Source: Eledone cirrhosa (Eukaryota). From it: a DNA stretch of 64,000 nt. Positions within the stretch are counted from its first letter, which is position 1; every line of letters starts with the position of its first letter. The notes beneath the pieces were generated by a model, which was given only the letters and a program-made list of their open reading frames with translations, was not told the DNA's origin and ran no database searches. The DNA is taken from assembly GCA_964016885.1 (NCBI GenBank), contig OZ024742.1, positions 297,104,001 to 297,168,000 of the forward strand, in the 5' to 3' direction. Below are positions 1 to 64,000 of the stretch, one piece after another. The position numbers and the translations under genes were made by a program.

Positions 1-85
1 ACATGCATGTTAATTTAACGGATAAGTTGTTCTGTTGATCAGACTACTGGAACTTTCATCATCAGAACCGGCAGAGTTCCAAGAC
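1..85 (+). mobile_element. SINE fragment (family C central domain)
   Basis: CATGTTAATT..GTTCTGTTGATCAGACTACTGGAAC..TCATCATCAGAAC; similar blocks at 43610-43655 (+) and 42400-42500 (-). Confidence 0.55.
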
Positions 86-735
86 ATTTAAATTGTCAGC
101 CAGGATCAGGACGGTTCTCTTTCATTGAATGTTACAGAACAACATTAAGTATTTAGATAGACGTTTCCGAATATGTTTATCTTTGGAAGTCTTTTAAATG
201 TCTGACTCGTCTCCTTTGAATAAGGCAATAACCGACATTAGCAGACATCCTTCAATCCTATCAATTCAAGCATGATAAGATTCGAATAAATGAAAGAATA
301 CATTTGAAGAATATTTTTTTTATTCTCTCAATTACTTAGAATTCTAAAACATGTTCAAATACAATAGAAATTATGAGTTGTGTGATGCCAACAATGACAT
401 ATAGGATTATAGAATTTGAAGAATAATTCATTAAAATCTGAGTCTTTGTTTGTGAATGTCTCTGCTATATCTTTTTTTTTATTGTGTGTATTATATGAAC
501 AAACACACACATACATAAATATATATGTTTATATATATATATATAAAATAATTAAGTCAAATATGTAAAATTTGGCTTCATTTATTATAAATTATAGATA
601 TACTGCTATATATATTTCGGTGACAGCCATCATTGACCGTCCGAATTGGTGTGGGAAAGACAGGTACACATGTTGTTGAAGTGTGTTTTACTCCATCAAT
701 ACATCGATATATATATATATATACATAAACACACG

Positions 736-777
<42 letters not shown>

Positions 778-789
778 TACTTCTAATGC

Positions 790-1075
790 CTAGGTTTTTC
801 CTTCAGTAGACTTGGGCTCCACCAGTCATACATACTGATATCTAGTAGAACATATTTCCTTTCTTTCCAGCCTTCACATATCCTCTAAATTCAGGGTGCC
901 TGACTCACTACCACTTAATATCACACTTCATACACATGAACCATACAGTCATATAAAGAAGCTCTTTTGTTGACAACAGAAGTTATAGTTCCCTGAACAT
1001 TTTCAACCACACCCTCATTCTGGTCACTATGCTTTCGGAACACCCACTGCCACTGGTGATTAAGTCTCCTAGAAG
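790..1075 (-). mobile_element. Degenerate RTE-clade LINE fragment
   Basis: Similar to 15770-15950 and 36280-36460 (TAGTTCCCTGAAC..TTC..CC; GAACACCCAC); many stops. Confidence 0.6.
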
Positions 1076-1146
1076 TTACCAACTTCTAATGAATATTGTG
1101 TACAACTGAAATATTCCATTGTCATATCTATTTTATTATAGGCTTT

Positions 1147-1341
1147 AGGGTGGTGGATTGGCAGTATCGGTAGAGGGTCTGATGCCATGCTTTGCAGCAA
1201 AGAGTTACGGCCCTTTATGGTCTGAGTTCAAATCCCGCTGAGGTTAACTTTGCCTTTTATCCTTACGGGGTCGATAAAATAAAGTACCAGTTATACACTG
1301 GAATAATTGCTGGCCTTGTGCCAAAAGTAGAAATAATTATA
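1147..1341 (+). mobile_element. tRNA-derived SINE, family A
   Basis: GGTGGATTGGCAG..., B-box GAGTTCAAATCCC, ..GGTCGATAAAATAAAGTACCAG, tail GGCCTTGTGCCAAAAGTAGAAA; more than 12 copies or fragments in the window. Confidence 0.8.
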
Positions 1342-2312
1342 GGCTTTAAACAAATTGGTTTGATAAATGTCCTTACGCATGAAACTCCTGAAGCTTCACC
1401 GCTATAATAAAATATATATTACTCTCTACATATATTGAATTTTGTTTCTCGCATTTGCACAACCAAACCTGTCAGGGATATAAATTTTGCTATTCAAAAA
1501 AAAAAACAGAATGTAAAAGTATCAATAATAAATATATTAAATAATAAATATATAAACACTGATTTAATTTCTTGGAGTATTTAATGAGAATTCATCTAGA
1601 TTTAGAAAACTATATATCTGTTATACCAGTGCATGAATTGATTTAATTGAAGTTATAAAATCTTACAAGAGTCCTGCTTTCGTGAAGTTTTCTATATGAT
1701 GAAAAATACACAAATAACACAAGAATCAAGATAAGAAAAAGCCAGAGAAAATATATAAAGGTTTTATAGAGCTTAATGTATTTTTAAAATCTGCTGTTTT
1801 CTAATTGACAAAGCTTATTTCTATGATAACAGTTAATGAGAAGTGGTTATAATTTATTATGTCTTCTGTGAAATCAGATAATGTAAAACATGGTTTGAAA
1901 TCACTTTAACAAACATAGTGTCAATGTAAAGATGTAATGAACAGGTTTCTACTGAAAATTCTAATTTGTTATTTAGGTAAAAGATTATATATCTTCCATT
2001 AATTAGAGCTTGCGAGCTTCATCAGCTGATGCATAAATACCATAAGCTTTTAGTTTATTTTCGTTTTATCAACAATGTGGAGTTAGCCTCTCTGAAAGAA
2101 CCAGAAATGATGTAGTTAGGGTACACTAGGGTCCTCTTCCTTGGTTGGTAAAAAAGAGTAGTGAAATTCGCTGCTTTTAAAATTCATAATGAGGATATAA
2201 AAATATTTATTTACATGAACATTTTATATATGATTTAAAATACAGCCCCAGTCACATATTAATCATGCTATATCAGCACACCACTAACTCTCTTGTATAT
2301 ACATATATATAT

Positions 2313-2463
2313 ATAAGCAAAGAGATATTTAATTTGCTGGTAATTCAACAAATTTATTTATTATAACAGATTCAAAGCACTCTACAAGTTTCCTGGAGTA
2401 TAATAACAATGATATTATAATAAATGGAAACTATATTTATAAAACCATATTTATTTTATTATA
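2313..2463 (-). mobile_element. Inverted pseudo-LTR terminus of the PLE family at 19903-23828
   Basis: Reverse complement resembles 23690-23830 (AAAGCACTC.ACAAG..GGAGTA..GATATTA.TAAATGGAAACTATATTTATAAAACCATATT); abuts (TA)n. Confidence 0.75.
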
Positions 2464-2472
2464 TATATTATA

Positions 2473-2545
2473 GTTGTGAGATCGATTCCTGGACCGGGCG
2501 ATACGTTATGTCCTTGAGCAAGACACTTTATTTCACGTTGCTCCT
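2473..2545 (+). mobile_element. SINE family B fragment
   Basis: GATCGATTCCTGGACCGGG..CCTTGAGCAAGACACTTTATTTCACGTTGCTCC matches 38745-38815 and 61915-61980. Confidence 0.7.
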
Positions 2546-2644
2546 TCTAATTGGAGTTGTGACCGATGTACTAGTAACTGGAAAGACCGATGAAAACATT
2601 GTTTCCTCGGTCCGATTTGACGAAAGTCGATCGATCCTTTATAT

Positions 2645-2975
2645 TATATTATATAGGAGCCACTTCTACAAAATTTAAAGAACGCTGGTATAATCATAAA
2701 CATACATTTAATAGGTCCAATAAAAAATGTTCCACATCAATTTCGCATCTAATTTGGCACTTAAAGGACAATAATATTGACTATTCAATCTCTTGGGGAA
2801 CGATTTCGAAAGCACCCGCATACCGAAATATGGCTTTCTCAAGAATCTGTCATTTGTGTATTGAAGAAATTTTTTATATACTCACCTGCCAAAATTCTAT
2901 CAACCTATAAATAAAATTATTCAGTTCCTGCAGACATCGTCAAAAAATGACTTTCCGAAGTATTTATAATCTATA
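2645..2975 (+). pseudogene. PLE GIY-YIG endonuclease C-terminal remnant
   Basis: YYIGATSTKFKERWYNHK..SISHLIWHLK..CHLCIEE.., then SCRHR after a stop; homologous to the C-terminus of the 20113 ORF. Confidence 0.85.
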
Positions 2976-3400
2976 GTATAGTATATAATTCACTTATTCA
3001 CATTCTATATGTCTTCACTATTCTTCTGTCAATGTTTAGTTATGAGTTTTAAATGATTTTTTCTTTTTCTTTTTATGTAATATATTTCTTACAAATGATA
3101 TTCATTTCCAATTGATTTCCTTTATATTTTTATATTTTTATATTTTTTAATTAATATTTCTTAATTCATATTTTGAAATATATCCTTTTTTCGTGATAGT
3201 TTTCTAAATACACTTGAGGTCTCTAATAATATTTTCCTTCCTAATTGACTATATAGATAATATCTAAATACATATATAAAAGAAATTCTCATCTTTGAAA
3301 ACATGTAATATAAAATACCTTATAATCATACATAAAATAATATATAAAATTTTCTCCACATACATTTTAAGTAAATTCTAAAATCTAACGTAAATAGTGC

Positions 3401-3448
<48 letters not shown>

Positions 3449-3798
3449 CGTCATCGTCCTCATCACAGATAAATGTCTATATTCCTCGCCTGCATAGGCT
3501 AGCTGGCTGTCACATGCTAAAGTTAGGTGACCAGATCCTGCTCATGTTTTGTTTTGGATTGGTTTCTATGGGTATGTGCCTTTCTATCACCAATTGCTGT
3601 GCAGTATGTCAGCAAATTTATATGTATATATATGTTCCAAATTCATTGACAGAGTTGAAAACTTAAACACAAAGCAGCCAATGACATCAATGATAAGACT
3701 AAGGACAGAAAAGAACTTTTGCTGTATATTTCAAATATGCCCAACACTCTGTCTCAATAATTTTTGAAACACCGACTGTTTGTTAATACACACACACT

Positions 3799-3869
<71 letters not shown>

Positions 3870-3873
<4 letters not shown>

Positions 3874-4243
3874 CATCATCATCATCATCACCGTTTTACG
3901 TCCGTTCTTCCGCGCTAGCATGGGTTAGACAGGTTGTCCTGTTGCGGGTTTGGTCGGCTGACCTTGTCTTGCTCATACGGGAACTGATTCTGGCTTGATT
4001 TCTACAGCTGGATGCCCTTCCTAACACCAACCTCATTTACAGTGAGTGCTGGGTGCTTTTTTTCCATGGCACCTACATGTCCACTTTACAGTCCTATCAT
4101 CCCATTTCTACAGCTGAGTAAACTGGAGCAATGTGAAATAAAGTGTCTTGCTCAAGGAAACAACACATCACCCGGTCTAAGAATAGAACTCACAATCTTT
4201 CGATTGCAAGCCCAATGCTCTAACCAATAAGCCATGTGCCTCC
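3870..4243 (-). mobile_element. SINE family B: tRNA head + central domain + RTE-derived 3' tail ending in (GAT)n
   Basis: Head GGCACATGGCTTATTGGTTAGAGC on -; 3870-4090 is near-identical to the RTE 3' end at 35593-35800. Confidence 0.8.
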
Positions 4244-4693
4244 TTATATAAAAGAAAATCACCCTCCCACCTGACTTAATGGAGGGGTGTGGATCACTGA
4301 GCATTTGCAGAAACATATATTCAAATTTTCCAAAAGAGCACATGAATAACCATTTCTTTTAAATATTCAATGTTTAACACCTAATATTTGATAAGATTGT
4401 TTTACCAATCTAATGCAACAATTATAAATTTATTCATACTCTCAGATTAACGAAAAAATAATCTTTAAATATATTTCTGTGCATTTTCACCTTAACCTTT
4501 TGACTATATATATATAGGTTATTTAATTGAGGAAGATGTGGTTACTTGTGGTGTGCTGTTCATAGCACTTGATGTTTAAATGTGGATCACACTCTGAGGA
4601 GATATCAAAGAAGAGCTGGGCTTCAATCACTTTGATTGTAATATGCAAATAAAGTTTGTACACAAGCTGCAAATCTGACTTCAAATAGTTTAG

Positions 4694-4728
<35 letters not shown>

Positions 4729-6260
4729 CGTGTGTATGTGTGTTTGTGTGTTTGTATATATGTTAATTGTAGGTTTAGTTATAATCCCAATAAAGACATC
4801 CCACAGCTGAGGTGATTCTTTACATATTTTCTATCAACTATGTTTAAACAAGTCATTTTGTTTAAAATGGTATCTAAAGTTATATATTTTCTTGCGCATT
4901 TCTTAGGAAAATAAAGTAATTCATTGAATGGAAGGACAAGTTAAAATTGGTGAAAGATAGCAAAACAGCCAGATAAAATAGTAAATCTATTTTTAACACA
5001 CAGCTTATAAACGGCTGCTTTGAAATGATCAAACCAGGGACATTTATTGCAGGACATTAAAAAACCTCTATTTATATATGTATGCTCATGTGATGTTGAC
5101 AGTTACAAGAACAAGTACTGAATACTGAAGTAGAATTTAATAATATTCTTTATGGCTAATTCATCTTATAAGTAGAGATGCAGAACTCCAGAGTAACATC
5201 ACATAGCCATGACAAAGAATATTATATATAAATATTTACATAACAATATGCATAATTAAGTGAAGCAATGTGTTCCTATTACTTGCATTACACATGGTGG
5301 AATAAGAAGCAAATGCATTTTCAAAGTTATGAGATATGTTTTAGCTATATAAAAGATAATCTCCATATGGTTTTTTAATTTGTAACTTCCTTTTTCGTTT
5401 CTCTGATTTAAAACACTGCCTTGAGGTAAAGAGCTTCTACTGTCTTAAAAATATTGAAAATACTCTATATCAGAAAATGTGACTGTGATATTATACACAT
5501 TAAGCCAGGTTTATATATATATATATACACATGTGTGAGCATATACATATATATATATATGCACACATATGTATATGTGTGTAGTCAGGAAATTTCTACA
5601 TTGTAAGATGTTGAAAGAGCTTGACAATCAAAGATACTTCACACACTTTGAAGATATTTTCAATCTTTTCAAACAACTTGAACAAGAATTCTTGCAAGCA
5701 CACAGCAACGAAACCTTTTGATCTTCCATTCAGCTGAAGCCTGCATTCAGAAAACAAAGGTGATAGAATCTATGTTTGGTATTCTTATTGACTTTACAGT
5801 TAATAAAATATATAGTTACACAAAAAGTAATTATTTTTTGCTCGGATAACTTTGTCTGAATTAAATGTTTCCAGCAGTGCTTTTAAATATTAAAAAAAAC
5901 AAGTTTCCAAAGTATTTTTTAGCATCCACATCTTTGGTGCATATCAAATAATCTTCAAATATGACATAGGTGAGATGGCTCTGAAGTAGTGTTTTCCTTC
6001 AATGGAACACTTTAAGCTTTATCTTCTTAACATTATATCAAATTTATTTCAAATTCTCTTTGACAACTTCTATCCAACGTTTACAACCAGCAGATCACAT
6101 TAAATTTGTTTTTGGTTAACTTTCTCAAGTCTTCCAAATTTTGGTATCTTCTATTATGTATTAGAGTGTATATCTATAAATTTTAATCGACACTACATGT
6201 GTTAGACTGATGTAATACATTGTCTTAATACTCAGTCTCTTTATGGACAGAAATAGATAG

Positions 6261-6495
6261 AGCAGCCAGACTAGTTTCAATCCTCTGTTAGGATTTCATT
6301 GGTGACTGAATAACTGCTTTATCAGTCCCCAGAGACACCGTTTATAAGCCCACAATTGATTAAGTCTTATCATACAATTTACTTTCACCTGAAACAGTAG
6401 TAAATTTATGAGCAGCAGCAATGTCTGTATGGACTGTTAAAGTAAAAATTCTGTAGCAAATGAAATCCAAATACATGATTGAAACTAGTTCAAGT
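6261..6495. ncRNA. Inverted pair of degenerate minimal hammerhead motifs (old pLTR remnant)
   Basis: Minus 6263-6308: CAGTCA-CCAATGA-AATCC..GGATT-GAAA-CTAG-TC-TGGCTG; plus ~6457-6491: AATGAAATCC..GATTGAAACTAGTTC; core mutated. Confidence 0.4.
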
Positions 6496-7567
6496 TGATC
6501 CAGATTTATTATTCATGAACCGATTAAAAATGAAAATGTGTTATATCTGTATATGACATACAGTGCTGGCTAAAAATCAATAATTATATTCTGTAGTACA
6601 TAACATTGAAACAAAACACTACTGATGCAATAGTAATATAATTAAAGAGGGGGTGCCTAGACTCCTGAAGAATAGAAATTCTTTAACCCTTAACCCTTTG
6701 TATTGATGTGGTAGAACATACTTTTTAAAAAATAGGTATTTTAATTCAAATGTTTATTGTATCTTTACTATTGGGCAGATTGTTTGAAAAATGTGCAGTC
6801 TTAAATTAAATATTATACTTTTGTTTGTAGTGTAGTGCAGTCATAGATCTATTTTATACTTTTTGATAATGTCTTATTAATATGGTTTCATGTGTTACAG
6901 GACAAAAGAGTTAATAAAGGTGTGGCCAGGAGTAATTTTGCTTGGTTGTAATTGATTGATGTTAATTTTGTAGGTAAAGATTAGCAGAGAGCAGAAGTCA
7001 GCTTCTGAAACATCTAAGCTTTATTGCTAGATGTAACAATTCCACTTCAATTATATTAATGATGAGAGATCCTCTGTTAGTTGGGATGATGACTATTTAG
7101 CTATTCAATCAACTGAACATCTAACTCATGAATTAATGTGTAAGTAACTGAGTATTCCAAAGATGTGTGTATCATAACATAATTCCAAAACCGAATCAGT
7201 GTGATACAAATGGGGAGTGGGAAGAGGGAGAGTGATTGGGCACTGGGCCTTGGGCGTGGCAATAATGGGGCTGCACCCTGTGGACAAGACAACAAAAAAA
7301 AATGATTTGTCTTTTTCTATTAAATTGTTTTTACTATTATAAACATCAATTTACTACTGTAAATACATTGTATATAAACCTAAAAAAAATATATATGACA
7401 AGGCTAGACCTTTAAATTACAGATATAATCCATCTGAGAGGCTTTCCCATAGTTTTTGTCTAATCAGTTTCCTCCACAATACTTTCTTGGATCCAAAACT
7501 ATAAAGTGGAACTGAATCCAGACTTCGTCATTGTAAAATGAACTTCTTAGCCATTGAGCCATAATAC

Positions 7568-7760
7568 CAGACTTGTCAACTCTCCCCATCCAATAGAGAG
7601 ATTTGCAGTAGCTTTTGGGGTGGGTGAGAGATGTCTTCTCTTGTGAAAATGAATATAGCTTTCATTATGTAAATCTCCCCATTTTGCCTCATTTCTCCCA
7701 GTTTTGGGTCACTTTTTTCATGGTACTCCTCGTTTGGGTTTTTAGAAGTTGGCAGGTCTG
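7568..7760. mobile_element. MITE with 14-bp TIRs and 6-bp TSD (hAT-like)
   Basis: CAGACTTGTCAACT ... AGTTGGCAGGTCTG; TAATAC on both sides (7562-7567, 7761-7766). Confidence 0.65.
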
Positions 7761-10621
7761 TAATACTCCCATGGAATATAAATGTTAAAATGTTCACTTT
7801 ACTTTGTTTAGCATCTATCAAATTTCATATGTTTAACAAGCAAATATGAATATCGAGATTTCATAATCTAGTTTTGGAGAGAAATTTCAAGGGAAAAGAT
7901 TATATGTTTACACTATTTATGGTGAGATAAAGAAACTTTTGTGGAGAAATATTGTTGGGAACAGTCGTATAATGAGGGGAATTTATCTCTTAATTATCTC
8001 ACTTTAAGTTTCCGTTCTACTGCTTTTGTTCTGATTACATCTTAACAGCTGTTCATAGCAGTTAACTAACCAATTCACATTATTCATCTCATTATATGAC
8101 TACCCAATGTTTGCTCAGTAACAAAATCTAAAATGTTTAATTTTCTACGTTTAAACTCATTTGGTTTCTCAATTTGACATTTACACTAAACCAAAAGTGA
8201 AATATATTTCAGCCTTGTTGCTAGAATTATATAATACAAATGTAGAAGAGTTCTATCTAGAAAATGGGATATAGTAAAATAAAAAAAAAATAAAAAAAAT
8301 ACTGAACAAAAACCCTACCAGAAAAGAAAAACATTGGAGAAAATACTTAATAAAGAATAAACTAAAAATACATATTCAAATTCTGTATTATATTCACTAT
8401 GTGATGTGATTTTTCTGATAGGTTGAAGAATTTGTCCTAGGTTATTTTGGCTAGTAAGGTTTTTGTTTGTTGAAGATTAGGTCTCATTGGCCTTTTGTTT
8501 GGTGAGGATTTTATCATAAACCAACAGAAAACAATCATTTTCCTTAAATATATGGATTTCAAACAATTTAGATTTAGTTAATAATAATAAATGTGATCTT
8601 TAGTGGTAAACTTAGCTTGTGACATGGCTTAACACCAACACTCCATTCTTGGGCAGTTAGAATGTGTGTGAATTTTCCCTTGAAATCTCTTCTTATTTAT
8701 AAGTGCTTTATAAAGGTAGGTGATGATGGGGGAAGTGGGGTTCAACAGATCAGTATTCACTTGATTTAAATAGAAAGCTTTGTTTTATTGTGAATAGAAA
8801 AGGAACTATTTTTAAGTCCGGGTGTGAGACGTCTCTTCCAGTGTATCAACAGATTACTAATTTGTTCTGATTTGCTTTGAATTGTCCCAGATATTATATT
8901 AATGAAAATAGTTTAACCTAAAAGTGAGAAATGAGAATTTTGCATGAAATCTCTACTTGATGTTGAGAGAAAATATATATTAATGAAATTGGTTTGTTAA
9001 TTTGTTTACATAAAAAATGTTATGCGTGTGTTTGATAAATGTTTGGCTGCTGTTTCTAACATATTTACAGACAGTTGAGCTTTCTGATTTAGTGAAGCAA
9101 TTCAGACTTTTATAGGCTAAAACATTTTGCAGTATCGAAACACCTGTTAGAATTATTGATAAATATTAATAAATTAAATATTGGATATCAGCATCTCTGC
9201 TTCCGTGATCTTTCAACAACATCTTACCTACACACACACACATATATGTATATATATATTAGTACATTGGAGTTGTATTTGCCCTTAGGCAGTACAAATG
9301 AAAATCCTATACGGTCGTTGATGTAAAAAAGAAATCCTTGGCAACAAAGTGGACTCAAATATGATATTAGAGGGAAACACCAGGAATAAAATTCTGACTG
9401 CATGTATGCCAATAGATAACAACAATAATATATATATATATAGAATAGGCTTCTGTGCATTTTCTGTCAACCAAATCTCACTCATAAGGCAGTGGTCAAT
9501 GTGAAGTTATAGTGAAAGACACTCAAGCTGTAACACATTGAGACTGTATCAGAGAACCTGTGGTTTCAAAATGTACATTTCAACCACAAATCTATGCTTG
9601 ATATTTAAAGCATGTCTTTATCATCCTCTTAAATAACCTTATGTTATAAATATACCCTAAAAGATTAATTAGTGTAAATCCTTGATCAAGAATGAAACAG
9701 AATGATTGCATTACATCTGTGAATTATATAATAATTGATAAAGCCAGTTGTGTTTGTGAATTATGTGTATGCATTTTATGTATTCCAGCAATGAGAATGA
9801 ACAAACCAGTAACTTCCTGTATGCTTCAAAGTAAATTGCGATATGTTAGTATTGATATAGGCTTCACCAATTGAATAATCAATGTTTTCATGGTAATGCA
9901 GGCTGTATTCAGAAAACAGTTGAACTTCTTACAACATTAAATAGAATTGAAATTATTTCTTCCTTTCATGAAGTTCTTATTTATTCCTTCACCTACATTG
10001 ATAATTTCTATTAGTGGTTTTCTTAAGCTTTTCAGTCCAACTTTCTAACTATTCATGAATTAAAAGGCTAGGTAATAATTCATCTCTGAAATATATAAAG
10101 CTTTTGATGTTATAGGATTTATCCAGTCACAGATAAACTTCATTCGTAAAATGAAAAATAAAAAGCAGTAGAAGAAAACGAATGAAATAGCAGAATCTTT
10201 GATAACGTTTGCTCTGAAAGAATAAATGGTGATTAAGCTAAAATAAGTCAGTAATAATAATCAGCACTGAAGAAGCATAACATAACAGACTGATAGAGAT
10301 ATATTGATGGCATTCATAACTGTAAGAAATCAAATAAAACATAATAATGTATCAGAGAATCTAAATGAATAATGCTATAAAGTAACTCTAAATCCAATAA
10401 CAGTGGTAGAATGAAAGAGAGTTATCAATAGGAGGTATAACAATAATTGCAAGCTTATTATGCAATACAAAGATAAAACGAATGAACACAAACACTGAAC
10501 CAAAACTTGAAATAGAATTACTAATATTATTTTATGGAACAAATGCCATTACATTTTAGTATATAACGGTTGATAATATAATGTTTAACAGGAAAGTGTG
10601 TTATATGCCTGTCTGTCTCTT

Positions 10622-10663
<42 letters not shown>

Positions 10664-12489
10664 TATACACACACATCATCATCATTCATCATCATTTCAT
10701 TTTACATCCACTTTTCCCTGCTTGCAAGGGTGAGACGGGAATATATATCATAAATGCATGTAGACATAGATAAACATGAGAGCTGATGGCTGAGAAGACA
10801 CAAAGAAGAGGTTGTCACTCGTGCTATACATACAAACTCCTTAGTGTAGGGATGTTGATAACTTTATATATTGGGATGAAAAGAACTCTGATATTCAAAT
10901 GAAGTAAAACTTCACTAGAGGCATCAGGTGAGGTTTGGGTTTGATTGTTGGAACATACACCAACAACTGCTTTCAACAACTGTCTTATTGGGCTACATTA
11001 GTGAAGCTTAACCTTGTATAGTTATATCTGTTTTAATAAGTTCAGTTTCAAATTGAATTCATAGCATAATTATTATTATTTGTTATAATTATTCATGTAA
11101 TTAATTTGTTTTTGTACTCCAAAAACACCTTACAGATTTACTCAAGAAACTATCACAACTACTGACTTACAAATGTAATCAAAAACATGTTAATGCACCC
11201 AGGAAACTTTGTCAGAACTACTGACTTACACTGAAGATATACATTCTTGATTAAGTAATATTAATGTAATCATTATCTGGCACATTCAGTGTCATCATCA
11301 TAATTTTCTTGCCTACATTTCCATGCAAGTATTGGCTGGATGGGAGTTTTGAGGCAATATTTTATGGCTGGATTTCTTTCCTAACACCAACATTTTTACT
11401 CATCTCTTATAACAAACAGGAATGTATTGCACTGTCTCAAACCCAGGAAAAAAGTCCCAGACAGAAAGTCTACAGGAGGAAAAGCCACATCAAGCTAATG
11501 ATAAATTCTTCAGAGCGTTAGTAGATGTTTTTCTCTGCTGGCCATTAGAAGCTTCTGTCAGGGCTGACACTAGTATTAGGGTTAATTAGACAGAAGTGTA
11601 GGGCATAGGCCTCAGAGAAGCTCATTACTGAACTGTAAAAGATTGCAGTATTATACATATTGTATACTAAATTTGTAAACTAAAACATAATAATTTCTTG
11701 CAATTGATAAATAACTCACTAAACATCTTTGTTATATAGCAGTATTGTGGAGATATTGAATGTGGTGGAGAAGGTTGTATAGTGTTAAAACCTATCAGGA
11801 TTTTGTGGGGATGTGTGTGGACTGTATTTGGTAATTTTACTTGGTAGAATGAAGCACAACTTGTACAGCTAGCCTAAGGTGCCAAATTCTCAGGTTAAGA
11901 TCTGCCTTCCACTATTGATGGCAGCTTTATATTGGAGGAAATAGGAAGAGTTCACTTCATTTTATACCAGAGGTTTATCTTCTTTCTGAATAACTATGTT
12001 ATTCTTTTATTTTACTACAAGCAGCAGACAGAATCTTTCCCATTAGTCTTTGAGATGTAAGATTAAACAGCTTACTTTCATAATACATAATTATTTGGTT
12101 TAAATAGTTCAACTTATAATCTCTCTGTCAACATAAATCATTTACTTCAAATGAGAAGCAAACCTAATTAATGAACAATTAAGTAGTTACACTATTTTTA
12201 TTACTGATGGTTAGATGGTTGAAAGATTAGAAATAAATAAGAACATTGACATTACAATATCAAAAAGATATAAAAGGTTTGAAACACTTCTCTCAGACAA
12301 AGCTTCTAACAAGCTTACTCATACGTTAGGAAGGCCAAACTAGAAGAAACAACATATTTAATTGGACCAAACTCAATACTATTTAGCCTGATGTTTTATA
12401 TCACTGAATCAAAATTAAAAAAAACGTCACAGGAAAAACATTTTATTTAATTATTATGAAAAGGTAGGGTATTTAAAATGCTGGAAATT

Positions 12490-13010
12490 TCCTTATATAC
12501 ACAAATATAAGTTGACCCTCTATTTTATATCTGAGAAATGAGCAAAAATCCAAACCACATGTTGAGGTTGATACACCTAATCAACTCATTATGTTCATGA
12601 GTCATTATTTTAAAATTCTCATGAATGGAGAATATATTTATGAAATTTTAATATTTTCATATTTAAAATGTTGTTTAGAGTATTTATTTTTTGTTTCAGA
12701 ATACCATTACGTAATGATTTTTACCGTTTCATCCATTTTATAGAGTTTCAACAAGTTTTTCAAATTTTTGTTAACTTCTGGTCACTCACATGCTAGGAAT
12801 ACTTTGTTATTTTTTTTAGCAAACAACAATAGTGGTGTCACTGAAATGTAACACATCTTTTATTTAATATATACATCAAATGGAATGAGTGCCTGAAAAA
12901 AAACTTGGAAATTATTAAATGCTATACATGTATTAAAACTTTAGGTAGATTTTTACAATTACACCTGCCACGTGCCAGCACAACCCCTTCCTCAGTTAAC
13001 TAAAATGTGA
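12490..13010 (+). mobile_element. Non-autonomous DNA transposon fragment (same family as 46318-47378)
   Basis: GAAATGAGCAAAAATCCAAACC..AAATTCTCATGA.TGGAGAATATATT shared with 46390-46500. Confidence 0.65.
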
Positions 13011-13699
13011 ATAATTTCTGATAAATGTCTAAATTTATTTATGGTAAAAACTGTATAAATATGATATTATTTACAGTAACAATAATGGTTTCTTATATAG
13101 GCAGAAGGCCAGCAATTTTGGGGGAGGGGAAAGTCGATTAAATCGACCCCAGTGCGTGACTGGTACTTTATTTATCGAAAAGAAAAAGTATACCTCTTCA
13201 ATCTTATTGCTCTTGAGTTTGTTTTGATCAAGATTTTTCTTACTTGTAATGTGGTCTTGCAAACATATCTACAAAATTATTCCAACAATTTTATATCTTT
13301 TTGATAAGTAAAGTCAGTATTCTAATTTATTCTCAATCTTTCTACTATCCACAACTTTGATTGTTTAGTAATCAAATTTGCTTGTCATTTAGAGTTAGTG
13401 ATTTTTATTGACAGACAGATTATAAGTTAAACTATTTAAACCAAATAATTAAGTACTATGAAAATAAACTATTTAATCTCAGAAACTAATGGGCAAAGAT
13501 TCTATCCTCTGCTTAAAAGTGATATAAAAACAACAATTATTCTGAAAGGAAATAAACTTCTGGAACTAACCAGATAATGTTTATATTAATATCACTTAGT
13601 CAAGAATGTATAATATTTGTTATGTAAGTTGTTTTGACGAAGTATACAGAGTGCGTTTATAAAATGTTTATATATTGCCAAAAACAGAAATAATGTTTC

Positions 13700-13865
13700 A
13701 TGCTGCCAATAAGAACACAAGTATCTGTTGATTTTCACTTCAATTTATTATAAATTTTCAGTTGGTTGGTTTGATAACCAGATGGTTGTTTATATATTAT
13801 CAAAGCTTTTTCATCACACATTCTGTGACCTCCTCAGAGACTGGGTTTTTATTTTGTGTCTCTCA
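13700..13865 (-). mobile_element. HHR-bearing pLTR-like repeat (same family as 24350-24650)
   Basis: Minus ~13798-13841: CTGAGGA-G-GTCACAGAATGTGTGAT-GAAA-AAGC-TT; flanks match 24435-24610. Confidence 0.65.
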
Positions 13866-14682
13866 AAGTATAACAATATCTGATCCAACACTTATTTTCA
13901 GATAAGAAATCTTGCAAAAGAAATTCAAAAACAAAATAATAATAATTGTTTCTAATATAGTCACAAGGCCAGAAAATGGTCCCCATTGTGTGACAGGTAC
14001 TTTATGTTATGGTCACTAGAAGGGTAAAAGGCAAAAGTGACTGTCAGATGATTTGAACTCAGAATGTAAAGCGCTGCCACTAAATAATGATTTCTGATAT
14101 AGGCACAAGACTAGCAATTTAAAGGGGAGGGGAAAGGCAAAGCTAACCTTGGTGGTATTTGAACTCAGAACGTAAAGGGCTGTAACTCTATGCTGCAAAG
14201 CAGAGTGTTTGACTCTCTAGCCACTGCTAAATAATACAAAGTATTGAGTCTATCTGGCCTGGCCGATCATCAGAGACAGACTAACCATACATACATTTGG
14301 GCAATACACAGTTGGCTGCTGGGCTGGGTAAAACAAAAAGCTGAAAGATGTTGGATATTCAGACTGGTTTTAAGACCCATTCCAATTCTGCATGTCCCTG
14401 TAAATAATAGTCAGGAAGCTAGAAGTGTCTTTGTCCATGGGTGTTGAGAAAAGATCACAGAAAACTGTTACGGAAGAGAAAGCACTTTTTATTTAAATAC
14501 TAAAAATAAAGTAATTCAGTTGAAAGTTATGCACACACACACACACAAACACACACACATATATATATATATTAAGATGCTGTACCCTTACCTGACTCGC
14601 CTCATTGCATGACAACCCATCTAACCATATAACACATTTAACCATGGAATATGTACATTAAGCGATTAATATTGTCATTATT

Positions 14683-14840
14683 ATAATTGTTTCTACTTTT
14701 GGTACAAGGCCAGCAATTACTCAGTACATTACTGGTACTTTATTTTGGCAAGGTTAACCTCGGCGGGATTTGAGCTCAGACCATAAAGAGATGTAACTAT
14801 GCTGGAAAGCATGGCGCCCGACTCTCTACCGATACTGCTA
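14683..14840 (-). mobile_element. SINE family A
   Basis: Reverse complement of the 1147-1341 consensus; further copies at 13080-13177, 13940-14230, 17853-17940, 19477-19555, 49518-49620. Confidence 0.75.
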
Positions 14841-15129
14841 TATTATAATGATATATATATATATATATATATATCTCATCATCATCATCATAGTTTAACG
14901 TCTATCTTCCTTGCTAGTATGGGTTAGACAATGATATATATATATATAAAACAATGAACAATGCAGCAGTATTCTGTAAACTTATATCATTTAATCAATT
15001 ACACAATTGCTATTATGCACATTTCAATGTTATCAATTATGTATTTGATACAATCTTAATCTTATCAGATAGGCATTATCTAATTATTATTCCTACAATA
15101 TGTTCCAGGTGAATATGTCACCTTAAGCC

Positions 15130-16107
15130 CAGTAAACATGGGTTAGACGGGTTGTCCTGTTGTGGGCAGTGTCTGGTTGGCTGATCATGCCTTGCTCATA
15201 CAGGAACTGATTTGGGCTTGATTTCTACAGCTGGATGCCCTTCCTAACACCAACCTCATTTACAGTGAGTGCTGGGTGCTTTTTTTCCGTGGCATCTACA
15301 CATCCACTTTACAGTGTGGGCTGGGTGCTTTTTTGCCGTGGCACCTCCACGACCACTTTGCAGTGGGAGGGTGTGGGGCATATTGTCTATATGCTTCAGC
15401 TTGTACCCATGGGAGGTCGGGTACTCTGTATTACTGTGTGACGCCAGAGGTCACGGTCGTGTGTCATCACCTTTGAGAGGTGTAATTGGGTAAGGTCGGC
15501 TTTTATCACCTCATCCCAGGTCTTCTTGGGTCTCCCCCTCCGCGGTTTCCATTGACTTCTAGTGCTCTGCACCTTTTTATGCAGCTCTCATCCTTCATAC
15601 GCATCACATGTCCATACCAACGCAACAGCATTTGATTCCTCTTATGCTCAGTCTCTCTCTCAATTCATTTATGCTTTGCCGTTCGCGTATATTACTATTA
15701 CACATCCATCGGAGCATGCAGGCTTCGTTTCTTTATAATCTACATAAGTCTTCCACCTTCAGCGCCCAGGTCTCACTACCATGTAACATTGCTGTTCGGA
15801 TACACGCATCATACAGTCTGCCTTTCATTTTGAGAGAGAAGCCTTTTGCAGCTAGCAGTGGCAGTAGTTCCCTGAACTTCTTCCATCCCTTTCTTACCCT
15901 AGTTATTGTACTTTCTGAACACCCACCTCCGCTGCTAATTCGGTCACCTAGGTAACAGAAGCTGTCTACTGTTTCTACAGAGCCCTCCCAGAGATTGGTG
16001 GTACTTGTTTCCTGTGGCTGTTTGCTGCTTGCTGTCCCAGCACAGCTGCTACATGTGAAGCCTACATTCTTAATTAAGCTTCCTGAGATCCCGCTACATC
16101 TCTTGTG
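15130..16107 (-). mobile_element. 5'-truncated RTE-clade LINE
   Basis: VDSFCYLGDRIS..KGWKKFRELLPLL..GRLYDACIRTAMLHGSETW; highly similar to 35593-36705; 5' end abuts (TA)n. Confidence 0.9.
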
Positions 16108-16372
16108 TATATATATATATATATATATAAGTAGAAAATAACTATATGGTTTATACACACACACATATAAACACATACACATAAGGTTAACAGATGAAAA
16201 ACTCAATGTGTTTGTCTTTGCAGGCTGAATAGTGAGAAATGTCATTTAAGAGTAGAAGAAAAGTGGTATATTTAATGAAGAGTATATAGAACAAATTGAT
16301 ATGATAGATTAGAATACTTAAAACAGTTCAGTAAAACACTTAGCCTAGATAGACATAATAGAACAAATATTA

Positions 16373-16598
16373 ATAATAATTGTTTCGACTTTCTGCACAA
16401 GGCCGGCAATTTTGGGGAAGGAAAAAGACAATTAAATCGACCCCATTGCATTACTGGTGGTTTATTTTATCAACCCCGTAAGGCTGAAAGGCAAAGCTAA
16501 CCTCGGTGGGATTTGAACTCAGAATGTAAAGGGCCGTAAATCTATGGTGCAAAGCATGGTGTCCAACGCTCTGCCGATTCTGCTAATCCACCGCCCTT
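16373..16598 (-). mobile_element. SINE family A, full length
   Basis: Head AGGGCGGTGGATTAGCAGAATCGG, B-box GAGTTCAAATCCC, tail. Confidence 0.8.
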
Positions 16599-16929
16599 GC
16601 AATAATAAAAATAATGGTAATGATGAAGATAATAATAATTATAAGTTCTTTAATGGTGATAATGATAATAATGATAATAATTATATTGACACACTTTAGC
16701 CTGCCAAGGTAGGTTACATAGAGATGGTATCTCAATAAAAATACTTGTGCAAAGGAAAACACCATAATCCCCTCTCATGGAATCATGATGCAAAACATTA
16801 ATGAAATAATTAACAGTATGAATGAAGCTGAAATCAATTAGGGTGATGGTCTCTTGCTCGGCATGTTTGGAGCCCTCCTTAACAAAGGAAATTATCCATC
16901 CCTGAATGGTCGTTACAAAGCAAGAGATC

Positions 16930-17830
16930 ACACAAAAGATGTGCATGTAGCTAGAGAAATGTGATTAAGGGTGGTGTAAGCTACACTCATTGAATGTCAT
17001 GAAAGAGCAAAACTGGGGGAAGTTATGGAGTAGGGTAACATAGTTTTGACTTGGATAGAAAAGGTCATGTTTTCGACATCAGAAAGTAAACTAATGAATC
17101 AAATGAGTGTAATTAGGGTTGGTACACTGAGGTAGAAATATTTGAGATTAGTGATTGTTCAATAAAGAGAGATTAAAGTAGAAACTGAAGCCGTTTCTAC
17201 AGTTGAAGTCAGAGAGAAAAATAGACAACAGGAACAGGAAAATTATGATGAGACTGTTAGGACATATGAAAAGGAAGGTTATCGATTGAACCCTAGCAAT
17301 GCTGAGGATAGTTATACAAGTGGAGGGAGCCAATTGGTTGATGAATCACTTGCATTACAAAGATGGCTTACCGATTTGATGAATGCCCCCGAATAAAAAA
17401 CCCAAATGAATATGAGAACGATAGATAGCAGTATGGTGAATGAAATTACAGATAGATAAATGTCAAAAAGCTAGAAGATTAGATATGTCAAATAAGCAAT
17501 AAGCAGTTCTAGGAGAATAGATTGTTACAAAATAATCCAAAACAATTCTTCTGCCTTTTGGAAGGTGACAATGGAGTGGATGTTGTTCCTAACGCTAACC
17601 TGGTCAAGGAGTTGTGGAATGCCAAGTGAATAGAAACCATTGAGAGAGAGTTGCAAGGAGGAAATAGACTGAGAGACATTATCATAAGCACAGTTGATGT
17701 GAAGGATCAAGTGGTCAAGGTACCAAACTGGAGAGCTTCTGGTCTAAATGGGATCCTTGGCTTTGGGTTGAAGTGATGCAGTGTGGTTCATGAAATACTT
17801 GGAAAATCAATTGAATGAATGTGTCCAGAA
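16930..17830 (+). pseudogene. Degenerate R4/Dong-like LINE, N-terminal part
   Basis: Hand translation: SKLMNQMSVIR.., ENRLLQNNPKQFF, PNWRASGLNGILGFGLK (compare the NWKAPGPDGI..FWLK pre-RT motif); many stops. Confidence 0.55.
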
Positions 17831-18092
17831 CAATAATGAGAACAATAATGCTTATAATTGTTTCTACTTTTTGGCACAAGGCCAGCAATTACCCAGTGCA
17901 TTACTGGTACTTTATTTTATCGACCCCGTAAGGATGAAAGAGAAGTAAGGGGAAAGCCAAATGTATGACTTTTTATGGGTCTGACCAAATCAAATCAAAT
18001 TTTACAAGGTATAGTATTAAACCCCGGGATTAGCAACATGTAATTTTTATTTTCATTTGGATTAAAACAATATAACATTTTATCTAAAGTTA

Positions 18093-18256
18093 TCTACTAT
18101 AGACTGTAAGTAAATGGACATTTTATAACACGATAATGACGTCACATTTTGTATATAAGTGTGTATGTGTCTGTGTGTTTGCCTGTTTGTTACATACATT
18201 AGTTACATACACATACATCTTCATGTAAATATTTAAGCAGATACACAGAGAGTTAG

Positions 18257-18290
<34 letters not shown>

Positions 18291-18726
18291 TGATGACTGA
18301 CAATATATGTGTGTGACTTATGTGAAGTTGAATTTAAGAAGCTTCAGTTTCCAATCAAACTATGTTTTGTTATTTCAATTAACAAATCTCAGGATCAATC
18401 CCTCAAGGTAGTTGAACTTGATCTGTCTGCCACGTTTTTCCCACGGTCAACTCTATGTTGATTGTTCACGAGTTGGAAGCAGCAACAATTTATTCATTTG
18501 GACACCAATAAAAAATTATACAATAAATATTGTTTACCCTGAGGTGCTTCAAGATTAACAGATTTTCATTTCTAAATTCTATTATCATTACAATTTTGAT
18601 ATTTAAAAAAAAAATATATATATATTTTGAAATAATTATGAGAAAGATAATATATCTTCATATTTATTGTTTAGTAATCTGAATAAGAAAAGCGGTAACC
18701 TGGGCAAAGCCAGGTCATTCAGCTAG
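18093..18726 (+). mobile_element. Internally deleted Helitron: PIF1-helicase C-terminal remnant + 3' hairpin/CTAG
   Basis: 18345-18550: QFPIKLCFVISINKSQDQSL..HGQLYVDCSRVG..NIVYPEVL (one frameshift); hairpin ACCTGG-6nt-CCAGGT at 18698-18715, CTAG|T at 18723-18727; 5' A|TC at 18093 is tentative. Confidence 0.8.
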
Positions 18727-19600
18727 TCGATTTATAAAAAAAAGTACTAAAGACTTCCTTAACACTATGAAATGCTGCATCAAAATAATCCATACATTGC
18801 CAGTGATCACTTAGTCACTAACGAATATTTTATTGTATGTGTTTTTAAAGCAGTGTATTTCTGTGTCTATGTATCCACTCCTGAGTTGACTAATAATAAA
18901 TTTGAGTTTGCCTACTTTTTTGTTTTATATAAAATCACTATCAAAATATTACATCTCCCCTGTGTGAATAAAATCCTTTCGTGTGTCGTAGCTTTGTGTC
19001 GTTTGTTTATATACACTTTTGAATAAGTAAACATTTATATCTCGCATTTTTTTTTATTTATTATTGACTTGGATTCGATAATAAAAGCAAAGCAACTAGT
19101 TATCCGTTTGATACAATCGCAATTTCAAGATGAAACACGTAGAATAGCAGTTCGCAGATTTTTCATTGCACATAAAGACGAGTTTTTAAATCTCTTTAAC
19201 TATCTTGATGTCGTTTTCTATAACTTGTTGCTGGCGTCGCTTTTCCATATACATGAATATGGAAATAAGGTTTGTTGAAATGGAAATGAGAATATATTTG
19301 TTTCAAACATTGATATAATGTATCACATTAAAGTATTTTTTATGTGAAAGAAAAGAGAACAGGTAAAAGCAAACATTTTATTCGTTTCAATTTACTTAAT
19401 GATCTTTAGAACTGATGGCATGTTACTGTATGGAAAATAGAAGCGTTGCTGTAATATTTTTGACTAGAATATAGTCTAATAATTGTTTCTACTTTTGGCA
19501 CAAGGCCAGCAAAATTACCCAGTGCATTACTGGTACTTTATTTTATAGACCCCGAAACTTCTATTTCAATTCTAAACTTCACTCACACCGTTCCAAATAT

Positions 19601-19904
<304 letters not shown>

Positions 19905-20112
19905 GATATTAATAAATGGAAACTATATTTATAAAACCATATTTATTTCATTATACAGGGATACCAAATTAAATTATGGTATGCCTTCATCGGACAAAAT
20001 ACAATATATAACAGTTTTACAAATAAGCTTTGACGTACCCTATTAAAATGCAACCATTATTTTTGGAAGCCATCCGGATAGTGAGTTGTTTATATTATTT
20101 TAATAAGTCATA

Positions 20113-21984
20113 GTGTTAAGGACAATTAGAAAAAGACGGAGAGAAAGAAACGACCTTATATTGAAAGAACTAAGGAAAAAGTACAAGGTAGCAAATAAGG
20201 ACGAACTTGATAAACTGAATACAGATGCATCTTGTATAATGCATGAATTAGACATTGAGAATAAAACACAACCCTTCATGCCTAGGAAACCTAAGATCAA
20301 TATGAAGGATCACAAAAGAAACTTTGAAAATGATTTACCAGTCAGATTAATTGCACCATCTAAATCTGACCTGGGAAAACTTAGCAAAAATATTCTAGAC
20401 AGGGTAATACAACAAATTAAAAACTTACCTAATTTATCTTACTTAAAATTATGGAAAGGTACTAGTGAGGTTATCGATTGGTTTAAAGAAATTAAATATA
20501 ACTATGATCATAAGTTTATTCAGCTGGATATTACTAACTACTATTCATCTATCACTCCTAATCTACTGAATAAGGCACTAAATTACGCATTTAAACATAC
20601 AGACCTAACTAGCAATGAAATGCACATTATATTATCGGCAAGGAAAACATTGATAGAATTTAATAACCAACTCTGGACTAGGGCAGATAGAAATAATAAT
20701 TTCGACATAACTATGGGATCATCAGACTCAGCTCAGGTAACGGACCTTGTGGGCCTATTTATAATTAATTCGCTACATAGAAAAATACCAGGTGTAACCG
20801 GAGGCTTATATCGTGATGATATGCTTTTACTTATACAAAATAATAGCTGTGAACTAAATAGAAAAAGAAAACAAATTATACAATTTTTTAATTACCTTAA
20901 CCTAAAAGTAGAAATAGAGAATAACCATAAAATAGTCAATTTTCTTGACGTAACACTAAATCTCAACACATGTGTTCATTATCCATTTCATAAACTAAAT
21001 GAGAACTTGAATTATGTTAATTTTAACTCTAATCACCCCAGATCTGTTAAAAATACTATAGTGAACTCTGTTCAAGAAAGAATAAAAAAAATTTCATCTA
21101 ATAAAATTATATTTGATGAAAAAGCGCAGTACTACAACGAAGCGTTAGGTAGAGCTGGATATAGAAATAAAATTAAATACATTGATAATAATAATAATAA
21201 GCAAACTAACCAAAATAATAACAATTTTAATTATGGTAACAAGTTTAACAACTATAATAGAAAACATTACAATAATTCCAAAAGCCGAAAAAGAAATAGA
21301 ACTAGAAATATATTATGGGTTGCTCCCCCTTTCTCACTAAATATTAAAACCCCTATTGCTAAACTATTCTTTAAAGCTCTTGACAAACGCTTCCCTAGAA
21401 CACATAAATATTACTCAATTTTTAATAGATACACTATAAAATTAACTTACTCGTCCACCAAAAATTTAGCACAAAATATTAATAGAATTAATAATAGAAA
21501 TTTAAAACCTAACCAAAATACCAATAATAACCCAAGCAATATTCAATTGAATAACTGTAACTGTAGAAATAAATCTAACTGTCCGTTAAATAACAACTGC
21601 TTAGCTAAAAATGTAGTGTACAATTGTAATGTTAAAACTAATTTAAATTCATTTAACTATGTTGGTTCTACCTCTACAGAATTTAAATTTCGCTTCAATA
21701 ACCATAAAAATTCTTTCACAGATCCAAACAAAAAATCTTCAACTTCGCTATCTAGCCTACTATGGGACCTAAAACGAGATAATGTTAAATATTCGATGAC
21801 TTGGAATATTATTTCATAAGGTACTCCTTTTAATTCCTCTTCAGAAAATTGTGATCTTTGTATTGAAGAAATATTCTTTATATTAAAGTCCAAAAATTCC
21901 CTTAATTTAAGGAACAATTTATTCAGTTGCTGCAGACATAGATTGAACTCAACGTTTAAATATAAATATAAATTTAAAATGTAG
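20113..21984 (+). CDS. PLE reverse transcriptase + GIY-YIG endonuclease; N-truncated, one in-frame TAA at 21817-21819
   Basis: KDHK..RLIAP, LDITNYYSSI, TMGS, LYRDD, NFLDV, SNHP; CNC..CPL..C, VVY..YVGST..RFNNH; frame continues after the stop as GTPFN..CDLCIEE..CCRHR to TAG at 21984. Confidence 0.92.
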
Positions 21985-22473
21985 TATAATTAATTAAGTA
22001 ATTTAGTTAATATATGAAACTTGTCGATAAATCATTAGATTCCTTCACCTTTTTCTTTTTAAACTTTCTTCCTAAATATAAACATAGATATAATAAACTA
22101 CTCTAAAATGTCTATACTTCCAATGTCTTAAATAAAATATACGTAAGATAAATTTCTATACTAAATATAAGGATATCTGTAGAATCCTTGGGTTTTTTAA
22201 ATCTTTTAAATTTTTAAATTTTTAAATTTTTTTAAACTTTTTTAAATTTTTTAAATTTTTAAATTTTTAAATTTTTAAATTATATTGATATAATATTTAT
22301 TTAACTCTTATTTTTATTTTTATTTTTATTTTTATTTATTTTAGTTTTGTTTTGATTCTGATAGCTTCTCATAATTTCCCATAAGTCTACCCTTTCAATA
22401 TCTAGATTGAAATATACCTAGGATAAATTTCTATACTAAATATATGAAACATATTATTTTAACTTAAGATACT

Positions 22474-22987
22474 CTAGTATTTCAGTATGCATATGTAGAT
22501 GTACATTTTTAACTTAATTGTTTAAGCGTCAGTCATACAAAAGTGAGTTACAAACGAAACGAAATTTAATTTCGTTTCGTTATTTGTTTTTATCGTCTCC
22601 GCTGAACCGGTGCGTACTCACACTCTATGCAAATTAGTCTGCCCACTACTAATTTTCATAGAAAAAGCATATAACGATATGTGCTTTTACAATTCTCCAG
22701 AAAGGCCGGTAGATAGGTAAATATTGCTGATGAGTTGTAACAACAACGAAACTAGTTCAATATTCCTTGTCTGGCTTTCTGGAGAATAGGGGGAAGGTGT
22801 TCCCCCAAAAACCAGTATGACTCTAAAAACCGGTTTGTCTGTGTGTTTACATACAGAATAGCTGGGCCGCTCACTGTAAAGCGACCAGTGAAAGACTTGG
22901 TACACCTACATATGTATACGTGTGTGTATTCATATACACACTAGTATTTCAGTATGCATATGTAGATGTACATTTTTAACTTAATTG
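22474..22987 (+). mobile_element. Retrozyme-like HHR unit, copy 1 (467-nt unit + 47-nt terminal redundancy)
   Basis: Identical 47-mers at 22474-22520 and 22941-22987; octamer at 22627-22634; HHR at 22720-22764; several hairpins; homology to 27160-27570. Confidence 0.75.
22720..22764 (+). ncRNA. Type I hammerhead ribozyme
   Basis: AATATTG-CTGATGA-GTTGT(AACA)ACAAC-GAAA-CTAG-TT-CAATATT; stem I extended by TTCTCCAGAAAG/CTTTCTGGAGAA. Confidence 0.9.
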
Positions 22988-23631
22988 ATATTTGATTATC
23001 TCTATACAAATGTGTATGTGTATTAACATGCATATAAAAGTGTTATAGGTTTTTTATGATTGTATATATGTCTATGTATACATAAGCGATGCGGGAAGAC
23101 GCAAGCAAATATTTATTTATACATATATATGTGTATATATATATATGTATATCTATGTGTGGGTAAGAGATATGTTGCTTAACCACGCAGTTTTGATTGC
23201 AGATATGCATAATTTTAACAGAATGTTAAATGCATGAATGGTAATCGTATATATGAAGACAGGAATGTTAATCGTATATATTTATGTATATATACTGTGA
23301 ACTTTTTTATAACACAAGGAATGTATAGCAGTGATTAAGAGAAATCGTCTGCGTTTTATATGTCTATATTGTTGACTTGAGTAAATATATATATATATAT
23401 CTTTTTTCACCATGCATCTCTCTCTCTCTCAGATACTTCTCCACGATTTTTTCACGATTTTTTATTTCTCTCTCTCCGTCTTTTTCTTTCTCTCCGTCTT
23501 TTTCTAATTCTCCTTAACACTATGACTTATTAAAATAATATAAACAACTCACTATCCGGATAGCTTCCAAAAATAATGGTTGCATTTTAATAGGGTACGT
23601 CAAAGCTTATTTGTAAAACTGTTATATATTG

Positions 23632-23696
23632 TATTTTGTCTGATGAAGGCATACCATAATTTAATTTGGTATCCCTGAAATATGTATAATGAAATA
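23632..23696 (+). ncRNA. Minimal type I hammerhead in PLE pLTR
   Basis: TATTTTGT-CTGATGA-AGGCATACCA..TGGTATCCCT-GAAA-TATGTA-TA-ATGAAATA. Confidence 0.8.
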
Positions 23697-23824
23697 AATA
23701 TGGTTTTATAAATATAGTTTCCATTTATTAATATCGTATATCTACTCCAAATACTTGTCGAGTGCTTTATATCAGTTATAAAAATATTTACTTGTTGTAT
23801 CCCAACAATTTTAAATAGAACTTT

Positions 23825-23865
<41 letters not shown>

Positions 23866-23873
<8 letters not shown>

Positions 23874-24222
23874 GTGAGGTTTTTTTTTACAAAATGAAAA
23901 ATAACCGAGGTGTCCTACACGAGTGGAAGTATAAAGAAAAAGGGATGAAATCGAAAATGCAACTGAAGTCTTATTTTTTTTTTAAATATATATATTTATT
24001 TGGTTCCTTTACCGGTTTCGCAGTTCTTCTGCTTTTCAAAAGGTGAGTTGAGATGGAGGGTCTGTGGTTTTTCTCACAGATGTGAGAAAAACCACAGACC
24101 CTCCATCTCAACTCACCTTTTGAAAAGCAGAAGAACTGCGAAACCGGTAAAGGAACCAAATAAATATATATATTTTTTAAAAAAATAAGACTTCAGTTGC
24201 ATTTTCGATTTCATCCCTTTTT

Positions 24223-24228
<6 letters not shown>
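23866..24228. mobile_element. Fold-back solo pLTR of the Neptune-like PLE family (~300-bp palindrome)
   Basis: 23930-24228 near-perfect inverted repeat centred ~24079; arms homologous to 29620-29821; (TA)n on both sides. Confidence 0.85.
24116..24153 (+). ncRNA. Minimal hammerhead, U3-A8 core variant (mirror copy 24006-24043 on -)
   Basis: CCTT-TTGAAAA-GCAG(AAGAA)CTGC-GAAA-CCGG-TA-AAGG. Confidence 0.75.
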
Positions 24229-24321
<93 letters not shown>

Positions 24322-24564
24322 GATATTAAATAAATGGAAACTATATTTATAAATTTCGTTTCTGAATTTGTTTAGCAAGATTCTTTATCTGAAAACGTGT
24401 GTTGAAACCGATATTGTTATACTTTGGGAGGGTCATGTTGCCAATAAGAAACACACGCACCAGTTGCTTTCACTTCAATTTATTATAATAAATTTATAAA
24501 TTTAGGAATTTATAAATTTCCGGTTGGTTGGTTGGTTCCACAACCAGATGGTTGTTTATATATT

Positions 24565-24607
24565 GTCAAAGTTCTTTCGTCACACATTCTGTGACCTCTT
24601 CAGTGAC
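24565..24607 (-). ncRNA. Minimal hammerhead in pLTR-like repeat 24350-24650
   Basis: GTCA-CTGAAGA-G-GTCACAGAATGTGTGAC-GAAA-GAAC-TT-TGAC on -. Confidence 0.75.
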
Positions 24608-25269
24608 TGGGGATTCTTTTCTTTGTTTTTTGTGCCTCTCCTTTGTTCTGTCCTACGCCATCTTGTTTTTAAAAACAATGAATGAATGAAACAGAAGCCT
24701 TTTCTATATTAAAAAGATATATATATATATCTTCTCTTTTCTTCGCCCACTTATTATTGAGAGGGTTGTGGGGGTGAGACCAGCCACACTCATGGATGTT
24801 ATCCAACCATACCATCTTGCTCGGGGTCTCCTACACATAAAATATGTCCTGCGTTTCTTTCCTGAGGCATTCTAACCACATGCCCATAGTATCTGAGCTG
24901 GGATCTCTCAATTCGGAGAAGTAGCAGCTCTACCTGGAGTGACTCTCTGATCATCATCACTTCTCTCAACAGGTAGGTACACCGTACGCATCATCTCTGT
25001 CTTCTTATCCTTAACTATTTCCTTTCACCAACCTTATCTTTCTGCTTTCCCTTACAACAGCTATTTATCTTGTGCAATTTCACAAACAAATTTTCTATAT
25101 TCTATTTAGAATTTTTATTTCGTGTAATATCGTATTGTTAATATCGTATTGTCACATCTCAATTAATGTATTCTAGCTGCTTTCGAAGAAAAGAAAATGA
25201 CCCCCTCCCCTCCAACACTCCAAATAACAAATGTTCATTGATAATTATTTCTTTTTTTTTGTTTTTTAG

Positions 25270-25400
25270 TGTTCTGCCAGACTCAGGGTTATTTACTCGA
25301 GTAAATGTCACCGGAATCGAACTACTAAATTTTATAAAGAAAAGGATAAGATATTTTTACATAACACCATATCGAATGAGAGTTAATTCCCATTACAAAG
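25270..25400 (+). CDS. Candidate internal exon of an unknown host gene
   Basis: Polypyrimidine tract + TAG at 25269, AAAG|GTAATG at 25400, open frame VLPDSGLFTRVNVTGIELLNF..SHYK; no recognised homology. Confidence 0.3.
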
Positions 25401-25412
25401 GTAATGATAAAA

Positions 25413-25716
25413 CGTAAGCAGTTGCTCGGAACGGGTATCGAATATAAGTCTTCATTTTTATTGTAGTTCCATGTTATAATTATTGTAAACAAATATTCTA
25501 GTACATAATTAGGTATAGTCCAGATCCATGATAGGTGGTCAGAGAAAAGTTAACATGCTTGTCTTCAGTGTTGTCAGTTCGAAGGAAGGCGTCAAAAAGT
25601 GAGAGAGCTTGACTGCGTTGCCGCTATTTATATCCTCTTTCCAGAAGTTACAAAGAGGGTTCTAGACTTTCGACGGGAAGTAACTCTAGCTACTTCCCTG
25701 TCTAGAGAACGCTACA
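25413..25716 (-). promoter_or_regulatory. Solo-LTR-like or promoter-like segment (HSE-like motifs, TATA, AATAAA)
   Basis: On -: starts TGTAGCG, TTC/GAA arrays (TTCTGGAA, TCTAGAA), TATAAAA ~25626-25632, Inr-like TCACTT ~25 nt downstream, AATAAA ~25457-25462; no TSD found. Confidence 0.35.
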
Positions 25717-25984
25717 GTTTCTATTTTGTCATTGCTCTGGGTAATTCCATTCTATGTTATATCATTTTAAAATAGAACTATCGAATGAATGTCATTTTGT
25801 TTTAATCCTTGCGGAGAGATAATACCATTTTACTTTTTGTTTTGTTTCGTCTTTATTTTTCTTGTTTTAACCATGTGATTTGTTGCTGTTGATGCTACAC
25901 TAAAAACAAATATACAAATGAATGCTTCATTATTAGAATCATAGCCATAATAGCATTATCAGTTGTCATCATTCTCCACCTCCT

Positions 25985-26164
25985 TGCAGTATCGTTAGAG
26001 AGTCTGACGCCATGCTTTGCTGCAAAGAGTTATTGCCCTTCTTGATCTGAGTTCAAATCCCGCCGAGGTTAACTTTGCCTTTCATCCTTACGGGGTCAAT
26101 AAAATAATGTACCAGTAATACAATGAGATAATTGCTGACCTTGTGCCAAAAGTAGAAACAATTA
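25985..26164 (+). mobile_element. SINE family A
   Basis: Matches 1147-1341. Confidence 0.75.
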
Positions 26165-26263
26165 CTGTCATCTTCAATATCATTGACACTTTTCCATCAT
26201 TGCATGAATATTGAAAGCATAAAACAGTTATTTAATTATTTATAGTTCGTGTTCTTGTACATA

Positions 26264-27116
26264 TACGAGGTGATATCAAAAGGTTCCCAGCTTAGTTATG
26301 TTTAAAATATATATATATATATTTACCTACGTTTTAACAAAATCTCCTTTGAAATAGTCACCTTGCACAGTTATACACCGATCCCAGCATTCCTGCCACT
26401 TTTGGAATCCAGCCTGGATGTTTCTTTCCGTTAGTTAGTTGAGGACCTTCTGCGATTTGCTCTAGATCTCAGAAACAGTGTTATAACAGTGAACTTTGAG
26501 CTGCATTTTGAGCTTGGAGAAGAGATGGAAATCTACAGGTGCTAAATCTGGTGAATAGGTTGGGTGCAGAAGCGATAAAATGTTTTTGGCGAGAAACTCA
26601 CAAGTGAGGAGAGCATGGTGACAGGGTACATTGTCGTCAACTCTTCGCACTCCACAGATCTGGTCACCTTCAGCGAACATCTTCCCTCAAATGCCTCAAA
26701 ACGTTTCAGTAGAACTGCTGAGTATTTTTCTCAAAATATTTTTGGGGTGGTCTTCCAGAGCGCTCATCATTCTTCCCCTTTTGAAGTGCCTGTGCCAATC
26801 AAAACATTGTGTACGGCCCAGTGTCTTGTTGTCGTAAGCTTACCGAAGCATGCTCAATGTCTCTGTAGCAGACTTCCCAAGTTGAACACAAAATTTCATG
26901 TTGGCTCTTTGTTCCAACTTCCTGTTCATGATAAAATCGCAGCATACATGTGATCACAAAAATACAAATTTCACAACTTGCGAAGTTCACACAGTGATGT
27001 CACACAGCACACTGGCACATGAAGGTCACTGCTAGCTCTCACTGCACATGCAACTGTGTGTTGCAATCTGTTGGTGCGCTACAGAACTAGTCCAGAAAGC
27101 TTTTTGATACCACTTC

Positions 27117-27119
<3 letters not shown>
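26264..27119 (-). mobile_element. Internally deleted mariner (Tc1/mariner) transposon
   Basis: TIRs TACGAGGTGATATCAAAAGG../..TTTTTGATACCACTTCGTA with TA ends; HPTYSPDLAPVDFHLF motif; HTH-like N-terminus MKFCVQLGKSATET..CFDWHRHFK. Confidence 0.9.
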
Positions 27120-27159
<40 letters not shown>

Positions 27160-27162
<3 letters not shown>

Positions 27163-27570
27163 GGAATAGGATGAAACGAAATTTCATTTCTCACTCTTAA
27201 TACGGCTGATACTTAAATGTAAGTATGTACACGTACATACATATATGTATACAGACGTACAGTAGTATGTATATATATATGCACGTATGGGTTTACCGAA
27301 CAATTATCATAATGTTCGGTTTGTTTGTAAACAAACAGCCCGAATTACGCCGTACAGTGTTTGGCAACCATCGTCGACTTTTTGTTCAACACTGACACAG
27401 GAACGATGTACTAGTTTCAAGCTTATTAGCTATCGTCAGCATCGTATACCTTTCTGTCAGATGATTGAACGTTTGAAAGTATATACTTTTCTTATGCATA
27501 TTAACGGCTGAGCAGCCTAATTTGCATATCGAGTGAGTTAGTCGGCCGGGCGTCCCGAAAACGATATATA
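27160..27570 (-). mobile_element. Retrozyme-like HHR unit, copy 2 (circularly permuted relative to copy 1)
   Basis: Octamer (ATTTGCAT at 27520-27527 on +), HHR at 27403-27445, shared motifs with 22474-22987 in permuted order; TA-rich flanks. Confidence 0.72.
27403..27445 (-). ncRNA. Type I hammerhead ribozyme
   Basis: ACGATG-CTGACGA-TAGCT(AATA)AGCTT-GAAA-CTAG-TA-CATCGT on -; stem extended by CTGACA/TGTCAG and TTGAAC/GTTCAA. Confidence 0.9.
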
Positions 27571-28315
27571 CACATACATATATACGTGGTTGGTCGAAAT
27601 ATTCCGAATTTGATTTCTAACAAGCATGCTAATTTTATATCGCTGTCTAATTGCCTATTGGCATTTAATGTCCAGAAACGTGTTAGGCACTACCATTGTT
27701 TACTATCGCACTGTTTCGCCATGCTACTTGGAGACTAAAGCCGAATGCTACCATTCTCTTGTACAATGATTCGAGACAGATTTTCTCCAGTAACCGATTT
27801 TTTCACTCACTTGTTAATTGGTGTTTGATTTGACATATGTTGGTGAGTCCTTATGGAGGGGCAGAATGAATTGAATTACTACTCCTAACATCACGCAAAT
27901 CTTTGAACCAGTGGCCAATCGGTTGAAAGCATTTTGATGACGTGTAGGAATTTCAGTTACTATGTCACCTGTTACATTCACTGCCATAGGCGGCACAAAC
28001 TGGAATCAAATTCTATCGATTCATTGATTATTGATTAGGCGAGACCCGCTGATGAAGCCACATGTGCCGATTGTGCATTGTTGCATAAATAAATCAGACA
28101 GTAGATGCTGTACGCTCTCTTGCTGCATTAAGTGTGGCAGAAACTCAAGTGTGGGTATAGATTTATGGTACCCATTTACGTGTATGGTATTGAAGCAATT
28201 AACTTTGCATCTACTCTGGGATTTTTACATAACCTTACAAATTGAGATGCAACTGGTACTAGCAGGGAGTCTTATGCTAGTCTCGTCAACTTCCTTTATA
28301 TATATATATATATTA

Positions 28316-29337
28316 ATACTGATTAATGTTCAGAGCCATCCTCGGCATTCTCGTGTAGCACCCATCCACCATCTGAGTGAGTTTCCTGGTCAGTGTCCAA
28401 GTCTCAGACCTGTACAGCAGCACAGACTCCGCAACAGCAATAAAGAGGTGGATCTTCAGATCTTCACGAAGGTCCGACTTCCACACCGATCTCAAGCTGT
28501 GGCACGCCACCCAGGCTAGGCTCTTCCTCTCAACCACATCATCTTCCGTATTCCCAACCTTTGCTCCCAAATACAGGAAGTCCTCAACTAATTCCAGCGG
28601 CTTCCCGCCTACATTAGTAATCCCCTCTGGCTTCTCAACATTCTCTACTAGACATTTTGTCTTAGTCTCATTCATTCTCAGCTCCACACTCATCGATACA
28701 GTCTCAAAATCCTGCATCAAATCCTCTGCCTCATTCACTGTATTTGTCACCAAATCTATGTCGTCGGTAAATTCAGCATCCGATATCTTTTTCGCCTTAA
28801 CTCTCCTGCTCTGAGCTGGTGTTTCAGTAAAGCCAGAGTCCTGGCGTTTCTCCAGTGCAAGGCGCATACAATAGTCCACTACGATGATAAAAAGGTAGGG
28901 AGCCAATGTATCTCCCTGGAGCACTCCAGCCATCAGGTGTAATGACTTGGGCTTTGGTGTTGGCGTAGAGCAGTGATATCAGGTCCACTATCTTCTTGGG
29001 GATTCCATAAGCCTGTAAGAACTTCATCAGTATACACTGAGGATGAAAAACTCAGAGCTGTACGGGAGCCTCCCAAAAGTCAGCTCAAAAGTGACACAGA
29101 GGAGACTGATGTTAGCTGGACATGCTCACTGACGTCCAGAGTTGACACTGCACTCAGTGCTTCTGTGGGAGCCCCTGCATGGACACACTGGAAGACGAAG
29201 ACCAAGGTTAACGTATGTTGATGCCCTTAAGGACAGACGCTGGTCTGTGGGAGACGCAGGACATGGCAGCGATAATGAGGGACAGAGACCGTTGGAGAGA
29301 ACTCGTTCATAGATCTCGGGAATTTTACCCGCCCTAG
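28316..29337 (+). mobile_element. RTE-clade LINE with 5' inversion
   Basis: 28316-29027 on -: GVLQGDTLAPYLF..EFTDD..FLYLG..RMALNINQY; 29026-29337 on +: QYTLRMKNSELYG..RRLMLAGH..LLWEP..RPRLTYVD; (TA)n flanks. Confidence 0.88.
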
Positions 29338-29619
29338 ATATATATATGTATATATATATATATATCATCATCATCATCATCGTCATCATCATTTTACGTC
29401 CGCTTTACCTTGCTTGGAGCCATTATTAATCGACTCCGTAAGGATGAAAGGCAAAGTTAACTAAATCCCGCCGAGGGGTTGATAAAATAAAGTACCAGTA
29501 ATGTACTGAGTAATTACTGGCCTTGTGCCAAAAGTAGAAACAATTATTAAAAACCAGATGAAACATTTTATCAAAGAGAAAAGAGATAGCTCCATAAGTG
29601 TATAGTGCAGTAGCCATAT

Positions 29620-32600
29620 ATATTAGAAAATGAGGGTTTTTTACAAAATGAAAAAAAACGAGATGTCCTACACGAGTGAAAGTATAAGGAAAAAAGATGA
29701 ATTTGAAAATGGAACTGTAGTCTTTTTAAGAATATTTATTTGGTTCCTTTACCAGTTTCGCAGTTCTTGTGCTTTTCAAAAGTAGAATTGAGATGGAGGG
29801 TTTGTGGTATTTCTCACATCTGGTTGGTGTTCGGATGTTACTTCTGTTTTATATGGAAAAAAGTGGCTCGAAATGCTAGGTTTTTAGAAAAGTGATTTGG
29901 TTGGTTGAAGACTGTCACGTGAATAAGTATAATAAATTTCGCGCCAGTTCGCGTTACAAAGTTCTTATTATATTTGCTAATTAAAAGGGGGGGGGGGGAG
30001 GGCTCAGATTGTTTTTTCATATATGAGTGAAATTTGGTTGGTTGATGCAGTCACGTGAATAAGCACATTAACTTTCGTGCCAGTTTGTGTTTGAGTTTCT
30101 TTTTACTTAAAAAAGTGGCTCAAAAGGTTTTTTTTATAAATGTAATTTGATTGGTTATAAATGAAATTATTATTCTCATGTGAACAAGTACATTAAATTC
30201 GGCCCAATTTTGGAAATTTTTTGTAGCCATTTAGAGAATTTTGTGCCAAACAAAAGATAATGGTCAAGAAAAATTGAGGAATTGTTCTGGTTCAGTGAGT
30301 ATGGCTGATGTGCTGAGATGTCAAAATTCAGACATTCTATTGAAATAAAGAAAGTAGAGATATATATTTTTATTTGTGTGCTAGTGTGTGTGTGTGTGTA
30401 GGAAAATGATTCTATTAGTAGAAGTGGGGGAGGGAGTTATGTGTGAGTGTATGGGTGTTATATGTGTGTGTGGGAGTATGGTTAGCATGTTAAGATGGAG
30501 AGAATATATATTTGTGTGTGTGTGTAGGAAAATGATTCCATTAGTAGAAATGGGGGAGGGAGTAATGTGTGTGTGGGGGTATGGTTAGCATGTTAAGGTG
30601 TTAGAGTATTAACGTATGTTAAGGTTTATTTAGCTCTGGTTTTTATTTTCGAATATAGAAGGTGTTATGTGTGTGTATGTATGTGTCTAGTTGGATGGTT
30701 AGCATGTTATGGTGTTAACATAATGTATATTAAACTATATTTAATTCTGGTCTGTATTTTTGAATAAACATATTTTCCTTATTTATTCGTATTTGTTCTG
30801 TTGTATTGTCAGCGCAAAGATAAAATGGGAAGACTTGGAATTTGAGGGTCTTATCACTTGCGCATATGTCTATATGTGCACTGAGTGGTATCTGTCTTGT
30901 GGCAGGGTCTCATCATTGTTGGCGAAGAATTGTCATTCTGTTTCTGAGTGTGAGTTTAGTTTGTCTTATATAATCCTCATTGCATCCTTTACATTTAATG
31001 GCATAAACTAAATTTTTTGATGAGCAAGTGAAGTGAATTTTTACAACAAAATTTTGTCCTGATTGAAATGTATACATGTTGCCTTCAATGAGGTGAGTGC
31101 AGGTTCCACAATTAGAGCGACCACATTTTTTGACAGTTGGTTGTGGTTTTGTGGTAGGTAATTTGGCATTGGTGAGTAATGTTTTTAAGGATTTCGGTTG
31201 TCTTTTGCTTTTGATTATTTTGTGTGTTTCAAGGGCTTTTTCATTCTTGGGTCTTGTTTCAATAGTGGAATGTTCTTGTGAATAATGTTGTAAGCTTCCG
31301 CATTTCTTGGGTTGTGTGTTGAGATATATGATAGAATATTGGACGTACATTGAATTTGTTTCTGTTTTCATAATTCATCAATACCTATTGCTTTAGCCCT
31401 TTCTATTCCATTATTTATTAGTAATGGTGGGTCTTTCGAGCAGAATTTCCTTTAATTCTTGAAGTCTTTTATTTCGCGTTTCATAATTGGAGACAATTGT
31501 GCAAATTCTTCTTGCTAGGTTAAAAGGAATGTTCGTCTTCGTGTGCGTTGGATGGTTGGAGGTGAATAGCAGGTATTGTTTGGAATCTGTTGTGTTGTAG
31601 TGTATGTCAGTTTCAATATTTGTGTCTTTTTTTAATGATTAAGATGTTCAGAAATGGGAGTTGATCTTGCCTGTATTCCATTGTGAATTGGATGTGGTTA
31701 TTGATGCCGTTAATTAAATTTTTGAAATCATTTAGTTGGTCGAGTGTGTGAGACCAAATAATAAGACAATCATCCAAGTAGCGTTTCCAATTCTCTGATA
31801 AATATTTGTGGAAGTTCAATCCGTATTTTGATTTGGAGTGTTCATATATCTGAAGTTCCAAGTATGCCATGACTAAGTTAGCATAAGTTGGAGTGACTTT
31901 TGTACCCATTGCAGTCCCCGATATTTGCTTGTAAGTGCTGCCATCGAAATCAAAAAAGTTGTTCTGTAAAATAAATGTTAATCCCTCTGTGATGAAGCTT
32001 TTTTCTATTCTGTCAGGTATCTCATTGGGATATTTCTCTAGCCAGAATCCTATTGCTTCTAGTCCGTATTGGTGTGGGATCGTTGTGTAGAGATTCATTT
32101 CATGGAAAGACACAATAATATTGTCGTTGTTGACATGTTTGGGGAGGTGTTTTAAGAGGTCCAGATCGTCTCTTACAAGGCTTGGTAATTACGAGATTAT
32201 AACCAATCAAATTTCATTTATAAAAAAAACCTTTTGAGCCACTTTTTTAAGTAAAAAGAAACTCAAACGCAAACTGGCGTGAAAGTTGATGTGCTGCATC
32301 AACCAACCAAATTTCACTCATATATGAGAAAACAATCTGAGCCCCCCCCCCTTTTTTAAAGGCAAATTTAATAAGAACTTTGTAACGCAAACTGGCGCAA
32401 AATTTATTATACTTATTCACGTGACAGTTTTCAACCAACCAAATCACTTTTCTAAAATCCTACCATTTCGAGCCACTTTTTTACATATAAAACAGAAGTA
32501 ACACCCGAATACCAACCAGATGCGAGAAAAACCACAAACACCCATCTCAATTCTACTTCTGAAAAACATAAGAACTGCGAAACCGGTAAAGGAACCAAAT

Positions 32601-32655
32601 AAATATTCTTAAAAAGACTCCAGTTGCATTTTCGACTTCATCTTTTTTCCTTATA
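29620..32655 (-). mobile_element. Neptune-like Penelope element, 5'-truncated, with inverted pLTR
   Basis: 29683-30160 is inverted at 32198-32655; RT/EN ORF remnants between; HHR variant in both arms. Confidence 0.9.
30730..32190 (-). pseudogene. PLE RT + Cys-rich linker + GIY-YIG (frameshifted)
   Basis: NLYTTIP, GTAMGT..YANL, RYLDD, PFLN; CGRSNCGTC, NLVYAIKCKGCNEDYI..RNRM; ends ..KYRPELNIV*. Confidence 0.9.
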
Positions 32656-32719
32656 TATATACAATACCCTTCCAAGCAGGGAAAAGTGGACGTAAAATGA
32701 TGATGATGGTGTATATATA

Positions 32720-33527
32720 TATAAATGTAATCTGAGTTTTTTTTAATATTAATAATAACATTCGATTCGTTTGAAATTATGCAAACAAGCCTCAATTTTA
32801 TAGCCATGTCAGTAGAATGAACCCTTCATTCTTGTTCTTGTGTTGGCATGCAAACATAACTGCAGACACTAATGTTTCTGGGTATCACCTTTCATCAGTA
32901 CAGCTCACTGTTCACCTGCCAAACTGTCAGAGCTAGTGAAAATATATGCCAGCACAAGAGCAAGAATGAAAGGTTCATTCTACTGACATGGCTATAAAAT
33001 TGAGGCTTGTTTGCATAATTGCAAACGAATCGAATGTTATTATTAATATTCGAAAAACTCTGATTACATTGTATTCAGCCATGTAGAGCGAAATTTTCTT
33101 TTTTATTTAAATTTGGCAAAGCCTGCCATTTATCGCTCGTATATAGGAAACTGACTGGCCAGTCTGCTGATATGCAAATCTGGCTGATCAGTGGATCTGC
33201 TAATATGCAGATCTGACTGATCAGCCAGTCTGCTAACAAGCAAATCAGGCCGATCACTCACTGTGTATTTTTGAAAATAGCATATATTTTCACTAGCTCT
33301 GACAGTTTGGCAGGTGAACAGCGAGCTGTACTGATCAAGGGTGATACCCAGAAACATTAGTGTCTGCAGTTCTATTCACATGACAACACAAGAGCAAGAA
33401 TGAAGGGTTCATTCTACTGAAATGGCTATAAAGGCTTGTTTGCATAATTGCAAACGAATCGAATGTTATTAATATTCAAAAAACTCAGATTACATTTATT
33501 GTATTCAGCTGTGTAGAGCAAAATTTT

Positions 33528-33531
<4 letters not shown>
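32720..33531. mobile_element. ORF-less pLTR array (inverted + tandem copies) with hammerheads
   Basis: 32723-32949 is inverted at 33280-33497; partial direct copy at 32948-33100; ~31-nt tandem repeats at 33150-33258; (TA)n flanks. Confidence 0.8.
32860..32903 (-). ncRNA. Type I hammerhead (mirror copy 33326-33369 on + has G8>C)
   Basis: CTGTA-CTGATGA-AAGGTGATACCCA-GAAA-CATTAGTG-TC-TGCAG. Confidence 0.8.
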
Positions 33532-33591
<60 letters not shown>

Positions 33592-33676
33592 AAAAGGTAA
33601 ACAGAAATAACAAAACAAATGGCACAATTCATGGAAGAAATATATTAGTTTAACGCTTGAAATAGCAGGAAGAGAG

Positions 33677-33712
33677 TCTTAACCTTTCGGACACTAGTCC
33701 TTCATCAGAAGA
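33677..33712 (-). ncRNA. Minimal hammerhead in another pLTR remnant
   Basis: TCTT-CTGATGA-A-GGAC(TAGT)GTCC-GAAA-GG-TT-AAGA. Confidence 0.65.
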
Positions 33713-33878
33713 TAGAGTTAGAAATAGAAGATAAATTGAAAATGAAAACTGATAAGAGGAAGTGATGGAGAAAATGAGAAAAAATTGTGGGAGAAAAACC
33801 ACATATGCATCTGAACAATTTGAAGACTTTATTTTTAGAAAATAAATGTGACCTGATATTCTTGATATCTTTCAATGA

Positions 33879-33919
<41 letters not shown>

Positions 33920-35592
33920 GAGTTTTATTGAAAGACGTTAATCATATTTTCATTGTTTAATTGACAAAATAATAACCGTTTATGGATCACAGGATGCAAT
34001 GGACCTAAGTTTCTCATTAACCATATCAACAAATTTATGAATATATAGTTTGTGTGTGTAACCTTTTGTTCAACTACAGCATCCATCTGAAGAATCTATG
34101 ACAATCTAAGTCATGATTACACAACAGCGGCCAGACACCATGGAAATGCACATCATGATAACCCACTCAATAAAATTAATTATAAAAACACAACCCTGTC
34201 TTAATGTCCATTCATGTAAACATACATATATACATAAACATTTGATTAACTTATGAAGTATTGGGAAATTGAAATTGTAATTGACTCAAAGAAGAAATGT
34301 AGATGGCTTAATCAATACCATATGGAAATGAAGCCATTATTAAAAGCAAGAAGAAGTTTTTTTATCAAAGAAGAGAAAAGAGATAACTCCATGATTATAT
34401 AGTGCAGTAGACATATATAAAACTACAGCAACCTCTCACAATCGAGTGTCATTAGGTAGTATGTACCCTGTTTCCACTAAGGATATTTGGTACCCATTTA
34501 TACAGCATGTTATTCAAAATGTGATGACTGGAATGAGGTAGGACTGCATGATCACTGAGCTGATACATTCTTTACCAGTGCCTAAAGTATGAAAGGCAAA
34601 ATCATCTTCAAGTTTAGATCACAGAGAACATAAACAATATCCAATGTTCAAACAACTTTGCTAAATCAACTTCTATAGTCATATATAATTAACATTTGAA
34701 TATCTGGAAAAGTTTTTGAGCTTTTGCTTTGGTGCAGCTCTAAATATAAAATAATTTTTTATTATTAGAATATTTATGAAATAGATACTACACAAAATCT
34801 TTATTTACCAGTCTTAGAATCATTTTGGATATAATGTTTCAACTGTACAAGATATATTAAGAAGATAGTACTGTAAGGTTAGAAAATAATGTTCTAAGTT
34901 AAGAAAAAGAAATACTTTTAATTTCTTTCCAAAGTCTGAGATCTCCAAATAGCTGTTAGCAGTGTACGTTGTGAACATAACTTTCCATGCAATGTTTCTT
35001 ATTTTAGTTGTTAAGCATTGGTACAGCTTAGATAATAAAGCAATTAGTTAGAAAATGACTGGAAACTATAGACGAAGTACTGCAATACAATTAGCCTGAT
35101 GCCCCAACCTTTCTACCAAATATTTTCAAACTGATCACATATGAAGAATACAGGTCCGTAATTATTGCATTTTTCTACAACTATAATAGTGCTAAATTAC
35201 AGTTGAAAAGGTAATTTAAAAAATAGGCAATCTAAAAAGTTGTTCAGTGCTTCAAGTTGTAATCATAATTACTAAAATTGTTATCTAAGTGTATTTAGCT
35301 AGAACTACTCTAAAATATAATGATTACTTTTTCTAAATAAACATGCAGCATGGTTGAATAGTTAAGGTGCTTGCTTCACAATCATTAGGTTACAAGTTTG
35401 ATCCTAATGCGTGGTATCTTGGGCAAGGGTCATTTGCAATAGCTTCAAGCTGATCTAAGTATTAAACCGTTTGGAATCCCAATAGATGAACTATACCAAA
35501 TTTGTCTCACAGTTCTCAAGGAAATTCAGTGTGACAGGGATGACCCTTTGAATTACTGGTACAGTTAATTTATTTCTCTTTATTTGCAGCTG

Positions 35593-36705
35593 TCATCATC
35601 ATCATCACCGTTTTACGTCCGTTCTTCCACGCTAGCATGGGTTAGACGGGTTGTCCTGTTGTGGGCAGTGTCTGGTCGGCTGACCATGCCTTGCTCATAC
35701 AGGAACTGATCTGGCTTGGTTTCTACAGCTGGATGCCCTTCCTAACACCAACCTCATTTACAGTGAGTGCTGGGTGCTTTTTCGTGGCGCCTACACGTCC
35801 ACTTTACAGTGTGGGCTGGGTGCTTTTTTGCCGTGGCACCTCCACGACCACCTTGCGGTGGGGGGAGTGGCGGCATATTGTTTATATGCTTCAGCATGTA
35901 CCCATGGGAGGTCGGGTACCCTGTATTACTGCGTGACGCCAGAAGTCACGGTCGTGTGTCATTGTCTTTGAGAGGTGTAGTTGGGTAAGGTCGGCTTTTA
36001 TCACCTCATCCCAAGTCATCTTGGGTCTCCCCACTCCGCGGTTTCCATCAACTTCTAGTGCTCTGCACCTTTTTATGCAGCTGTCATCCTGCATACGCAT
36101 CACATGTCCATACCAGCGTAACCGCCTCTCCTGCACGCAGCATTTGATTCCTCTTATGCTCAGTCTCTCTCTCAATTCCTTTATGCTTTGTTGTTCACGT
36201 ATATTACTGTTACACATCCATCGGAGCATGCAGGCTTCGTTTCTCTCTAATCTACGTAAGTCTTCCACTTTCAGCGCCCAGGTCTCACTACCATGCAACA
36301 TCGTTGTTCGGATACACGCATCATACAGTCTGCCTTTCATTCTGAGGGAGAAGCCTTTTGCAGCTAGCAGTGGTAGTAGTTCCCTAAACTTCTTCCATCC
36401 CGTTCTTACCCTAGTTATTGTACTTTCTGAGCACCCACCTCCGTTGCTAATTCGGTCACCTAGGTAGCAGAAGCTGTCTACTGTTTCTACAGGGCCCTCC
36501 CAGAGATTGGTGGTACTTGTTTCCTGTGGCTGTTTGCTTGCTGTTTCAGCACAGCTGCTGCATGTGAATCCTACATTCTTAATTAAGCTTCCTGAGATCC
36601 CGCTACATCTCTTGTGTACCCATTGTTTGCATTTGGGGCAGAGAATGGAGTTCCTACCTACACCTTTCCTACATACTGAGCAAGGCCATTTTCCTGTATG
36701 GACTA
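35593..36705 (-). mobile_element. 5'-truncated RTE-clade LINE with PHD-like finger, C-terminus and 3' UTR ending in (GAT)n
   Basis: GKWPCSVC..CPKCKQWVHKRC..CSSC, FCYLG, RRLRWYGHVMR, GRPKMTW. Confidence 0.92.
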
Positions 36706-38266
36706 GAATAGCCTGAAATAATGTGTTACCAGGAATCAAACACATGACTTTGATAATGAGCCGATTTGTTATAAATGTAAAGATGATTAGCTTGACTGAG
36801 TATGGAACAATCAATCTAAGGATCATTAGCTTATTGAATGCATGATAAAACCCCTTTTGACATAATCTTCTAGAACAAAATTCTTAACCTATTGGACTCA
36901 AACTCCATATAACAGAACAAATAGTAATACATAATTTGAATATATATTATAGTTTTAGTTCAATCTTTATCAGGTAAATTACATTTCATAATGATAGCTA
37001 TTAAAAACTATCAATAGATTTTGTTTTATCTTTTACTGCTTTATTATTGTACTATGTGGGTTTTTTTTTATCTAGCTGTAGTGGGAATTTTGCCATAAGG
37101 GTGGGTTACATCCGGTGGGGATATTCTCTTGGAGATTTTATCTGTATCCATTATGATTTTCACTATCACAATTCACTAGATATAATAGATCTGGAATGGC
37201 ATACAACTGTCATTTCCAACAATGTAGAAGAACACGCCTCATCAGTAAACAGTACATATAGCTACAGTTTGTCCCTGTAGCATAGAGGATTGGTGAGTAA
37301 GACTAAATAAGGATTTCTTTATTATTTATTTATTTATTTATTACTAAATAATGATAACTTTATTGAAGACTGTTGTTAAGCCACATTGGATGGCCCTCAC
37401 TCTTTCCCAGACTCTTCTCTCCCCTGGGTATCCCTAGGTCAGAAGAATGGCATAAGGTCAGTGGAACTGGATGCAGGGTCTACCCAGAAAATTAGTAATT
37501 CTAGAGTCAAAAGCCTTAATGAGTCCTTTTAACATTTATAGGTTTTATGAATGGTCATTGACTCCTTATAACAAGCCTGAGGCCTCTACCATTAAAACAC
37601 TTATGAAGCTTCCTCCTATAAGATGCAATCTGGAGGCTGGTGAAACCTACACAAGTGTGAGCTATAACAACAACATCCACCCTTGTAATAAGGGTGGGTG
37701 CTGTTATTATTATTAGCTCTAGACCAGCTCTGATTGAACAAATGTATGATCAAAATCATTCCAGTTATGACTTTTGTAGTGTATCTCGGACTACACTATC
37801 CTATAAATTCTCCATTTTTCTTTTACAGAGTATAATTTGAAATTTTCTGCTATATATAATTGGACATGTGATACTTTAAGATTTACTTGTTAAGTTATTT
37901 AATATATCATAATGGTTATGTGAACTATTTTATGGATAATGCAATGCATATTATCACCAACTCTCTAAATATATTGATTTACAGGAAATGATAGTGAAAG
38001 AAAATGCAATATCTATAGACCTGGAAGATATGATATCATATTAATAGGAGTAGCCTCATGTATTTATAATAAGAGTGCACTTGTTTAGAGAATTTAAATT
38101 CTTTGTAATACAGAGAAAAAAAGAGAATTTTTAGAAGAAAATTGGAAGTGATTAATACAATTATCTAAATCCAATTCATTAATGATGAAATAGAAGTATA
38201 TGAAACTTTTAATAATTTGTATTCTATGAACTTTGATAAAATAAAGCTATAACACACACACATATA

Positions 38267-38685
38267 TCATCATCATCATCCCCATTTTACATCAATTCTT
38301 CCACACTAGTATGGGTTAGACGGGTTGTTCTGTTGTGGGCAGTGCCTGGTCAGCTGACCTTGTCTTGTTCATACAGGAACTGATTTTGGCTTGATTTCTA
38401 CAGCTGGATGCCCTTCCTAACACTAACCTCATTTACAGTGAGTGCTGGGTGCTTTTTTCCGTGGCGCCTACATGACCAATTTACTGTGTGGGCAGGGTGC
38501 TTTTTTGCCGTGGCGCCTCCACGACCAGTTTGAAGTGGTAGGGGGTGGGGGCATATTGTCTATATGCTTCAGCTTTGCTTTCTACCCATGGGAAGTAGGG
38601 TCTTCTGTATTATTGTGTGGCGCCAGAGGTCATGGTCCTATGTCATCACCTTTGTGAGGTGCAATTGGGTATGGTCAGCTTTTAT
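38267..38685 (-). mobile_element. RTE 3' UTR fragment
   Basis: Matches 35593-36000. Confidence 0.85.
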
Positions 38686-38693
38686 ATATACAC

Positions 38694-39045
38694 ATGGAGG
38701 CACATGGCTTAGTGGTTAGAGCATTGGCCTTGCAATCGAAAGGTGAGTTCAATTCTCAGACCGGGTGATGTGTTGTTTCCTTAAGCAAGACACTTTATTT
38801 CACATTGCTCCAGTTTACTCAGCTGTAAAAATGAGATGATAGGGATTGGGGTCCATATCATTCCACTGCAAAGTGGTCGTGGAGGTGCCATGGAAAAAAA
38901 GCACCCAGCACTCACTGTAAATGAGGTTGGTGTTAGGAAGGGCATCCAGCTGTAGAAATCAAGCCAGAATTAGTTGCTGTCCCACCCTTGCAAGAAGGGA
39001 AAAAGCGGACATAAAATGAAATGATGAAATGAAATGATGATGATA
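38694..39045 (+). mobile_element. SINE family B (tRNA head + RTE tail)
   Basis: A-box TGGCTTAGTGG, B-box GAGTTCAATTCT, CCTTAAGCAAGACACTTT, then RTE 3' UTR sequence and (ATG)n. Confidence 0.85.
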
Positions 39046-39364
39046 TATATAAGAAAACAGTGTCTGAGATAGGAATATCTTTGAGTGAGGATGTGTATGG
39101 AAATTTCTCCAATACTCAGTGTTCAGCACACGACTGTAGAAGGGAGCAATTAGTGTATGTGATTCAGTGAATTACTTGTGGTGGTACCAGTATGAGCATT
39201 CGATGCACAAGCAAAGTTTGTATAATAGGAAAAACAATGAAGTTTTGTTTACATATATTTATGTTTATATTGTGTATCAACGCATTTTTCAAAGGATTGG
39301 CTTAAGGTCACCCATGAAATTTATGGAGCTGACTCCAGTTAAATATATATATATAGAGGAAACA

Positions 39365-39785
39365 TTAAGCTGTCCACAAATGCACATGGTTGCCTATTTA
39401 GACCACAAATTAGTTACCTGCGTAGTCAACCTTGATAGAACACATAGACAGGGACCCGGATACTGGAAGCTAAACATGTCTCGTCCGGCGCGTAAGGCCA
39501 CAGTTGTGCCAGTTGACGGGGGTGATCGTCAACAACAGTTGGTGGAGCTTTCTCAAGAGAGCAATTAGAATAGAATCAATAGCATTTAGCAAGGAAGTAG
39601 CTTTAGAAAAAAACAAACCGAAAAGGAACTGGTAGCTAAAGTAGAAGAGGCACTTAGGAATGGCAGTACAGCTGATGTGCTAGCGGCGAGAGCGGCACTA
39701 GACCAGTTCTTCAACGTGAAACACGAAGGTTGTATTATCAGAAGTAGAACACGTGCTCTAAGAAACGAGGGAGCCAAAGCTGTCT
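39365..39785 (+). pseudogene. L1/Tx1-clade ORF2 fragment (end of APE endonuclease + linker)
   Basis: LDHKLV..GPGYWKLN motif; downstream WWSFLKRAIR..EGCIIRSR. Confidence 0.7.
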
Positions 39786-39825
39786 TTTAAGACCTCCCAT
39801 GCTTGCACATTTCTTGCTACATTCC

Positions 39826-40030
39826 CTATAGCTTTTTTAGATCATGCTGTTCATAATCTACATGAGGTCTACTGATATGACTTTGTTCATTTCTTATCAG
39901 ACCAGCTTTTCTCGGGCAGACTTGACTACATTGCTGGCAAACCAGATGTTGCTCAACAGCAGGCAGTTCAGAACAGTCCCTTTTCCTCACCTTCCTTTTC
40001 AGTGTTTGGTGTTCGCTTCGACGAGTTTCA
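39826..40030 (-). pseudogene. RTE (BovB-like) C-terminal zinc-finger remnant
   Basis: HFETRR..KRKVRK..CQQCSQVC..AGL..H. Confidence 0.55.
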
Positions 40031-40055
40031 AAGTGATACATACATACTTACATAT

Positions 40056-40097
<42 letters not shown>

Positions 40098-41395
40098 CAT
40101 CATCATCGTCATCATCATCACTGTTTAACATCAATTTTCCACACTAGCCTAGGTTAGACAAGTTGCTCCACTATGACCATTATGCCACATGCCTTCCCTG
40201 ATACATACACATGCATCGATATACATACATATACAGTTATACATAAAGACACACACTGCTGGTATCCCTTATCTCTCACTGGGCTTAACAAGATTGTCTG
40301 TGTTCCATATTCATGGGCCTTGAACTCCTAATGGATTTGTAAGGGCACTGTTGTGAAATACGACATGGGTTGTGCATTATAAAACCTGAAGGAACCCAAG
40401 ATCTCAACACAGCCAATAAAAGAAAGAGTGAGAGAAAATCAAATCCAGTACTGGAAGGGTGCCTTAATTTATTGACTTGAAAATTATGAACATCAAAGTT
40501 GATCATAACAAGATTTGAACTTGGAATGTAGAGAACAGGATGAATACTGCAAAATATTCTATCTGATACAACTCTGCTTCTCTGTCATCATTTTAATATG
40601 ATTACATGGGTTTTATATTTCTTTAGCAGAGGCCCCACTATGTTGCCAACATTTGGATGAAGTCTCAGTATCTTAATACAGTGGTGTCTACTACAGACAA
40701 CCATCAGTCATAATTTCTTCCTCCCCTTTTCCCACCTTAATCAGCTCTAGAAAGACAACAGAGGAAATATCTTTCTATCATGTCAGCTATATTTTGGTTA
40801 GAGTTTCATGACTGGACATATTTTCTATTATCATGAGATAATTACTTACAGTATTTGTTCTTTAGTTGTTTGTACTTCAAATCATTGGATGATAAACATA
40901 ATCCATCTCTACCACCTAGATTTGGGGTGTCTTTACTGAAGTCCACTCTGTTGCAAGAATCTGAGCCAGGTCACCATTTTCACAATAACTTCCTTCTTTT
41001 ACAGTTTAGAAGGCCCTGAAAAGAAAGGGATGCTTGTGGATGTTGACTAAATGGTAAACATTATGTGTTTAAGGAAACCTGATTAGCAGTATTCACTTCT
41101 TTGGTTCAGAGCCATCTGCTTCCACAGTAAATTTCACATTACTACAGATACATTTTGATGTAAGAGAAAGAAAACAGAGAAAGAAGAAAGAAAACAGGAT
41201 AAAGGAATAGATAAGCAACATGCAAATAGTCTCAGTCTTATGTCTATTAAATTTTACTCTTGATTCATTTTCTAGTTATCTTTGAAGCTATGACAAAAGA
41301 ATTTCTCAAATTACTTTGGAACATTTTGAAGGCTGTTTATCGGATTCAATCTGAACAGCAAAACAACTCAACATGAAATGTAGAAAAGTGGTTGA

Positions 41396-41466
<71 letters not shown>

Positions 41467-42399
41467 TATAGAGAAGTATCATCACTGTTTAACATCCATT
41501 TTTCCGTGCTAGAATGGGTTAGATGAGCTGTCATGTTGTGAGACAAGCCAGATCAGAGATGACTGTGCCTTGCTCATACAGAACTGTTTCTGGCTTAGTT
41601 TCTACAGTTTGATGCCCTACCCATACTAGTATGGAAAATGGACGTTAAATGATGATGATGATGATGATAATGATGATTCTGTCATTACTACAACAGAATT
41701 CCGACAAGCTTTTGATTCCAGAGTCAGGCCAGATCAATAGAGATCGAGCCTTGAGTGAAACACACATCACACCTCAATAAATGTAATGATGATCTAACAT
41801 CTTGTACTTTTTATAATTATTATTATACTCTGCTTAGGACAACATCCTTATACCTACTGGAAACTATGCATCAAGCGCTCACTTTGGTAAACCTACAGTC
41901 ACTGGACATTACAATCACTAATATATATATATAAAACCTTTCATTCAAAAATAAAAAAAACACAAAACACTCCATTCAGGTAGTTGGCATTTGGATTCTT
42001 AAACAGTAAAGTGATAAAATAACATCTTCACTTTGTATTTTTTTTTTCTTAGAATATTTACCATGATATTGTTAACAGTAAAATATGTAAAATATTCATA
42101 ACCTAAAAAACAAAGCATATTGAAAACTGTTAAATAATTTGTACTTTTTTAAACTTACTCAAATTCTTTAGTGAATTACCTATATACTTAAAATCGATGT
42201 AAAGAAATATTCATGATAGAAGTTGAATTCTAAATTTTATACAAAACAAAATTCATGTTCTTTTACTGAATATATTTTTTTGAATTGTTAATTTTTTTTC
42301 TCTTGGGTAAACGTAATATTCAAATATATGATAACCATACTATTTTCTTAGAATATTAACCACTTATTGAGATGTTCCTACTATTTACATAAATGTCTG

Positions 42400-42712
42400 T
42401 GTTGGACCTCCGTCTGTTCTGATAATGAGTGTTCCAGTTGTTTGATCAATAGAACAACCTACATATTAAATTACCATACAACTGACTGAGCATTTCACAA
42501 ACATGTAAATCTCAGAGAGATTCACTATGACAAAAGGAGTGAAAAAACTGGCCCTTTGAATCACAGATCAAACTCTTTTTTTCCAGTTGAGTGGACTGGA
42601 GCTAAATGAAATAAAGTGACTTGCTCAAGGACCCAATGCACCACTGAGAAATGAACTCACTACATTAAGATCCGTAGCTGAACATTCTAATAATTACATC
42701 ACATGCCTTCAT
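42400..42712 (-). mobile_element. SINE family C
   Basis: tRNA-like head at 42710, CCTTGAGCAAGTCACTTT, central domain as in 1-85. Confidence 0.6.
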
Positions 42713-43339
42713 ATGGTATGTGTTACAATAGCAACTAAAATGATCTCTGCACAAGTATTTTATTGAAGTTGAAACTGAACATATTCTAACAGAACATATT
42801 CTAAATACAAAGAAATTTTATGTCATTTTAGTCTTACTAAAATCAAAGTTTCTATTTTATGAAAATGAAAACGATGGTAATATATTGGCAGAATCGTTAG
42901 TGTTGGATTCTTTACATTCTGCTTTCAAATGTTGTTGATGTCACCTTCGACTTTCATCCATCTGAGGTTGATAAAATAATGTACTGGAGTCAATTTACTC
43001 AACACTCCTACAAATTGCTGGCCTTGTGCCTAAATTAACAGCTATTATTTAGAACTTTAACAAAATAAAACCCTGTCAGTTTCAAGAGTGTTTATTCTAA
43101 TTTTTCAGGTGAATGGAAATAAAATCACAGGGGAAAAAATCATATTTTTAGCAAGGAAAAAAATTGTTTAAACTGGAATGTGTTTTTAGTTATCTTTTCT
43201 TATATTATTATAGATATGTTACCAGTTTTAATGAAATTAAGTTTTTTATGTTATTTAGATAAAATATAGCTTTTCCCCCGAGAATTTTTTTCTGTAGCAT
43301 TTTTTCTGTAGTCTAATATAAATTAATATGAGTGTTGTG

Positions 43340-43655
43340 GATACAGTATGGCTGAATGGTAATGAGTCCACTTAACAGTTATTAAGTTCTGTGTTCAATC
43401 CTATGGAGTGATATCTTAGGCAAATGTCATTTACCATAGTCTTCAGTCAAATAATGCTTTGTGAGGGAAATTGGGTGGATGAAAACTGTTTGTAAGTCTG
43501 TTGGGTGGATTGTACCTATAATTCACTGGGTCATCCTTGTCACACACTGTGTCCTGCTGAATCTCCTTGAGAATTACACTAAGTGTACAGGAGTTTGTGG
43601 AATGCTCAACCATTTATATGTTAATTCCACAAGCAGGCTGTTCCATTGATCGAAC
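43340..43655 (+). mobile_element. Degenerate SINE (family C-like; similar head at 35343-35460)
   Basis: GTATGGCTGAATGGTAA..GTTCAATCCT..CTTAGGCAA; central domain ATGTTAATTCCACAAGCAGGCTGTTCCATTGATCG. Confidence 0.55.
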
Positions 43656-44525
43656 AATTGTTGAAAAAAAGGAGATGTTTTATAGTATGAGTGATATATC
43701 ATTTAACTCATATTAAAAATTCTGTTTTATTATTTCAAAGTGAAATAAAAGGTGAGTTACTAATCCTTCAAAAATCAGTTTTATAAAAATTTGTATAATT
43801 AAATAAAATATATCATTTTTTGGAATCAATAAATAAGTCAATAAAAATATTTGCCATGGATCAGCTAAATATTGTGCACTGAAGCATAGGTGAGTGGGGA
43901 TTGTTTTGCGGAAAATGCAGGCTGAGAACTTTTGGAACACTTATCAAAACCAACTGAGGTACATTCCATTCTAAAATAATAGTTGTGTGCAGCATGGATA
44001 TTCTGATAATCAAATGAGAAACTGTTGCCTTTATATAAATATTATCCCATTCACAAGGTGGTAGGAGAATGCTGCAAAATGAAAGAATGGTGCTTTCTGT
44101 TCTTTGTTTGAAATCCTGATTAAATTGATACCACAAGTTGTTATATAAAAAGCTACAAATGTGTTAGGAAATACTGTTATATTGTATGTTTGGTAGTGAG
44201 TACTAGGTAGAAAATGTAGTTAGTCTCCAGAAACAAGGGAGTAAATTGAATAAATCAATTGTATTTATCATGTTAAATATAAAGAAAGGCTTAGTTCAAG
44301 AGTGTTGAGATAGCAACTGATGTACGCAGGCTGAGATACTTCATTAGCAGGGACATTTAATTTAAAGATGTTAAATATGAGGAGTGAAAAGAGACATTGA
44401 ATTTGTAATGAAAGATATGTGATGTAGTAGTTTGGATGTTGAGCTCATAACAGTATCTTGACCAAATACTGTCTTTATTGTTATTATTTTAGTTAGGAAT
44501 TTTATTATTATTATTGAGAAGAATT

Positions 44526-44880
44526 AGGGCAGTGGATTGTCAATATCGGTAGAGCATCGGACAACATGCTTCGTGGCATAGAGTTACAGCCCTTTACATT
44601 CTGAGTTAAAATCCTGCCAAAGTTAGCTTTGCCTTTCATCCTTATAGGGTCGATAATATAAAGCACCAATAATGCACACGGGTTGATTTCATCGACTTTC
44701 TCCTCACCCCAAATTGCTGGTCTTGTGCCTATAGTAGAAATCATTATTGGGAAGCATCAGTTAGAGTCTTGGACTAAATGTCTCATTTCATTTGTTCTGG
44801 TTCTCTGTGATCTGATTTCAAATTCTGCTGAGGTTAACTTTGCCTTTCATCTTTTCTTGGTCAATAAATAAAGTACCAGA
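44526..44880 (+). mobile_element. Two tandem SINE family A copies
   Basis: Match 1147-1341. Confidence 0.7.
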
Positions 44881-46317
44881 CAAGAGTGTGGAAGGGGAAA
44901 ATTGTTAGAGCATTAGACATGTTGCTTTATGGCATCTCTTTTGACTCTTTACATTGTGAGTTGTGATATTACTTGTGCTAATCTGCATCAACCTTTGTCA
45001 TTCCATTGGATAACATCACTGGCATACAAAGCCAGATTTAAATGCAGTGAGGAAAGGTAATCAGCAATGGTCGTAGCAATTTATTTGCTTAAAAAGCACT
45101 TTGCATGAATCAGACAGTTACTTTTAGCCTCTTTATTTGCTGAATTAGCTTGCTGTCTGTCAACATTTATCTGAAAAGAAATGATAATCTGAACAAGTTA
45201 GAAAAATGCTAGAGCTATTAAAAAATATGTTTTCAAAGAACTGAGCATCCCTGTAGTAATTGGTTTTCAAAGAGTTACTGAGATTACTTTGACATGATCA
45301 AAGTGAGATGTATATGTGTTTATTATACATAAACATATTATATATGCTTCTATATACGACTCTCTTTTTATAATTGTGTGTACTTCCATGTTAGAATTTT
45401 GTATAACTGGTCAGAATATTTGCAGTGGCTTTAGATATATTTTTATAGATATTATTTCAGAAACAAACACAATTAATTTCTAACCTTTTTGTTATAATGT
45501 TATAATGAAAAGCATTCTTGTGATTTTCAAACAATTTTGAAAACAATCATTATTAAGCTGATGTTTGGAACATAACTTAAGAAAGGTTCTTATATAAAAT
45601 TATGATAAATATCAAATTAAGTAACTATAAACATTGTTTACTCTTGATTTATTATATTTCTAATGATTTTCAAATAATTTTGTAAGTAATCAACAATTTG
45701 GAGGGGGTGGGTAGTTACATAACTAACTTCCACATTATTAAATTGGTGTCCATAGCATCACATAACAAAAATTCTCACATAAAATTATGATGAATGACTT
45801 TAGATAAACAGAAACATTTTAGAATGAAGAATTTTCTATTTCAAAACTGAGGGCAGTTGCAGGCAGTTTGCTAAGAAAGCATCTGCAGTAACAGAAAAAA
45901 AAACACACACGCACACACATTTGAATTATTATAAGGTTAAATATTATTTTGAATTATCAGTTTCCACTTCTAAAAATTAATGGCAATAGAATAAACAAAG
46001 CTTGTTGCATTTAATAAATTCTATTCCAATAAATCTATTCTATTAATCTATTGTGTTCCAGCTGAGGGGCTGAGGCCATGCTGGGGCACCACCACCGAAG
46101 TTACACTTTCTATAACCAGCCCTCCCTGGTTGGCCATTGATACAAATGAGAGTCTGTTTCTGCTGCTCATATAATAATTTGAAAATCTTATAAAAGCATA
46201 AATAAATTTGATGGGTAACAAATTTTAGTTCTATTTCAACTAATGTTGTCTTAAATTTTATTTTATTTTCTGAGGTTAATTAAATAAATACTTATAGCAT
46301 CGTTTGATAAATACAGT

Positions 46318-47378
46318 TACCATATATACCTAAATGAAAGCCAATCTAAATATAAGCCGACCCCCCCCCCCCCCTATTTTGTGTCTGGGAAATGAGCAAA
46401 AATCCAAACCCCATGTATAGGTTGGGGCAGCTAATAAGCAGATTGTGTTTAGATGGTATAGTTTTTAAATTCTCATGAGTGGAGAATATATTCATGAAGT
46501 TTTGATATTTAAAATGTATTTAGGGTTGTTTAATGTATATGTCAAATGAAATGCATGCCTTAAAATACTTGGTAACAATTTAGTGATATAAGTATTAAAG
46601 ATTTAAGTAAATTTTTACAATTACATATGTTTCACACCGGCATGGCCCCTTATGCAGTTAACTAAAGATTTCAATAGTTAACAGACATGTAATTTAAAAA
46701 AAATACACTCAGTTCGATTTTTTAAACCATGTAAGCTGGTTAAAATATTTTAGATTCACCAGAATATTACTTGAAAACCACTAAAATCTGATGCATTGTT
46801 AGCCAACCCTTTTATCCCATCGAGATATATTTTTAGTTTAACATATTTAAAAAAAATATATATTCTTTAAATGTTATAGAGATCATTAAAAAAAAAGAGA
46901 TCATTAAAAGCACTAGGGGAAAATCAAAACTATGTGCCATTAATGGGGAATAGTTGAAAGGAATTTGACTAAGACAACCTTGTATAAGGATTCATATTAG
47001 ACGGGGGAGGGAGAGACAGCAAGAGAGATAGGCAGAGTGAGTGAGCTAAATAAAGCACAAGTAAGAGTGCAAGAAAAGTATAATTAAGTCACATATGTGC
47101 AAGGTATATCTATGTATGAAACATTTCAAACTATAAAATGTATTAGGAATGTTTTCAAGGAAATGCATAAATAATACAAAAGACGATATAGTAAACATAG
47201 AAAACAGTGTTTTATTGTAAAATAATCACACCAGATATTTTAGTACCCTATTTATTTAAAATTTGAAGTAGGTGAAAATTGTCAAAATATTGACATCAAA
47301 TATAAACCAACCCTCATATTACCATCAATTTTTTTTTTTGTCACATATTTCTCGGCTTATATATGAGTATATACAATA
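46318..47378. mobile_element. Non-autonomous pogo/Tigger-like DNA transposon
   Basis: Left TACCATATATAC..ATATAAGCCGA; right TCGGCTTATATATGAGTATATACAATA (imperfect TIRs); second copy at 12490. Confidence 0.55.
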
Positions 47379-50046
47379 ATGACAAGTGTACATTCTGGTG
47401 TGTTGAAGTTAGTAATTAGATAGTAATTAGCTGCATCATTACATCGTTAGATTAAATGCCTTGTGGTATTTGTTTGTTCCTGCTCAGTGCATTGCAATTC
47501 AATTCTTTTCAAGGACAACTTTGTTTTCTATTCTTTTGGGGTTGATAAATTAAAGTACCTGTCCAGAGATGTAAGAGGAGTTGCAGTATTTATTCAGATT
47601 ATTTTCATTTCAAGTTCAAATTTTGTTAAAGACTACATAGGTGAAAGGTTTAATCCATCACCCAGTCTTCCACTTCTACTTGAATCTTGGGTGTTTTTAC
47701 AGAATCCATCCTGTTATAAACATTAAAGACCTTCAGAGGCATGGTACTGCTTGCTTCAATTCAATGCATTCTGAATTCAAATCTCGTGTTTTGTATCCAT
47801 AAAAATGATGTTATGATAGAACTAGGGCCCTTATTAAAACATTCTAGAAACCTATTAGATGCAACCCATGGTCAGCCAGCTAAACTCATGCTGGTGTAAG
47901 ATGTAACAACAAAAACTAAATAGAAACTACACAAACAGAACAGAGCTGAACAACTCAAATATTCATACACAGTTTCTGAAATATCTAGAAACAATTTGAA
48001 TCATTTTAGTTAAGAAAATATGTTTCATAAAAAATGAATGAAAAAATAATGATTAAAATTAGAATAAAATTAAAGCCTTTGTTTGATATAAAATCTACAT
48101 CTTTATTTCAGAATGTTTGTTAGTAATCTTAGAATAGCTTGGAATATTAGACAATGTTTAACATATAATTTTACCTTAAGTAGATTAACCTCTGCTAATG
48201 TGACCTACCTACATCCAAATCAATAGAGAATATGGTTTTACAATTGTATGCACTTCTTAGTTCAAACTGAACAATCAAGAAATGGAAGCAATGATTTATT
48301 ATAGTATTGGAGAAAATGCCTTGCAGTATTTGTTCCGACTGTCTGCACTCAAATCCAACTGAGGTATACTTGCTTTTCATCCTTTAGGTTTTATCATATA
48401 AAATCCAGATTGACAGACTTGTTAGAACATTTTATGATACATCTCACAGAATATCTTCCAGAACTGAGCAACATTACAACAGTTTCACGAAACGTTCATA
48501 GCCTTTTATCAAGAATGATGTTCTATACGCATAGCAACTTACTATAACATGATGTAAGCTCTGTATATTGATCACCAGTAAGGTAGTCTTTGTTCATTCT
48601 GGTTTTAAATCTGACAACATATACTTCAATGTTAAGAAAAGGTCATGTTTAGATTCTTACATTTACTTTCTCCTTTCAGATTGAATTGAATAGCTGAATT
48701 ATTATGTAACATATGTACTCCTGGAGGCTCTTAACATTATTATATTTGCTCTTTGAGGAAAATCAAAGATACACTTTTAGAAATAAGTTAGTATCCAGTA
48801 TCCAATCACTAAGTGCAAACTCGAGTTCTTCACAGTATGATTGCTCCCATTGAAATGAATTTAAATATAATTTAAGTTCACTGAATCTTGATTTTCTGAA
48901 CTGTAATGTGGTGGTCAGAAATAGGTAATCAATGAATTACAATATTTAAAACAGTGTGTATGTATGCGTAATTGGTGAATTGGCAGAGGTGTTAGAGCAT
49001 TTAATACTATGAAATACTTATGCTGGTTCATTGTGTTTTGAGTTAAAAACGCACTGTAGCCTACTTGGGTGGTAGATTTAATCTAGCACCCAGGTTAATA
49101 TTAACATCTGGCCATTGGGTGCCTTTAGCAGTGTCAATTCTGTTGTAAGCATTCAATTCAGGTCACTGGTTTGTGGAAACACTACCTTCCTCCTATCAAT
49201 CTTGGAGGACTGGAAAGAGTCATGGGCATTGTTGTTTCTCCCAACTAAATTATGAAAAAATTAACAACGCCATGTGTTAAGATGATCAAGAAAAATATCA
49301 CTTTGCAAGTGTGTAAGCAAAGAAAGACATGCACAAAAATATTGATTAGAAATCTAGTGAGATATATTAGCAACTGATAACTGGTATATCCTTTATTTGT
49401 TTTAATTGAAAAGCTAAAGGAATTATTAGAACTTCGCTCAGCATTAGTGAAAGTAACATTAATGATAAAACTCTGAGACTTTTGAATAGGCAAAGAGTAA
49501 TTCTAATCTATCATATTTATAATTGTTTCTACTTTTGGCACAAGGCCAGTAATTACCCAGTGCATTACTGGTACTTTATTTTATCGACCCCGTAAGGATG
49601 AAAGGCAAAGTTTACCTCGGAAGTTTGATTGCAAACTTAACCTTGATTTCTGTTAATCAATGGGAACAACATGTTCAAATGCTGCTAACTGTAAATTAAA
49701 ACTTCAAAATGTAATCATTTTAACCTGTTAGCTTTCTGAATACAAAGTGTCAATAAAGGATATATACACATTTGCTAAAATTAGTTTTACTTTTAAGATG
49801 ATCAACAAAAGTCATCAATTATAACTTCTACACTACAGCTCAGCCTTCATAATCTTCATATAATAACAGTACAGTCTGACTATTTGTCTGTCACATGAAT
49901 GCTACGATCTATCAAAAACATTTAAAAATTTATGTTCAGAATTTATGGACACAAATGTAAGACAAAATGGGAGTGGCTGTTCTTAAATGTTCTTTGTCAA
50001 TGTTCTTGAGTGTCTTCTTTTATTTCTATCTATCTTTATCTATCTA

Positions 50047-50860
50047 TCATCATCATCATCATCATCTCTGTTTAACATTCATTTCCCATGCTAGCATGGG
50101 TTAGATGAGTTGGTCTGTTGTGAGACAAGCCAAGTCAGATGACCATGTCTTGCTCATACAGAACTGATTTTGGCTTGGTTTCTATGGCTGGATGCCCTTC
50201 CTAACACCAACAATATTTTCAGTGTGTAGTGTGTGTTTTGTATCGTGACATCTACATGAACACTTTATAGTGTGGGCTGGGCATATTTTGTCATGTTACC
50301 ATCATGATGACTTTACAGTGTGGGCTGGGTGCTTTTTGTTGTGACACCAAAATGACAACTTTACAGTATCTACTGGGGACTTGGGTGGGGGAGGTGCATT
50401 GGCATTGGGGAGGTAGATCTAGAGGCATGGGTGGAACGTTAGGATGTGGGTGGGTTGTTACAACATGGGAGACATATGGAAAGGGTGGTAGAGGGGAAGG
50501 TGGTGTATACTATATGTATGCTTTAACCCTTGCACATGAGGTGAGTCTTCTGTATTACCTCATAATGAAAGAGTTCACAGTCCCTTGTCATCACCTTTGA
50601 GAGGTACAATTGTGCAAGGTCAACTTTTATCACCTCACTTCAAGTCTTCCTAGATCTTGCTACTCAAGATCTTCCATCAACTTTGAGCATTCTACACCTT
50701 TTTATACAGCTGTCATTCTTCATATGCATCACATGTCCATAGCAACCCAATCTCCTCTCCTGCACACTGCAACTGATCCCTCTTATTCCCAGTTTCTCTC
50801 TCAGTTCATTTATGCTTTGCCATTCATATATAATACCATTACACATCCATCGAAGCATGA
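50047..50860 (-). mobile_element. Older RTE 3' fragment
   Basis: MLRWMCN..ELREKLGIRGI..VQERRL..YGHVM; 3' UTR and (GAT)n. Confidence 0.85.
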
Positions 50861-50939
50861 TTCCCCTGTTCCAAGTCCTGAGGAAAGTGAAAATAGGATA
50901 GGTGCTAGATGGTATTTAGATCAATCATCCCTTATTCAT

Positions 50940-51350
50940 GGATGATTTAAAGTTATTTGTGAAAAAAGAGGGCAAAATCGACAGCTTAACGTCTAATGTA
51001 AACCTGGTTAGTTAAGATATTGGGATGGAGTTTGGGATAAAAAAATGTAGTGTGTAACCCTGGTATGTGGAAAACTAACAAAAAATAGAGGGATTGAGCT
51101 TGAAAATAGCCAGACTATTAAAGAAATGGAAGAGGAAGGATATAAGTATTTGGGAGTCTTTGAGTTGGATAAGATCAAACGGAAAGAAATGAAGATTATC
51201 AAAACAGAATACCTCAGGCAGGCGAGACTTGTAATGTCATCTAAATTGAATGGAAGGAATAATATCAAGGGCTGTGTCTCTCATGTGCTATGGGGCTGAA
51301 TTTATTAAATGGAGGAAAGATAAATTGGAAAGTATTGATAGAAAAAGTTG
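50940..51350 (+). pseudogene. R4/Dong-like RT C-terminal remnant
   Basis: DIGMEFGIKKC..EEGYKYLGV..EYLRQARLVMSSKLNGRN..IKWRKDKLESIDRK. Confidence 0.7.
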
Positions 51351-52119
51351 AAAAATATATATGACAGACTTCTTCATATTTTCTGCCTCTGAAATTCCAT
51401 TCAAAATTCAAATATTGATCAATCGAAGGTTAGAGTAGTACCATGTAATAGGAGCAAACCCAGATCATAAATTGAATATGCATAAGATTATAAATAGCAC
51501 TCTTTTTTATTAATTTTACTAACAACATAAAATGCACTCAACGAAAATGTCAGATTAGATATTGAAATCTACCAAATAATGAAGTAATTATCTCAATATA
51601 TCTACAAGAAAATTTTATTCTACCCAGGAATATCTTGCAATGAAAGTTGAATTCAAACTGATGATGAATATTTCAAAGTGTCAATTTATAACAACGGTGA
51701 TAATTATTAAGTTTTAGTAACACTCCACAATTTCCTTTCATTTTGAATGGTAAGCTAATAAAAACAATCTTTTCTGCAAACTCCAGATAGGTTTATGATA
51801 AAAACTGGTATATAACTCATTGCTTTATGGACAGGATAAGTAATATTTGGTTTCTTTACTAAATTGCAGTAACAAAGCTATGTTAATGAATTTTGTAAAT
51901 ATATATATTGCAGAAAATAAGGTGTTAAGTTGTAACTTAGCGAGGATAGGCCGATTCAGTAGTTTATCCCAGCTAAAAGTTGGGGATTAGGAAAGACAAA
52001 GTATTCATTTTATTCATTTATTAATTAAAAGTAGTTAAAATGGGGTTACTTCACCATAATTGCTTTATTGCATGATATATATTTCTGTTACTCCGGCCCT
52101 TAACTGCAATCCAGAGACA

Positions 52120-52391
52120 ACAACAATCAATGCTCACTGACTAACTGCCCTATCTGTGATACAGGTATGTGCCAGCAGACACATGTGGTATACCGGATTG
52201 AATGCAACAAACATAAGGTGTTCTACATTGGTAGCATGACTCAAGCACTCCACACTCGCATTAAAGAACACCTCAACACACATGCATCCTTATTAAAAAA
52301 ACACATGAACAAATGTAGAAACATCAACCAACATATTATCATTACCATTAAAGCCAGTGACAGAAATGGAGGCAACTTAACAATAGATTAA
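52120..52391 (+). pseudogene. PLE GIY-YIG remnant (third family)
   Basis: CSLTNCPIC..C..VVYRIEC..FYIGS..LHTRIKEH..H..C. Confidence 0.8.
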
Positions 52392-52777
52392 AGCTCAGCA
52401 CACAGTACTTAACATAAAAAGACACACCCACAGGCACACAGAGGAAACATCTCATACAAAAACGAGAATTGATTTCGGGAAATACTATATTGGCAATTGA
52501 CATCATTCATGTGGAAAGCAAAATAACCATTAAAAAAAAGCTTGAAAAACGACTTAGAAACAAATTAAATCAAAATCGAAATTTTATCCCAAAGAGAAAA
52601 AAATGTAACATTACCTACTGAAAGTTCCTTAAACCCTAATTAAGGGACTTTTAGGTCCCAAAATATTGGACAGATAAAAGAAGAACAACCCCTCCCCCCA
52701 AAAAAAACAAAGATTACTTTTCTTTACCTCATCTTACAGTCTATTTTGCATTGTTTAGCCTTCTATCTCTTTCAACG

Positions 52778-52839
<62 letters not shown>

Positions 52840-53729
52840 AAGAACGGACGTAAAACGGTGATGATGATGATGATGATGATATATATAATAGTAAAAAATA
52901 AAAAAAACAGTAGAAAATGCTTAAGGGATTTTCTCTCAGAATTACAGCAAAACATTTATTTATAAAATAGGAATTTCTGCATTATTCACACCAGTTTCAG
53001 TTTATAGGCTTCTTCGTGGGACGGAAGTGTATAATGAAATTGAATTGCATATTAATAAGACTGGGGGGGGGGGGAAATAACATGGTTTACATACATATTT
53101 ATAGAGAGAAAAGTTCACATTTTTGTCAGTCGTTTTCTGTCTTTCTCTCTTGGTGTTGACCATAGCCATTAATAGTGGAAGTAGCAGGGAAAACAATTAT
53201 GCATAACATATAGAACAAAGTTCTAAGTAGTTTCTTTCAAATGATTTTCTATTTACAAAGTATATTGGTCATTTGGTTTATATATTAGAAATCAATTGCC
53301 CAAAGTGCTACATAGTGGGTTTGAACCTGAAAACATTCCCTTATAAAGCAGACCTTTTAATCACACTGCCATTGATGCACTCATAATTTTATGAGTCTCT
53401 AATACACATTTTCTACATAAGAAAGTTGTTTAATAACATTTTTATTTCCTTTTCTAAAAATCTGTTAGTGTTTACTACCATGGCTGAAACAGGTCCTTCT
53501 AATCAATATCTGCCAAAAAGTAATATAGAATTATTCTTAGAATTTATAATCTATTCTTTAGACATGAAATGTGATATATATTTTTTTATATAAAGGGAGG
53601 ATAATATTTGATAATCATTCATTTTCTAAAATTTTTATTAATACAAATTACGTAGTTTTAATGGAAAAATAATACCATAGCATAAGCTGCATTCATTTAG
53701 ACATTGGTAAAAAGTATTTGTTGTTATGA

Positions 53730-53915
53730 TAATAATTGTTTCTACTTTTGGCACAAGGCCAGCATTTACCCAGTACATTACTGGTACTTTATTTAATCGA
53801 CCCCGTAAGGATGAAAGGCAAAGTTAACCTTCACGGGATTTCAACTCAGACCGTAAAGGGACGTAAATATACTGGAAAGCATGGCGTCCGACCTTCTACC
53901 GATACTGCCAATTCA
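53730..53915 (-). mobile_element. SINE family A
   Basis: Reverse complement of the consensus. Confidence 0.75.
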
Positions 53916-54405
53916 TGGTAATAAAACAGTGATATTATAAGAAAATGATAAAACATTATTAAAATCATCGTTTATATGTCTGGATGGTCATCTTGAGGAC
54001 TGCCCATTTTGAACCACTAAGCTGTAGAACATAAACAATTGTCACTGCTGGTTTTAAACTATTGATATGTAAATGTAGCCACAAGCACACACACAGAAAT
54101 ATATTATATATGTATGTATATATATATGGTCTGCCATTACAAGAAAACTGAACTGGCCTCTATCCTCAAATATAACCGGTTCTCTATTTACTATTTTCTA
54201 TTCTCTATTTGTGATTTCTATAATCCTGTTTCCTTACATAACTAATTCTGCAATTAACAACTAGGGTAATTGCTGAAGCATTGTATCATAATTGGATGAT
54301 GAAACTGGGCCATTGAAATATATCAATTTTTTTGCAGGATTTAAATTCTAAGTTTCCAGTCTAGCCATCTGTTGTTTTTCATATACATATATATATATAT
54401 ATATA

Positions 54406-54499
54406 TATAGTTATAGGAATAACCAAAGAGTGCTTAGAAATACATTGTTCTATAAAACAATGTATTTCTAAGAACTCTTTGGTTATTCCTATAACTATA
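54406..54499. repeat. ~94-bp near-perfect palindrome next to (TA)n
   Basis: TATAGTTATAGGAATAACCAAAGAGT..ACATTGTT / AACAATGT..ACTCTTTGGTTATTCCTATAACTATA. Confidence 0.9.
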
Positions 54500-55671
54500 A
54501 CGGCTCTGTAGTATACTAGTTATCCTACATTGAGCTAAAACCACACTGTCATACCAAGGGCATGTCTGGGCATATTGATATATTTGTCAACGAAATATAT
54601 ATATATATATCATGATGTGTGCTTCCTCACAGTTTCCATCTACCAAATTCACTCACATGGTATTGGTCAATCAAATGCTAGAGTAGAACCCACTTGCCCA
54701 AAGTGTCACAGAGTAAGCATCAAATCCCAAACCACATATTTGTGAAGTGAGCTTCTTAACTCTACAGTCAACAGCCATACCATCAGAAAATAATTATGAA
54801 CAAGGAGATATAGTAGAAGAATAAGGTATAATTGTTTCTATTTAAGTGCAATGTTATGATTTCTGACACATATTGTTCAACAGATAAAAACAGTATGATT
54901 TGTGTGGAACCCATTTCAACTCTTATGCTCAAAGGGAAACATATCCCTTCTTATTGTATGGAGCATTCTTCATCAATGCTTTATTTTTGCTTTTCCATGC
55001 TTGCATGGGTTCGATGAGTTTTCTAAATAACAGCATTGACCACTTGTATCTTTCCATTGTCATCTTATCTTTACAAAATTCTGTTTCTTGATGTCAGCTT
55101 GCTCCACCTCTGCCCACGTTTTACTTGGTCTTCCTCTTCCATAGCATCCCTTCTTTTGTTTCTTTTCTTTTTCATCTTCTTGCAGCCAGCTTTCACCATA
55201 TCTTCCTTGCTCTTCCTCTACTACGGCTTCCTTCTACTTATTTCTTTCCTTTGTCATCTCCTTTGTGAGGTGTAGTTTCTGGATGTCAGCTTCCATGATC
55301 TCTACCAACATCTTCCTTGTGTGGCTGACAGAATAACTAAAATCAAATCAATTATTTACATTTACTTCAAATTTCACAATTTTAAAGTGCCTGTTTATAA
55401 AATAAAAATATACGTTTATATAAACTGTTCTAAATATAAAAAGGACAGGGTTTATTGGAACTTTTCAGTATTCATTTTTTTTAAAAGCAATTTATCATGC
55501 CTAACAGAGTTTCAATTTCCTCTATTTTTTTAAAAGATTATCTTATTCTTAAGAATGCTTTTTTTCAGTTGGTGTAAATTATTTAATAAGATTTTATACC
55601 TGAATTTTCTGTTTATACCCAATATAGAATTGATATAATCTCCACATATATGATTATGAATAATTTATATC

Positions 55672-55733
<62 letters not shown>

Positions 55734-55741
<8 letters not shown>

Positions 55742-55949
55742 GTGAGGGTTTTTTTTACAAAATGAAAAATAACCGAGGTGTCCTACACGAGTGAAAGTAT
55801 AAAGAAAAAAAGATGAAATCGAAAATGCAACTGGAGTCTTATATTTAAAAAGATATATATATTTATTTGGTTCTTTTATCGGTTTCGCAGTTCTTCTGCT
55901 TTTCAAAAGTAGAGTTGAGATGGAGGGTCTGTGGTTTTTCTCACATCTG
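55734..55949 (-). mobile_element. Solo pLTR fragment of the Neptune-like family with HHR variant
   Basis: Matches 23866-24078; lies between two (TA)n runs. Confidence 0.85.
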
Positions 55950-58469
55950 TATATATATATATATATATATATATAATCAATGAACAGCTGTTTTTCTTGC
56001 AACCAAGGTTTATATTTATATATATTATATAGATGCATATATAAATTATATATATATATATATAGGAAAATAGATGTTGAATTATGTAGAGAACAAATAA
56101 TTTTCTTGGAATGAACATAAGGCATTTTTTTCATCAACAATAAATCAGATACAAAAGACAAAAATCTATTCATCATGTCATTGTTAGACCTTTTGTTGAA
56201 TTATTTCTTGTGTGATTGATAAATTCTGTTATCTGTTTCTCCCTCTACTAAAATAAATATAGACATTTACTATTTCATCTCATAATTTCAAAACTTTCCT
56301 ACAATTAACCTCTTCAGTATTTCCTGAGTTCATATCATTGCTAACTGCCAATCATAGTTTTGGAAGTTTGAAATACTATGCTTTTGATGAGGCTTATGTT
56401 TATATTTTCATTACAGTGTCATGTTTATAAAGATATATAAATGAAACATGAGATCACCATCATCATCAATTGACCTCTGTTTTCCATGCTGATATTAGTT
56501 GGATGGCTCTTAGACTAGACAGGTCAGGAAACCTTATTTCACTCATATGATCCATTTTTGGCATGGCTTCAATGGTTGGATGCCCTCTCTAATGCCAACC
56601 ACTTTATAGAAACTACTGAGATATTGTTATATTTGTTTCCATCACCATGAGAGAGGTTAGTTAGGATTCTTCCATCTGTTTTCATGATGAGTAATCAGTT
56701 GTTTGACCAACTTGTTCTCCAATCCTTGAGTGGTTAAGAAGTCCATTGGTGTATGCATCCTTAATGTCACTCCCAAGCCAAATCAGAATAACATCATATG
56801 TGACAAGACTGAACGATTGAATTACAGATACTGTCCATCTGACAGGCTTTCAACTTTGTCTGTATTTACATATGATTTGTATTAGGAAAAGCATTCAACC
56901 ATAGAAATTCTCCCAAAATAGAACATACAAGTAAGATTTTGTACTCTGACCATGTGTTTTGTGTGCATTAGTAAATGTGTGATGTGTGTCTATAAGTATA
57001 TTTATTTGTTTTATCCCCTTCAGCTGTACACATGCAGTATTGACAAGATTAATGTAGTCACCATGTGATCAACATTTTGGGGTGGAAGACTTAATCCAAT
57101 GCTTGGGTTAACACCACCACTTTTTGTATGCAAGGGCTATTTTGATCATTCATCATTTTGTTATATTATTTTCTCAAATTGGAATAAACAACATATAAAC
57201 TGCTGCAAGAGCAACACATACAGCAAATCTACTGAGTTGTAAATTGTATATGTCAAAATATTACTATAGCAACAAGATAATGATAATAGTTGAAATAATT
57301 GTCCAGGCCAAAATTTGTAAAGTTGTCAAATTTTCTTACGGTGAACTCCCAATTCACTGAAAGTTAAATTTATATCACACACGATACAATCAGATAAATT
57401 AGAATGGAGACAATAAGAGAATTAAAGAATCAATGGAAAGTTCAGTGGGGTAGAGTGAGTGGGGAAGAGCGATGACATAGTGATGGTGGGGGTGATGGAG
57501 GTTTCTTTAGTACAAAGTCTGAGATATTACTGAAGTTTGTCTTGTAGTGTTGTGGTCACACATGATGGCATCTTCTGACTGATGGGATGTTCCATTGTAT
57601 TTGAAGTGAAATAATGATAAATTGTCTTATTGCTTTACTGAACAATAGAGCTATCAAGAATAAAAGGTCAATTTGTATGGTATCCATTAAGACTTGCTCT
57701 GCCTCCTTCTATTATTCTGATTTCATCTAAACTTTTGATATGGTTCACTGAACAGTATAGACATAAAACTTATTGCTTGATGGTTCACCTCTTTGTTTTG
57801 CCTTCTCCCTTATATTACCACAAACAAAACTATCATCACCAACATCATTGTCATCATGATGATAATCTAAAGTAGTGATGCAGTTATAATTCAAGATACA
57901 AGAAGAAAGTTTCAAATTATAGGGAACTAGGAATTATAATATTTTATAGAATATTTTTTTCATAGTGGAAATGGAAACATCCAGGTTGTTATAGCTGGAA
58001 GGAATGGAGGCATCATCAGCATTGTGACAGTGTTGTTACTACACATAGAAACCTTATTGATCTCTTAAAGGCCATCTTGTTGATTAGTATAGACTAACAC
58101 ACAAACAAATTTACAGAAATATTAGAGACTTGGATATTTGTTTCAGCCCTCTAAGCACTTAATTCAAATCCCACTGAGGTCAACTTTGCCTTTAAACCTT
58201 TTGGGGTCGATAATATAGAGTATCTGTCCATGGATAGAGAATTGGCAGAAAAATGTTTTTTTATGATGTTTGATAGGATCTGGTCTGGCTCTGTGTATTC
58301 TGTGTTCAAAATCCTCTATTACTTCCATTGCAGGCTGGCCTCTCATGGGAAGTAATTGAACTAAAAAAAGCAATTATAAACATTCTCAAATACCAATTGA
58401 AATATATTCCTGATGTTTCATATGCTGCTGTAAGTTGAAATAAAGATTAGAACAAACTCACCAATACAT

Positions 58470-59170
58470 TAAAATCACTAGCCTCAGACATACTGTTATT
58501 GTTTCTCTGCTTCTACTGTTATTACAACATATTCTGCTTGTCTGAAATAGCAAGCAATGACCTAGCCAACACAGTGCAACCATTCTCCCTGATCTCATCA
58601 TCCTTGCTATGTCTCATCCAGAAACTTTGCACTAAAAACTTGTTCAATCTCTCGTCCACAGAACTACAACTTGCAAGAATTCTGTTTGCTGCAATAGTTC
58701 TTAAAAACATCAATTTACAGCCGTTCAAACTGAATATGAACAACTAGCATGGCTGTATAATGAAACATCCTCAATATCCCTCTTAAAGTTTCAATTAAAG
58801 CAAAAATACATCTAACTTTAACATTGTGGCAAATCACACACATGTGCCATAAGATCAGAAAAAGCACAGCTCCCATGACATTTGGAAACATTTTTTCATG
58901 CTCAGAGTTGCTGAAGCATGGAACAAACTACCTGCACCAGTTGTTAGCTGTTGGGACACTGCATCCTTCAAAACTTCCATGCTACCTGAAATTTGCCAAC
59001 ACTACACCTGTTATTCCCCCTCCATACACATGCATGCATGTGTCTGTGTGTATATAATGAATCATATGCTATTCACTTTCCTGACATTTGTATATTAGTT
59101 TATGTACCATACATGCATCTTTAATGAGTTGTAGTGCACCTGAACACTCTACACAATAATTTTCATTATT
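58470..59170 (+). mobile_element. CR1/L2-group LINE 3' remnants (probably two)
   Basis: LCFYCYYN..SEIA; HFFMLRVAEAWNKLPAPVV..SFK; ends in (ATT)n. Confidence 0.65.
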
Positions 59171-59555
59171 ATTATCTTAAGATAACATAATGTCTAAAGC
59201 TATGACTGGGGAAAATATCTATATAATAAGGGCATACATTTGCATTTTGTCTCAAAAAGATATTGCCATTTCTCAATGAACCTCCACAAGATTTGACACA
59301 AAGATATCTATCCCAAAATATTTCGTGAATAAAAATTCCTGACTGAGCTTTGACTAGGGTATAAGAAAAAGGGTTCAAAGAAAGAGAAAGACTGAAAGTT
59401 TTAAGGAGTGCTGATGGGTAATGCTTTAAAATAGAATGTCATTTTATGTTTTTTTCCTTTCAATCTCACTATGATATTTTCCACATAATACACAATTTGA
59501 GTGTGTGTGTGTGCGTGCACACACATATAGTGGTGTGTAGGATTTCAAATATATA

Positions 59556-59750
59556 AATAATTGTTTCTACTTTTGGCACAAGGCCAGCAAATACCCAGTT
59601 CATTACTGGTACTTTACTTTATCGACCCCGTAAGGATGAAAGGCAAAGTTAACCTCGGTGGGATTTGAACTCAGAATGGCAAGGGCCGTAACTCTATGCG
59701 TCAAAGTATGGCGTCTGACCCTCTACCGATACTGCCAATCCACCGCCCTT
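59556..59750 (-). mobile_element. SINE family A, full length
   Basis: Head AGGGCGGTGGATTGGCAGTATCGG; flanked by direct repeat TTCAAATATATAAATAAT (probable TSD). Confidence 0.85.
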
Positions 59751-59934
59751 CAAATATATAAATAATGCATTTGAATGTGGCTTCCTATGCATATATGGAT
59801 TTATATATACTCATTGCATGTTTCTATGTAGATGTATGTGTGTGTATGTATATATATGCATTTACAGATCTTTGAATTCATATACATGCATGTGAGATTT
59901 TCTATATATAAATATGAGTCTTTTTATATGTGTA

Positions 59935-60410
59935 TAAGATGATAATGTTGATGGTGATGCCAATGGTGATGATGATGTTGATGGTGGTGGTGATAATGTT
60001 GATGATGATGATGATGAAGATAACTATAATGATAGTAATGATAATGTTGATAATTTTGGTGATAATGATGATGATAATGGTGGTGGTGGTGGTGGTAATT
60101 GTGGTGGTGGTGGTGGTGGTGGTGGTGGTGATGGTGTGGCTGCTGTTGATGATGATGATGGTCATCAAAGTGCAATAATTATAGATGATTTTTCAGAATT
60201 CTCTTTGTTGTTGTCATCAATATAATAATCATTATGACTATCATCATCATCCTCTTCATCATCATCATGGTCATTATCATCGACATCAACATCATCATCG
60301 TAGTTATCATCCTCATCATCATCATCATCATCATCATTCATCATCATCATTATCATGTAGTCATCATCATCATCATCATTATCATCATCACCATCATCAT
60401 TATCATCAGC
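59935..60410. repeat. Degenerate (GAT/GGT)n then (CAT)n trinucleotide arrays
   Basis: Directly visible; explains the poly-H/I/M/D ORFs. Confidence 0.95.
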
Positions 60411-60809
60411 AAACACAAGGAATTATTGTTCAAAAGAGATAGAAATGTCAATAGTTTGTAATAAGATGTGTATGTATTATAGTATTACTGTTAGATGACA
60501 TCAAACAGTCAAGTTTTAATTGGAAGATGCATTAAAATCTCATCATTCATGAAACAATGTATGGTAGATGCGTGATAGATGTGTGATGAGATGAGTTGAT
60601 GTTATTAACAAAAGGCAAGTCGTTACATTTAAAGGATGTCAAGAAATGGAAGGCTGAGTGTTTGCTATATAGATGTAAATGAAGCTGGCAGTAATTTTAC
60701 AGACAGCTATAGCATAAAAGGTGATAGAGATTTGAGGTATATGATGAATATTTAAAGGACATTAGATTTTATGAGGATAGAGAACCTAGAGATTTCATTA
60801 TGGACATAG

Positions 60810-61052
60810 AACAGCCAGCCTTGCACCCAGCAAGCCAACTAAGCAGCTAACCAGCCAGCTAGCCAACCAGCCAACCAGTTAATCAACAGGAGATAGCAGG
60901 CTCACCAGCCAAGCCAGGCCATCCATCCATACAGCCAACCAGCCAAGCTGTTAACTAACACCAGATAGCGGGCTCACCAGCCAGGCCAAGCCAACCCAAC
61001 CAGCCAGCTAATCATTCAGTGAACCTGTTAAAATGTCGGTCAGCCAGCCAGC
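60810..61052. repeat. (CCAG/CCAA)n satellite with internal duplication
   Basis: AGATAGC.GGCTCACCAGCCA occurs twice (60891, 60963). Confidence 0.85.
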
Positions 61053-61764
61053 TTCCGAGATGTGAATTATATTTTCTCTAAGAAATTTTATTTTCCCAGT
61101 CAAATTACCAACCTTGTCCATATATTCAGTAATTCGTTCATTCCTATTTTGTCAAGTACTTCCAAAATTATTGACAATTTCAGGAAAAACCTTAACACAG
61201 AATTTTCTTCTCGTATTTGCTGAAAAAATGAAAGTAATATCAGATGTTTAAAATATAGGTGACTTTCATTTAAATATATCAATATTTAAGTCTCATAGGC
61301 ATGATAAAATGTGGATAAAAATGATAGAGAAGAAATATATTTGAACACATGCTATCAAAATTGACCTGTGGTTTGTTAAATATATACTTTTCAACTTATA
61401 AAGATGTCAGACAGGTCATTCAGGAAAGAAGATTTTGGTGAAGATATAACAAATACCCTGCTGTACGATTCACAAACTAATTTACAGCAGCTGATCTTCC
61501 TGGTACAGATAAAGTCTACTAAAATAAATCTGACTCATGTACAAACCTAAAATACAATTATATTTGTGTCATTTTATGCTCTTCCTGGTTTACTATTTAT
61601 GCTGTGAATATTGCTGGCTTCCACTGAATAAAAATCCTATCAGAGGAAATTACTATAGAACAAAAACACCACTGGACAAAATGCCCATTTTGTATTTGAG
61701 TGTTGTTTCTTTTCTCCAATAGATTGTTGGCCACGAGATATCTCAGGCAACAACTTTCAGGTAA

Positions 61765-62260
61765 TACAGGGTGAGCACAAAGTCTTTGAAACCACAAAAT
61801 GCACTGAGCTTTTTGTTTCAGAGATGCCAGTTGGTTACTGAAAAATTACAACTACCTCCTGTAAAAGGCACGTGGCCTAGTGATAAGTGTGTTGGAGTTA
61901 TGATCATAATGTCATTGGTTCGATTCCTGGGATGTGTGTTGTGTTCTTGAGCAAAACACTTCATTTCACGTTGCTCCAGTATACCTAGCTGAAAATTAGT
62001 ACAGCAATAGCTGGAAGTTTAACTCTGCGATGGACTAGCATCCTGTCCAGGAGGAAGTCTTGTACTCTCAGTCACTTCACGCCATGAAACCGGGATAAGC
62101 ACCGGCCAAATGAGCCTTCTGTCTTAGAAAATGTAAAATATGTTCAGAAAAAACTTCAAACTTTAAATTTATAAATTAAAACAATCGAAAAGTAAAATCT
62201 CAAATAGTATTCAAGATGTGGTATTTTATAACCAGGGAAAGACTTTATGCTCACCCTGTG
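61765..62260. mobile_element. Tc1/mariner-type MITE interrupted by a family B SINE (61867-62120)
   Basis: TACAGGGTGAGCACAAAGTCTTT ... AAAGACTTTATGCTCACCCTGT TIR pair. Confidence 0.7.
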
Positions 62261-64000
62261 AGCATAAAGTCTTTCCCTGGTTATGATTGTGGATCTATTA
62301 GATTGTTATAACTATTATTTTGGAATACTGAATATTACCAGATGCTCTGGTGCCTGTCACCATCACTTAATTGGAATGAACAACAGGTCTTTCTAGAACA
62401 AAAAATTAAAATGCATGTGAGGAATTTCAACTACTCTATCCCTTCAGCTGCTTCCTCTTTACAGTAAACTTTAGCATTTACTTATCTTATTCTTTTACTA
62501 GTTTTAATCATTAAATTGTGGCCATGCTAGTGTACTACATTCAAAAGATTTAGTGGATCATATTGACCACAGTAAATATTTTTCAAGCCTGGTACTTATT
62601 TCATATATTTACTTTCTCGTGCAATAACCTTTGTCATTGCTATTTGGTCACACCAATTCTTTTCTTAAAGTAGGGGACATTTCTTTGCTATCTAAAATAT
62701 AAAATCAATTCCATTATAGATTACATTTTTGTAGGGCAGCTAAGTTACACACACATACATATTTACATAGAACACAAGCTTCCCCACATTTGCCATCTAT
62801 CAAACTTCACTCACAGTGTTTTTGTCAACTTGATGCTATAGTATAGTCACTTAGCCATGGCGACATACAGTAGGATTAAATACTAAACCATATCGTTGAG
62901 AAGTGAACATCTTAACCATACTGCCACTCCTGGGCCCATGCATACTTATATAAATTATAATTATAGTTGATGTCATTATTATAATAATCATCATCACTAA
63001 CAACACTGACATCATGATTCCAACATTCCACCACTGTTCTGTTATTCTGATAGTGCAACTGAAAGTTTCTTAATATGTATTGATTTATAACATAGGCACG
63101 GGGTCTCAAATAACCAACTGGAAAACATGAATGAAAAATAAAGCAAAATAAATAATATTTCATCATATTAAAATGTCGAAAACGTGTTTGTAAAAGATAT
63201 TATCGTGGTAAAATGTCAACTACAGAAAAACGTCTGAACATCTATTCACATTAAATTGTTAAAGTAAAATAAGAAAATTCTACAAGATACATAAATATAC
63301 ATCATTATATAGCAAGAGAGAACAAGCAGATAGATGATTAAAAACGATTAAAATGTCATAATATATTTAATGTATTTTCTCTAATTCGTTCATCTCTAGA
63401 ATATTTGTAAATAGAAATTATATGTCTAAAGTGGATAAGATTTTTTGGTTTCTTTTAAAATGTCTACAATCAGTTTGAATCACCTTAGATAATGTATCAT
63501 TCCAGTGTGCATTGTTTGATAGTGCATAAAGAAAAACCCACACTGGACAATACCCCAATCGTTCCCATCACTAAAAGTTACACAGAAATCTGTAAATAAT
63601 GATTTCTTTCTTTGCCCATTTCATCTGCTTGCAAATTTCAACCAATCAACAATGTCGTACTATGACCCCATAAAGTAAAGGACCAATCACAATTGCCATA
63701 TTATGTGGCTAATGATTCTCGAGCAGCACCAAAACTATGTTGTTTTTTTTTGTTGCTGTGGTGTATTCATGGTCATATTTAGATCTTGTGGGGGGCTCCA
63801 CATACACAAAAAATTAGAGTACACAGCAAACCCCAATTTTATATACCAAAGTCAACTTGGTGCAAGTTGAAAAGTTATACCCACAGTTATTAAATCAAAA
63901 AATCTAAACATCCTCATTTTATGTCCACTTTTCACACTAGCATGTGTTGGGCAGGTTGTCACAGTCCAAGACCAGACATATTAGAATGGCCTCTTCTTGC

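Follow-up and report, generated by a model that had tools for sequence, protein, structure and literature searches.

The 64-kb stretch of DNA analysed here (the window) contains two short units with hammerhead ribozyme motifs, copy 1 of family F1 and copy 2 of family F2, which lie on opposite strands (Table 1). The unit length is 467 bp in F1 and about 420 bp in F2, and neither unit holds a stop-free frame at the threshold of 110 codons or more. The block order, coordinates and hammerhead cores that the first-pass annotation gave for both copies were recovered as described. Six aligned units (three F1 and three F2-type) are collinear from block B/C through E. The blocks of copy 1 were then compared with copy 2 one by one by local alignment, with 500 dinucleotide shuffles as the control. 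Block C scored 44 and block B 26 (0/500 shuffles as high for each), block D 24 (1/500), the hammerhead region 21 (17/500), block A 21 (19/500) and block E 21 (52/500). Thus sequence similarity reaches significance for blocks B, C and D but not for A or E alone, so that the similarity claimed earlier for blocks A, B and C holds for B and C; the hammerheads of the two copies are related through core and structure, not through sequence. We concluded that copy 1 and copy 2 are related and that each unit carries a minimal type I hammerhead.

Table 1. Features of the two units and of the element around copy 1, in window positions.
Feature	Position	Strand	Remarks
5'-truncated Hydra-clade Penelope-like retrotransposon (PLE)	20107..23829	+	Host of copy 1
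RT/EN frame of host PLE	20107-21816	+	Continues past one in-frame stop to about 21990
Own hammerhead core of host PLE	23640	+	
Own ends of host PLE	short about 23744, long about 23825	+	
Inverted partial copy of host PLE 3' end	19905..20150	-	Ends at PLE short end
Copy 1, F1 retrozyme insertion	22474..22987	+	One 467-bp unit (22474-22940) plus 47 bp; 3' end is the short 3' end of the F1 family
Block B of copy 1 (tail)	22520..22593	+	Between the two fixed 3' ends
U6-type promoter look-alike, copy 1	22627..22676	+	Octamer-containing 11-mer 22627-22637, TTTCATA box 22654-22660, TATA 22670
Type I hammerhead of copy 1, extended stem I	22693..22786	+	Core 22727-22733 and 22748-22757; palindromic stem III
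Predicted cut, copy 1 hammerhead	between 22757 and 22758	+	GUU
Blocks D/E of copy 1	22787..22940	+	Three to four hairpins
Copy 2, F2 retrozyme	27157..27568 (start about)	-	Exactly one unit, from long-end site to long-end site, then (TA)n
Block B of copy 2 (tail)	27157..27215	-	Short-end site to long end
Hammerhead of copy 2	27392..27460	-	Core 27433-27439 and 27409-27418
Predicted cut, copy 2 hammerhead	between 27409 and 27408	-	GUA
Promoter look-alike, copy 2	27479..27527	-	11-mer 27517-27527, TATA at 27485, spacing 42

Copy 1 sits inside the 3' UTR of the PLE, a setting overlooked in the first-pass annotation, where it replaces about 154 bp and is joined to PLE sequence by short microhomologies on both sides. 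The PLE translation has a C-terminal GIY-YIG with a CxCX5C linker and CxxC and CxH motifs, without CCHH, and the element has its own hammerhead and (TA)n targets, as in the Hydra clade. The Atlas neighbours of the protein are RT/GIY-YIG; a Pfam search of the protein gave 0 matches and a PDB search nothing. By its motifs, set against the clade definition in the passages of PMC8557442 cited here, the host is a Hydra-clade PLE. The site is empty in 11 other PLE copies, and copy 1 was therefore rejected as a native piece of the PLE UTR. An origin as a template-switch chimera born together with the host is disfavoured by divergence (0 differences in 514 nt from the family majority in copy 1 vs. 13 private changes in 1,842 nt in the host), an argument that is weak because the comparison set was picked by likeness to copy 1.

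At the gathering threshold Rfam returned 0 matches in the 64-kb window; at the E-value threshold Hammerhead_HH9 matched positions 22709-22780 (38.6 bits against a cut-off of 52, E 2.5e-7), the copy 2 hammerhead was absent among the 68 matches listed, and the miRNA matches were discarded as hairpin artefacts. Core and stems were found in both copies, in keeping with the earlier statement that the stems differ in sequence and pair in both, with a U-U pair closing stem II of F2 vs. the usual purine-pyrimidine pair. In predicted two-strand folds the dimer stem III forms in F1 and less cleanly in F2. Folding z-scores for structure were -10.3 and -5.6; a control UTR also folds (z -3.5). In a covariation test on related input sequences, with the structure taken from the window copy, 98.9% of 636 cells were paired and 16 two-sided changes were counted (0/500 shuffles), and the pairs with a two-sided change numbered six, a count reached by 60/500 shuffles. 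Block B of copy 1 includes a 13-bp hairpin (22553-22581), and two hairpins of blocks D/E show compensatory changes among F1 subfamilies. Folding and compensatory changes support the selection on RNA structure suggested by the first-pass annotation, and the hammerhead is in all likelihood active in master copies.

A search for the octamer-plus-core pattern gave 24,217 exact matches genome-wide and 0 with the reversed control. Copy 1 had 173 matches, most of them 99-100% identical, and copy 2 had 77, the best others at 85-95%. The units are low in GC, tandem and dispersed, and range from single units to multimers, with long pure arrays of 14 to 30 units. These long arrays are heterogeneous (means of 2.3 and 3.3 differences between units) and share variants in period-2 and period-7 patterns. 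Two of four contigs of unrecorded kind join unit end to unit start, as tandem DNA would too, and have no bearing on expression. F4, another tandem family with a hammerhead (310 bp), is built alike but lacks the octamer. Judged from their sequence, F1 and F2 are animal non-LTR retrozymes, non-coding and very abundant; the genome-wide count, the fold and the compensatory changes bear out the retrozyme identity proposed earlier for both copies. This kind of element is already known (PMC7229834; bioRxiv 10.64898/2026.07.22.740005), and the part that appears new is these families and the rule that their ends follow. No description of F1/F2-type families or their end rule was found in the open-access literature; Repbase and Dfam, which lie outside that search, may catalogue them as unknown repeats.

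The end rule was read from 33 mapped F1 insertions (22 chosen by similarity, 11 by position), in which 52 of 57 3' ends fall at unit positions 46-51 (the short end, about 22519-22524 in copy 1) or 117-120 (the long end, about 22590-22593). These two fixed sites lie about 70 nt apart and the 5' ends are variable; no piling up of 5' ends at the cleavage site was seen by eye in a sample biased to full-length units. Twenty-four of the 33 insertions are two-armed (head to head), and these pair a short with a long end in 20 cases and one canonical with one odd end in four, never like with like; the tail is present on one side only. Among 24 F2-type loci read by eye, all nine two-armed insertions with both outer ends readable were short plus long. 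The flanks of the F1 insertions are mostly (TA)n, copy 1 being an exception. Under this rule copy 1 is a 1.1-mer of the short-end type, and copy 2 is a 1.0-mer of the long-end type. The permuted ends noted earlier are therefore permuted at the 5' side and not freely, since fixed 3' sites with variable 5' ends account for them more simply than circles opened at random; of the fixed ends that the first-pass annotation had named as evidence against its reading, half is seen, the 3' ends being fixed at two sites and the 5' ends variable. The Hydra-clade PLE that holds copy 1 shows the same two kinds of end. Two internal RT start sites bound the PLE tail in the work of Frangieh 2024 (PMC11167929, cited in part), and the passages of Craig 2021 (PMC8557442) cited here report that the tail is one-sided, that inverted 5' copies occur and that Hydra PLEs target (TA)n. 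We are thus highly confident that PLE-type machinery mobilised F1 and F2. For a Hydra-clade helper the chances appear evenly balanced; no homology of the unit tail was seen by eye to the tail of the window's Hydra PLE, the one element compared.

Block C resembles a host promoter. The same 11-mer lies at -76, -77 and -78 at three host U6 loci and at -77 in the RNase MRP gene, and a one-base variant lies at -77 at the best U6atac locus, with the TATA of these genes at -30; 0/13 U1/U2 loci have the element. The promoter block, with its TATA and near-constant spacing, is retained across five diverged families (F1, F2, F2b, F3, and F5). The 11-mer-to-TATA spacing is 40-43 bp in the units vs. 46-48 bp in the host genes (3-8 bp shorter), and the intervening stretch is unlike that of host Pol III genes; in insects, according to the part of PMC1761439 cited, element-to-TATA spacing is tightly kept. 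The shorter spacing as a mark of a U1/U2-type promoter was rejected, as U1/U2 genes are without the element. Pol III read-through would have to pass T5 runs in F1, and an F2b variant with a T7 run still forms multimers. We consider block C a likely promoter, which would place the transcription start of copy 1 near 22700. Its use by Pol III is a possibility that we put just short of even, and its use by Pol II is rather doubtful.

The papers on metazoan non-LTR retrozymes compared here are those by Cervera and de la Pena (2020) and by Li, Clavereau and Pollet (2026). As far as the cited parts of the two sources go (PMC7229834; bioRxiv 10.64898/2026.07.22.740005), those elements share with F1/F2 a short tandem unit, a type I hammerhead, low GC, the lack of an ORF, forms from monomers to long multimers, and co-existing PLEs proposed as helpers, a link argued there from co-occurrence and pLTR similarity. 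F1/F2-type units (420-490 bp), by contrast, are at the upper end of size and are described here at the DNA level, and two fixed 3' ends, short-plus-long pairing, (TA)n targeting and a promoter were not seen described in those parts. PLEs of the Hydra clade and anole Poseidon (PMC8557442; PMC11167929, in part) are alike in having a tail at one end, an inverted 5'-truncated arm, partial tandems, microsatellite targets and a minimal hammerhead with palindromic stem III; F1/F2 differ in lacking an ORF, in being their own tandem repeat unit, and in a tail of about 60-70 nt vs. 30-40 nt. Precedents, in the passages cited, are the 2026 preprint, newt satellite 2 and the schistosome hammerhead repeats. 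Newt satellite 2 (Coats, Zhang, Epstein 1994, cited in PMC2220036 and PMC6765202) has a tandem unit of about 330 bp, a dimer-type hammerhead and an internal snRNA-type promoter reported as Pol II, whereas the F1/F2 element matches host U6, MRP and U6atac and not U1/U2. The schistosome repeats (PMC6765202) combine promoter and hammerhead in tandem units, the upstream unit transcribing the next; the F1/F2 candidate promoter differs in being of the upstream (type 3) kind, and no tRNA-like internal promoter is claimed for it. Chlamys elements such as MRC1 (PMC8557442, in part) are likewise non-autonomous, non-coding PLE passengers in head-to-tail multimers, but share 3' sequence with their helper, unlike what was seen here against the window's Hydra tail, and mostly lack hammerheads.

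We therefore favour, with good confidence for the explanation as a whole, non-autonomous non-coding retrozymes whose copying is the work of a PLE that targets (TA)n, through its reverse transcriptase-endonuclease. The promoter in block C would fire about 30 bp past the TATA, and RNA from a tandem array would run on through the next unit and so gain a copy of the promoter that lies upstream of its own start. Going by the anatomy of the units, the hammerheads would cut multimers to unit length, the palindromic 2-bp stem III being stable only as a dimer, and closure to circles would follow, probably by a host ligase. The next steps are shown at the DNA level: a (TA)n target is cut by the PLE enzyme, and copying begins within the RNA at one of two fixed sites flanking the tail hairpin. 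With both target strands used, one arm starts from the short site and the other from the long site, both running back through one to several units and joining head to head; with one strand used, a simple 5'-truncated copy results. Some arrays were later enlarged by DNA-level duplication.

Given the fixed 3' ends, promoter-bearing copies must derive from RNA continuous across the cleavage site, either a circle or an uncut multimer; to this extent the reverse transcription from circular or multimeric RNA proposed earlier stands. A circular template is slightly favoured. The same element and helper could instead copy uncut linear read-through transcripts of tandem arrays, any circles being a by-product. 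Arrays of 14 to 30 units are available as sources, arms of up to several units fit, and in the one PLE tested in vitro (PMC11167929, cited in part) hammerhead cleavage was dispensable and uncut RNA was the main template. Against this, a comparison of the arms of 16 insertions (7,070 nt of overlap) gave 23 private arm-to-arm differences and five variants common to both arms at the same place, all five fixed in every unit of their insertion and none index-specific, despite the heterogeneity of long arrays, though homogeneous parent arrays would equally yield them. Compensatory changes also maintain the hammerhead stems, and circles predominate among mussel, coral and axolotl retrozymes in the cited part of PMC7229834, so that we rate the linear template as possible and not probable. 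Less plausible still is that block C is kept as an RNA element bound by the PLE enzyme just downstream of the start sites, with flanking promoters doing the transcription. Its beginning is exactly the long end, the anole PLE depends on some 55-60 nt located downstream of its start sites (PMC11167929, in part), the predicted hairpins of the block bury the TATA, the spacing is unlike that of host promoters, and F4 does without the octamer; on the other side stand the match of the 11-mer, even beyond the octamer, to host Pol III genes and not U1/U2 and the maintained TATA and spacing, and the two roles can coexist.

A further reading, in which some autonomous PLE yet to be found has shed the units as solo terminal repeats (pLTRs), is quite unlikely. 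PLE terminal repeats do bear such hammerheads and promoters (PMC4209133; PMC6765202, in part) and the cited part of the 2026 preprint (bioRxiv 10.64898/2026.07.22.740005) derives retrozymes from pLTRs, but the units make long pure arrays, about 20 of 167 loci searched by tblastn with the Hydra and Neptune-like proteins of the window gave matches, and in two inspected loci (L177 and L186) a (TA)n tract lies between the unit and a PLE that has a UTR of its own. An ordinary satellite spread at the DNA level by unequal crossing-over or extrachromosomal circles, with the hammerhead a chance feature or relic, would suit the period-2 and period-7 patterns of long arrays. It is extremely improbable in view of the compensatory changes and of the insertions themselves, which are dispersed, number in the thousands, target (TA)n and have their 3' ends at two fixed, strand-specific sites but variable 5' ends. 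Satellite spread is largely refuted by the end rule and accounts only for later array growth.

Until now, co-occurrence and sequence likeness have been the grounds for naming the mover of animal retrozymes; in this genome the PLE end signature is borne by thousands of young copies. The strict short-plus-long pairing yields a precise prediction for PLE copying, namely that each target strand has its own start site, near unit position 48 for one and 120 for the other, which is within reach of the in vitro PLE assay already in use, given a linear or circular RNA of 467 nt. The promoter block common to five families also indicates which U6-type promoter element this animal uses, which is useful for small-RNA expression. 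More speculatively, and with a probability that we regard as low, over 24,000 retrozyme units may have captured a host U6-type Pol III promoter and keep it through read-through and circularisation, while a dimeric Penelope enzyme, priming from both (TA)n strands, starts at the two fixed sites on a single circular RNA and copies it by rolling round the circle. If true, this would explain the short and the long end of every head-to-head insertion, would help in understanding the formation of PLE tails and inversions, and would mean that these insertions directly record, in the genome, an animal circular RNA being reverse transcribed by a twin-primed rolling-circle route.

Both retrozyme copies were located where the first-pass annotation had placed them, in an AT-rich host genome of 3.0 Gb (see table). 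The window covers 297104001-297168000 of contig C3, and its repeats are suggestive of an octopus. Their proposed similarity was upheld by shuffle test for blocks B, C and D (0/500, 0/500 and 1/500 shuffles as good, respectively), whereas blocks A and E and the hammerhead region on their own were not significant by sequence (19/500, 52/500 and 17/500). An alignment of six units is collinear, with the promoter block and ribozyme core invariant. The copies had also been described as having permuted ends; block order does differ between them, but 3' ends are fixed at two sites and only 5' ends vary.

Features located in the window and further hammerhead families elsewhere in the genome (L, individual loci)
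Feature	Position	Strand	Description
Copy 1 (F1 retrozyme)	22474-22987	+	467-bp unit extended by 47 bp
Copy 2 (F2 retrozyme)	~27157-27568	-	single unit of ~412 bp
Host Penelope-like element (PLE)	20107-23829	+	Hydra clade, 5'-truncated; copy 1 inserted in its 3' UTR
Palindrome	23930-24229		near-perfect, 149 bp, head-to-head, of a common repeat; gave spurious Rfam miRNA matches
Inverted-repeat element	26266-27117		adjoins copy 2; degenerate, ~25-bp terminal inverted repeats; presumably mariner-like
Penelope-like RT/GIY-YIG fragment	30740-32188	-	broken, Cys-rich linker; taken by motifs to be Neptune-like
Further hammerhead-bearing terminal-repeat-like element	24340-24620; also 13837	-	joined to Hydra PLE end; own short and long ends apparent in other loci
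Second Hydra-like endonuclease end and RT fragments	among 15736-16245, 28316-28978, 35894-36883 (-); 2578-2907 (+)		RT fragments presumably LINE-type
F3 family	L211, L212, L231-L250		older; same promoter block; 72-79% identity; 1,542 candidates
F4 family	L221:5186-7001, L214:3300-4300		310-bp tandem hammerhead family, palindromic stem III, without octamer; inverted arms, (TA)n ends; end resembles F2 long end
F5 family	L245:865	-	hammerhead family with same promoter block

The ends of F1 units were mapped in 33 insertions, of which 22 had been selected for similarity to copy 1 and 11 for their position on contig C1. Fifty-two of the 57 3' ends fell at unit position 46-51 or 117-120; 5' ends were variable, and the flanks were mostly (TA)n. 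In head-to-head F1 insertions a short end was paired with a long end in 20/24 cases and a canonical with an odd end in 4/24, and two alike were never found (0/24); if arms choose independently and evenly, the chance of 20/20 unlike pairs is about one in a million. F2-type insertions gave short plus long in all nine readable two-armed cases (24 loci examined). Block B is thus a tail; with copy 1 ending at the short site and copy 2 at the long site, the apparent permutation of the two is explained. For PLEs, Craig 2021 (PMC8557442) describes a one-sided tail, inverted 5' arms and targeting of (TA)n, and in the accessible text of Frangieh 2024 (PMC11167929) two internal RT start sites delimit the PLE tail and the strands did not differ in vitro; the strict short-plus-long pairing goes one step past that account. 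In an F2b insertion (L221, ~1410 and ~5010), ~27 bp of flank is repeated inverted at the opposite end.

Rfam at its cut-offs gave no match in the window; copy 1 has an HH9 match below threshold. The hammerheads of both copies belong to type I: stem I is extended and stem III is a 2-bp palindrome, a form thought to act as a dimer (according to the accessible part of PMC4209133). When two strands of the F1 ribozyme are folded together, the intermolecular helix is predicted to form. The triplet at the predicted cleavage site is GUU or GUC in F1 units and GUA in F2. The units folded much better than shuffled sequence (z -10.3 and -5.6; control UTR -3.5). For 53 named pairs in 12 F1 units, 98.9% of the 636 cells were paired, with 16 two-sided changes in six pairs (0/500 shuffles; 60/500 for the pair count); relatedness of the units inflates significance in this test.

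Because the 3' ends are fixed, a cut linear monomer would yield no more than ~300 nt, in which the promoter block would never be included; RNA continuous across the predicted scissile bond was needed for every promoter-bearing copy. In 16 young two-armed insertions, the five variants shared by the arms were all fixed in every unit, and none was tied to unit index. Such variants would be expected from a monomer circle, but equally from a homogeneous parent array. In the longest arrays (L175-L177; ~30 and ~14 units) shared variants are periodic (period-7 and period-2), so these arrays have expanded further at the DNA level.

The octamer-containing 11-mer of the units recurs in U6 (three independent loci) and RNase MRP, where it lies between -76 and -78 and TATA lies at -30. 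Of five U6atac loci, the best carries at -77 a version that differs by one base (read by eye); the remaining four, which look like retrocopies, lack the element, as do all 13 U1/U2 loci. The element is displaced by insertion in 4 of the 8 U6 loci inspected. In the U6 cluster on contig C19, L087, L088, L090 and L092 carry a ~190-bp insertion just behind TATA, with TATA-side sequence duplicated. U1 and U2 loci (L093-L112) share a TCAGT motif at about -56 and a TATA-like tract at about -30, a candidate Pol II snRNA promoter of the host animal. The units place the 11-mer 40-43 from TATA, compared with 46-48 for host genes, and a read-through transcript would have to pass T-runs of 5 to 7; we therefore regard block C as a promoter look-alike that may act with Pol III or Pol II. 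Tandem repeats with promoter and hammerhead are known from newt and schistosome (as cited in PMC6765202, and for newt also in PMC2220036).

The copy 1 subfamily is very young, with at least 173 matches (40 scored candidates), mostly at 99-100% identity, and older F1 subfamilies stand at 87-96%. The copy 2 family is older and larger (at least 77 matches; 40 scored of 3,388 candidates). The exact pattern of 11-mer and hammerhead core matched 24,217 times genome-wide (reversed control, 0), and a shorter-spacing version excluding F1 18,451 times. The promoter block was also found in three further families, F2b, F3 and F5.

Copy 1 replaced ~154 bp present in other copies of the host PLE and seems younger than it. 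The PLE protein has Hydra-clade motifs, and its Atlas neighbours are RT/GIY-YIG. This PLE bears a hammerhead and two ends ~80 nt apart of its own, with an inverted arm that stops at the short site, both here and in its copies elsewhere. The genome also holds several Hydra-like PLE families and one Neptune-like. Promoterless U6atac copies (L252, L253) are embedded in (TA)n, and one of them follows immediately after the long end of a Hydra PLE; these copies were possibly retrocopied by PLE enzymes.

Searches of the open-access literature turned up no account of the F1/F2 families, of retrozymes that follow the short-plus-long rule, or of any that carry a U6-type promoter. The units work like the metazoan non-LTR retrozymes in the accessible text of PMC7229834 and bioRxiv 10.64898/2026.07.22.740005. 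We concluded that on testable features the units are an animal non-LTR retrozyme mobilised in PLE fashion; the host PLE shows that enzymes of such behaviour are abundant in the genome, and does not mark its own family as the helper.

Follow-up and report, generated by a model that had tools for sequence, protein, structure and literature searches.

The 64,000-nt stretch of Eledone cirrhosa DNA analysed here, called the window throughout, is AT-rich and holds many (TA)n microsatellites and SINE-like repeats. Positions 20151-21984 of its + strand contain the 5′-truncated ORF of a Penelope-like element (PLE). Its frame begins near 20151 and closes with the stop codon at 21982-21984, and its translation, set against section 11 of PMC8557442, gives a reverse transcriptase (RT), a CxCX5C linker and a C-terminal endonuclease region; read by eye against the Hydra alignment, this is a single ORF in which the RT is followed by an endonuclease of GIY-YIG type. 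Homology begins at about 20150, near residue 110 of relatives that are 685-769 aa long, and the N-terminal end with the RWK and DKT motif region is missing through this truncation. A premature in-frame stop lies at 21817-21819, and the CxxC and CxH motifs of the endonuclease are present 3′ of it. The ORF is 30-47% identical to 47 relatives; the nearest named proteins are Octopus records at 44-47% identity (two of the 47 matches), and Pfam gave no match for the ORF or for two of the relatives.

Both outer ends of the PLE insertion adjoin (TA)n. The terminal repeat (pLTR) with its tail lies at 23483-23827 (+) and ends at (TA)n; it was delimited by inverted copies, and its 5′ edge is undefined, 23483 being simply where the inverted copy stops. 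That copy, at 19899-20150 (-), also adjoins (TA)n and is the reverse complement of 23483-23743, with 249 of 252 aligned positions identical and a 7-nt indel. Its hammerhead core is broken: two of the four differences from the terminal repeat fall there, a substitution in the first box and the 7-nt deletion, which takes out the second, and this could reflect chance or selection against cleavage of the minus-strand transcript. A second Hydra-type remnant, of mixed orientation, occupies 2296-3405 and comprises an inverted terminal-repeat tail (2296-2469, -), an endonuclease fragment (about 2640-2975, +) and a T-rich 3′ region running to (TA)n; a hammerhead scan of this remnant found none. Over the endonuclease region it shares 66% DNA identity with the PLE, and another repeat has inserted at about 2474-2544. 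Since both Hydra-type insertions carry inverted copies of 23483-23827, we take this stretch to be the true terminal repeat of the PLE family.

Judged from its motifs, its (TA)n target and the hammerhead in its terminal repeat, the host element is a Hydra-type PLE. It shares with Hydra clade PLEs such as Hydra-1_Obim (PMC8557442) the C-terminal endonuclease, the CxCX5C linker, the CxxC and CxH motifs, insertion at (TA)n, a 5′-inverted copy and a terminal-repeat hammerhead with a two-ended ‘tail’, although by eye it belongs to a different family from Hydra-1_Obim, and the copy here is truncated with a premature stop. We write ‘Hydra-type’ because the element (20151-23827) measures 3.7 kb even though truncated, exceeding the short length (<3 kb) of the clade; the complete Hydra consensus elements given in PMC8557442 are 2084-2729 bp in all. 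Hydra clade PLEs have a short 3′ region and a single hammerhead, whereas the host PLE has about 1.8 kb and two hammerheads.

This 3′ region measures about 1.65 kb from the stop to the hammerhead of the terminal repeat (about 1.14 kb without the nested unit described below) and about 1.8 kb overall. It opens with a T-rich part of 17% GC (21985-22473, +), where, just 5′ of the unit, there is a degenerate direct duplication (22084-22169 and 22361-22444; its best 60 nt reach 83%). Between the unit and the terminal repeat runs an AT- and microsatellite-rich segment (22988-23482, +; fold z -2.75, some hairpins), whose 495 nt make the 3′ region unusually long and may be native UTR or another captured piece; its reading as a further decayed unit was unsupported (unit-profile E 0.55 or worse). 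Directly 3′ of the PLE (TA)n, 23828-24316 is a near-perfect palindrome (arms 23930-24078 and 24081-24229, 98%), built from a repeat that is also found at 29616-29822, 32517-32661 and 55696-55950 and is the source of microRNA-like Rfam matches; the Rfam microRNA matches in the window correspond to palindromes and microsatellites. Beside (TA)n at 24319-24353, a short fragment resembles the end of the PLE terminal repeat in reverse, and is possibly a third, tiny Hydra-type insertion.

That a separate, retrozyme-like element sits within this 3′ region, co-oriented with the ORF (+), had been claimed in the initial annotation, and our analysis agrees. Its location 3′ of the ORF end (21984) and 5′ of the terminal repeat also stands; the pLTR boundary of about 23500 that was then given falls on an edge that is undefined. 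The unit (copy 1; 22474-22987, +) is a 1.1-mer, consisting of a 467-nt monomer of 37.7% GC (22474-22940) and a 47-nt terminal redundancy: the first 47-mer (22474-22520) recurs exactly, with a period of 467, as the second (22941-22987), whose 3′ end is not at (TA)n. The unit contains no ORF of at least 100 aa. GC content is 37-38% in all three of the related monomers found in the window, against 17% and 28% in the flanks of the unit, and the predicted circular fold of copy 1 (-162.9 kcal/mol, 66% paired) has a z of -11.2 against shuffles, where linear folds of three flanking PLE 3′ segments give -0.04, -2.75 and +0.2. In the predicted fold, a helix formed by 22543-22548 and 22616-22621 closes a multiloop. 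A segment of the unit interior (22900-22919, +) is complementary to the 47-mer, with 18 of 20 positions Watson-Crick and 19 of 20 paired as RNA (score 30; none of 598 tiles as good).

The unit shows no detectable similarity to the host terminal repeat (172 of 500 shuffles as good), suggesting that it parasitises the PLE family in trans and is not derived from it. Nor does it have the make-up of a tRNA-derived or Pol III SINE: the tRNA-gene scan found no tRNA genes, no monomer of the three has a B box, one has an A-box-like match and all three contain T runs of at least four. A scan of bacterial and archaeal genomes for the unit-like motif common to copies 1 and 2 gave no matches, and a second gave 143 pattern matches of which none was confirmed.

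Copy 2 (27159-27566, -; 408 nt, with its hammerhead core at 27439 and a 3′ end adjoining (TA)n) is a circularly permuted 1.0-mer. It is identical to copy 1 at 235 of about 402 aligned positions (58%), with a score of 146 against a maximum of 49 in 500 shuffles. It begins at the equivalent of about 22590 and continues through the hammerhead and a counterpart of the 47-mer into a tail that resembles 22520-22584. This tail scores 35 against 22520-22584 (none of 2954 window tiles and two of 5000 shuffles as good) and 17 against the sequence 3′ of the second 47-mer; the target was picked after recognition by eye, and its position is that predicted by a circle. The counterpart of the 47-mer matches at 32 of 43 aligned positions, a weak, low-complexity match when taken alone (13 of 5000 shuffles as good, and four of 3637 window tiles, copy 2 included). 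The helix equivalent to 22543-22548/22616-22621, which is internal in copy 1 (pair probabilities 0.67-1.0), can form in copy 2 only between its own two ends (0.49-0.86). The circular fold of copy 2 has a z of -4.9, and in the circular consensus fold of copies 1 and 2, which was fitted to those same sequences, 19 of 82 pairs are changed on both sides. Neither terminal redundancy in copy 2 nor resumption of the unit beyond its (TA)n was found. Directly beyond that (TA)n, 26400-27110 (-) is decayed and by eye resembles a mariner-type transposase gene, and at 28313-28978 (-) a 221-codon open frame looks by eye like the C-terminal part of a LINE-type reverse transcriptase.

The 47-mer thus belongs to the unit and is not a target-site duplication (TSD), as had been suggested from the sequence alone: it pairs with the unit interior and has a collinear counterpart across the junction in the circularly permuted copy 2. 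Its place within the unit, together with that permutation, identifies the unit as a 1.1-mer, and copy 2 as a 1.0-mer, of a template that was circular or in tandem, and we consider it very probable that the nested unit is a retrozyme-like copy of such a template.

A third locus (copy 3; 32721-33531, both strands, with TA runs at both ends) was found with a profile of copies 1 and 2, which matched 33237-33346 at E 5.5e-4. It holds an inverted fragment and a partial tandem of a hammerhead-bearing monomer of about 430 nt. The inverted fragment (32721-32949) has an intact core at 32898 on the - strand; on the + strand 32946-33112 is repeated at 33380-33543, giving about a 1.4-mer with an altered core at 33331. 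The internal repeats are identical at 147 of 159 and 208 of 220 positions, and a check for mosaic templates gave too few shared differences to support them (10, 7 and 5 columns, the 10 being mostly two indels). The circular fold has a z of -7.3. Copy 3 is a distant relative: it matches copy 2 at 41 of 48 nt, over those 48 nt only (two of 500 shuffles as good), and matches copy 1 no better than shuffles do (42 of 500 as good). Inverted-plus-partial-tandem is the layout figured for PLEs, and copy 3 is arguably the place in the window where a retrozyme most clearly bears a PLE-type footprint. Just to its right, at 33702 (-), there is a hammerhead-core-like sequence followed by a short hairpin, which failed a relaxed hammerhead scan; long inverted repeats at 29683-30160 and 32197-32655 (about 90% over 478 nt) surround a tandem-repeat region with a strong skew. 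The 64-kb window yielded no full tandem dimer carrying two hammerheads.

The unit contains a type I hammerhead with an intact core. This hammerhead A (22715-22767, +) has a canonical-type metazoan type I fold by motif scan, Rfam HH9 and fold prediction, with helix I from 22720, the core at 22727 and a predicted cut after 22757. It is made up of a helix I with an internal loop, whose stem reaches over about 22692-22787, a 4-bp helix II capped by a 6-nt loop, and a minimal helix III formed by a 6-nt palindrome; the canonical metazoan type is that of tandem repeats (PMC4209133). At 38.6 bits the HH9 match falls short of the gathering score of 52, with E 3.1e-6 over the whole window; helices I and II have a predicted probability of 0.66-0.99 in context. 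Between copies 1 and 2, 29 of 30 cells of the hammerhead pairing are paired and six of seven varying pairs are changed on both sides, a covariation that rests on two sequences (five of 500 shuffles as high; slid controls at most 50%) and points to selection on RNA structure; the letters of loops 1 and 2 are mostly kept.

Hammerhead B, in the PLE terminal repeat (23632-23696, +), is of a PLE-type minimal fold, with helix I from 23632, the core at 23640 and a predicted cut after 23688. Its long helix II is a trait of the minimal hammerheads of PLEs (PMC4209133), and its helix I is weak, with two G-U pairs and a pairing probability of 0.01-0.02 in the predicted ensemble. Motif scans found it; with Rfam at E up to 5, neither hammerhead B nor the hammerhead of copy 2 was listed. 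The initial annotation had held that the PLE transcript would contain two different hammerheads, at 22720 and 23632. Both do lie on the ORF strand, but given the truncation of this PLE copy and its premature stop, which that annotation does not mention, it is doubtful that the locus yields a working transcript with two hammerheads. Cutting at both predicted sites, A and B, would free a 931-nt piece and detach the ORF from the terminal repeat; this speaks against stable cargo. Complementation between A and B as hammerhead partners was ruled out by a heterodimer test, in which the helix III palindromes stay unpaired (+0.5 kcal/mol, against -4.8 and -2.2 for the homodimers). With its one hammerhead the unit would also be unable to release a monomer, and at this locus it probably does little now.

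All three related units keep ATGCAAAT in a hairpin (22627-22634, +, in copy 1; 27527 on the - strand and 33172 in the others), 88-159 nt 5′ of the hammerhead core. This motif, which we take to be the octamer of snRNA promoters, occurs six times in the window, three of them in these units, and about 0.01 would be expected per monomer from the other three. The promoter of newt satellite II reportedly contains the octamer. That satellite is reported to carry an internal promoter of snRNA type (cited in PMC2220036), of which the conserved ATGCAAAT is reminiscent at the level of description; as a lead only, the hairpin may be considered a candidate snRNA-type internal promoter element.

In its general features the unit resembles the metazoan non-LTR retrozymes (PMC7229834; bioRxiv 10.64898/2026.07.22.740005): a non-coding monomer of a few hundred bases with GC below 50%, a type I hammerhead with a minimal palindromic helix III that is free to fold, a highly self-paired predicted circle, the existence of solo monomers, and PLEs as proposed mobilisers. 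It differs in being a solo 1.1-mer with one hammerhead, nested in a PLE and not part of an array; at 467 nt its monomer is slightly above the 150-450 bp of PMC7229834 and within the 51-972 bp of bioRxiv 10.64898/2026.07.22.740005. In the latter, where no mollusc is among the 35 species as given in the text, an active retrozyme is defined by two or more consecutive units, every one of them containing a complete hammerhead. The unit falls outside that definition and fits the ‘monomer/solo’ class of the same work, and for this reason we file it as a retrozyme-like solo copy and not as an active retrozyme. The same preprint proposes a derivation of retrozymes from the PLE pLTR, and the Xenopus retrozyme families are pLTR-derived, in contrast to the unit, which is not detectably related to the terminal repeat of its host. 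With the satellite 2 retrozymes of newt and axolotl the unit has in common a palindromic helix III that needs a dimer (HHR_Amex1, PMC7229834); axolotl retrozymes with a minimal helix III of this kind cleave well as dimers and poorly when alone (PMC7229834).

The junctions of the unit bear on how it came to lie within the PLE. Its left flank (22457-22473, +) consists of 11 nt identical to 22974-22984 and then a 6-nt stretch resembling 22987-22992, a candidate microhomology or short imperfect duplication; the 11-nt identity was reached by 37 of 5000 shuffles and by none of 88 tiles of the PLE 3′ region. All six 3′ ends counted for other elements in the window (copy 2, copy 3, the inverted piece of copy 3, the PLE, its inverted piece and that of the remnant) adjoin TA runs of 8-64 nt, as do 10.6% of background positions, whereas neither end of the nested unit does, which makes it unlike an independent endonuclease-primed insertion. 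The flank microhomology would fit a switch from PLE RNA to a circle and back, for which no nick of its own would be necessary. The identical 47-mers fit the age of the PLE, whose repeats differ by three substitutions in 252 nt (P of none in 47 = 0.57), a divergence that does not separate insertion at the same time from later insertion.

We propose that tandem copies elsewhere in the genome may be transcribed, with ATGCAAAT perhaps marking an internal promoter of snRNA type, and that the transcripts would be cut by paired hammerheads and then circularised. A (TA)n-targeting PLE reverse transcriptase could copy such a circle from an internal start, for one round or slightly more. In the case of the nested unit, an RT copying the RNA of a Hydra-type PLE from its terminal repeat would have jumped to a circle at the 11-14-nt microhomology (22974-22987), copied 1.1 rounds and jumped back, with PLE and unit integrating jointly, either during this event or in a recent precursor. 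What resulted would be a dead-end chimera: a truncated PLE with a premature stop, and a unit unable to release a monomer with its single hammerhead. Chimeras of the U6/L1 type likewise join a small structured RNA, co-oriented, to retrotransposon cDNA in one insertion; there the small RNA is at the 5′ end after one switch, whereas here it would be an internal insert of more than unit length after two switches. PLE RT does start internally on its own RNA (PMC11167929), and more-than-unit copying of circles is a route already proposed for PLEs and retrozymes (PMC4209133; PMC7229834). Counting against capture is that the junction pattern can also come from target-primed insertion with a trimmed primer; a PLE endonuclease cuts AT-rich DNA in vitro, its own 3′ region included, and the start of reverse transcription needed no homology to the cut DNA (PMC11167929). 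Template switching and later insertion are the two routes that the initial annotation had offered for its cargo reading. We hold capture of the unit by template switching during PLE reverse transcription to be evenly poised between right and wrong, and mildly favour it over a later insertion.

Such a later insertion, in which the same 1.1-mer entered a resident PLE by target-primed reverse transcription and 22457-22473/22974-22992 is a real TSD overlapping the 3′ end of the unit, is in our view possible though rather less probable. Units of this kind appear to be common, three lying within 64 kb, the target is very AT-rich, and a PLE protein nicks AT-rich DNA, its own pLTR region too (PMC11167929); the flank duplication is there, and the 47-mers show no difference, against 3 of 252 positions and an indel between the PLE repeats. 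The two copies of the flank duplication are not the same, however (a 2-nt gap and one substitution), the site lacks the (TA)n seen at all six other 3′ ends, the target is small (984 nt, 1.5% of the window) and young, and co-orientation with the PLE counts against chance insertion by a factor of two only. As an empty-site control the remnant at 2296-3405 was rejected: compared with the three segments, its 3′ region scored no higher than shuffled sequence in any case (113, 141 and 97 of 300 shuffles as good), and it stops at (TA)n before any hammerhead.

Capture could instead be ancient, the unit having become a fixed module of the 3′ region in this PLE family and the two-hammerhead element spreading as one. 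The 3′ region is unusually long even without the unit (about 1.14 kb), suggesting a PLE lineage that tolerates accretion, and hammerhead A, presumably weak as a monomer and not pairing with B, might not destroy the PLE transcript; a cut at 22757 would nonetheless part the ORF from the terminal repeat. The identical 47-mers point to a recent event, free relatives of the unit exist without a PLE ORF, File S2 of PMC8557442 gives one sense-strand hammerhead for each of its 25 Hydra families, and the second Hydra remnant, though cut short, has at least 430 nt of 3′ region without the unit, all of which makes us regard a fixed module as distinctly improbable. An origin without any RNA circle, the 47-mer being a TSD or a local DNA duplication and the unit a PLE UTR, the terminal repeat of another PLE or a satellite remnant moved as DNA, would suit the low complexity of the 47-mer and the weakness of its match in copy 2 when taken alone, as it would the other internal duplication in the PLE 3′ region, the resemblance of the hammerhead A helix III to those listed for Hydra pLTRs (PMC8557442), and the permuted ends that trimming of a DNA tandem array also gives. 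It fits poorly with the pairing of the 47-mer to the unit interior over 19 of 20 nt, with the collinearity of copy 2 across the junction, with the absence of detectable similarity between unit and terminal repeat, with the fact that both Hydra insertions carry inverted copies of the 23483-23827 repeat and not of the unit, and with the helix covariation, which points to selection on RNA structure; of the four origins considered, we think it the least credible and very unlikely.

Returning to capture by template switching, a stronger form would be that a Hydra-type PLE lineage acquired, through two template switches, a retrozyme circle unrelated to it and now passes on the two-hammerhead chimera as heritable cargo, the passenger bringing an internal snRNA-type promoter; this we consider unlikely. 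Non-LTR retrozymes, solo monomers, more-than-unit copying of circles and mobilisation by PLEs have all been proposed already (PMC7229834; bioRxiv 10.64898/2026.07.22.740005; PMC4209133), with PLEs a ‘strong candidate’ for mobilising animal retrozymes (PMC7229834) by a mechanism that ‘remains to be elucidated’ (bioRxiv 10.64898/2026.07.22.740005). We found no report on octopus retrozymes, on a retrozyme nested in a PLE or on the octamer in retrozymes, in a literature coverage that left most subscription journals and several supplements outside (the supplement of PMC7229834 may list cephalopod repeats); the main text of the 2026 Octopus repeat annotation has neither ‘ribozyme’ nor ‘hammerhead’.

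The window supplies two partners that can be tested together: a Hydra-type RT-endonuclease that targets (TA)n, and hammerhead monomers of 410-470 nt forming a family whose copies in the genome are circularly permuted, longer than a unit and (TA)n-ended, in one case with the inverted-plus-partial-tandem layout of PLEs. A later insertion would make the nesting ordinary. With template switching as the origin of the nested copy, helper and parasite would have been caught in one cDNA; and if the unlikely heritable-cargo reading were true, the locus would be direct genomic proof that PLE RT copies retrozyme circles, and would show traffic from retrozyme to PLE, the reverse of the published pLTR-to-retrozyme model.
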